Origin: a virus
Lineage: Duplodnaviria; Caudoviricetes
Length of the DNA stretch: 38,397 nt
Strand: one strand, 5' to 3'
IMG/VR virus record: IMGVR_UViG_3300014656_000065
Span: 1 to 38,397 of that record
Positions 1-38,397 of this stretch are shown here, piece after piece (position 1 is the stretch's first letter; every line of letters begins with the position of its first letter). The translations under genes and the position numbers were made by a program. The notes under the pieces were generated by a model. That model searched no databases. It had not been told where the DNA came from and saw only the letters and a list, made by a program, of their open reading frames with translations.

Positions 1-579
1 CCCCTCGTACCTAATTAACGCCTGCTTCTCATACATCGCACCGAATATTGACAGGTCAGACAGATCGTATATCGACTTGTACCCCTGACTGAAATAACTG
101 AAATCTGATATGTCCACAAACCCGTCCATCACAAAGTCGTACTCGAACCACGCCTCTACCGTATCGGGGCGTATCGACATCCATTGTAGATTCCACGGCC
201 CGTATGGCAGATAGACCGCGAGCACGTCTACAGAGTCGCCGCGCACCTTGAGCATCGTCACCTCTACACCCTGCGACCAGTCCAGGAATAGGGCTGATGT
301 CTGCGGCACGCATTCACGACAGAGTGAGCGGTCGCTGCACATCCAGACCTGTAGGTGTGTCCGTCTGCCGAACGGCACCGGGTACGAATCGCCCCTGGTC
401 CGAGCCGCCTGCCGCCACCACCTATCGCTGTGCTGCTCGTAGACCAGACAGGTGATGGAGTCGGGGTTATCCCAGGTCAGCGTGGGAGGGTCTGTCTGCC
501 ATGATACGGGTAGGGTCTGAGCCGGACATGGACGCGGGCAGCAGTGCAGCAGCAGCAGTATCAGGAGGATGCGGGTCAT
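1..579 (-). CDS. Secreted protein with a dockerin/EF-hand-like motif, truncated by the window edge (absent from the ORF track)
   Basis: Translated by hand from the ATG at 579 (ATGA overlap with the upstream gene): MTRILLILLLLHCCPRPCPAQ...DFVMDGFVDISDFSYFSQGYKSIYDLSDLSIFGAMY...; frame stays open to base 1. Confidence 0.7.
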   Translation of the reverse strand, partial: MTRILLILLLLHCCPRPCPAQTLPVSWQTDPPTLTWDNPDSITCLVYEQHSDRWWRQAARTRGDSYPVPFGRRTHLQVWMCSDRSLCRECVPQTSALFLDWSQGVEVTMLKVRGDSVDVLAVYLPYGPWNLQWMSIRPDTVEAWFEYDFVMDGFVDISDFSYFSQGYKSIYDLSDLSIFGAMYEKQALIRYEG

Positions 580-812
580 ATCGCTCTCACAATCAATGCG
601 GCGGTCACGATCCCCACGACATCAACGATCAGATCCACGGCCGTGTCCGCTTCCTTGCCGATGTAGTACGGCTCTCGCTTCCACTGGTAGACTTCGAGCA
701 GGATGCTCCCGACAGTTGCCAGGCTGATGCCCCAGTTGCCGAGAATAGCCATACCGATGACCGTCGCGGTGAAGGCTCCGCAGAAGTGGAATGCCTTATC
801 CCGATACGTCAT
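576..812 (-). CDS. Small membrane protein, hypothetical
   Basis: 2-3 hydrophobic segments; GGAGG RBS; overlaps neighbours in the operon. Confidence 0.7.
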   Translation of the reverse strand: MTYRDKAFHFCGAFTATVIGMAILGNWGISLATVGSILLEVYQWKREPYYIGKEADTAVDLIVDVVGIVTAALIVRAI

Positions 813-987
813 GAATGACCTCCCTGGTGATCGCGTTCTTCTCAGTCTTGAAGATGTGATAGTCGCAACAGTGATCCGGCGGGTACTCCTTATTCGGCCT
901 GACTATGCCGCACCATCCAGTATGAGTATCGCCCTCTCGCATGTGATAGCTGACGCAGTTTCTACAGAAGGGCTCTTCGTGTTTCAT
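796..987 (-). CDS. Small Cys-rich (putative Zn-binding) hypothetical protein
   Basis: CxxC...C...CCxxH pattern; ATGA coupling to the upstream gene. Confidence 0.65.
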   Translation of the reverse strand: MKHEEPFCRNCVSYHMREGDTHTGWCGIVRPNKEYPPDHCCDYHIFKTEKNAITREVIHDVSG

Positions 988-1289
988 CCCTCCATCCCCT
1001 CCCGAATCTCTATTGCTTTGGCGAGAGACCTGACAGCCATCGCTCCGGCTTGCGCGAGCTCATAGATATAATTGTCGAGGATGGAACGGGGCCTCTGCCC
1101 GTGATACTCGAAGTTAATCGCCTCCCGCATGGCCTCGCCGACTTCTTCGGTCAGGATACCGGCTCCATGAATCAGATCGTCAGGGAAGCTTAAATGTTTC
1201 GACTCGGCATCATTCAAAGCCTGCATTATTCGCTCGATAGCCTCTTCGAAAATCGAGAGGTATTGTTCTCTTGTAAAGTTGTCGCTCAT
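984..1289 (-). CDS. MazG-like nucleotide pyrophosphohydrolase domain protein
   Basis: ILTEEVGEAMRE...YELAQAGAMA matches the EExGE...E(L)xD/Q all-alpha NTP-PPase pattern. Confidence 0.6.
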   Translation of the reverse strand: MSDNFTREQYLSIFEEAIERIMQALNDAESKHLSFPDDLIHGAGILTEEVGEAMREAINFEYHGQRPRSILDNYIYELAQAGAMAVRSLAKAIEIREGMEG

Positions 1290-1516
1290 CCGTCCTGCCC
1301 CCTACTCTCGTTGATAAGCTTCCGGCGCAGGTTCGCCACGGCGCCATCCGGCCTGCGCAGGCACCCGGCCTCGTAGAGAGACTGCAGCACCATCAGCATA
1401 TAGACTTCTCGCACCTTCATACCCTCAGCCATCAGGGCCGAGAACTGTACCGGCTCGGGCCGTGCTATAAACCGCTTCCACGGCTTCAAATGTTCGTATC
1501 CTTCTGGAAGGCTCAT
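1286..1516 (-). CDS. Hypothetical protein
   Basis: ATGA-coupled to both neighbours. Confidence 0.65.
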   Translation of the reverse strand: MSLPEGYEHLKPWKRFIARPEPVQFSALMAEGMKVREVYMLMVLQSLYEAGCLRRPDGAVANLRRKLINESRGQDG

Positions 1517-2031
1517 TGGTTCTCCTTTACGAATTTCGCGTAATAGGCACAGAGGATGGCATCATATTTATCCTGCTCATCCTCCGCTTCCTTCTCTGTC
1601 TTGAATCCTGGATTCGGTAGGCCGGCGAGCCTACAAGCAGAGTCGATCATGTCGAGCTTCTTCGCCGCGCCCGTTCCATAGATCGTTTTTTTCAACGTTG
1701 TGTTAGGCACGCCGCAGTACGGGAAAAGCATGTCCTCGCCGAGGAGCATTATCTGGCTTACGAGCCAGCCTACGCCCCGGTAGGTCTTGACATTACGGGC
1801 GTAGGGCTCCTCGTATACGAGCATGCCGATTTCCGTACAGCCGCAACCATAGCGGTCGTTCCGCACGTCCTCTACCACCCCCGAGAGCATGTTCCTGAAC
1901 TGCTGGATCTTCTGACCAGGCTCACCCTTTAATTTCTGAGAGAAGAAGTGTACGAGGGTCGATTCATCGAGCACGGCGATTCCCGTCTTGCTCGTAGTGA
2001 AGCCCAGATCGGCGCCGAGATAGATGCTCAT
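1513..2031 (-). CDS. ruvC: RuvC-like Holliday junction resolvase
   Basis: YLGADLGFTTSKTGIAV (catalytic D), LVYEEP (E), LKKTIYGTGAAKK, DKYDAILCA (D..D). Confidence 0.85.
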   Translation of the reverse strand: MSIYLGADLGFTTSKTGIAVLDESTLVHFFSQKLKGEPGQKIQQFRNMLSGVVEDVRNDRYGCGCTEIGMLVYEEPYARNVKTYRGVGWLVSQIMLLGEDMLFPYCGVPNTTLKKTIYGTGAAKKLDMIDSACRLAGLPNPGFKTEKEAEDEQDKYDAILCAYYAKFVKENQ

Positions 2032-3020
2032 AACGCAAGCACCTCCTGCGCTTTCAGGGGTGCGAGCCGCTTCTCTGCTAGTCTGATATAGTCCTCGTTT
2101 AGTTCTATCCCGATGTAGTGCCGCCTTGCCCGCAGTGCCACCTTGGCGACTGTGCCTGAACCCATAAACGGGTCGAGGACGGTATCGCCCTCTGCGCTAC
2201 CCGCCATCAGGCACGGCTCCACAAGCGTCTCGGGGAACACGGCGAAATGGGCTTCAGGGTATGGATGAGTCGGGATAGTCCAGACCGTGCGGCGGTTGCG
2301 CTTACCCTTTGCAATTAATGCCACGCCGCCGCTTGGGACGGTTCCCATCTGTGCATCGTCGAACCTAGGCCGATTCGTCCCGCTTATCCAGCGGGACGCG
2401 ATGTGTTCCGGTGTGGTTGCCGCATCAAGCACCGCCTCCTGATCGTAGTAGTACCGACTGCTTTTGCTCATCAGGAACACGTACTCGTGCGCCTTCGTGG
2501 GCCTGTCTGTGACCGACTCGGGCATCGGGTTCGGCTTCGACCATATTATGTCCGAGCGCAGATACCACCCGTCCTGCTGTAGTGCGAACGCGACACGCCA
2601 CGGGATGCCGATGAGGTCTTTGGGTTTGAGGTTGCACAACTCTAAATCAAATAGCCTGTTTCCACCGGGCATGGCTGGCTGAGATTTTCTGTTTTTTGCC
2701 AGGTTGCCCGTCTCGTCGCGTTTGGCATTTAATGTGCTATTTGTAATGCCCCCGCTCCCCTTGATCGTTGCCGCATACGAATCTCCCAAATTCAGCCACA
2801 GAGTCCCGTCCGGCCTCAGAACCCGCCTGACCTCGGCAAATATCGCCACCATCTTCGCCACGTACTGCTCCGGTGTCGGTTCAAGGCCGAGCTGGCCCGC
2901 GCACCCGTAATCCCTCAAGCCCCAATAAGGCGGCGAGGTGATGCAGCACTGGGCGCATTCGTCGGGTAGGCCCCGAAGAACCTCAAGCGAATCGCCGTGA
3001 TGGATTACGTCCAACCTCAT
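2028..3020 (-). CDS. DNA methyltransferase, N4-C/N6-A beta class
   Basis: Motif IV TSPPY near the N-terminus, motif I VLDPFMGSGT near the C-terminus, HFAVFPE; ATG at 3020 preceded by AGGAG. Confidence 0.93.
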   Translation of the reverse strand: MRLDVIHHGDSLEVLRGLPDECAQCCITSPPYWGLRDYGCAGQLGLEPTPEQYVAKMVAIFAEVRRVLRPDGTLWLNLGDSYAATIKGSGGITNSTLNAKRDETGNLAKNRKSQPAMPGGNRLFDLELCNLKPKDLIGIPWRVAFALQQDGWYLRSDIIWSKPNPMPESVTDRPTKAHEYVFLMSKSSRYYYDQEAVLDAATTPEHIASRWISGTNRPRFDDAQMGTVPSGGVALIAKGKRNRRTVWTIPTHPYPEAHFAVFPETLVEPCLMAGSAEGDTVLDPFMGSGTVAKVALRARRHYIGIELNEDYIRLAEKRLAPLKAQEVLAL

Positions 3021-3031
3021 CTCACTCCTAA

Positions 3032-3095
3032 GCCCCGGCCCGGGTTGAACCACAGGGCTGCGGGCCGAAGCGGCGCTCCTGTGCCGGACCGGGGC
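3032..3095 (-). repeat. Intergenic inverted repeat: 12-bp GC stem, 40-nt interior
   Basis: gccccggcccgg (3032-3043) / ccggaccggggc (3084-3095); the single mismatch is a G-U pair on the - strand; inner stem cacagg/cctgtg. Confidence 0.8.
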
Positions 3096-3096
3096 G

Positions 3097-3291
3097 TCAC
3101 TTCAATTCCTTCACGTAGACACGGTATCCGCTCGAATAGAACTCGAACGGATGCCCGTCCTCTTTGAGCCGCCGGTTCGCCTCGGCGATCACATCGTCCT
3201 TGAGAACGTCGTCGGCCTCGATAGCGATAGTCTCGAACGCATCACTGACGACATCGAGGACCTCAAGCTGTGCTGCGCGGCAGTTGGTCAC
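3097..3291 (-). CDS. Hypothetical protein
   Basis: GTGA-coupled to the upstream gene; operon position. Confidence 0.65.
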   Translation of the reverse strand: MTNCRAAQLEVLDVVSDAFETIAIEADDVLKDDVIAEANRRLKEDGHPFEFYSSGYRVYVKELK

Positions 3292-4169
3292 TTCGGTGCC
3301 GCCTCGATCAGGGTGAGGTCGGAGGCTTTATACTCGAAGGTGGCATATACATCTATCTTGTCCAGTCGAACAACAATCGGGTCAACCCCCGACTCGGCTA
3401 TATAGACGATTACGCCTTGTGCTCCGCTTCTCTCCCGCACTCTATCCCCGACCTGCGGCACCCACGGCTTGGGCTTGCGGATCGCGTCGAGCCTGCTCTG
3501 GATGTAGTCGCGGACGGCGCGGGCGTTAGCGGCGGTGCGACCGGTTCCGGTCATGGTTCCATACAAACCGTAATGGTAGTTGCAACAGTTCGTCACGTAC
3601 CCGAGCGGGCAGTTGCCGCAACCCCGCTCCGTGCGGTATTTAGCACAAGCCGGGCAAGTCTCGACTCCGGCCTTTATCTTCAGCCAGTCCACCCCCGCCT
3701 CGTGTGCGGCTATGACCTCGTTCCACTTGTTCACGCTATGAACCAGCACCGATTCGTCGCTCATGTTCTTGCAGTCCAGACCACTAACGTTCTCGGGTGT
3801 GTACCAGAATATGAACGGCTCGGGCTTCGGCTGCTCCACCTCGACCCGGCGGTCGATGCGGAAGCAAGTAGCATCAGTGCTGAGGGGAACAACACGTATC
3901 CAATCCCAAATACTCCTACACCCCTCCATGCTCGATATAGCAACTACATCGCCCCTGTATATAATGACCACACATCCGTTACGTCTTAATGCCGCCTCGC
4001 ACTCCCCCGTCACGTCCACCCACTCGTACCGCTTCTCGTCCTTCATCGCTCGCCTCCTGATTTCGTCTATGATTCTAGACTGTTCCTCCATCACCCTTGC
4101 TGCTAACCAAGCCTGCTTAAAAGCCGCGCACCATGCTCGGCCCTCAGCCCACAGATTTAACCTGTGCAT
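3288..4169 (-). CDS. Hypothetical multi-segment protein (Cys-rich block, C-terminal SH3/KOW-like segment)
   Basis: Start chosen at the TGATG overlap with the recT stop; CPACAKY...CGNCPL...CC; PQVGDRVRE...GVIVYI; a second GGAGG-preceded ATG at 4046. Confidence 0.65.
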   Translation of the reverse strand: MHRLNLWAEGRAWCAAFKQAWLAARVMEEQSRIIDEIRRRAMKDEKRYEWVDVTGECEAALRRNGCVVIIYRGDVVAISSMEGCRSIWDWIRVVPLSTDATCFRIDRRVEVEQPKPEPFIFWYTPENVSGLDCKNMSDESVLVHSVNKWNEVIAAHEAGVDWLKIKAGVETCPACAKYRTERGCGNCPLGYVTNCCNYHYGLYGTMTGTGRTAANARAVRDYIQSRLDAIRKPKPWVPQVGDRVRERSGAQGVIVYIAESGVDPIVVRLDKIDVYATFEYKASDLTLIEAAPK

Positions 4170-5215
4170 CACTTCTGCGCCTCCGCCTGCCGCTTTATCC
4201 ACCTGACAGCGGCGTACCAGTCACCGCGGCGGATAAACTCGTTCATCTCATCGTCGAGGGCGAACTGCTTGTCGGGATCCGCGAGCTCGAAGGCATAGCC
4301 GTAGTCGTCGCCTGTGACCTCGCTCTTCGCCAGTATCTTGTCGAGCTCTGCAATAATGTCCGGGGCGCCGGGCTCTCGACTGGAGGGGCGATCGGTAGGA
4401 CCGGCGTTACCCCCGGACTGCGCCTGCTGCTCAGCGGGCTTTTTCAAGTCATTCATCTCGACGCGGCCCGTCTCAGGCCCGCCGCTGTCTTCGTCCTCAA
4501 CAGTGAAGTCGACGCCTGCGCGAAGATTCTGAGGCACTCCGGCCTCTGCCATCTCATCGAGGGCGACAGCACGCTGTAGCTCCGTCGAGGCCGGGAGCGT
4601 CTTGCAGTTGCGCCTGAGTACCGTCTTCTTTCCCATCTCATCGTAGTAATCGCTCCACGGCGCCAGATCCTTCCCTCTGCTGGCGTTGCGTATCTTGTCG
4701 ACCTCGTGCTTGTGCATGACCTCTATCTTCACGCCGCCGCTTACCATGACGGCAACCGAATAGAATGCGACCGTCGGGCCGGGGTCCTGAAGCACCGAGG
4801 GCTTGTGGGTGATCGTTTCATTCGTGCCGAGGACGTACTTGAAGTGATCCTCCCTGTGGACCACTCGAGCGTAGATGCTCTTTATCACCCCGGAGTTGTA
4901 GGCGAGCTTGATGAGGCCCTTGTACCCGAGGATGAGCGTACACTGGCCATTGAACGGCACCGGGTAGGCTTCGCCGGTCACGCCGTCGAGAGCCAGGCCG
5001 AGCTGAGACGCCTCCATGAGCGTTCCCATCAGGCTGGCCGGGGTGCAGTCCAGGAGCTTCGGGTTCTTGCGGAACGATGTCAGCGCTATCCGGGCCATCC
5101 TGTCAGCGGTGATGTGCTGAGGAAGCGCCTTCTCGAGCTCAGGTGCCATGCTCGCTATCAGACCACTGACCTTGTCATACTTACCTTTGAGCGTCAGAGC
5201 CGTCGTCGCTGTCAT
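4169..5215 (-). CDS. recT: RecT family single-strand annealing recombinase
   Basis: LEKALPQHITADRMARIALT, KLLDCTPASL, AYPVPF, ILGYKGLIKLA, PWSDYYDEMGKKTVLRR. Confidence 0.93.
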   Translation of the reverse strand: MTATTALTLKGKYDKVSGLIASMAPELEKALPQHITADRMARIALTSFRKNPKLLDCTPASLMGTLMEASQLGLALDGVTGEAYPVPFNGQCTLILGYKGLIKLAYNSGVIKSIYARVVHREDHFKYVLGTNETITHKPSVLQDPGPTVAFYSVAVMVSGGVKIEVMHKHEVDKIRNASRGKDLAPWSDYYDEMGKKTVLRRNCKTLPASTELQRAVALDEMAEAGVPQNLRAGVDFTVEDEDSGGPETGRVEMNDLKKPAEQQAQSGGNAGPTDRPSSREPGAPDIIAELDKILAKSEVTGDDYGYAFELADPDKQFALDDEMNEFIRRGDWYAAVRWIKRQAEAQK

Positions 5216-6477
5216 GCCGTCCCCTCCTCTGCGACCATGCCATCCTCGATGATGACGGAGGCCTTGGACGGATCGGTCGTAACGCGCTCCATGATGATCT
5301 GCACGTTCTCCTGCTCTGCCATGTCGGCGATGAGCTTCAGGTTGTCGTCGTCGAGGACATTACCGTCACGGATGAACAGCAGGCGCACACCGTCGACAGG
5401 GAGCATGGAGATGAGCATCGGGGTGAATATCTTCAGGCGGCCGGACGTGGACTCCTGCTCGATCGGTATGCCGTTGAACAGCACCCCTTCGTCGGAGAAT
5501 GAGAGCCCGTCGACCGGCAGCTTCGCATCTGCGAGCATCGCGGCCTTCTGCCGATCGATATCATCGATCCGCGCGGTGAGCTGCTCGGATTCCTTCTTGG
5601 ACTCGCGTGCCTCGAGGAGCTTCGCGGACCTGTCTGCGTTGGCGCGGACCTTCTTGTTGACCTCTTCTGCAGTATCGATCTTCACCTGGATCTCTTCCTC
5701 GTTACCCACGGGCATCCCCACGAGCTTCTCGCCGAACGCGACCGCCTTCTGGGCAAGGTTCTTTAAGGACACGCCGATGAGTTCGAGCTCGGCCCTCAGT
5801 TCCGAGGCACGCACCTCTTCATCCTCCACCTTCCCCTTGATGGCCTCGAGCTCATTCGTGACCAGCTCGTAGTCCGCTGTCTTGCCCTGCTCCACCTTCA
5901 TCTTCTCCAGGAGCTCCGACACGGAGGTCTCAACCTCCGGCGCATCCTCGTGCTTCGGCATACCCTCGGCTGTCGCCTGCAGCCTCTTCTGCTCCTTGTT
6001 GACGGCGGTGCGGTCGACGTAGAGCTCGCTGCGCTTCTTGTCGAGAGCCGAGTAGTCTAGCCCCGCGAGCTGCTCGAGCATCCCCTGCAGCTCCTTGTCG
6101 TTCATCCTGGAGAGCTCCACCGGGTCGAGGTACTCGCCGAAGAGCTTGCTCAGAAGCGTTTGCGGAGACTTGAACGTCGCCCCCTCTTCGTTCTCGACCA
6201 CGATATCCGTCCACCCGCCAGGCCGTACCCGGCGCGTGACGATCAGGCCGGTATCGAGAGTCAGCGTCGTATGACCTTCCTCTGCGCCGCTGTGGACGGG
6301 CTCCTTCTTCAGGGCGCCCTTGCCCTTCAGCACGCTCCAGAGTGAATCGATCGTCGAGCTCTTGCCCTGCTCGTTGCGACCGCCGATGATAAAGACACCG
6401 TTCTCCTTCGAGAACTTCAGCGTCACGGCCTTAATCCGGTACATGTTCTCTACTTCCAGACTCGTTATCCTCGCCAT
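5212..6477 (-). CDS. SMC/Rad50-like (AAA_23-type) ATPase with coiled coil
   Basis: Walker A GRNEQGKSS, long coiled coil, signature-like ESTSG, Walker B-like LLFIRDG. Confidence 0.88.
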   Translation of the reverse strand: MARITSLEVENMYRIKAVTLKFSKENGVFIIGGRNEQGKSSTIDSLWSVLKGKGALKKEPVHSGAEEGHTTLTLDTGLIVTRRVRPGGWTDIVVENEEGATFKSPQTLLSKLFGEYLDPVELSRMNDKELQGMLEQLAGLDYSALDKKRSELYVDRTAVNKEQKRLQATAEGMPKHEDAPEVETSVSELLEKMKVEQGKTADYELVTNELEAIKGKVEDEEVRASELRAELELIGVSLKNLAQKAVAFGEKLVGMPVGNEEEIQVKIDTAEEVNKKVRANADRSAKLLEARESKKESEQLTARIDDIDRQKAAMLADAKLPVDGLSFSDEGVLFNGIPIEQESTSGRLKIFTPMLISMLPVDGVRLLFIRDGNVLDDDNLKLIADMAEQENVQIIMERVTTDPSKASVIIEDGMVAEEGTA

Positions 6478-6490
6478 GAGGACCTCCTTT

Positions 6491-7267
6491 TTATCCCGTG
6501 TAGGGACATTCCTCGTAAAACGCGCACCACTCAGGGCTGCACCACCAGTTCTCTCTCGATGTCGGCATAAACACGCCGGCCTCTATGACCTTCAGGGCGG
6601 TCTGTATCTTCAGCAGGAGAGCGTCTATATCCCCCTGCGTCCTCTTCGTCTCAAATGGTTTGTACTTCGGAGTCTTGAGCTTATGCAGGCAGTCGAACCG
6701 CAGGCCTATCTCTTCGGGCGGGATGCCGTCGAGCACACTCTTCGCTATCGTATACATCGTCAGCTGGTCAGACGTATCAGCCCACTTCTGCGTCGGGGCC
6801 TTATTGGTAGTCTTGGTGTCTATGACGCTGCGTATCTCCTCGATGTCTATCCTGCCGGCGAGCGTGTGTCCGGTATCGGCGAAGTCGAGAATCCACGAGC
6901 GCTCCAGGGCGACCGGCTCAATGCGGGGTGCCGCCTTCTCGTGATGAAGGACAGCCAGCCCCACCGCCTGATCCTTCATCTGATCGATAGTGACGGCACG
7001 CCCGAAGAAGCGCTCATCCTCCATCAGGGCCAGACCCTCGCGGTCTACCCGGGCGATGACAGCATCCCGGGCCGCGTCCATCACGTCATCATCTGGCAGC
7101 AGGATCCCCGTCTTCATCTTGCACCCGAGGTCTTGCTCAGTCGTATCGTGCAGAGAGGACCCGACGATCATCGCAGAGCGCGGCGGCCGCGGCCCGCAGG
7201 TGTCGATAAACTCCCACAGGACGCCGCACTTCATCAGGGTGTTAAGATTGCTCCAGTGTAGTTCCAT
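6491..7267 (-). CDS. PD-(D/E)XK exonuclease, RecB/AddB/Cas4-like, with a putative Fe-S cluster
   Basis: GSSLH, LAGRIDI, IDTKT, QLTMY; one N-terminal Cys plus C-terminal CSPEWCAFYEEC. Confidence 0.88.
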   Translation of the reverse strand: MELHWSNLNTLMKCGVLWEFIDTCGPRPPRSAMIVGSSLHDTTEQDLGCKMKTGILLPDDDVMDAARDAVIARVDREGLALMEDERFFGRAVTIDQMKDQAVGLAVLHHEKAAPRIEPVALERSWILDFADTGHTLAGRIDIEEIRSVIDTKTTNKAPTQKWADTSDQLTMYTIAKSVLDGIPPEEIGLRFDCLHKLKTPKYKPFETKRTQGDIDALLLKIQTALKVIEAGVFMPTSRENWWCSPEWCAFYEECPYTG

Positions 7268-7325
7268 GATTATTCAGGGGAGCGGCCTCGCATAGCGACC
7301 TCGCCGGGATCACCGTAGAGGCTCA

Positions 7326-7535
7326 TCAGCCCGTGCTCCTTCCCGAGCCCTCGCTCCCCTTTGTCCCTTTCGCGAACCATGCTTCGATATCGGCGACGCT
7401 GTAGTAGATGCCGCTGCCCTCGGGCTTGCTCCACCTCGGGCCTTTGCCGAGATATCGCCAGTTGCTCAGCGTCTTCTGTTTGATGCCGTACAGCTGTTCT
7501 ACCTCTGCGGCGGTGAGCATCTTGCGCGGGTTCAT
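7326..7535 (-). CDS. AlpA/excisionase-like HTH protein
   Basis: MLTAAEVEQLYGIKQKTLSNWRYLGKGPRWSK...IYYSVADIEAW; ATG at 7535 overlaps the upstream stop. Confidence 0.85.
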   Translation of the reverse strand: MNPRKMLTAAEVEQLYGIKQKTLSNWRYLGKGPRWSKPEGSGIYYSVADIEAWFAKGTKGSEGSGRSTG

Positions 7536-7780
7536 ATCACCATCCTCATCTGCTTCGTGTCGTTCAGGTGATACTTCCATCCCGCTATCCGGTCGTGTAT
7601 GCACTGGATCTCGTACCCCTCCTGATTGCGTAGTTCGCTGACTCTATTGCGGAACGTGTACCCGCATAGTTCTATGAGCTGGTCGAGATAGGCGTATCCG
7701 TCGCCTGATCGGTTCGCTTCACGGAGCAGCCAGAGGATGCGCCGCTTCTGTGTCCAGCCGTGGAATCCGAGCGGGTACAT
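7532..7780 (-). CDS. Winged-HTH domain protein
   Basis: TQKRRILWLL...FRNRVSELRNQEGYEI...YHL is a common phage wHTH pattern. Confidence 0.75.
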   Translation of the reverse strand: MYPLGFHGWTQKRRILWLLREANRSGDGYAYLDQLIELCGYTFRNRVSELRNQEGYEIQCIHDRIAGWKYHLNDTKQMRMVI

Positions 7781-7781
7781 A

Positions 7782-7868
7782 TCAAACCGCCCTTAGCAGT
7801 TGTGCGCCCCAGTACAGGAACGAGAAGATGATTAGCGCCCACGCGACCTTACTTCCGAGCTTCTTCAT
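7782..7868 (-). CDS. 28-aa membrane peptide
   Basis: MKKLGSKVAWALIIFSFLYWGAQLLRAV with GGAGG RBS; this is the C-terminal end of the 197-aa track ORF. Confidence 0.55.
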   Translation of the reverse strand: MKKLGSKVAWALIIFSFLYWGAQLLRAV

Positions 7869-8007
7869 GACCAGCCCTCCTCCATCGGTACGGCTCCCGT
7901 GACAGCCTGAGAGCCTTGTTTCGTTGCCTGGCGAATCGATCCAGCATGCCAACGCGCTCTGTGACCTCGCCCGTCTTGAGGTGATACTTCTCATAGATAG
8001 GAACCAT
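7849..8007 (-). CDS. 52-aa hypothetical protein (below the ORF-track cutoff)
   Basis: AGGAGG RBS then MVPIYEKYHLKTGEVTERVGMLDRFARQRNKALRLSREPYRWRRAGHEEARK. Confidence 0.55.
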   Translation of the reverse strand: MVPIYEKYHLKTGEVTERVGMLDRFARQRNKALRLSREPYRWRRAGHEEARK

Positions 8008-8026
8008 GCGCCCTCCTGTCGAAAAG

Positions 8027-8370
8027 CCCGCCCCGGGACTACTACCGCTCTTATCTGCGGGGATGAGGATACGGACGAGTTACCCGGGGCAGGACAAAAC
8101 ATAATGGCCGGCACCTGAGACCTGAGAGGACCTGCTGTCGATAGGGGTAAAGTGATGGCCGGTGCCGGCCGGGGATCAGCAGAGGCGGGCGGGCTACTTA
8201 ACAGTCTGACTGAGTTTTGCTTCAACACAATGTGACTACCCACCCGCCTCCGTCCTTTCGTTCCGGGCCGCACCTCGCCACCGGCGTTTACACGCATTTC
8301 GAAAACTGCCGCTATGGCTATGGTGTTGCCCCTGTTGTAAAGCGCCGACCTGCCGATTGCCGCACAGGTC
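8027..8370 (-). ncRNA. Putative structured RNA region: four 65-69 nt long-loop hairpins plus one small hairpin
   Basis: Stems 8027-8037/8083-8093, 8106-8115/8161-8170, 8182-8193/8239-8250, 8282-8292/8336-8347; interiors 45, 45, 45 and 43 nt; small hairpin gacctg/caggtc 8347-8370. The inverted repeats are certain; expression as RNA is inferred. Confidence 0.5.
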
Positions 8371-8430
8371 AGCAAACGAATCTATATCAGACTGCCGCTT
8401 GCCCTCGCGCCTCTATGGGTCGCTATGTTA

Positions 8431-8670
8431 TTATTGGGACGCGGCTGCCTCATAATCTCCCTCAAACAGACTCGCGGCCTTGATATGGAACTTCTCCCAC
8501 AGCCGCGTTATCATCTGCCCTGTCACGTCACGCTTGCCGCTTTCTATCTGCGAGATATAGCTTTGGTTGTACCCAAGTATCTCGGCGAACTCGGCCATGG
8601 TCAGGCCAAGGAACTTCCGTAGCTCCGCGACCCTCATGTTGCTGACGTTTATTTCATTTGATGCTTCCAT
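8431..8670 (-). CDS. XRE-family HTH regulator (Cro/repressor-like)
   Basis: ELRKFLGLTMAEFAEILGYNQSYISQIESGKR; the ATG at 8679 overlaps the -10 box, so 8670 is preferred. Confidence 0.9.
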   Translation of the reverse strand: MEASNEINVSNMRVAELRKFLGLTMAEFAEILGYNQSYISQIESGKRDVTGQMITRLWEKFHIKAASLFEGDYEAAASQ

Positions 8671-8677
8671 GTGCGGC

Positions 8678-8707
8678 ATTAAATCACAACCCCGGGATAC
8701 CTGTCAA
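8678..8707 (-). promoter_or_regulatory. Sigma70-type leftward early promoter
   Basis: TTGACA (8707-8702), 18-bp spacer, extended TGnTTTAAT (-10 at 8683-8678). Confidence 0.65.
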
Positions 8708-8798
8708 GTAAATTATTACATGTACTAGGGCGCAGACGAAAATAGTCAGGCACGAGCCTTGCACTATCCCTGTCGTACCCAACACGAGGAGGCCGGAC

Positions 8799-9014
8799 AT
8801 GACTACATATGAGCGTCTACAGCATCAGGAACAGGAGCTACGGCAGCTCGGGCAGGTTCTCGCGGATAGACTATCGAGCAGCGAAATGCAACGGCTCAGG
8901 GCGATATGCGACGCACTCACAGCAGAGCGCAGCAGGATCAGGGAGAGCATAGCGCCGGCGTGGGAGAAGGTCTGCAAGGCGAGCATGGAAGATTCCCTGC
9001 CGGTTACGTGGTAA
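8799..9014 (+). CDS. Hypothetical helical protein, divergent from the XRE gene
   Basis: GAGGAGG RBS upstream; 71 aa. Confidence 0.65.
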   Translation: MTTYERLQHQEQELRQLGQVLADRLSSSEMQRLRAICDALTAERSRIRESIAPAWEKVCKASMEDSLPVTW

Positions 9015-9054
9015 TCATCCAGCGTGAGGATATAACCCGAAAGGAGGTGACGCC

Positions 9055-9102
9055 ATGATACCGTTCCTTTTCATACTCGACCTGTTCTGGTGGCTCAGAT
9101 AG
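9055..9102 (+). CDS. 15-aa hydrophobic micropeptide MIPFLFILDLFWWLR
   Basis: Full Shine-Dalgarno AAAGGAGGTGA (9040-9050) just upstream of the ATG; terminator-like hairpin downstream. Confidence 0.5.
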   Translation: MIPFLFILDLFWWLR

Positions 9103-9122
9103 CACCGGATAGGTCGTAGTCC

Positions 9123-9145
9123 AAAGTGGAGGGGCTTCACTTTTG
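9123..9145 (+). terminator. Putative intrinsic terminator
   Basis: aaagtggag-ggg-cttcacttt stem-loop ending in a T run. Confidence 0.45.
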
Positions 9146-9157
9146 TAATAATCCCTG

Positions 9158-9186
9158 TTGACATACTGCTGATATAGTGATATTGT
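9158..9186 (+). promoter_or_regulatory. Sigma70-type promoter for the lipoprotein-integrase unit
   Basis: TTGACA (9158-9163), 17-bp spacer, TATTGT (9181-9186). Confidence 0.7.
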
Positions 9187-9223
9187 ATATTACAGAACAA
9201 CGGGCGTTAACAGGGAGGTAGGT

Positions 9224-9559
9224 ATGAGACGGATAATCGGGATCGTATTTCTCGCGGGGCTTCTGTCGTCCTGCGGTGATACCAGCTACCGCGCAGATGT
9301 CACGGCACACCCCAGCGGGGCAGAGGTAACGATAATCATTAATGACGGGGAGGGCGGTACGTGCTTCGGGGATACGAGCTTCACCTGCCCTGACGGCGGG
9401 TGCCTTGCCGTATCAGCGAGCGGGGCTGGCGAAGGCGTATACCTTCAGGTATGGAAGGTCAGAGACGGCGGGCTCAATGGACTCTTTTTCGGTGATGAAG
9501 AATTCGTCGGACATGATTCAGCGCTCGGCTCCGGGGCGACCGCTGAAGTTTGCTGGTAA
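9224..9559 (+). CDS. Putative lipoprotein
   Basis: MRRIIGIVFLAGLLSSC: basic N-terminus, hydrophobic core, lipobox Cys; GGGAGGT RBS. Confidence 0.75.
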   Translation: MRRIIGIVFLAGLLSSCGDTSYRADVTAHPSGAEVTIIINDGEGGTCFGDTSFTCPDGGCLAVSASGAGEGVYLQVWKVRDGGLNGLFFGDEEFVGHDSALGSGATAEVCW

Positions 9560-9586
9560 GCGTGCTATCAGGAAGGGGTCCTATTC

Positions 9587-10744
9587 ATGTCAGTCAAGAT
9601 TACAGCGCAGTTTGCCGATAGTGTCGCTGCTCCTGATTCGGGGGTTAAGATCCACTGGGACAGCGACCTCAAGGGCCTCGGGCTCAGGGTCATGGCGGGA
9701 GGAACCAAGACATATATCCTTAACTATCGCACGGACAGGGGGAAGCAGCGGCGCATGTCTCTCGGCAGGCACGGGCCCCTCGGCCCGGCAACGGCTCGGC
9801 GCAAGGCACTTCAGATGCTCGGAGAAGTAGTCAACGGCGGCGATCCCATGGAGGCCCGGCGAGCAGTAAGAGACGTGCTGACCTTCAGACGGCTGGCCGA
9901 TATATACATCCGAGACCATGCCAGCAGGATGAAGTCCTATGCCGAAGAGGAGCGTCGTATCCGCAAGGAACTGCTGCCAGCGTTCGGCAACGTCCCTGCC
10001 GCCGATGTCACCCGGCACTCTATCCTTAGGCGTGCTTACGAGATCAGGGACAGGGGCGCTCCGTCCAGTGCGAACAAGATGATTGCTTCGATGAGCAGAA
10101 TCTATTCGTTCGCCATGCGGGCCGGGCTCGTGGATGCATCCCCGGCCGCTGGACTTGGCCGCGTCGCAGTCGAGACTCCGAGAGACCGGTATCTGCCAGA
10201 GAGTGAGATAAGAACGGTATGGGAAGATGCTGAAGTCTTCGCCAGCCCTGCCTCAAGGGACGCACTGAGGCTGATATTGCTCACAGGGCAGAGGCCGGGA
10301 GAGGTCGCCGGTATGAAGTGGGGCGAGATAGAGGGCGACTGGTGGACTATCCCCGGCCAGCGAGCCAAGAACGGACATGCTCACAGAGTCCCGCTGTCAC
10401 CTCTCGCGCTGTCGATACTCTCAGAGCAGCCGTCACAGGGCAGGAGTGAGTATGTATTCCCCTCGAATGGCAGGGGTGTACCTGTTGGTACAAACACCCT
10501 CAGTCAGGCGGCCGCAGGGATAAGGAGGCATTCTACGCTTGAGAAGTGGACTCCACACGACCTGCGTCGGACAGCTGCAACTCATATTGCCCGGCTCGGA
10601 TTCGGCGCTCGTGTCGGGGATATTCTGAACCATACCCCACGGGGTACGACTCGCAGGATATACGATCAGTACGACTATGATGCTGAGAAACGACTGGCGC
10701 TCAATACGTGGGGCGATGAGATAGGCCGGATACTTCAAGCCTGA
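9587..10744 (+). CDS. int: Tyrosine integrase with an N-terminal arm-binding domain (P4-like)
   Basis: HWDSDLKGLGLRVMAGGTKTY arm domain; catalytic R (LTGQRPGE), K (AKNG), HxxR (PHDLRRT), H (LNH), Y (RIYDQY). Confidence 0.95.
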   Translation: MSVKITAQFADSVAAPDSGVKIHWDSDLKGLGLRVMAGGTKTYILNYRTDRGKQRRMSLGRHGPLGPATARRKALQMLGEVVNGGDPMEARRAVRDVLTFRRLADIYIRDHASRMKSYAEEERRIRKELLPAFGNVPAADVTRHSILRRAYEIRDRGAPSSANKMIASMSRIYSFAMRAGLVDASPAAGLGRVAVETPRDRYLPESEIRTVWEDAEVFASPASRDALRLILLTGQRPGEVAGMKWGEIEGDWWTIPGQRAKNGHAHRVPLSPLALSILSEQPSQGRSEYVFPSNGRGVPVGTNTLSQAAAGIRRHSTLEKWTPHDLRRTAATHIARLGFGARVGDILNHTPRGTTRRIYDQYDYDAEKRLALNTWGDEIGRILQA

Positions 10745-10826
10745 GCGCTTCGGCTGTCAATGGTAAGCCAACACTCGCCCGAGCCTGACGGACGCACCAG
10801 GAGCGAACAGTGTGCGCCTCAGTCAA

Positions 10827-10852
10827 AGGCCGTGGGCCGCCTGCCCCGGCCT
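10827..10852. terminator. GC-rich hairpin between convergent transcription units
   Basis: aggccgtgggc...gccccggcct stem between int and the end of the late operon; no clear U tract. Confidence 0.4.
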
Positions 10853-10857
10853 GCGGG

Positions 10858-11025
10858 TTAGAGGAGTATCGCCGGTGCGCCCGTTACGGCACCGGACTCT
10901 TCTCTGCGATAGACATGCACCTCGCCGGTCTCAGACTCAAAGAGAATCCATTCCGGCGTACAGACCCACCCCTTCCAGCCGGGCATGGGTTCGCCGTATC
11001 TTCCGACTTCGACACGTTCATCCAT
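10858..11025 (-). CDS. Hypothetical protein
   Basis: GGGAGGTGA RBS before MDERVEVGRYGEPMPGWKGWV... Confidence 0.6.
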   Translation of the reverse strand: MDERVEVGRYGEPMPGWKGWVCTPEWILFESETGEVHVYRREESGAVTGAPAILL

Positions 11026-11111
11026 GCTGATCACCTCCCTTCGTGATAATGCGAGGGCCGCCATCTTCGTGCATGACGGCCCCTGTACTCCTCCTACGCG
11101 TGGTAGGTGAG

Positions 11112-11411
11112 CTATCCGTAAAACTTCTCCACTGTTTCGCCTCTGTCGTTCATCACCCATACAAACAGTTTCTCTGCTTGCACCTGTCTCAGGTCTACCA
11201 AGAACCGCAAGGATTCCTCTCCCTTTCTCTCAAGGGTTATTATCCTTATCTCGCTGAGGTCATCGCCCTTTGCCGGATGAGGAGATATCTCCCTGACTCC
11301 GGGATCTATTCGGTCTCTTGGCTGCTTAGTGTGATAGCCTATTCCCTCGAAAGTCGAAGTATCCGAACCCCTGTCTTCATCGAGGTGGGGCATTACGAAT
11401 TTAATAAACAT
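11112..11411 (-). CDS. Hypothetical protein
   Basis: 99 aa; AGGTAGG upstream; ends WVMNDRGETVEKFYG. Confidence 0.65.
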   Translation of the reverse strand: MFIKFVMPHLDEDRGSDTSTFEGIGYHTKQPRDRIDPGVREISPHPAKGDDLSEIRIITLERKGEESLRFLVDLRQVQAEKLFVWVMNDRGETVEKFYG

Positions 11412-11443
11412 CTTCCTACCTACCTTTCTGTCTGTCTAGTAAC

Positions 11444-11510
11444 GGGGGCGGCCTGATGTTATTTCAATCATGCAGTTAGTCGAAACGTCCCCGCCTGTAG
11501 TGCCGCCCCC
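11444..11510. repeat. Intergenic inverted repeat: 9-bp GC stem, 49-nt interior
   Basis: gggggcggc (11444-11452) / gccgccccc (11502-11510). Confidence 0.8.
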
Positions 11511-11522
11511 TGTCCTCACGTG

Positions 11523-11786
11523 TTACTCGGGCAGCGCCTCTGCCGCGATGGCATCCTCGAGGAACTTATCCCCGACCACATCGGAGGCGGCTCCGATAGT
11601 ATGCAGGGCTGCCGCGGCAGGTACGTCCTTCATCTCGTTGACGGTCTGTGCGCCGGACGTGACCACGGAAATAAGCTCGTCGAGATCGTCAGCACCTACG
11701 CCATCACCACGGACGGCGTTGACGAGATTACCGATCGCCTGTCCGAAACTCACTACCTCTGCCTTTGTGTAATCGCTTGCGCTCAT
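11523..11786 (-). CDS. Hypothetical protein at the end of the lysis region
   Basis: ATGA-coupled; 87 aa. Confidence 0.7.
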   Translation of the reverse strand: MSASDYTKAEVVSFGQAIGNLVNAVRGDGVGADDLDELISVVTSGAQTVNEMKDVPAAAALHTIGAASDVVGDKFLEDAIAAEALPE

Positions 11787-12262
11787 TTCTTATCCTTTCG
11801 TGTTAACGCTACAATCAACTTCAGAATTTCAAGGATGATCCCGGCGAGGATTTTCCAGTTCGATACCTGGTCAGTGCCAGCCTGCTTATTGATCTCTTTA
11901 TTCGTCTTCTGTACGCCCGCTGCCAGTGCGGAGCCGGTTGCGGTTAGAACGGCAGCCGGTATCGCTACCTGCCAGGCTGTACCCAGCAGCATCGCGCCGC
12001 CCGCTATCGTCAGGGCCGTACCTCCTACAACGCCCAGCATCTTCAGGGCCCTTGCAGCACCGCGGACAATGGCGTTCCGTTGAGGGCCGAGGCGGGGTAT
12101 CTCGTAGTTCAGGTACTTCATCTCATCGGGCGTCATACCGATCATGATAGACCGCCTGTACCCGTCCGGCTGGATAGGCCCCTGCACGAGGACCTTATCA
12201 TCCGCGCCGCCTGTCTCTATGACCATCCGGCCGTGGATCCAGTTGTCTATCTCTTTGCTCAT
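11783..12262 (-). CDS. Membrane protein, possibly holin-like or a lysis accessory
   Basis: Start MSKEIDNW coupled to the MTase stop with GGAGG; 2-3 hydrophobic helices and a basic C-terminus (TRKDKK). Confidence 0.6.
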
Positions 12263-13542
12263 ACTGCAAGCACCTCCTGCTTCTGTGCCTGTAGCCGGTT
12301 CGCTGCTATCTCGCAATATGCCTCGTTCATCTCTATACCAATCGCTGACCTGCCCTCGTTCTGCGCCGCTATCAGGGTCGAGCCTGAACCGGCGAACGGG
12401 TCGAGTACGGTGCCGCCCGTGGGTGTTTTTGTGAGGCGGCATAGATACTGCATGAGGGCGAGCGGCTTGACGGTGGGGTGATGGTTCTGCGTCGGCAAGT
12501 TCATTGTGCGCCGTGACCCATCGGAGCCAATGTGTTCCTTATTCATTTGGTGCGCTGGTGCCATCCGCTGCACCATCCCCTCGCACCCCGCATTCCGCTC
12601 TGCCCTGCTCGCTTTGGCGCAGTAGAAGAATCGGGCTGCGGAGCCGGTGTCGCCGTAACTAATTTCTTCTCGACCTAACATCCCAAGCGAATGCAGAAAC
12701 TGTGGATGGTGCTCTCTCTGGCGGGTACAGTCCTTGCCTGAACTCGTCACCGGGAACAGCCCCACCACCTCATCGCTCCCGTCGTGTATCAGGTTCGCAG
12801 GGAAGCGGCCGGCGTGCGTTGTGGGCGTCCGCTTGACGTTTGCGGCCAGCATTCCCCCGGCGTCCCATGTTTGCCCCGTCTCGGCCCGGAATCCATTTAC
12901 TGTAATCTTATCCGTCCCCACCCGCCCCCCGTCCACGTTCAGACCGGCGACCCCATGCGTCAGGGCGTTGTTAGCAAAGGTTCCGTCGCAAGGATTCATC
13001 GCCAGTATTATCGGCTCCCATGCGGGTTTTAATGCTGTGCCCCATCCGTTCCAGGTCTCGGCCTCGGGGGTTGCGGGGGCGGTTGTCGCCGCATCCGACC
13101 CGAAACGATAGGCCTTCTCGCCGCTTTGCCCGACAACGCTCGGCCTCGTTTCACTCCGTGTCTTACTATCGGTCCTTACTCTCTCCGCACCCGCCGCCTT
13201 GTCAATCGCCTTGCTGATATCGTGCGATTTCGGGAAGCCCTGCGCGTACACCCACATGAGACAGTCCCGAATCTCAAACCCCGCGTCCTCGATTGCGCAA
13301 GTGAGCCGGTGAAAGGTGCGAGTCCCGCCGAACGAGAGGCACATCGCACCGGGTTTGCAGGTGGCTAGTATCAGTTGCCAGAAGTGAACACCCGGCACGC
13401 CCCGATCCCAATCCTTACCCATGAACGTCAAACCATATGGCGGGTCGGTGATGACCGTATCCATACCGGACAGGGACGGGAGTATATCCCGGCAGTCACC
13501 GTGATAGATCGTGATGCCGTTGTGGGAGTAGTAGGGACTCAC
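12259..13542 (-). CDS. DNA methyltransferase, N6-A/N4-C beta class
   Basis: [58 protein letters not shown]. Confidence 0.93.
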
Positions 13543-13934
13543 ATCGGCACCGTCCTCGGGTGTACCTGGAAGTGAATGTGGTTATCATGCTTCCCGCTCT
13601 TATCCCGCCAGCCGTAGAAGCAGCAGTACATCTCGGGCCGCTGTGGGTCGTACTGGAACAGGTCGTTGATATGCATCGCTATCATCTCCGCCTCTGCCGT
13701 CAGCAGCCCCCCCTCGTATATGATGCCATCACATACATCTACGTCTATGCCCCGCCATACACCGTGTACGCCCTTATCCCGCTTAATGGACGTTATCAGC
13801 AGGGACTTGCCGAACAGCTTGTAATAGTACGAGGCGGCCTCGAAATAGACCGCCTGCAACATCGGGTGCATACGGTTGAACTCGGACTGCCCCGACTCGC
13901 CCATCTCCTGCGTATAGTTCAGGAGCCGTTTCAT
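13539..13934 (-). CDS. Putative endolysin, Zn peptidase M15-like
   Basis: ITSIKR...[11 protein letters not shown] (H-x6-D) and HDNHIHFQV (HxH); downstream of a holin-like gene. Confidence 0.7.
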
Positions 13935-14009
13935 TTACCCTTCGCCTCTCTTAGCAGCTTCTCGATATCGCTCAGCTTGTCCTCTATGCGGTCGAGCTGC
14001 CATCACTCA

Positions 14010-14240
14010 TCATCCCTTTTTGGTAAGCAAGTATATCAATGCCAGAACAGATGGTATCAACCCCGCGATTGCTCCCCAGACACCGGCCTTTACCTTGAGC
14101 GTGGCGATATCAACGGATATCTTCTTGATATCTTTCTCGATCTTCCCCTGGCAGCCATTGAGCCGATCAAGCTCTTTCAAGACGTGCCTGCTCCACTCGT
14201 TCCAGCCATTGTCTTTCGTGTTGCCATTCATTCCTGCCAT
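14010..14240 (-). CDS. Holin-like protein (coiled coil plus C-terminal TM helix)
   Basis: VLKELDRLN...IATLKVKAGVWGAIAGLIPSVLALIYLLTKKG; lies between tail genes and the endolysin. Confidence 0.6.
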   Translation of the reverse strand: MAGMNGNTKDNGWNEWSRHVLKELDRLNGCQGKIEKDIKKISVDIATLKVKAGVWGAIAGLIPSVLALIYLLTKKG

Positions 14241-16510
14241 CAATCTCCTCCCCAAGCCATTGCCAGTCCATAGATCACCGCGGGCCAGGTGGACTCGACC
14301 CTCAGCATCAATGTCTTGTTCACGCTGCTCTGTGCGCTCAGGTCGATGTCGACATGCCCCTCGCCCCGGACGTGAGCGGGCGTATCACTGACCCAGTTCG
14401 CGCCGCCGTCCCTGCTTACCTTCAGCGTCACCCGCTCCGTTCCACCATCTTCGAGCGGGAAGTCGAACCACCTGAGCTGTGCATCACTCGTTTCGGAGAC
14501 ATTGTCGCTATTCCCCATTTTGGTAATAGAGAAAGTCTTGTCCGATTGCTCTGCCATCGATACCTGGCAGGTGCCGACTAGCACCTCGCTGCTGGCTATG
14601 TATATGTGCGCTTTGACTAGATTGGCATCAGCATCTATCTCCAGCTTGACGATGTACGCGCCCGACGAAAGGTTGTCAGATATCGTAGAGGACGTGGACA
14701 CCCACGCCCCGGCTTCGAAACGCTGTACGTTAAAATCGATTGAGGATGCGCCGATGGTGATATAGAACAGCGCGTAATTATTCGATGAGCGGTTATAATT
14801 GAACTTGCAGTAGAAAGGTATGTCCGAGGTGTTGCCGTCTGCGTAGACCAGAAACCGCACATAGCCGTTATCAGGCTGCTGGTAGTAGGCCCTTTCTGCG
14901 TTGTCGCCGATATACTCAGTCGTCCAGTTGAGAGGACGCAGACGCAGATCCCCCCTGTTTGCTTCACTCAAGACCGGATTGCCGACAAGGTTGGAGATGT
15001 CATTAACAGTATCATGCTCGATAATATAGCCGCCGAGCGAGCCATCAGAACAGCTTATGTTGTACCAATCCTGCAGGGCGTCTTCGTCGGCGAAGTTATA
15101 TCGGCCCCACTGATCCATATGGTAATAGATACGCACCAAGTCCACCGCCCTACCGACGGGGATCTCTAAGGACTGGATAAGAGATAGCTCTGACTCCTCT
15201 CTGAATCTTCCCCGAAGCCCGAATAGCGTGCTCGCCATCGCGCCTTGCAGTCGCCATATATCAGCGTTGGTATAATACTCCACCGTCTTCATCCTGCCGG
15301 ACCCGTACCCGCTGCCGTCTACCATCAGCACATTATATTTGTCGTTGGCATGAGCGTCCTTCAGGACCGTCTGTGCAAATTCGTCGTACGCGCTGTGTTC
15401 TATCTTCGTGGATGATATCTCGCTGGCCTTCAGCGCTATCACCTTACGGTCGAGCTCGGCGAGCATCCGCCCGGCATCCTTCTTCGCCCGGGCGTCACCT
15501 ATCTCAAGGCTCTGCGAGAATCCGGCCTCGCCCTCGTATGAATACTCCACGCTCTCGATGTCGGCTGTGACCAGACTGGTACCGTCGCGGTCGACCAGTT
15601 CCACAGTGCCGCGATATGGGAAGTGCTTCTGCGCTGAGATTATTGGCGTGAAGTCGTATACCTTTGCTGGAGCCTTGTTGTCATCGACCTGCCCTGTACC
15701 CCATGTCACGCTGTCCGCGAGGTCTGCGAACTCCGGAGCGTCTATCACCTTCGTGCGCTTCTTGTAGCTCGCGATAGATGTCGTATCGTCTTCATGTAGG
15801 ATCAAAGAGCCGTTAGATACCGCGCCCTTTGTCTTAATGAGCACGTCGTTATAGAGCTCCTCCATCGTCTCGGATACTGTCAGGTCTGCGACGTTGAGCC
15901 CCACCTGGAAGTGGCCCCGCTTCGTCGTCGTCTTGTCCTCGAAGTAGAATGTGCCGTCCTCATCAACGCCGTAGTCGACATCAGCCTGGAACTCAGCGAG
16001 TTTCTTGATGATGTCCGCCGCCGACTGGTACTCAAGCTCTATGTCGCCTATGGTTGCCGATGATGCCAGGACGGTGCTCCCGGCTGTCTCGCAGTACGTC
16101 TGCGCCTTGATATTATCAAAGATAGCATCGACCACAGATTCAACGTCGGTCTCTTCGATGTACTGCGTCGGTATCGCCCACTCGAACTGAGCCCAGAATC
16201 CCCAACCCTTCACTGTCACCGTATCCTTGACGTAGTCCTCATCGACAGAGAGGATCATCCCGCGATACCTGCAGCCTCTCTCTTCGTCATCGCTCTTCGT
16301 GTAGACCTCTATCAGGTTGCCGACCGATACGCTGTGTCCTTGAGCGCGCTCGCGGGAGGCTGTAAGCTCTATCTCACAGCATCCACCTATGCGGCTGAGG
16401 GTGTACTGCAGCTCATGGATAGCAGCGCCGCCCGAGACGTGGTTCGAGAAGTACGCGGCAAGCGATTCATCGGCCTGAGAACGGACGTATACTTCGATCG
16501 TCATACTCAT
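14240..16510 (-). CDS. Tail tip/baseplate hub (Tal-like) protein with a C-terminal beta-rich domain
   Basis: Position after Dit; YGVDEDGTFYF and LYNDVLI hub-like motifs; ATGA coupling at 16507-16510; SRDGGANW motif near the C-terminus. Confidence 0.7.
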   Translation of the reverse strand: MSMTIEVYVRSQADESLAAYFSNHVSGGAAIHELQYTLSRIGGCCEIELTASRERAQGHSVSVGNLIEVYTKSDDEERGCRYRGMILSVDEDYVKDTVTVKGWGFWAQFEWAIPTQYIEETDVESVVDAIFDNIKAQTYCETAGSTVLASSATIGDIELEYQSAADIIKKLAEFQADVDYGVDEDGTFYFEDKTTTKRGHFQVGLNVADLTVSETMEELYNDVLIKTKGAVSNGSLILHEDDTTSIASYKKRTKVIDAPEFADLADSVTWGTGQVDDNKAPAKVYDFTPIISAQKHFPYRGTVELVDRDGTSLVTADIESVEYSYEGEAGFSQSLEIGDARAKKDAGRMLAELDRKVIALKASEISSTKIEHSAYDEFAQTVLKDAHANDKYNVLMVDGSGYGSGRMKTVEYYTNADIWRLQGAMASTLFGLRGRFREESELSLIQSLEIPVGRAVDLVRIYYHMDQWGRYNFADEDALQDWYNISCSDGSLGGYIIEHDTVNDISNLVGNPVLSEANRGDLRLRPLNWTTEYIGDNAERAYYQQPDNGYVRFLVYADGNTSDIPFYCKFNYNRSSNNYALFYITIGASSIDFNVQRFEAGAWVSTSSTISDNLSSGAYIVKLEIDADANLVKAHIYIASSEVLVGTCQVSMAEQSDKTFSITKMGNSDNVSETSDAQLRWFDFPLEDGGTERVTLKVSRDGGANWVSDTPAHVRGEGHVDIDLSAQSSVNKTLMLRVESTWPAVIYGLAMAWGGD

Positions 16511-17868
16511 GCTATCGCGTACCCCGCCTTCTTCCAATAATCTATTGTGCCGGTAAACACACCCGTATCCCCCGTGTCAACCCCGATCGTGCAGATGACA
16601 GCAGCCGCCGCCGGAAGGGGAAAGAACGACCCGTTAAACTTGTCGATGATGTCCGTCTCTGTGCCGCTGACATTCTTTATAACCGTGCCGTTGAAATGGT
16701 CGACAAGGATGTAATCGCCGATACCGCTGATAGTCTCCTCGACCGTCCACGTATCTCCCGCAGCCCATGCCTTCACGTCATCAAAGTAATTTGTGGTCGG
16801 CCCCACCGTATCGGGGTTAATAAGCAGACGGAATGTGTTGGTTGGATTCGCCGCAGCCGCACTGTTTATCAGCACACCGTCCACGTACCAGTTCACAGTC
16901 CCATCCGCAAGCACCTCGAACAGCCATGCCGCCCACGTATCATCGGTCATAGTCGGGTTGCTTGTAGTCGCGCCGCCCCCGACCTCGTGCCGGGTCTTGT
17001 CCCAAATGTAATAAGCCCCGCGCAGAAAGACGCCGAATGTAGCATCAGATACGTCGCCGGACTTGACTCGCAGGGATACGTAATACTTATCGCCAACAGC
17101 CCCGACCGCTTCGTCCCATGTAAGCGTCTGGTTCCAGACCCCGCCGCTGTCATGGATGGCGGTCAGTTCCGAACTCGCAATAGCCCACGTCCCGTCATTG
17201 TCCTCAGTCCATGCGGACAGGTCGCCGCCGAAAACCTCGCTGGGGCCGACCGTGAGCGTCGGGTCGGTCAGTGCATTCCCGTCGGTGTTTGCAATCTTCA
17301 CAGTGAAGCGCTGTGTGGGACGCGTGCCTGTGATCGGGGCCAGTATCTGCGAGTGGCCGGACCCGGCGCCGGTCGCCTGAGCTACCGTATCATCGTAGAA
17401 TTCTGGATCAGACGCCTCGAAGGTCAGGCGCACATTGCCCGCCGTGTACTGGCTGCCGTATGCGGGAATGAACTTATGATCGAGCAGCTTCGCGAACTGG
17501 CGGCGCGTAGCCGAATAGCCCGCCCCTGTGCGCAACTCCACATCAAGGAACGTCTCTGTATCGGCGTACAGATCAAGCTGCTCAAAGAGATGCTCCACGA
17601 TCTGAACGAGGGCGCCGCCGTACTTACTGGATGCACCGCCCAGCAGGGTGAGGCACATACCCTCTACGGTTATAATCTTACTGCTCTTCATCCCGTCACC
17701 TACCGCCACGCCGCCATGCCTGTGAGGCACGCTCTGCGTATCCCGCCTGAACGAATCGCCGAATATGTCGGATGACCAGAATCGGAAGGCCTCAACAAGA
17801 GATGCAGTCAGATTCCCGGCGAGGTTGTTTATGCGGATATCATAGTTTTCGTTTGCCCCGAGCGTCAT
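16507..17868 (-). CDS. Distal tail protein (Dit) with an inserted concanavalin/LamG-like domain
   Basis: Follows the tape measure; QSVPHRHGGV and LTFEASDPEFY Dit-type motifs; WAAWLFEV...VNWYVDGVLI...YFDDVKAW lectin-like insert. Confidence 0.7.
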   Translation of the reverse strand: MTLGANENYDIRINNLAGNLTASLVEAFRFWSSDIFGDSFRRDTQSVPHRHGGVAVGDGMKSSKIITVEGMCLTLLGGASSKYGGALVQIVEHLFEQLDLYADTETFLDVELRTGAGYSATRRQFAKLLDHKFIPAYGSQYTAGNVRLTFEASDPEFYDDTVAQATGAGSGHSQILAPITGTRPTQRFTVKIANTDGNALTDPTLTVGPSEVFGGDLSAWTEDNDGTWAIASSELTAIHDSGGVWNQTLTWDEAVGAVGDKYYVSLRVKSGDVSDATFGVFLRGAYYIWDKTRHEVGGGATTSNPTMTDDTWAAWLFEVLADGTVNWYVDGVLINSAAAANPTNTFRLLINPDTVGPTTNYFDDVKAWAAGDTWTVEETISGIGDYILVDHFNGTVIKNVSGTETDIIDKFNGSFFPLPAAAAVICTIGVDTGDTGVFTGTIDYWKKAGYAIA

Positions 17869-19817
17869 CTCGCCAACCTCCCTGCCATCCGCCTTGATGT
17901 CAGGCGGTCCTCGAAGTTTTGGAAGGCCTCGCGTAGCCGCCTCCTTGAGTCCAGATCCCCGTAGTTATTGAATGTGAAGCCCATTCCGCCGCCCATATTC
18001 CCCATGCTTTCCATCGGATGCTCTGGGTTAAAGATATGCTCTCCCGCGTGGACCATCGCCAGACCGGTGCGAGGAACGACACCGCCGTATTCATAGGCGG
18101 GTACGCTGCTCGTAAGACTGCTCTTCGCCTTGCTTGCCAGCCCGCCGAGCGCCGCCTTCGCAGCTCCGGCCGCAGCTCCGACCAGGGCTATCTTCGCAAT
18201 AGCGCTCCAGTCTATCACTCCCATCATCAGCAGCTTCGCGGTCCACTTTATCTGATCGGCCATGACCTCGTAGACAGCCGCGTCGATGATCGCCTGCAGC
18301 ATCGCCACAACACTGTCTATCATGCCGCTGGCGAGTAAGGCCCCGAACCTGCCCTCTTCCTGCAGCACCATCTCGAAAGTCGAGGAGAATATACTGAGCA
18401 TGGCGAATCCCATATCCTCATAGAGCTGTTGTTTGCGCTGCTGCTCGGCCTCTATGCGCTCGATATCTCTCTGCGACATCTCCTCAAGGTCATCGTAGTA
18501 GTCCTCCTGCAGAGACTTCAGTTGATCCCACATATCTTCAGCCGTCTCGACGTCTTCCTCAGTCGGGATACCCGGGATAGTCACGTCGGGCTGGCCGATC
18601 TCTTCGGGTTTGTCGGCTATCGTCTGGCCGAGCATTTCCTTCTTCAGCTCGATCAGCGTCTCAAGCCGCCTCTGCGCCTCTTCTATCTGCTCAAGATTCT
18701 TTGTCCCCTCAGACTTACCGAACTCAGACCCCTGCCCGCTCTGCGCTCCGCGACCCAGACCGATAGCCTCCCAGAAGCCAACCGACGCACCCTTCTTCTT
18801 GCTCTTCTCTTCGAGTTCGGCGATGGTCTTTCTTGTTTCCTTTATCTCTGTGTTGACCGCAGCGAGACTGTCGGGTAGGTCGCTTACTTCCTTACGCAGA
18901 GACTTCATCCACATGATCAGCCCGACGATGCCAATCACGGCCAGACCTACGGCCGCAATTATCCCCGTGACCGGGTTCGTAAACGCCAGCGCGAACTGAG
19001 AGAGAAGCATGATAAGACCCGCTCCGCCGATACCCCCGCCCGCCAGAACTGCGACAAGGGTCTGATTCGCCTCTACCCATTTCGTCACCTTCGGAAGTAT
19101 GTCGCTGATGTACTTTGCCAGCTTGACGATCATCGGCAGGATCGCTTCGCCGAGGTCTTCTTTCAGGTCGCCCAACGCCATCGACATCTGCTTGAGCTGC
19201 CCGGTGTAAGTCTTAGATGCAGCGAGTGCCTGGCCTGACATCTTGTCGCTGATAACATCCAACAGCGCGGCAGTCCTCTCGCTACCCTTCAGCGAGTTGT
19301 CAATCTCTATACCGTATCTCGTAAGTGCGTTGGTCGATGACCCGATGGTTTTTGCAAGCAGCGCAGCAGCAGTATTAAAATCCATCTTTAGGGCAGTAGC
19401 AAGATCGGCCGTCGCCTGAGTTGCCCGCTCAAGCCCGTCGCCGGACAATTTACCAAGCGTCACGAGCAGCGTTTGCGCCTGGATGATCTCCTCATCCCCG
19501 AAGTTGCTCATCTTCTGAAGCTGCGCGGCATAGGCCTTTGCCTGCTCGAAGCGCTCTTCCGTGTAGGTCCCGGCGTTCTTCATCGCCTGCAGCAGTCCGA
19601 TCTCCGCCTGCTCCTGAACGCCGTAAGCCTTCGTCAGGTCACGCATGATAAGGATGCCGCCAGCAAGAGCAGCACCCGCGCCGAGGCGAGCCTTCTTGAG
19701 CTTGGCCTGATTCTTCTGCACGAAGCTGGTAAACTGAGCGAGCTTACCCTTCGCCTGATTCAGGCCCTTCTCAAGGTTCGCGATGAACGCGCCTATCTTC
19801 AGGTTTACTTCAGCCAT
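17865..19817 (-). CDS. Tail tape measure protein
   Basis: 650 aa, Ala/Leu-rich helical; TYTGQLKQM..ALGDLKEDLGEAILP; C-terminal YEYGGVVPRTGLAMVHAGE. Confidence 0.9.
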   Translation of the reverse strand: MAEVNLKIGAFIANLEKGLNQAKGKLAQFTSFVQKNQAKLKKARLGAGAALAGGILIMRDLTKAYGVQEQAEIGLLQAMKNAGTYTEERFEQAKAYAAQLQKMSNFGDEEIIQAQTLLVTLGKLSGDGLERATQATADLATALKMDFNTAAALLAKTIGSSTNALTRYGIEIDNSLKGSERTAALLDVISDKMSGQALAASKTYTGQLKQMSMALGDLKEDLGEAILPMIVKLAKYISDILPKVTKWVEANQTLVAVLAGGGIGGAGLIMLLSQFALAFTNPVTGIIAAVGLAVIGIVGLIMWMKSLRKEVSDLPDSLAAVNTEIKETRKTIAELEEKSKKKGASVGFWEAIGLGRGAQSGQGSEFGKSEGTKNLEQIEEAQRRLETLIELKKEMLGQTIADKPEEIGQPDVTIPGIPTEEDVETAEDMWDQLKSLQEDYYDDLEEMSQRDIERIEAEQQRKQQLYEDMGFAMLSIFSSTFEMVLQEEGRFGALLASGMIDSVVAMLQAIIDAAVYEVMADQIKWTAKLLMMGVIDWSAIAKIALVGAAAGAAKAALGGLASKAKSSLTSSVPAYEYGGVVPRTGLAMVHAGEHIFNPEHPMESMGNMGGGMGFTFNNYGDLDSRRRLREAFQNFEDRLTSRRMAGRLAR

Positions 19818-20181
19818 TGTCCTCTGCGGGGATCAGATCCCCAAGTATGATATCTTCCGGAATGCCTGAGACCGGCTCGGCGTTCTCTATCTTTTCGAGC
19901 AATTCGGCCTGAGCCGCCTTGCGCTTATCAGCATCGAACGACCGCATGAACTCTTCCCATCCGTCTTGCGTTGCGTTCGCAGCCCGAGCCGCGATAGCAC
20001 GCTCCTTGAACTCCTGCAGGTGCGCCTTCCCGGCAGCATTCAGGTACAGGAAATACTGCGTGAAGGTAAGCTTCCTGTCGTTCTTCCCGTATCGCCTGCA
20101 TATCTCTCCTAGTGCGCCGATGAAGTCTGCCTCATCGCCTTTATCGCTTCTGTCAGGCGCCCCTGCGCCTGAGTAAAATTT
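19810..20181 (-). CDS. Tail assembly chaperone C-terminal extension (gpGT-like), reached by -1 frameshift
   Basis: Open -1 frame KFYSGAGAP...LGEICRRYG...LTFTQYFLYL between the chaperone and the tape measure; no good RBS/start of its own. Confidence 0.65.
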   Translation of the reverse strand, partial: KFYSGAGAPDRSDKGDEADFIGALGEICRRYGKNDRKLTFTQYFLYLNAAGKAHLQEFKERAIAARAANATQDGWEEFMRSFDADKRKAAQAELLEKIENAEPVSGIPEDIILGDLIPAEDNG

Positions 20182-20591
20182 ACGGCCATCTCCTCCGCGT
20201 CGCAGAGATAGAGGAGCGCATTGATGCACGCCGTAAACTGTGCCGGTGTCAGCAACCGATGCAGCTTGCCCTTCAGGTCTACGCGATCAGCACACTCAGC
20301 GATAAAGTCACAGATAGGCTCGAACGCAGGCTTGAACAGCCTGAACGCCCCGGCATCTACCTTGCCTGCCTTCGCTATCTTCTCGACCTGCTTTGCCGCC
20401 CACTTCTGCGAGTAGACCGGCACGAGCTTCTCGATAGACCCTTCAAAGAACTCAAGCATGTCGTACATGTAGGGCTCTCTAAGGAGCAGCACTGTCTGTT
20501 CTTCGGGCCTGTGCTTCGCCCCGACTAGGATCTTGCAGGGCGTGTTATGAAGTCTTTCGAGTGGCAGTCGCTTCTTTCTTCTTCCCCACAT
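20109..20591 (-). CDS. Tail assembly chaperone (gpG-like)
   Basis: Position between tube genes and tape measure; GGAGGT RBS; slippery site near the 3' end. Confidence 0.65.
   Translation of the reverse strand: MWGRRKKRLPLERLHNTPCKILVGAKHRPEEQTVLLLREPYMYDMLEFFEGSIEKLVPVYSQKWAAKQVEKIAKAGKVDAGAFRLFKPAFEPICDFIAECADRVDLKGKLHRLLTPAQFTACINALLYLCDAEEMAVNFTQAQGRLTEAIKAMRQTSSAH
20175..20181 (-). promoter_or_regulatory. -1 ribosomal frameshift slippery heptamer A AAU UUU
   Basis: In-frame GTA AAT TTT fits X XXY YYZ; a -1 slip enters the frame ending at 19810. Confidence 0.65.
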
Positions 20592-20772
20592 CAGCGACCA
20601 CCTCCATCTGCTTTTCTTTCGATCCCTGGGTCGCCACCTCTTCTAGGCGCTTCCTTTCTAATGCCTGGATCGTTGCACGCCGGTGCGGGAATAACGAAAC
20701 CGGCTGCCCCGGCTGCAGCACTTCCCCCATCAGGTGAAAGGCTTTCAGCACCTTGTACTTCTGCTTTTTCAT
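20545..20772 (-). CDS. Small basic hypothetical virion-region protein
   Basis: GAAAGG upstream; MKKQKYKVLKAFHLMGEVLQPGQPVSL resembles small head-tail region proteins; overlaps neighbours. Confidence 0.55.
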   Translation of the reverse strand: MKKQKYKVLKAFHLMGEVLQPGQPVSLFPHRRATIQALERKRLEEVATQGSKEKQMEVVADVGKKKEATATRKTS

Positions 20773-21187
20773 TTCCGTTACCTTTCATCGCGTATGATTT
20801 GCTTCCGCTCTCATCGACTCGCTTGGCGACCTCGAGCTCCTCGAGAAGAAAGTTCATGTTGTACTTAAACTCCGATCTGTCACTCCTGTGAAGGGACGCA
20901 TGGAAGAGCATGCGTCTCTCGCTGAGCTCTTTGACATCGCCACGGATATCAAAAAGGAATATCTTCTCGCCGGACTGCTTGATGAATCCACCTGCGGTGC
21001 CCGCGAACTTGCCAGGCTTGTAATCCTTCTGGACCTTCCTGTCCACATACTTTATGGCGTGACACATAAGCGCCGCCGCCACACCGATGTCTTCGCAGAG
21101 GACCCCATTGCCACCTTGGTTCGCATAGAACTTGTAAATGCGGCCCTTCTTGAAGAACTTGTCAAACTGATTTAAGTCGGATATCAT
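20591..21187 (-). CDS. Hypothetical protein
   Basis: 198-aa ORF filling the gap after the tube genes; the last ~60 aa overlap the next gene in another frame. Confidence 0.65.
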   Translation of the reverse strand: MISDLNQFDKFFKKGRIYKFYANQGGNGVLCEDIGVAAALMCHAIKYVDRKVQKDYKPGKFAGTAGGFIKQSGEKIFLFDIRGDVKELSERRMLFHASLHRSDRSEFKYNMNFLLEELEVAKRVDESGSKSYAMKGNGNEKAEVQGAESLSPDGGSAAAGAAGFVIPAPACNDPGIRKEAPRRGGDPGIERKADGGGR

Positions 21188-21211
21188 ATCTCAATCTCAC
21201 TTTCTAATCTC

Positions 21212-21700
21212 TTATGCCGCAGCATCGCTGATAAGCGCGGCTCTCGTGTTTGTCACGTCGTAGAGCAGATGGAACGTACACGCCAGCTTGCTCTCTTCAG
21301 CGTCTTTGGTCACCAGTGAGGCTGGCGCACTGAGCACGCAGCGGCTTGCTGTGATAGTCCTGACGTACATGTTGGCACCGGGGACGTAGCTGTAGATCAC
21401 AACCGCCATCTCTGCCGGCACCGCCTCCGGAACGATGTCGAGCGTGTAGGGTCCGGCTCCCGCGACGGCTTCCTGGATCCCCATTGCGATCTTCATGTTC
21501 GCCTGAGTGATCTCAGAGAGCGTGAAGGAGATGTCATATCCCCAGGTGTCCCGGGCTCCGAGGTCCATCGGTATGCCCTCGACCTTCTGGTAATACTGAG
21601 AGAGCGTGGGTGCGAACGTGATCCCGTCCCCGAGATACCCGAGGTCTGACCCGATAGTTACCGATGCTCCACCCTGTACCAGATTATCCTTACTTGCCAT
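21212..21700 (-). CDS. Major tail tube protein, copy 2
   Basis: DLGYLGDGITF...ISFTLSEITQANMKIAMG...LACTFHLLYD tube-type pattern; AGGAGGTGA RBS; synteny. Confidence 0.8.
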   Translation of the reverse strand: MASKDNLVQGGASVTIGSDLGYLGDGITFAPTLSQYYQKVEGIPMDLGARDTWGYDISFTLSEITQANMKIAMGIQEAVAGAGPYTLDIVPEAVPAEMAVVIYSYVPGANMYVRTITASRCVLSAPASLVTKDAEESKLACTFHLLYDVTNTRAALISDAAA

Positions 21701-21734
21701 GATTCACCTCCTTTACACCCAATGGGTTTCTTGC

Positions 21735-22223
21735 CTACGATGCGGCATCACTGATTATCGCGGCTCTTGTATTCGATACGTCGTAGAGCAGATGGAACGT
21801 ACACGCCAGCTTGCTCTCTTCGGCGTCCTTTGTCACCAGCGAGGCTGGGGCGCTGAGCACACAACGGGTCGCCGTGATCGTTCTTAGGAACAGACTGCCG
21901 CCAGGAACGTAGCTGTAGATCACGATGGTTTGTTCTGTCGGCACCGCTTCCGCAACGACCTTTAGCGTGGCGGGCGGGCCAGTCACGATGGTCTCCTGGA
22001 TCCCCATTGCGATCTTCATGTTCGCCTGAGTGATCTCTGAGAGCGTGAAGGAGATGTCGTATCCCCAGGTGTCCCGCGCTCCGAGGTCCATCGGTATGCC
22101 CTCGACCTTCTGGTAGTACTGAGAGAGCGTGGGTGCGAACGTGATGCCGTCCCCGAGATACCCGAGGTCGGACCCGATAGTCACCGCCGCTCCACCCTGA
22201 CACAGGTTGTCTTTGTCAGCCAT
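21735..22223 (-). CDS. Major tail tube protein, copy 1
   Basis: Same motifs as copy 2; directly follows the tail terminator-like gene. Confidence 0.8.
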   Translation of the reverse strand: MADKDNLCQGGAAVTIGSDLGYLGDGITFAPTLSQYYQKVEGIPMDLGARDTWGYDISFTLSEITQANMKIAMGIQETIVTGPPATLKVVAEAVPTEQTIVIYSYVPGGSLFLRTITATRCVLSAPASLVTKDAEESKLACTFHLLYDVSNTRAAIISDAAS

Positions 22224-22235
22224 AATTCACCTCCT

Positions 22236-23069
22236 CTACTCTTGATAGGGTTCTGCATCTTTGCCGTCGTCTTTGTCGGGTGCGGATTTAGTTTTGAATG
22301 TGTACTTACCAGGTGTCGTCCCCCACCACTCGTTATTGCTACGGCTTCTCGGTTTGAAATAGTGAGTAGTTCCAGCAAGTAGCCCGGAGAGTGGCACTGA
22401 ATGCGAGGTGACAAGTGTTTCGTCGTGGGTGCTCTCCTGGTTGAGATTGTTCGGGTCTGTTCCGTAGACGATCAGCGAGGTCCCCACCTTATTCGTGTCA
22501 TATGTGATAGTGATAGAGCTTACCGTCGGAGCGGTCGACGCGACGTTGCTGATCTCCGGCGGAGAGGCCTGCTGCTCCAGCGCCTCGAAATCCTTCAGGC
22601 GTATCTTGTGGAGCAGTTCGCCAGTAGCGGCGTATCGGTTATCCTGCCCGTCCTCGACAACGACATTATCGAAGGCCGGGTTGGCCCACCCGACTATCGC
22701 CTCTCTTATCTGCGCGAGCTCAAGGAAGTTTCCACTGAGATGCGTGTAGACATCCCACATCATCTTGAGTATTCCATCCTTGCCGGTGATCCCCCCGAGA
22801 GGACCTTCCAGCGTAGGGTCTGTGATATAGTTCAGGCCGATGATTCTCGCGTGATACCAGACACGGTAGATGCGAGTGGTCTTCGTCCTGTTGTCAGTGC
22901 GCTCGAAATCGATACACGGCGGGCCGGGAATGATGTGCAGTATCTTGCCCGTGTATGATCTGCGCCCCGGGCCGAGCACGACCTCCATCGTCGCGCCGCC
23001 GAACTCCGCCTTCAGGTCGTCTCGTAGCGATTCCAGATAGTTCTCGTATGTCACACTCGGCATGCTCAC
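22236..23069 (-). CDS. Putative tail terminator/completion protein with a C-terminal fibronectin type III-like domain
   Basis: Synteny between gpG-like and tube genes; PPEISNV..TVSSITITYDT...IVYGTD...SHSVPLSGLLAGTTHYFK is FN3-like. Confidence 0.65.
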   Translation of the reverse strand: MSMPSVTYENYLESLRDDLKAEFGGATMEVVLGPGRRSYTGKILHIIPGPPCIDFERTDNRTKTTRIYRVWYHARIIGLNYITDPTLEGPLGGITGKDGILKMMWDVYTHLSGNFLELAQIREAIVGWANPAFDNVVVEDGQDNRYAATGELLHKIRLKDFEALEQQASPPEISNVASTAPTVSSITITYDTNKVGTSLIVYGTDPNNLNQESTHDETLVTSHSVPLSGLLAGTTHYFKPRSRSNNEWWGTTPGKYTFKTKSAPDKDDGKDAEPYQE

Positions 23070-23662
23070 GTTGCTCTCCCGCGCATAGCCTTAGCCTTCT
23101 CGTTAAAGAATTCCTCTGTCGTATCTTCCAGTCTCTTATCGTCCCCCTCGGTCCATGTGATGATCGGCCTGGCCGGCACCTTGAATGTCCTGGCCGGCTG
23201 AACCACCTTCGTGCAAAACACGTCCGTACCGTCGGACTTCGTGAAATGCAGAACGCCGCCTTTCTTGCGTGGCCGGATAATCGTCTCCGGCCGAGTAACG
23301 CTTCCCCCACCATGCAGCCTGCTGGCCCTCTCGTCTGGCGTACCGACCTTCATACCCTTCGGCTGAACATCGGCAGAGAAGCTGCGCCTCAGACGCCCGT
23401 GATCGATCAGCGCTGCGATAGAAGTGAACCCGAACTTGCGCCGGCGGTGATCGCGCAACCCAAGGGTCATGGGACTAGGCGCCGCCCAGCTACCCGCCGG
23501 GCGCCCCTGCTGCAGAAACGTCTGGTCGAGGACGCCGATGTAGTAGACTCCGAACCTCTTGAACGGCACAGTCAGGTCCTTCGCTAACCACTTCCAGCCA
23601 TCGAGGAGCTTATTGACCGCGTCGATCTCACGCTTCGGCATTACTACGGTGATCTCCGGCAT
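23066..23662 (-). CDS. Virion morphogenesis protein (Mu gpG / P2 gpS-like)
   Basis: FLQQGRPAGSWAAPSPMT, LIDHGRLRRS, VGT..RASRLHGGG, VPARPII. Confidence 0.82.
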   Translation of the reverse strand: MPEITVVMPKREIDAVNKLLDGWKWLAKDLTVPFKRFGVYYIGVLDQTFLQQGRPAGSWAAPSPMTLGLRDHRRRKFGFTSIAALIDHGRLRRSFSADVQPKGMKVGTPDERASRLHGGGSVTRPETIIRPRKKGGVLHFTKSDGTDVFCTKVVQPARTFKVPARPIITWTEGDDKRLEDTTEEFFNEKAKAMRGRAT

Positions 23663-24117
23663 CAGTCCCTATCCTCCGCTATCGAGTCGAGGCGATCGCT
23701 GTCAGGCTCCCAGTTGATCTCATCGTCGACGTCCATGATCGGCGTGTAGTCCTTCGTGTTGCTGTCATAGCCGTCCGCTACAGCGCTCTTGCGACTCTCG
23801 CCAGGGATGTCCATCTCGCGGGCGCGGATCTTCTCGAGTAGAGCGATCGCGTTCTTGTAGGCTTCCTTGTCAGGCTCCTGGAGATGACCGGTCTCATGGC
23901 CGATGCGTATCTGTCCGCGATACCGGATGATGTCTGCGGCCAGACCCTTGATCAGATCAGGCACCGGATCGAAGGGGACGGAGTATTCCCGCTCAAGATA
24001 CGCGTGCAGCTCCGCCTCCCCGCTGGCGATGGCCTCGTTCATGATCAGATCAGGGACCTGGTCGGTCGTCACCTTCCAGACGGTGGTCCTAAATATCGCT
24101 GCAGTCCAGTAGGCCAT
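23662..24117 (-). CDS. Head-tail adaptor, Mu gp36/DUF1320-like
   Basis: MAYWT...AIASGEAELHAYLEREYSVPFDPVPDLIKGLAADIIRY...YKNAIALLEKI. Confidence 0.85.
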   Translation of the reverse strand: MAYWTAAIFRTTVWKVTTDQVPDLIMNEAIASGEAELHAYLEREYSVPFDPVPDLIKGLAADIIRYRGQIRIGHETGHLQEPDKEAYKNAIALLEKIRAREMDIPGESRKSAVADGYDSNTKDYTPIMDVDDEINWEPDSDRLDSIAEDRD

Positions 24118-24446
24118 CAGCTATTTGACCGCCTTATCTCCTCGAGGCGGGCCTTCTCCATCCTCCGCAGCCCGTTGGTATGAGCGGCCTGGAACTGTCC
24201 GAGCTCTGCGGGTGTCGATACCGGCTTGCTTGTAGGCTTGGCTGAGCCGTTGCCCGTCAGCTTCTTGGCCTGATCCGGCGTCGCCTCGAAGACTCCGCCG
24301 GGAGCGATGACTGCGTTGCCTTCCGTTCCGTAGTTCGACATGATGATGCACCTGACGGCTTCGAGATTCCGCCCCTCGGACTTCTGCGGGGCAGGTGCCT
24401 CTTCCTTCTCCATGGCCTGCGGGGCCTTGTTGGTATACTTCTTCAT
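24117..24446 (-). CDS. Hypothetical protein downstream of the capsid gene
   Basis: AAGGAAAGGG upstream; TGATG-coupled to the gp36-like gene. Confidence 0.7.
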   Translation of the reverse strand: MKKYTNKAPQAMEKEEAPAPQKSEGRNLEAVRCIIMSNYGTEGNAVIAPGGVFEATPDQAKKLTGNGSAKPTSKPVSTPAELGQFQAAHTNGLRRMEKARLEEIRRSNS

Positions 24447-24469
24447 GGTCCCTTTCCTTTCTTGTGAAC

Positions 24470-24518
24470 CGGCTTGCCGAGAGCGTCCCGGATCCCAGAC
24501 GACACTCGCGGGCTGCCG
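24470..24518 (-). other. Irregular GC-rich stem-loop after the capsid gene
   Basis: cggc...gagagcgtc/gacgacactc...gccg complementary arms; no U tract. Confidence 0.4.
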
Positions 24519-24537
24519 ATATATCTCTACGTCACTC

Positions 24538-25449
24538 TTAGGTGACGTCGGTGAACTTGTAGATCGCTGTGGCGGTGACTTCCTTGAAGGTCCGCTTGTG
24601 CATTTCCTTCACCCACCAGCCGCCACGGTCCTCGTCGCGCCACTTGGTCACGACGAAACCAGAAGCCTCAGGCTGGATAGCCCAGGGGGCATCCCTTTCT
24701 CCTGAAGCAGTACGTACCAGGTACGCATCGTCGCCGATGACTCGCCCGAGAGAAGCGGCCGCGCCAGCATCAGCGCTGTCCTTCATGGCGCTGGATACCA
24801 GGGGACTGACGCCCAGCTTCGGGGTGGAGGCGAACTTCTCGCCATCGGAAGCGAGAACATCGTAGAAGCTCTGATACTTCACGTAGCCAAGTATCCCGGT
24901 CGCTACGGCCAGTTCCTCGAATACGTGATCGCCAGCGACCAGCCTTGTCGCCTTCTGCCCGCAAGCAGCCTTCAGGGTCAGCTTCGCCAGCGAGATATCG
25001 GCGATCGGGGTTCCATCGGCATGATCCCAGTCGTTCGACGGGGTTGCCCCGTAAGACGTGGCGGCCATGAGCACAACCAGCCTCATCTCATGAAGCAGCT
25101 TCAGGCGCTTCGTGAGGAAGGCCACAGCGTCTTCCATCGGCTTGACGGGATCTCTGGACTCTTTGATTTCTTCGTCAGAGACGAAGGTCTTCAGAGCCCT
25201 TGTCGGGATCGTGCCGGATCCCTCCGTGATGTCGTATCCGACCTCGTTGGTTCCGCTCTTTGCGGCCTTGATGTCGTCAATCTCATTGTCGAGAACTTCG
25301 GTGCCGTAGATCTTGTACTTGTAGCTCGAGCTTGCGCACGGCTTGATCGGGGCAACCTCATCAGCGATGAAGGCTTCGGCCTCGTTGTACCTGTAGTCCC
25401 TCGCGAGAGTGGTCAGGTAGGTATCGACTCTTACATCTGCTACATCCAT
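24538..25449 (-). CDS. Major capsid protein
   Basis: VDTYLTTLARDY...FIADEVAPI, WDHADGTPIADI; position after protease and decoration genes; AGGAGGTGA RBS. Confidence 0.85.
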   Translation of the reverse strand: MDVADVRVDTYLTTLARDYRYNEAEAFIADEVAPIKPCASSSYKYKIYGTEVLDNEIDDIKAAKSGTNEVGYDITEGSGTIPTRALKTFVSDEEIKESRDPVKPMEDAVAFLTKRLKLLHEMRLVVLMAATSYGATPSNDWDHADGTPIADISLAKLTLKAACGQKATRLVAGDHVFEELAVATGILGYVKYQSFYDVLASDGEKFASTPKLGVSPLVSSAMKDSADAGAAASLGRVIGDDAYLVRTASGERDAPWAIQPEASGFVVTKWRDEDRGGWWVKEMHKRTFKEVTATAIYKFTDVT

Positions 25450-25471
25450 TTCATTTCACCTCCTTCAGGTG

Positions 25472-25888
25472 TTATGCGATTGTGTCAGCTCTCTCGTAGA
25501 ACGGACGCTGGATTACCAGCACTTCGTCTCCTGCCGTATCGCCGACCTCAAGGGCCTGGCCGACCACGTTGTAGGCCGTGGCTGCCGTCGTGCCTTTGAT
25601 GTCCACGGCTCCAGCGGCACCATCAGTTATCAGCCAGCAGCCGACAGTGATGTTCACGTCACCGGCGATCGCCTTCGTGATGTCGCCATCACGCGACAGG
25701 GCAACAGCCTCACCGACCAACGCGGCGTTCTGCGCGAACCCCACGAAGTTCGCGTCGTTATCGTTTGCCGCGACAACAACGGTCCCTTCTGCGTTCTGAA
25801 CACACGCGGCGTACTTTGTGATAGTCCCGCCCGCGGTGAAGGTCACCGGAGGTCCGTTTGCTATGCAAGGAAGTCCCATACTACTCAC
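25472..25888 (-). CDS. Capsid decoration/cement protein (DUF2190-like)
   Basis: FTAGGTITKY...VGFAQNAA..GEAV...ITVGCWLITDGAAGAV...VVGQALE. Confidence 0.78.
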   Translation of the reverse strand: MSSMGLPCIANGPPVTFTAGGTITKYAACVQNAEGTVVVAANDNDANFVGFAQNAALVGEAVALSRDGDITKAIAGDVNITVGCWLITDGAAGAVDIKGTTAATAYNVVGQALEVGDTAGDEVLVIQRPFYERADTIA

Positions 25889-25912
25889 CTCCTCTCAGGT
25901 GATATGCCGGTG

Positions 25913-26488
25913 TTATCTCACCAGCTCCTTGGCCAGCCTCTCGCGAGCCTGCTCCATTCCGTTGTGGACATCGCCGACCTTGCGGGTTGCTACCGCCGCG
26001 GCGTACTCCTCGATCTCCTTCTCATCGGCCTTGCCGATAAGGCCGAGCTCAGCCATCTCGACCTTCAGGTTGCTCTTCGCTCTGGCGGCAGTGAGCTCCT
26101 TGGCCTCATCCTTGCCATCCTCGCCGTCGCCATGCTCGCCTCCGAGGTCCATGACCTTCGGGAGCTCTTCGAACATCGCCTTCATCGTGATCATCTCGGC
26201 GTCGAGATCGACGGCATCGGTGAGCGCCTTCGCGTAGATGCTATTCTGCGCGGGGATCAGCTTACCAGCCTTCGTCTGCTCTTCAAGGAACAAGGCGATC
26301 TTCTCGTCCTTCGCCTTGGCGGCAGCCTTGCCTTTGGCGTCCTCCTCGACTTTGATCTTGGCCTCGAGTTCCTCGACCTTCGTCTTGAACTCATCGACCG
26401 TATCGACGTTGGCCTTCTCGGCAGCCTCGAGCTTCTCCTTTACGGTCCGGAGATTCTCCTCGTACTGCTCTCTGATTTTTTCATCCAT
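25913..26488 (-). CDS. Nested in-frame scaffolding protein (Mu gpZ-like)
   Basis: Internal AAGGAGGTGA (~26496-26505) upstream of the in-frame ATG of MDEKIREQ. Confidence 0.65.
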   Translation of the reverse strand: MDEKIREQYEENLRTVKEKLEAAEKANVDTVDEFKTKVEELEAKIKVEEDAKGKAAAKAKDEKIALFLEEQTKAGKLIPAQNSIYAKALTDAVDLDAEMITMKAMFEELPKVMDLGGEHGDGEDGKDEAKELTAARAKSNLKVEMAELGLIGKADEKEIEEYAAAVATRKVGDVHNGMEQARERLAKELVR

Positions 26489-27067
26489 TTCGTTGTCACC
26501 TCCTTCGTCATCAGGGTCCTTTATTGCGGGCTTCTCAGGGTCCTCTTCGAGTTCGAAGGGGCCCTCGAGTTCTATGTGAACTTCCTCCACGTCATCGCCT
26601 CCGCTGGCGTACAGCGCGGCGACATCTTCGATCTTCAGCGGTAGAGTATTTGCCGCAGGATGAACTGCGCCGAGAAGCGCAATGCCGGCCAGGAACTTGC
26701 CGCGTACCTTGTCGGCAACTGTATCGTTCCACTTTAGCCACATCTCGATAGACGGACGGCGATAGGCGCCCTTGACGATCAGGTCGCGTACTACCTGAGT
26801 GAGTTCCGAGAGGTCTGCTACAAGGCGGTTGCCAACCTTGCGGATATTCGTCAGGACGCCGAAGCTGGGGATCCCGGCATCGCTCTCTTCCATCTTCTTC
26901 TTGCTCGTATGAGAACCGAGCACGATGTACGGCGCGAAGCGATCCTTCGTCTCCTCGTAGTTAGCGACCAGCTCATCGAGGTCCTCTTCGGTGATCTTTG
27001 TCGCGCCCTGATGCCAGACTCCGGCCTCTACTATCGGCACGTTCTTGATCGTGTACTTCTTGCTCAT
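25913..27067 (-). CDS. Prohead protease/scaffold (Mu gpI-like)
   Basis: IVEAGVW...ITEEDLDELVANY, LGSH, GAYRRPSIE, LAGIALLGAVHPA; acidic coiled-coil C-terminal half. Confidence 0.85.
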   Translation of the reverse strand: MSKKYTIKNVPIVEAGVWHQGATKITEEDLDELVANYEETKDRFAPYIVLGSHTSKKKMEESDAGIPSFGVLTNIRKVGNRLVADLSELTQVVRDLIVKGAYRRPSIEMWLKWNDTVADKVRGKFLAGIALLGAVHPAANTLPLKIEDVAALYASGGDDVEEVHIELEGPFELEEDPEKPAIKDPDDEGGDNEMDEKIREQYEENLRTVKEKLEAAEKANVDTVDEFKTKVEELEAKIKVEEDAKGKAAAKAKDEKIALFLEEQTKAGKLIPAQNSIYAKALTDAVDLDAEMITMKAMFEELPKVMDLGGEHGDGEDGKDEAKELTAARAKSNLKVEMAELGLIGKADEKEIEEYAAAVATRKVGDVHNGMEQARERLAKELVR

Positions 27068-27123
27068 CTCCTGCCTCCCGCTATCGCACCACAAGTCATT
27101 CCGTCAAGTGGTGCCAGTAGATA

Positions 27124-29427
27124 CTAATTCGTCCTCAGTAATGGCTTCCTGCCCCCCGGCTGAAACTGATGTTTCGATCCCGCCGGGATTCCTTTTATCT
27201 CATATGCTTCGCCTCTTACTATCGGCACTATGATCGTCCTGCAGTTGTAGTGATACGGCGGCCATCCATATGCGGCGAGCTCATCCTTGCTCACTATCCT
27301 CTGATCAAGACCTGCGCAGAGGTCTGTCGTGTACGCATCCATCACGGCGCTTATCATGTACGCCTCGACCTCATTTGCTACATCGGCGTCCTCGAATGAT
27401 TCCCTGCGCCCGGCGCTGAGAGCATCGGCGATGTTCGTCTCGACGACCGTCTTGATATGCCACGCCTCTGAGACAGCGCCGCCCTTGAGCTCTCCGGTCT
27501 CGACGTACTTATCGAAGATGGCTTTTATCTCTGCCTCTGCCTTGTAGGCGTTCCCCTCCCTGATCCCCTTGTAGATCGCCCGCTTGCACTCGGCGAGGAT
27601 CTTCTGACTCTCCACGCCAGCGATCGAGAAGGCGTTCTGCGTGTATGGAACCAAGTCGCTGGCCGCTACTTTCAGGCCGAGGTCCTTGAAATACTTCATC
27701 GCTTTGGCCGGTGGGAGCGGCTCGAGGAGTATATCAATTGAATCAATGTCGGCCAGCTCGATCCGGCCGCTTATAGTGTCTTTGATCTCTCTCGCTGCTT
27801 CCCACCGACCATTAAGGTACTGCGTTACCAGCGTGCCCGAGAGCAGTCTCTGTATCTCTCCGACCTTGCGAAGACTCAGCTCCGCAACGCCCCTGTTGTT
27901 CTTCTCTTCTATCAGCCGCCTCTTGCGGATCACCTTTATTAATGTGTCCCTCTGGTCCAGCGCGATCGCCCGCCAGCCTCCGATAGCCTGCTCCTCGAGA
28001 GAATCCAGCGACGACTCCAGCGCGGCGAAGTTCACCTTGCGCTCTATCGGCAGCAGCTTCCGGCTGAGGCCGGCGGAGAAGACAAGCTCCTCCGCCTCTG
28101 CCTTCGCCGGGGGGTCCTGCTTGTCAGCAGGTGTAAATCCAGGCGTCTGCTTTCTGTTCTCCTCGGGCCTCTCGCTATGCGGTGCGGCCAGCAGCTTGGA
28201 AACCCATTCTCTGTGTTCGTCTGTGATATCTTCAGGGTTGAATATGCCGGCCGTTATCGCCCCGTAGAATGCCGTCAAAGCCTCGGTTGCCTGAGCTGTG
28301 CTCAGCGGCTTGAACACAAATCTCGGAAGCGGATAGTCAGCGCCGAAGTTCAGGATCACCAGCGGCCGGATAATGCCGTCCCTGATTACACGCTGCGCAT
28401 CCGCAGCCATCGACTGGAGGACCCACTGATAGACGTCCAGGTGAGTCTTGCCGAGAGCATACGACCCTTGCGGTTTCGCAGAAAAGCCGAGCAGGTCAGG
28501 AGTCAGAAGCCGGCGGGCCATGTAGATATTAAATCGGTCTATTGCCTGCGGGTATGTCTGGCCCGCAGCGCCGTTTGATTCCTTCAGGTCTATCGTCACG
28601 TCCTCGGGGTGCATGAACCACGTACCAGACGCCGCGCCCTTGAGCATCTTCTTGAGCTCTTCCTGCTCCGGCGCGGTGACCTTGCCGTTGAATGCGGCGT
28701 CGAGGAATCCGCTCGCCGTGCGCTCGCCATAGATGCCCCAGAACCTGCGGAAATACTTCTTCATGATGTACCAGGGATAACACGGCTCGACATCGCTGTT
28801 GCCGTAGGGGCTGCCCCAGTCAGAATTATACGCGTAATGCATATACTTCGCATACGGCAGGGGCTTCGGCCTTCCGTATCCGGCCGTCTGAATGACACCC
28901 ATATCAGCGACGCGCTTCCCCTCTTTGAGCTTGAATTGGAACTGATGGGGCTTCATCGGCACGATACGTTCGTAGGCAACATTGCCGCTATACGGACCGT
29001 CATCGACATAGACCAAGACCTTCTCCTGGAGTGAGAAGCCGTAATCGTTGGCCGTGTAAAGGTGCCGCAGCATCTCCGATACCGGCGTGTCACAGAACTC
29101 GTAGATGCTCCAGCGTATGGACTCCGCTACCCTCATGTCTACGTTCGAATCCGACGCGGCCTCAATGTCGGTAAGTGTCGACAGCCTGGCCGCCTTTCTC
29201 ATCGTCAGGAACGAGCCGATAGCATCGTCTTTTCTCATCTCATCGATGATGCCGTATCCCTTGCGCTTTATCAGGTCAGCCGGGTTGCCGAGCAGCTCGC
29301 CGAAGAGCTCATCTGAAAAGGCGCCGAGAGATATATCCTTGCCGATATGCTGCTCCTCGACGGCGACCGCCTTTTCTGCCGGTTTCGTGAGTGCCGAGAA
29401 TGCCAGTTTAACGCGGTCTTTAAGCAT
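27124..29427 (-). CDS. Portal protein (DUF935/Mu gp29-like) fused to a Mu gpF-like minor head domain
   Basis: N-terminal EMRKDDAIGSFLTMRK, YGFSLQEKV, SPYGNS, GSYALGKTH, IIRPLVILNFG; C-terminal SAVMDAYTTDLCAGLD...PPYHYNCRTIIVP. Confidence 0.88.
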   Translation of the reverse strand: MLKDRVKLAFSALTKPAEKAVAVEEQHIGKDISLGAFSDELFGELLGNPADLIKRKGYGIIDEMRKDDAIGSFLTMRKAARLSTLTDIEAASDSNVDMRVAESIRWSIYEFCDTPVSEMLRHLYTANDYGFSLQEKVLVYVDDGPYSGNVAYERIVPMKPHQFQFKLKEGKRVADMGVIQTAGYGRPKPLPYAKYMHYAYNSDWGSPYGNSDVEPCYPWYIMKKYFRRFWGIYGERTASGFLDAAFNGKVTAPEQEELKKMLKGAASGTWFMHPEDVTIDLKESNGAAGQTYPQAIDRFNIYMARRLLTPDLLGFSAKPQGSYALGKTHLDVYQWVLQSMAADAQRVIRDGIIRPLVILNFGADYPLPRFVFKPLSTAQATEALTAFYGAITAGIFNPEDITDEHREWVSKLLAAPHSERPEENRKQTPGFTPADKQDPPAKAEAEELVFSAGLSRKLLPIERKVNFAALESSLDSLEEQAIGGWRAIALDQRDTLIKVIRKRRLIEEKNNRGVAELSLRKVGEIQRLLSGTLVTQYLNGRWEAAREIKDTISGRIELADIDSIDILLEPLPPAKAMKYFKDLGLKVAASDLVPYTQNAFSIAGVESQKILAECKRAIYKGIREGNAYKAEAEIKAIFDKYVETGELKGGAVSEAWHIKTVVETNIADALSAGRRESFEDADVANEVEAYMISAVMDAYTTDLCAGLDQRIVSKDELAAYGWPPYHYNCRTIIVPIVRGEAYEIKGIPAGSKHQFQPGGRKPLLRTN

Positions 29428-30997
29428 TGATTACATCCCGCATAAAATCCTCGTGTCCGCCGCAGAGCTCGTTAAGCTCGATGTGGCCTTCGTCGACATT
29501 AGAACCGCCAGCAGCGATATTGAAATCAGCATGCATAGAATTCGCATTGATAGCATGGATCCCCAGCGCCTGAGAGATAGCAACATCAGCGTGATGCTTC
29601 TCTTTCCTGTGAACGTAATAGACGGTCCTGCCCGCTTCGGTCTGCTTGCGCTTTATCGAATGTATCTGCTGGCGACGATCCGGGTCCGGTACGAGCTTGA
29701 TCTTCGAGTGCGAGATCCGGCTTGCATACTCATCGATGATTCCGCTGCGCCGATAATGCTCCGTGCTTACCGGGATCGCGCGGCCAGGGAACTCCTCCTC
29801 GAGCGTCTCTGCCATCTCGCGGCCAAGACCGTTCATATCGATACCTATTTTCAGGGTCGTCAGTTCATCTTGCAGCAGCCTGCGCAGCCGCCTGGTCTGC
29901 TCCGGCAGAGGCACGTTATGGTGACGCTCTTTGTATATCTCTGTCGCGAAATCGCTCCGCTCCTGATAGCCAAAGATCGTGAGCTCCGATGCGTTATCAG
30001 TACGCCCGACATCGTAGCCGGCAAAGAGCGCCGAGCCCGTGTCCTGCGCGTACTTCGCTACGGCCTTCGTTGTCGCCAGGAAGTGATGCTTCGGGTCAGA
30101 CGAGACGGCAAGTATCTGCTCCCAAGGGATCACCGCAGCGCCGGACTTGATCGCCTTCAGCTCGAACTCCTGCTGGAAGTCCTCGAGTGGGAACATGGCG
30201 AACGTGATCCTCAGGCGATCAGAGCCGAACTCCATCACCCGCTCCTGCGTCGTCATGTGCGGTGCGAGCTTCTTGACCTCGAAGCGATTTAGCCGAGCCT
30301 CGGGGTTGAGCAGCCAGGGGACATCCCACCAGAAACACTCAGCCTTACGGAACGCCCTGGCAAGCAGCTTCTTCATCTTCTCATCGCCCGGGAAGAGCTT
30401 CTCGAAGTCCATATTGAAGAAATCCCAGAAGGGGCCGCTGTCGCGGTTGACGGTGCCGCCTATCTTCATCCTCGACTTGCCTTGGATCACGTTCGGCGCA
30501 GAGTCCTGAATAGTTCCCTTCAGGTCGGGGATATGGTCGGCCTCATCGATCTTGATGTAGATGTTCCGGCCCGGCATACCCCTTGCGCGAAACGTCGCGA
30601 TGATCTCGCTATAGCGCCCCTTGCCGTGACTGAACCGGAGCATCATCCGGTTCTTCTCGACCAGAGGCCTTTGCGCGGCCGGGTGTACCCCGTGATAGAA
30701 CCGCAGGCACTCTTCGATCTTCTTGTACGCATTCTCAAGACTCATCGAAACGAAGTAGATAGACAGGTCCGGGATCAGGTGCGCCTCGGCGACTGACTCA
30801 CGAGTCAGCCCGTGACTCCACCCGCAGCGCCGCGACTTTCTCTTCGCGTAAAAGAGCACGTTGTCGGGCAGGTTCATGTCGGCTTCCTGCTCCGGGTAGA
30901 ATAGACCGTCGGCGCTATCGAGCACGACGCCCCGACACCATCCGGCCGGTGTGCGCAGGATCTCTCTCTGCCTTGTGCTAAGGTAGCGTTTCTTCAT
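29420..30997 (-). CDS. terL: Terminase large subunit (Mu gp28-like)
   Basis: KSRRCGWS Walker A variant, IKIDEADH Walker B, FQQEFE, AGYDVGRTDNAS, IDMNGLG, HADVAIS. Confidence 0.9.
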   Translation of the reverse strand: MKKRYLSTRQREILRTPAGWCRGVVLDSADGLFYPEQEADMNLPDNVLFYAKRKSRRCGWSHGLTRESVAEAHLIPDLSIYFVSMSLENAYKKIEECLRFYHGVHPAAQRPLVEKNRMMLRFSHGKGRYSEIIATFRARGMPGRNIYIKIDEADHIPDLKGTIQDSAPNVIQGKSRMKIGGTVNRDSGPFWDFFNMDFEKLFPGDEKMKKLLARAFRKAECFWWDVPWLLNPEARLNRFEVKKLAPHMTTQERVMEFGSDRLRITFAMFPLEDFQQEFELKAIKSGAAVIPWEQILAVSSDPKHHFLATTKAVAKYAQDTGSALFAGYDVGRTDNASELTIFGYQERSDFATEIYKERHHNVPLPEQTRRLRRLLQDELTTLKIGIDMNGLGREMAETLEEEFPGRAIPVSTEHYRRSGIIDEYASRISHSKIKLVPDPDRRQQIHSIKRKQTEAGRTVYYVHRKEKHHADVAISQALGIHAINANSMHADFNIAAGGSNVDEGHIELNELCGGHEDFMRDVINA

Positions 30998-31005
30998 CTA
31001 ATCTA

Positions 31006-31116
31006 TCACCGGCCTGGGATCTGGTTTAGTGTCGTCGCATTCGCGCACTTAACACCGACCGCGAGCAGGACCAGCGCGGCGATGAACCAGATGCTGACCG
31101 ACTTGGTTCTACTCAT
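31006..31116 (-). CDS. 36-aa ORF consisting almost only of a signal peptide (possible remnant)
   Basis: GGAGG RBS; MSRTKSVSIWFIAALVLLAVGVKCANA-TTLNQIPGR. Confidence 0.45.
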   Translation of the reverse strand: MSRTKSVSIWFIAALVLLAVGVKCANATTLNQIPGR

Positions 31117-32917
31117 AGCCGCCCTCCGTCACATGCTGGTTCGGGAATCTCCTGCCGAGCGTTCGGTCATAGTTGATATCGTCTATGAACGTGTACCCGA
31201 ACGGCACTATTCCGGTCGTGGCATACTGCGTGTTGGCCTGGATATACGCGCAGATGTTGTTATTCCAGTTCACCTGCGTTACCAGTTCCTTGAGTGCCCA
31301 TAGCAGATTAGACTTGGAATAACTCGACAACGCGGCGCGGGCGTATTCATTGTCAGTTCTTGCGCCCCAACTCTTAATCCCCCACGAAAGCGTCGGAGTA
31401 TACGCAGCTCTGTTCGCTACGTCCCATACCCCCGCACTGGATATTTTCAGCTTATCGGCATATATCCCAAGCCTGCACGCCATGCATTCTTTGAGCAGGA
31501 TAGCCGCACCGGTAGCCCTTTGATCGTCGGTAATAGAATCATCACCAGCCGTGCAGTATTCATCATACGCATAGTGAGCCATCGCCCTGACTTCAAACAG
31601 ATGGTCGTTGTAGTAAAACCGCTGCGTTGATGTCAGCCCATACTCTTCATAAGGCCAGCCGATAGCCTTACTGTCCGCGCCATACGTATTCGTGCCCCAA
31701 CACCGAAGCGATCTAATACCCATATAATCCAAGTCGCTGATTATTTCGGGCAGATTAAACGCATCGTGTACATCATCGCCGCCGAACCGCCCGTCAAACG
31801 CGAAGAAACTCGTAGTATCTACGTTGCCCGACAGGGTTGCATCGCTAGCTATGGTATCGAACATCGCCTGCATAGCCGCGCGTCTCTCGCTGGATGTGTG
31901 GTCGGTCTTGTATCCAATGACATCGTTATTGAACCCCACCCCACTAACGCGGAATATATCGCTATTGGCAAACAGTTTCTCAATGACGCCCGTAACGGTT
32001 CCCCAATTATCGTAGTAATGTTCATCCAGACTGAACTCGGCTTTGAAATCGTTAGCTATCATCCAGTTCATACATTCGTGTATCGCCGCAGCCAGCCCCG
32101 TCGTATCGCTGCCGTCATACCACGATGTCGCCACGTTACCCAAAAACGATTCAAAGTACGTGGAGATCCTAATAGGCTCTATCTTTTCAAACGCCGCTAT
32201 GATATCAACCCAATGCGGTGTCTGCCACGATTCACCCGCATACGACATGCAGTAGACTTCGTGCCCGTTGTACTTCTCATATTTCCAGAATCCGCACGCC
32301 ATTGTATCGCCAGTGGTGGTAACGGTGTTAGATATCCACACGAGTGGATCTAAGTCAACGGCAGTCGCTATTAGTTGGTTTTCAATCGCAACCTTCGGAC
32401 AATCCTTCGTCTGCGCATGTCCGGTAGAAAATATGCTGTCACCAGAGCAGTTCTCCCATGACGAATTATCCGATATCTCGTCATTGTTAAACGTAACCGC
32501 GCCGGTCGAATCAAAGGTTGAACCAGCACCGACAAATATATATTCAGGCGATGGGAAAAACATCGGGATAGTAAACAGCGTATCACTCGGCCCGAGGTAC
32601 TTGCCTATCCTGCCACACCCCTTCGTATTCATCTCTGTATACGAGGATGTGCCCGTATCTATGTCCGGCAGATTCAGTAGTATCGCTAGCGTATAATCCG
32701 ACATAGTGAGCGCGGCAATGCCAGTTGAATCCCTCAGTGATACGGCATAGTAGTCGAACCCAAGTATCTTCTGCATGACACTGAACCGCGCATTCACATA
32801 TCCAGTCTGAGCGTTACAGTCGGAAGAGGGCGGCTCGCCGTACAGTACCAGTATCTTCGCCGACACCGGAGCCGCCAGCATCAGACCCGCGAGCAGGATC
32901 AGTATTAGTTTCTTCAT
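31109..32917 (-). CDS. Large secreted protein, possibly with a degenerate polysaccharide deacetylase-like domain
   Basis: Signal peptide MKKLILILLAGLMLAAPVSA; ~600 aa; visibly more AT-rich than its neighbours; the fold guess is tentative. Confidence 0.7.
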   Translation of the reverse strand: MKKLILILLAGLMLAAPVSAKILVLYGEPPSSDCNAQTGYVNARFSVMQKILGFDYYAVSLRDSTGIAALTMSDYTLAILLNLPDIDTGTSSYTEMNTKGCGRIGKYLGPSDTLFTIPMFFPSPEYIFVGAGSTFDSTGAVTFNNDEISDNSSWENCSGDSIFSTGHAQTKDCPKVAIENQLIATAVDLDPLVWISNTVTTTGDTMACGFWKYEKYNGHEVYCMSYAGESWQTPHWVDIIAAFEKIEPIRISTYFESFLGNVATSWYDGSDTTGLAAAIHECMNWMIANDFKAEFSLDEHYYDNWGTVTGVIEKLFANSDIFRVSGVGFNNDVIGYKTDHTSSERRAAMQAMFDTIASDATLSGNVDTTSFFAFDGRFGGDDVHDAFNLPEIISDLDYMGIRSLRCWGTNTYGADSKAIGWPYEEYGLTSTQRFYYNDHLFEVRAMAHYAYDEYCTAGDDSITDDQRATGAAILLKECMACRLGIYADKLKISSAGVWDVANRAAYTPTLSWGIKSWGARTDNEYARAALSSYSKSNLLWALKELVTQVNWNNNICAYIQANTQYATTGIVPFGYTFIDDINYDRTLGRRFPNQHVTEGGYE

Positions 32918-32919
32918 GG

Positions 32920-33690
32920 CTACCACACCTTAAAAACAGTCGAGGTGACTCCGACCATCGTCGAACCAGCGTAGAGGCGGTTGTATAAATACCCAGCCGC
33001 AACGCTGCCCTCAATCGGGATCTGATATGTAAAATGATTATCAGGATAATCGCTCACGTCTACGGCAAGCGTATCAATCCCAGTAACAGGGACAACGCCA
33101 TCAGACCAGAACACACCAAACTTATTTATAGTCGAGTCCGCAGCCGACATGCCGAACATCACCTCAACCGCGAAGTCAGTCGTACCAGCATCCCACTCCA
33201 CGTCGAGCAGCAACGCCCGGCACCCGCTCACAGCAGAGCCAACACTGTTTGTAGTCGTAGCAGTCGGAGCAGACGTAGACCACTCCGAGATCAGCACAGC
33301 CTGCGAAGTCGTGACGGGTAAGGGAGACGTAGGATTAGGCGGGGCGTAAGACTTGTGCGCCGCCGCCACATCTCGAGATAGAAACTCATTCCAGTCGACC
33401 AGCACAGCGGTCGCAGAAGAACGATCCACACCGATCGCATCGCATAATATCGTCGGCTCCCAGGTCATCCCCGCCAGTACCATCACCGTATCGAGCGCCA
33501 CCGAATCCAGGTACAGCGTCACCTCGATGTCAGCCGAATACGCCAGGATCGAAAACTGCCGCACAGCAACACCCGAATTAAACGTCACGGTGTAGTCAGT
33601 CCCGCCAGCCACACGGTAATTAACACCAGCCAACACCCCCGCCGGCCATATCACCAGCACCGCCATCAATACCAAAATCATCCTACGCAT
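32920..33690 (-). CDS. Secreted beta-rich hypothetical protein
   Basis: Signal peptide MRRMILVLMAVLVIWPAGVLA; two beta-rich segments joined by a Pro/Thr linker. Confidence 0.7.
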   Translation of the reverse strand: MRRMILVLMAVLVIWPAGVLAGVNYRVAGGTDYTVTFNSGVAVRQFSILAYSADIEVTLYLDSVALDTVMVLAGMTWEPTILCDAIGVDRSSATAVLVDWNEFLSRDVAAAHKSYAPPNPTSPLPVTTSQAVLISEWSTSAPTATTTNSVGSAVSGCRALLLDVEWDAGTTDFAVEVMFGMSAADSTINKFGVFWSDGVVPVTGIDTLAVDVSDYPDNHFTYQIPIEGSVAAGYLYNRLYAGSTMVGVTSTVFKVW

Positions 33691-34333
33691 CAACTGCCTC
33701 CTTCTCCTGATCATCTTCGATCTCCTCAGCCGCCAGATCCCCAGCGACCCCGAGCTCCATAAAATCCCTCTCACACCGCGTCTCGCTGTAATGATCCTCG
33801 CCGCCAGGTATCACCCCGCCACAATGCGGACACACCACGTCCGGCACCGGCACACGGTCGTCGAGCTGATCGTAATAATCCTTCGGTACATCCTCGGCTC
33901 GCTGCGGGATCGACAGCACCGCCTTCTCCGCATTCACCAGCTGTAGGATCTGAGCAGTCGATATAGCCTTGCCCCCACGCTGCTTCCGCTCTAACTTCTC
34001 CTTCTGCCCCCGGATCAGCCGCAACGTCGCATCAAGTGATTCACTCGGGTTATAATCACCCCCGACATACTCGACCGCTGCATCCTCGCCCACATCCTCA
34101 AGGCATAAACTCAGATCAAACCCCCCCGTAGATATCGCCCCATTGAGCCGCTTCATATACCGGATCACAACCGTCCGCGACATCTCCAGCCGCTTCGAGA
34201 TCCCAAGATTCGAAATACCAGGCTCACTCGCTACCAGCCGCGCAATCGCCTCCATCCGATCGAAGTCCACCTCAGGCTCACCCTCTACCGCCTCACAGAC
34301 CCCATACCTGTTCAGCGCTTCTGCAATCGTCAT
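33683..34333 (-). CDS. HTH protein, probable terminase small subunit
   Basis: PGISNLGISKRLEMSRTVVIRYMKRL HTH; CPHCGG; first gene of the late operon upstream of terL; alternative start at 34384. Confidence 0.55.
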   Translation of the reverse strand: MTIAEALNRYGVCEAVEGEPEVDFDRMEAIARLVASEPGISNLGISKRLEMSRTVVIRYMKRLNGAISTGGFDLSLCLEDVGEDAAVEYVGGDYNPSESLDATLRLIRGQKEKLERKQRGGKAISTAQILQLVNAEKAVLSIPQRAEDVPKDYYDQLDDRVPVPDVVCPHCGGVIPGGEDHYSETRCERDFMELGVAGDLAAEEIEDDQEKEAVDA

Positions 34334-34359
34334 ACGCGTGAACACTGAATTCTGCCCAT

Positions 34360-34402
34360 CGGATTTAGGGGGTACACACACCATTTAGACCCCCCTCCCC
34401 TC
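34360..34402. other. Candidate packaging (cos/pac) site
   Basis: G/C runs forming an inverted repeat gggggt...accccc plus ctcccc directly upstream of the terS-like gene, at the skew inversion. Confidence 0.35.
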
Positions 34403-34737
34403 TGTGATTTTCAGCGCCAGTAAAGGGTTGTAGCACTCCGAGACCAGGCTCAACCACCTGATCTGCCGCAGCTTTGCTGACATAGTGCTGATATGGCGCA
34501 GGAGCCAGCAGCGAACCGACGCTAACTCAATGGATTGTATGAGGATTGACAATGCTGATATAACAGGTGGTGCCAGATAGTAAAGAAATAGGCCGTTGAT
34601 AATCCCGGCTATGTGTCCAAACGGACACGTCTTAAAAGGCCGTAACTGCTGTAGGTATCCCCTCTTAACTCCAAGAACCACGGGTAGTAGCTCCAATTGA
34701 TAATGATTCTGCCGCTTCTCCCTGTGGTTCGAGGGGG

Positions 34738-34767
34738 ATAAGAGCACATATCAGGGTAGGTTGTCAA
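34738..34767 (-). promoter_or_regulatory. Candidate late promoter
   Basis: TTGACA at 34767-34762 right after the replication gene, pointing into the packaging operon; weak -10. Confidence 0.35.
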
Positions 34768-34775
34768 GAAGAATC

Positions 34776-35627
34776 TTAAACTATTTTCTTTGAGGAGTGC
34801 TTGAGTGCTTCGAGCTTTCGTGCGAGGGAGCCTGCGAGGTATGCGACTGGGCCATCGGTAAAGCCTGTGGTGTCTGTTCCTTCGAGGATGCGTTGCTGCT
34901 TATCTCTGACGGTGAGGATGCAGTCACGGGTCCAGGCTACTGGGTAGGCGGCGATGAGCTCCTCGACTTCTGGGGCGATCTGATCTGGGAGCGAGAGGGA
35001 GTCGATGACCTCGAATGCGAGATGGTGGATTTCTTCTGGTCCGGACGGTCTGGCTGCTCTGAACTGGGCGAGTGAGTGGATCACCTCTGGACCTTTCGGT
35101 GTGACTACTTTTGAGGACGCATCGAGCGGGGTGTTCTTCTGTTCCCCTTTCGGGGAGACCTCCGGATTTTCTGCGGGTGTCGGAGTTAGAAGAGAAGAGG
35201 TTGTTAAAAGAGTACCTAAAGACTCCTCTTCTTCTTCTCTTATATCTATATCTTTATGACAGTCAAAACGCCCCCCCGTTTGGGGAACGTTTAGGGAACG
35301 TTTGGGGAGTTCCTTCCATTTAATAGCTTTGTTTACCTCCTTGACTTTATGTACGGTTATGGAGTTATCGGGGTTGATGGTTATCAGCATAAGGCGCGCA
35401 CAGCGTGCGAGCCTCTTGCGCACGGTGCGCACGTCACATGTTGCACGGCGTGCTACACATGTGCAGCATGCCAGGTTTGCCGGGATGGTCTCTCGGCGTA
35501 ACTTTATAGCGTAGAGCCAGAGGCCATTGAGGTAGAAATCACGCTCTTCCGGGGTCAGCTGAGAGGTCTTCTCACCCTCGAACCAGTCGACGTCTACGCG
35601 TCCGAATATGGAATCTCCGCGTGCCAA
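34776..35627 (-). CDS. Phage replication initiator (replisome organizer-like)
   Basis: RVDVDWFEGEKTSQLTPEERDFYLNGLWLYA N-terminal pattern; central low-complexity KDIDIREEEEES linker with iteron-like repeats; C-terminal PVAYLAGSL. Confidence 0.7.
   Translation of the reverse strand: MARGDSIFGRVDVDWFEGEKTSQLTPEERDFYLNGLWLYAIKLRRETIPANLACCTCVARRATCDVRTVRKRLARCARLMLITINPDNSITVHKVKEVNKAIKWKELPKRSLNVPQTGGRFDCHKDIDIREEEEESLGTLLTTSSLLTPTPAENPEVSPKGEQKNTPLDASSKVVTPKGPEVIHSLAQFRAARPSGPEEIHHLAFEVIDSLSLPDQIAPEVEELIAAYPVAWTRDCILTVRDKQQRILEGTDTTGFTDGPVAYLAGSLARKLEALKHSSKKIV
35277..35309. repeat. Three tandem 11-bp iteron-like repeats next to an AT-rich tract (candidate ori)
   Basis: cgtttggggaa cgtttagggaa cgtttggggag; adjacent tcttatatctatatctttat at ~35238-35257. 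Confidence 0.6.
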
Positions 35628-35636
35628 TATCTCCTC

Positions 35637-36170
35637 CTACTCATCGGGTGTAACGGTGACGGGCTTGGTACTGGGGCCGGTGCCGACCTGCTTGGTGACG
35701 GACTGCTCGTCCATGATTTCTTTTAGCCTCGTAATCACCTTCATACATGCGAAATTATTGACCCACAGGATTGCTTTCTCCTCATCACCAAGGAAAGTTA
35801 GTACTGTCACTCTGCCCCTATTGAGATCGTATAGCAGCCCCTCTACTGGCTGTTTTAACATCTCATTCAAGTCCATCTCTACAAGTCCATCGACCGTTGC
35901 AATCACTACTTTCCCCTGTTTCTCCTTTTCTAGGATAAGGGCTTTTAAATCCTTGCTCATTTGTCCTCCTGCCATCCATAACAGTGCGTCGATAAGTTCA
36001 TCCTCTTCCTGTGCTATCTGCTCTTTTAACTCTTCCAGATCATTTTGCGACAGATGAAATTCTGCTATTTGAGCATATCCGCTTCGGTCTTTAGGCCCGC
36101 ATAACCTTATGTCGTTAAATGTCACTATATGCTTGCCCGTTGTATGCCCCACTAAAATCCCGACTATCAT
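35637..36170 (-). CDS. Hypothetical protein
   Basis: 177-aa ORF, AT-rich, GGAG upstream. Confidence 0.6.
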   Translation of the reverse strand: MIVGILVGHTTGKHIVTFNDIRLCGPKDRSGYAQIAEFHLSQNDLEELKEQIAQEEDELIDALLWMAGGQMSKDLKALILEKEKQGKVVIATVDGLVEMDLNEMLKQPVEGLLYDLNRGRVTVLTFLGDEEKAILWVNNFACMKVITRLKEIMDEQSVTKQVGTGPSTKPVTVTPDE

Positions 36171-36172
36171 AT

Positions 36173-36427
36173 TTACTCCATTCTCTCCCCATGTATGGTA
36201 GGAAAGGCCTTATCCACGTGCCGCGCCGTTTCGAAGTCCGGCGCGATTATTAGCTCTCTCCCGTCCTCCAGTATGATGCTGCCCGGTCGGTTATTGTGTC
36301 CACAGCAGGAAGCGACCGTCCTGATTCCCCACGCATTTAAAGCTCTTACGATCGGGGCTATACAGCGGTCGATTCCGCATGCCTTAAAGCCTACCATAAC
36401 GATTACCGTGTCGTCGTGTTTACACAT
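36173..36427 (-). CDS. Phage hypothetical protein with a TxxSCCGH motif
   Basis: IDRCIAPIVRALNAWGIRTVASCCGH. Confidence 0.7.
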   Translation of the reverse strand: MCKHDDTVIVMVGFKACGIDRCIAPIVRALNAWGIRTVASCCGHNNRPGSIILEDGRELIIAPDFETARHVDKAFPTIHGERME

Positions 36428-36845
36428 CTCCCAAATACTCCTTGAATTCGTCCTCCGGCAGAATTCGCCTCAATTCCGCGATGGCCTGACACCGGGAGCA
36501 GGAGCAGGTCGGCCAGCGGTCACAGTCATGCGCTTTTATCATCGCCACCAGTGCCACCGCCAAATCACTCTTATCCGCACCGTCTTGTAGAAACCGCATG
36601 TCGTAGGCATGAAGCGTCTCAACTAACTTCTGCGCCTTTCCCTCATCACTGAACACGGACTTATCCCTGAGCGATCCGAGCACAGCCTTGACATCGGCCT
36701 TGAACACGGTGTCGCGATGAGCCATAGCCCCTTTCCATCCCGCCATAGCCGCAAGTGTTTCCATGTCGGTCATGGGCGGTTCATTGTTTAACCACTCTCT
36801 AAACGCATCAAGTGATTCTCTAGCCTGCTTTAGTTTGTCAGTCAT
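36420..36845 (-). CDS. Hypothetical protein
   Basis: GGAGG RBS; 141 aa; C-terminal HDC..CSCSRC. Confidence 0.7.
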   Translation of the reverse strand: MTDKLKQARESLDAFREWLNNEPPMTDMETLAAMAGWKGAMAHRDTVFKADVKAVLGSLRDKSVFSDEGKAQKLVETLHAYDMRFLQDGADKSDLAVALVAMIKAHDCDRWPTCSCSRCQAIAELRRILPEDEFKEYLGDV

Positions 36846-36925
36846 ATTTCCTCCATGGCCATATCATAACCCTCCTAGTTATCCACTCCGGCACCCTGTA
36901 GTCTGTAAAACATCGAACAGGGGTA

Positions 36926-37042
36926 TCATATCAACTCCCCCTGCCCGGCCTCCCGTTCCTTCTTGGCTGGTGGGATTTTACCGCACGTACAGGGTTCACT
37001 TGGATATCCGCACCATCGCTTATGGCCCACTTTCCACGACAT
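36926..37042 (-). CDS. 38-aa hypothetical protein
   Basis: GGAGG RBS and TAATG coupling; MSWKVGHKRWCGYPSEPCTCGK... Confidence 0.4.
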   Translation of the reverse strand: MSWKVGHKRWCGYPSEPCTCGKIPPAKKEREAGQGELI

Positions 37043-37188
37043 TAGCCCTCCTCCGCTTCTGCGCTGGCTTTATCTCTCTTTATCTGTGCCTGTTCCCATA
37101 GAGTCTTTCTATCGTCCTCCATAATATCTGCTATGCGTTTAAGTTGCGTGCAGATATCTTCAGTTACCTCTATAATATCCCTACTCAT
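37042..37188 (-). CDS. 48-aa hypothetical protein
   Basis: AGGAGG RBS; MSRDIIEVTEDICTQLKRIADIMEDD... Confidence 0.5.
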   Translation of the reverse strand: MSRDIIEVTEDICTQLKRIADIMEDDRKTLWEQAQIKRDKASAEAEEG

Positions 37189-37356
37189 GGTCAGCCTCCT
37201 GTTCGTATCGAATAAATTTGTTTAATATATTCTTTAAAGCCGGAGTCATTTCGGAAACATGGAGTATCAAACACGTTAAACACTTCTGTTAATAGCCATA
37301 TGAGAATACCGGCATACAGAGAAAATATACCAACAATGCGAATAGAAAACCATAAG

Positions 37357-37596
37357 TCACTCATTGTTATACTCCAGTTCGGCTACGGGCGGTTCTAGTA
37401 GCGTCCAGTGTGTAGGTTCGACTCCATCTGCCATCGCCCCGCAATTATCATCTGGTTGCCAATCGTGGCCTGACCACCACGCCTTTTCGAAATGTGCCAC
37501 GTACCCCAACTCATCATCTGCTGGCAACCATACCAGATACCAGTCCATTTCCTCCGGCGGCCTGTCCTTGACGCTGATCCAGTTGTTATTGGTCAT
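37357..37596 (-). CDS. DUF551-like protein
   Basis: WISVKDRPPE...YLVW...PTHWTLLEPP. Confidence 0.8.
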   Translation of the reverse strand: MTNNNWISVKDRPPEEMDWYLVWLPADDELGYVAHFEKAWWSGHDWQPDDNCGAMADGVEPTHWTLLEPPVAELEYNNE

Positions 37597-37907
37597 GTCG
37601 TTCTCTTCTTAAAAACGTGCCAGACGTAGCCATCGCTCATCACTGCGGTCCCGACGTGCTCGACGTTCCTTGTTGGGACATCTTGACCGGTCCCAAAGAC
37701 GTATAACTCTATTGGCTCGTTCCCGCCCATGCGATCGGGGTCAACGAGAATCCAAGCGTAGAGTATGCTTCCAGCCTCTTGCTCCCCGATATGGATCACT
37801 TCCCCCGTGGGGACCGTGCTCACCTTACCCCCGAGGGGGTACTTGTATATCTTCATCATCCGCCTCCCCCTTGCGGCTTCTGTTCTTGGGTCAGTCATCT
37901 CACTCAC
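37593..37907 (-). CDS. Phage hypothetical protein
   Basis: MKIYKYPL...AWILVDPD...VFGTGQ...HVGT...VWHVF; start uncertain. Confidence 0.7.
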   Translation of the reverse strand: MSEMTDPRTEAARGRRMMKIYKYPLGGKVSTVPTGEVIHIGEQEAGSILYAWILVDPDRMGGNEPIELYVFGTGQDVPTRNVEHVGTAVMSDGYVWHVFKKRTT

Positions 37908-38079
37908 GTCCCTTCACGAAGAACCATTTCTCGCCGTCGACGACCTTGCGGCAAATCTCGTTGCGGGTAGCTATCGACCTGAGCGCATCCTTCCATCGCG
38001 GGAATCCCTCGAGATCAGATCTCTTCACGCCGCCCTTGCGGAATAGGAGCTCTATCAATCTGGCGTCAAGGAAGGTCAC
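37900..38079 (-). CDS. 59-aa hypothetical protein (below the ORF-track cutoff)
   Basis: GTG overlapping the upstream stop; MTFLDARLIELLFRKGGVKRSDLEG...KWFFVKGRE. Confidence 0.5.
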   Translation of the reverse strand: MTFLDARLIELLFRKGGVKRSDLEGFPRWKDALRSIATRNEICRKVVDGEKWFFVKGRE

Positions 38080-38396
38080 TTCCCGCCGTCCTTGTCATGC
38101 TCTGCTCCGAGGGTGACGTTATGTATCTTTTCCGCTTCTGCTTCGCAAGCATCGCAGTCGCCGACTGAGATTATTATACCGAGCCGCCCGTTCTCGGCCT
38201 TGAGCCGCCCTATCTCGGCCACGTAACCCGCCCTGTCCTCATCCGCTCTCTGAATCCGCTTCCGTAAGCAATCGTTCTCGGCTCGCATCTTCTCCCGGCT
38301 CCGACAGCACTCCATCAGTCCCTTATCCGCCCGCTGATAGTTCTCGGTCAGGTCCTTGACATCGGCCTTGAGTGCGGCGGCTGATTCGCATAGCGT
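38076..38396 (-). CDS. Coiled-coil hypothetical protein, probably truncated by the window edge
   Basis: The frame of the 79-aa track ORF remains open to the end of the window (TLCESAAALKADVKDLTENYQRADKGLMEC...). Confidence 0.6.
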   Translation of the reverse strand, partial: TLCESAAALKADVKDLTENYQRADKGLMECCRSREKMRAENDCLRKRIQRADEDRAGYVAEIGRLKAENGRLGIIISVGDCDACEAEAEKIHNVTLGAEHDKDGGK

Positions 38397-38397
38397 C

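What the first reader, a model, noticed from the sequence alone, without database searches (positions are those of the whole stretch)
8027..8370. Array of equal-sized, GC-clamped hairpins with unrelated ~45-nt loops: candidate phage small-RNA (antisense/guide) cassette
Seen: directly downstream of the XRE gene, four back-to-back units of 65-69 nt, each closed by its own 10-12 bp stem, with interiors of 45, 45, 45 and 43 nt. The units share geometry but not sequence, so repeat and CRISPR finders would miss them. The C/A mismatches in stems 1 and 3 become G-U pairs on the - strand, which is the direction of the early transcript. There are no U tracts, so they are not terminators. Read on the + strand, every interior contains an ATG and one looks like a full translation start (ataggggtaaagtgATGgcc, ~8141-8160), so the - strand loops would display anti-SD/anti-AUG sequence. 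The ATG count alone is weak evidence. Inference: an early-expressed array processed into small RNAs whose loops base-pair with host (e.g. defence) mRNA start regions, or act as guides or decoys. I do not recognise a described family with this layout, but cannot exclude antitermination (put/nut-like) or C4-like RNAs.
Basis: partly seen in the sequence, partly recalled or inferred. Interest (0 to 1): 0.78.

Follow-up and report, generated by a model that had tools for sequence, protein, structure and literature searches.

The report
Modular RNA hairpin cassette after cro
An uncultured temperate phage carries, between its cro-like regulator gene and its excision and recombination genes, four evenly spaced stretches of 65-69 bases that are predicted to fold into end-closed RNA hairpins of no catalogued family, and these likely control read-through into the phage's own early genes rather than silencing host messages.

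Summary
The array is real, but one unit was drawn wrongly. Three clamped hairpins (8027-8093, 8106-8170, 8183-8251) are beyond chance: 0 of 2000 shuffles hold three such helices. The fourth is better read as a 67-nt irregular rod at 8265-8331, not 8282-8347. With it the units are 67/65/69/67 nt and the linkers 12/12/13 nt. Two further hairpins lie upstream (8347-8403). A related phage contig (about 88% identical) keeps the folds: one double change, plus G.U changes that fit only the minus strand. The rod and unit 2 share clamp sequence (6 of 2000 shuffles), suggesting duplication. Nothing supports host-mRNA targeting: ATG and SD-ATG content is at chance level, and no targets were found in the phage or in four candidate-host genomes (host uncertain). 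There is no Rfam, TIGR, put or CRISPR-repeat match. Best reading (0.38): an RNA control cassette in the early transcript that likely limits read-through from the XRE gene into xis and the recombination genes, working like P4 CI RNA. Processing and function are untested. The scan noted a similar array behind cro in another prophage (e1-6041697).

The parts
8678..8707 (-). Predicted promoter of the XRE gene and cassette: TTGACA (8707-8702), 18 nt, TG, TTTAAT (8683-8678). The ATG at 8670 lies 7 nt downstream, so the mRNA is likely leaderless.
   Evidence: Sequence. Both hexamers are kept in related locus L053 while the spacer differs. Not listed by the consensus scan, because the second hexamer lacks A at position 2.
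8431..8679 (-). XRE helix-turn-helix gene (cro-like position, no peptidase domain)
   Evidence: Pfam HTH_3 E 2.7e-10; PHROG 8
8371..8403 (-). Hairpin H0, G.U-rich, fits the minus strand
   Evidence: z -2.84; 8371-8401 unchanged in relative contig of run X8, 0 of 31
8347..8370 (-). Hairpin H1, abutting H0
   Evidence: z -2.73. X8 has a double change at pair 8351/8366 and a change at 8369 that gives G.U only on minus; X7's loose end shows the same, read by hand.
8265..8331 (-). Unit 4, corrected: 67-nt irregular rod of four helices, clamp GGGC/GCCC
   Evidence: Pair probability 0.98-0.99; z -2.88; 6 of 8 change events in X8 fall at unpaired places, p 0.06
8282..8347 (-).
   Evidence: z -0.31; probability about 0 in context
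8183..8251 (-). Unit 3: 69 nt, 13-15-bp clamp, 8-nt 3' bulge
   Evidence: z -6.75 on minus; 8214-8281 unchanged in X8 (0 of 68) and 8221-8281 unchanged in X5
8106..8170 (-). Unit 2: 65 nt, 10-bp clamp, most open interior, anti-SD-like run CCCCU; followed by a U-rich linker
   Evidence: z -3.26; clamp resembles that of the rod
8027..8093 (-). Unit 1: 67 nt, 11-bp clamp, partly paired interior; followed by CUUUU
   Evidence: z -3.86 on minus, -3.91 on plus
8010..8027 (-). Small hairpin predicted to cover the SD of the 52-aa ORF
   Evidence: Probability 0.55-0.91 by span; not better than shuffles alone (z 0.33)
7326..8007 (-). First downstream genes: 52-aa ORF (7849-8007), 28-aa hydrophobic peptide (7782-7868), 82-aa protein (7532-7780), xis-like gene (7326-7535); then PD-(D/E)XK nuclease, AAA ATPase, RecT

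Best explanation
The 420-base gap behind the XRE gene holds a cassette of predicted RNA hairpin modules that likely sets how much of the transcript from the XRE promoter reads on into the excision and recombination genes, as a likely RNA-based lysogeny or immunity control of the phage itself. Shown: the gap is non-coding, tiled by hairpins and structurally kept in a relative. Inferred: it is transcribed from the promoter before XRE. The end-paired units would be cut out at the 12-13-nt single-stranded linkers by host RNases. Released or nascent unit 3 would pair with two complementary sites in the same transcript, one upstream in H0 (about 8386-8396) and one downstream beside the SD of the 52-aa ORF (8016-8033). 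That pairing, with the U-rich tails after units 2 and 1, would stop or uncouple read-through, as P4 CI RNA does.
For: Location: between the only repressor-like gene found among the ORFs scanned and xis/RecT, on one strand, with no promoter called inside the gap. A lysogen that makes XRE must keep xis off (inference). Regular geometry: 67/65/69/67 nt, linkers 12/12/13. Structure is kept in a relative, with minus-strand G.U signatures. The rod and U2 share a clamp with different tops (5 of 1000 and 6 of 2000 shuffles). Unit 3 has complements on both sides, the P4 seqA/CI/seqC topology (PMC4825925, passage): with H0, p 0.005-0.03; with 8016-8033, 18-nt arms, p 0.035. 8214-8281 is invariant in X8 (Fisher p 3e-5), which suggests sequence-specific pairing or binding.
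Against: The cross-pairings are the best of 52 pairs tested and do not survive correction. They need strong stems to open, and the equilibrium fold does not choose them. No canonical terminator was found on the minus strand, and two of four units lack U tails. No motif is shared by all four units or linkers, so no common processing signal is seen. The comparative data are two partial contigs, possibly of one study, and do not cover U1, U2 or the 3' half of U3. The invariant stretch could be recent recombination.
Confidence: 0.38

Rival explanations
1. A purely cis-acting structured leader, never cut: the hairpins hide the untranslated RNA from Rho or RNases or act as pause and weak termination sites, and H0-H1 may be a put-like antiterminator.
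For: H0-H1 is a double hairpin about 270 nt downstream of the predicted start site, the distance given for HK022 putR (PMC9378689). Linkers are only 12-13 nt. Units 1 and 2 have U-rich tails. An earlier scan note read a similar array after cro as a terminator stack (e1-6041697, unchecked).
Against: No sequence likeness to the HK022 cro-cII interval (243 and 292 of 300 shuffles score as well). H0-H1 is 57 nt, against about 70 for put. Equal unit size and a duplicated clamp are not needed for such a job.
Confidence: 0.3
2. One reading: a precursor cut into small RNAs that act on host or rival-phage mRNAs by pairing, or that decoy RNA-binding defence proteins.
For: Equal end-clamped units like processed TIGR stem-loop units (PMC12045711). 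Clamp kept and top replaced between the rod and U2. The complement of U2 looks like a generic SD-ATG, and several of its 3-mismatch hits sit at ORF starts in G001-G004. The cassette lies in the first transcript.
Against: ATG in all loops occurs in 13% of shuffles and an SD-ATG in one loop in 18.5%. The U2 seed gives 22 hits against 33 control and none better than 2 mismatches. The U1 seed gives 13 against 3, but 12 of 13 lie deep inside open frames. The rod exposes only about 13 nt. No other contig of run X1 was laid on the units at 80% likeness.
Confidence: 0.2
3. Guide array for a protein (TIGR-like or CRISPR-like), or CRISPR-repeat mimic (Racr).
For: Tandem stem-loop layout and crRNA-like size.
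Against: No shared box C/box D layout for any 3-mer/2-mer pair on either strand. No Nop, Cas or IS110 domain among 46 ORFs scanned by Pfam and 50 by PHROGs. No Rfam CRISPR-repeat match inside the array.
Confidence: 0.05
4. Relic or chance: decayed inverted repeats or coding sequence without present function.
For: A 197-codon open frame crosses the gap. Single helices of this score occur in 10% of shuffles. No homologous array was found elsewhere.
Against: 0 of 2000 shuffles reach three helices. The frame has non-coding codon use (-0.13 against +0.05 to +0.25 for six neighbouring genes) and is shifted by indels in X8. H1 shows compensation.
Confidence: 0.07

Closest known systems
Phage P4 CI RNA immunity leader (seqA / CI / seqC) and kin such as Gifsy-1 IsrK; P1/P7 C4 and N15 CA RNA (these last two recalled)
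   Same: Untranslated, structured stretch of an early transcript ahead of small ORFs and lytic genes; a unit with complements upstream and downstream in the same RNA (weak here).
   Different: Here it follows a translated XRE gene and consists of four equal end-clamped modules. No Rfam match. The complementarity is not significant after correction.
HK022 putR antiterminator RNA
   Same: Position after cro, about 270 nt from the start site; H0-H1 is a pair of abutting hairpins.
   Different: No sequence likeness; shorter; put is a single element, not followed by four modules.
TIGR stem-loop arrays (tigRNA)
   Same: Tandem units, each closed by its own variable palindrome.
   Different: No box C/D motifs, no paired 8-12-nt spacers, no Tas/Nop protein found; interiors partly paired.
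Tandem intrinsic terminators / lambda tR1-nutR region (recalled)
   Same: GC-rich stems after cro; two have U-rich tails.
   Different: Interiors of 43-45 nt instead of 3-8; two units lack U tails; no boxA/boxB or N-like gene identified.

Membership tests
TIGR stem-loop array | [quoted passage not shown] | tested here: not met
   No shared layout for any 3-mer/2-mer pair, three unit sets, both strands; definition from PMC12045711 passages
TIGR stem-loop array | Adjacent Nop-domain Tas protein | tested here: not met
   None among 46 ORFs (Pfam) and 50 ORFs (PHROGs); neighbouring genes are 28-82 aa. A divergent Tas elsewhere could be missed.
TIGR stem-loop array | Tandem units each closed by a variable palindrome | tested here: met
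P4 CI / C4-type immunity RNA | Match to a curated model (C4 and kin; their presence in Rfam is recalled) | tested here: not met
   No Rfam hit at gathering score or at E up to 10 inside the array
P4 CI / C4-type immunity RNA | Complementary target sites upstream and downstream in the same transcript | tested here: inconclusive
   U3 with H0 p 0.005-0.03, with 8016-8033 p 0.035, best of 52 pairs
P4 CI / C4-type immunity RNA | Processed from the leader and causes premature termination | not testable with these tools
   Needs RNA data
HK022 put | About 70-nt double hairpin downstream of an early promoter | tested here: inconclusive
   H0-H1 is a 57-nt double hairpin about 270 nt from the predicted start
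HK022 put | Sequence similarity to putL/putR | tested here: not met
   Compared with the HK022 cro-cII interval only (putR not annotated in the record, putL not compared): scores at shuffle level
HK022 put | Binds the RNA polymerase beta' zinc-binding domain and suppresses termination | not testable with these tools
   Needs in vitro transcription
Racr (CRISPR-repeat mimic) | Sequence and structure similarity to a CRISPR repeat | tested here: not met
   The only CRISPR-DR hit is E 8.8 at 8660-8690, outside the array; definition from PMC10651486 passages. The host's own repeats are unknown.
Intrinsic terminator | Short GC hairpin (loop 3-8) followed by a U tract | tested here: not met
   None on the minus strand; U-rich tails only after U1 and U2

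The most novel reading that the evidence does not exclude
Temperate phages carry behind cro a polycistronic small-RNA cassette: end-clamped 65-70-nt modules that arise by duplication, keep their clamp, swap their tops, and are cut out to act in trans on rival phages, host messages or RNA-binding defence proteins, with no dedicated protein of their own.
Probability: 0.2. Interest if true: 0.85.

Novelty: new variant of a known kind. Interest (0 to 1): 0.55.

Why it matters
RNA control of early phage operons is known from a few enterobacterial phages (P4 CI, HK022 put). A regularly spaced four-module cassette with a duplicated clamp and exchanged tops is a layout that nine literature searches and Rfam did not return, and the scan noted a similar one in an unrelated prophage. 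If the layout is general, it is a missed class of phage regulatory RNA that repeat finders cannot see, because the units share shape, not sequence. The 700-base promoter-to-xis stretch is small enough to test directly in a reporter or by in vitro transcription.

Tried and rejected
Homologue hunts that gave no second full array: IMG/VR scans by AAA protein, wHTH alignment, nuclease alignment, 71-aa protein (83; one weak hit, L172) and DNA patterns (16, 47, 110; all 28 hits lie in open frames of 127 codons or more and none in an array). One metagenome scan gave 44 loci, of which only the window itself is homologous. GenBank phages by blastn gave only E 1-4 hits. The GTDB scan found one close relative, L053, which begins just before the XRE gene. 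The helix-cluster detector run over 1.13 Mb of integrase loci gave 16 looser clusters; the 4 I inspected were repeats or coding sequence, and the other 12 were not inspected. Over 26 further loci (358 kb, mostly around the nuclease family in G001's phylum) it gave none. Only 8 XRE-like downstream regions could be scored, too few to judge generality. No RNA holder was listed. Inversion (inverton) reading: no strand-changing joints in 8 runs, contigs only. attC reading: one RYYYAAC box in U3 without a partner box (motif recalled; read by eye). Single-stranded DNA hairpins: weaker than RNA folds, and the G.U changes point to RNA. Coding reading of the 197-codon frame rejected. A U1-U3 duplication is not supported (816 of 2000 shuffles). 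In one search two of the 57 start positions were a few bases off, though their windows still held the start region. The helix script can store a lower score for a helix that passes the threshold; counts are not affected. No tRNA to mark attP.

Full report
Setting. The window is one 38,397-base contig of a temperate tailed phage, with integrase, portal, major head, tape measure, RecT, PD-(D/E)XK nuclease and AAA ATPase genes. It occurs in groundwater metagenome runs. The finding lies in the 420-base gap between an XRE gene (8431-8679, minus) and a same-strand run of a 52-aa ORF, a 28-aa hydrophobic peptide, an 82-aa protein, a xis-like gene and the recombination genes. The closest relative with DNA in hand is L053, a 3.7-kb contig in a Planctomycetota MAG (78% integrase identity). 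It starts just before XRE. No other genome among 25 of that class carries this integrase at E 1e-60, so the host is uncertain.

Observation. Units 1-3 are real. They belong to the only cluster of three or more long-loop helices on either strand. Of 2000 shuffles of the gap none holds three and 2 hold two. Folded alone on the minus strand they give z -3.86, -3.26 and -6.75. A rod at 8265-8331 has probability 0.98-0.99. With the rod, units measure 67, 65, 69 and 67 nt with linkers of 12, 12 and 13 nt, which is more regular than first described. Two more hairpins, H0 (8371-8403) and H1 (8347-8370), abut each other upstream, and a small hairpin is predicted over the SD of the 52-aa ORF. The interiors are partly paired. 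U1 and U2 fold equally well on both strands; U3, H0 and H1 favour minus.

Transcription. TTGACA-N18-TTTAAT with a TG extension lies 7 nt before the ATG at 8670. Both hexamers are kept in L053. The consensus scan did not call it, because the second hexamer lacks A at position 2, and it called nothing inside the gap. I infer that the cassette is the 3' continuation of a probably leaderless XRE mRNA. A 197-codon frame across the gap has non-coding codon use and is broken by indels in a relative.

Comparative evidence. It is thin but informative. One contig in run X8 covers 8214-8492 with 23 substitutions and 12 gap letters. By feature: 0 changes in 8214-8281 (68 nt; Fisher p 3e-5 against the rest; also unchanged over 8221-8281 in X5, same study code). 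There are 0 changes in H0, 8 in H1, and 3 substitutions plus 6 gap letters in 8293-8335. In H1 the pair 8351/8366 changes on both sides, and the change at 8369 leaves a G.U pair only on the minus strand. A loose end in X7 shows the same and turns 8353/8364 into a WC pair, whereas X8 breaks that pair and appears to re-pair one base over (hand reading). In the rod, 6 of 8 change events fall at unpaired places, counting the A-run loss as unpaired (p 0.06). The changes at 8323-8324 and 8282 appear by hand to re-pair in a shifted register. X7's change at 8343 breaks it unless compensated out of view. The rod and U2 share clamp sequence: 5 of 1000 dinucleotide shuffles and 6 of 2000 structure-keeping shuffles score as well, the best of six unit pairs. 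This suggests duplication with replacement of the top. No second complete array was found (see Tried and rejected).

Targets. The antisense idea found no support. All four interiors hold a plus-strand ATG in 13% of shuffles, and one SD-ATG look-alike appears in 18.5%. Against 57 own start regions the minus-strand loops are matched by 15-96 of 100 shuffles. In G001-G004 blastn gives at best E 0.1. The U2 seed has 22 hits against 33 control; several lie at ORF starts, as any SD-ATG string would (which re-read 13 of the 22 with a pattern shifted by one base). The U1 seed has 13 hits against 3 control, but 12 of 13 lie deep in open frames. Within the leader, U3 is complementary to H0 and to 8016-8033 beside the downstream SD, with p 0.005-0.035 among 52 pairs, which is not significant after correction.

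Mechanism. Shown: a non-coding, hairpin-tiled, structurally conserved stretch with regular modules. Inferred: transcription from the XRE promoter, cutting at linkers, and control of read-through. XRE is the only repressor-like gene found among the ORFs scanned, and a motif near its promoter recurs at the integrase promoter, so a lysogen needs a way to make XRE without xis. I therefore favour an RNA control cassette working like the P4 CI leader (0.38). An uncut cis leader or put-like element gets 0.30, trans-acting RNAs against host or rival phage 0.20, relic 0.07 and protein guide 0.05.

Known systems. Rfam gives nothing at gathering score over the window or at E up to 10 in the array. TIGR stem-loop arrays need box C/D motifs and a Tas protein (PMC12045711, passages); both tests failed. 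putR is an about 70-nt double hairpin about 270 nt from PR (PMC9378689, passages; PMC8632103, passages); H0-H1 matches in place and outline, not in sequence. CI is cut from an untranslated transcript and pairs with sites on both sides (PMC4825925, passage); this is inconclusive here. Racrs mimic CRISPR repeats (PMC10651486, passages); not met. Nine searches (listings only, apart from the five papers named) returned no description of this layout. The library lacks most subscription papers, and I read no supplements; the TIGR array table may bear on the membership test. Lambda nutR/tR1, C4, N15 CA, attC and Cuckoo RNAs are recalled, not looked up.

Verdict. A real, corrected and uncatalogued RNA cassette. 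It works most likely as a control of the phage's early operon and is a member of none of the families tested. Interest 0.55: the architecture is unusual and testable, but homologues are few, the host is unknown and there are no RNA data.

Noticed in passing
window 8714-8720, 9144-9150, 9188-9194; L053 41, 464, 508: A 7-mer (TATTACA or its complement) flanks both the XRE promoter and the integrase-side promoter; L053 has TATCACA at three matching places. Likely operators of the XRE protein that changed together.
   Followed up: partly
window 8799-9014 and 9055-9102 (+): A 71-aa helical ORF of no family (86% identical in L053) and a 15-codon Trp/Phe-rich peptide ORF with a strong SD, kept as 14 codons in L053 (read by eye), lie divergent from XRE where a CI repressor would be expected.
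   Followed up: partly
window 9224-9559 (+): A lipoprotein-like gene between the promoter and the integrase is absent from L053; possible superinfection-exclusion moron.
   Followed up: no
window 8688-8777: In run X6 a contig replaces these 88 bases by 77 others, so the promoter/operator stretch differs between relatives.
   Followed up: no
window 7782-7868 (-): A 28-aa peptide with a hydrophobic stretch overlaps the end of the 52-aa ORF; it resembles a small membrane peptide or kil-like product.
   Followed up: no
window 8299-8312 and 33549-33562: A 14-base exact match, same strand, between the rod and a coding gene; antisense to the opposite-strand frame there. Probably chance.
   Followed up: partly
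window 8013-8022, 8136-8143, 8297-8304 (-): The word UCGA(A/C)A sits in the apex of the rod, the apex of U2 and the loop of the SD hairpin; the rod apex holds an 8-base self-complementary word that is unchanged in X8 but for the length of its A run. Not tested against chance.
   Followed up: no
window 2028-3053 and 12259-13542: Two DNA methyltransferase genes of PHROG 67 in one small phage.
   Followed up: no
L054 11333-11622: Many direct and inverted copies of a 9-10-base repeat in an integrase-linked element of a Desulfovibrionaceae MAG; looks like an origin or iteron region.
   Followed up: no
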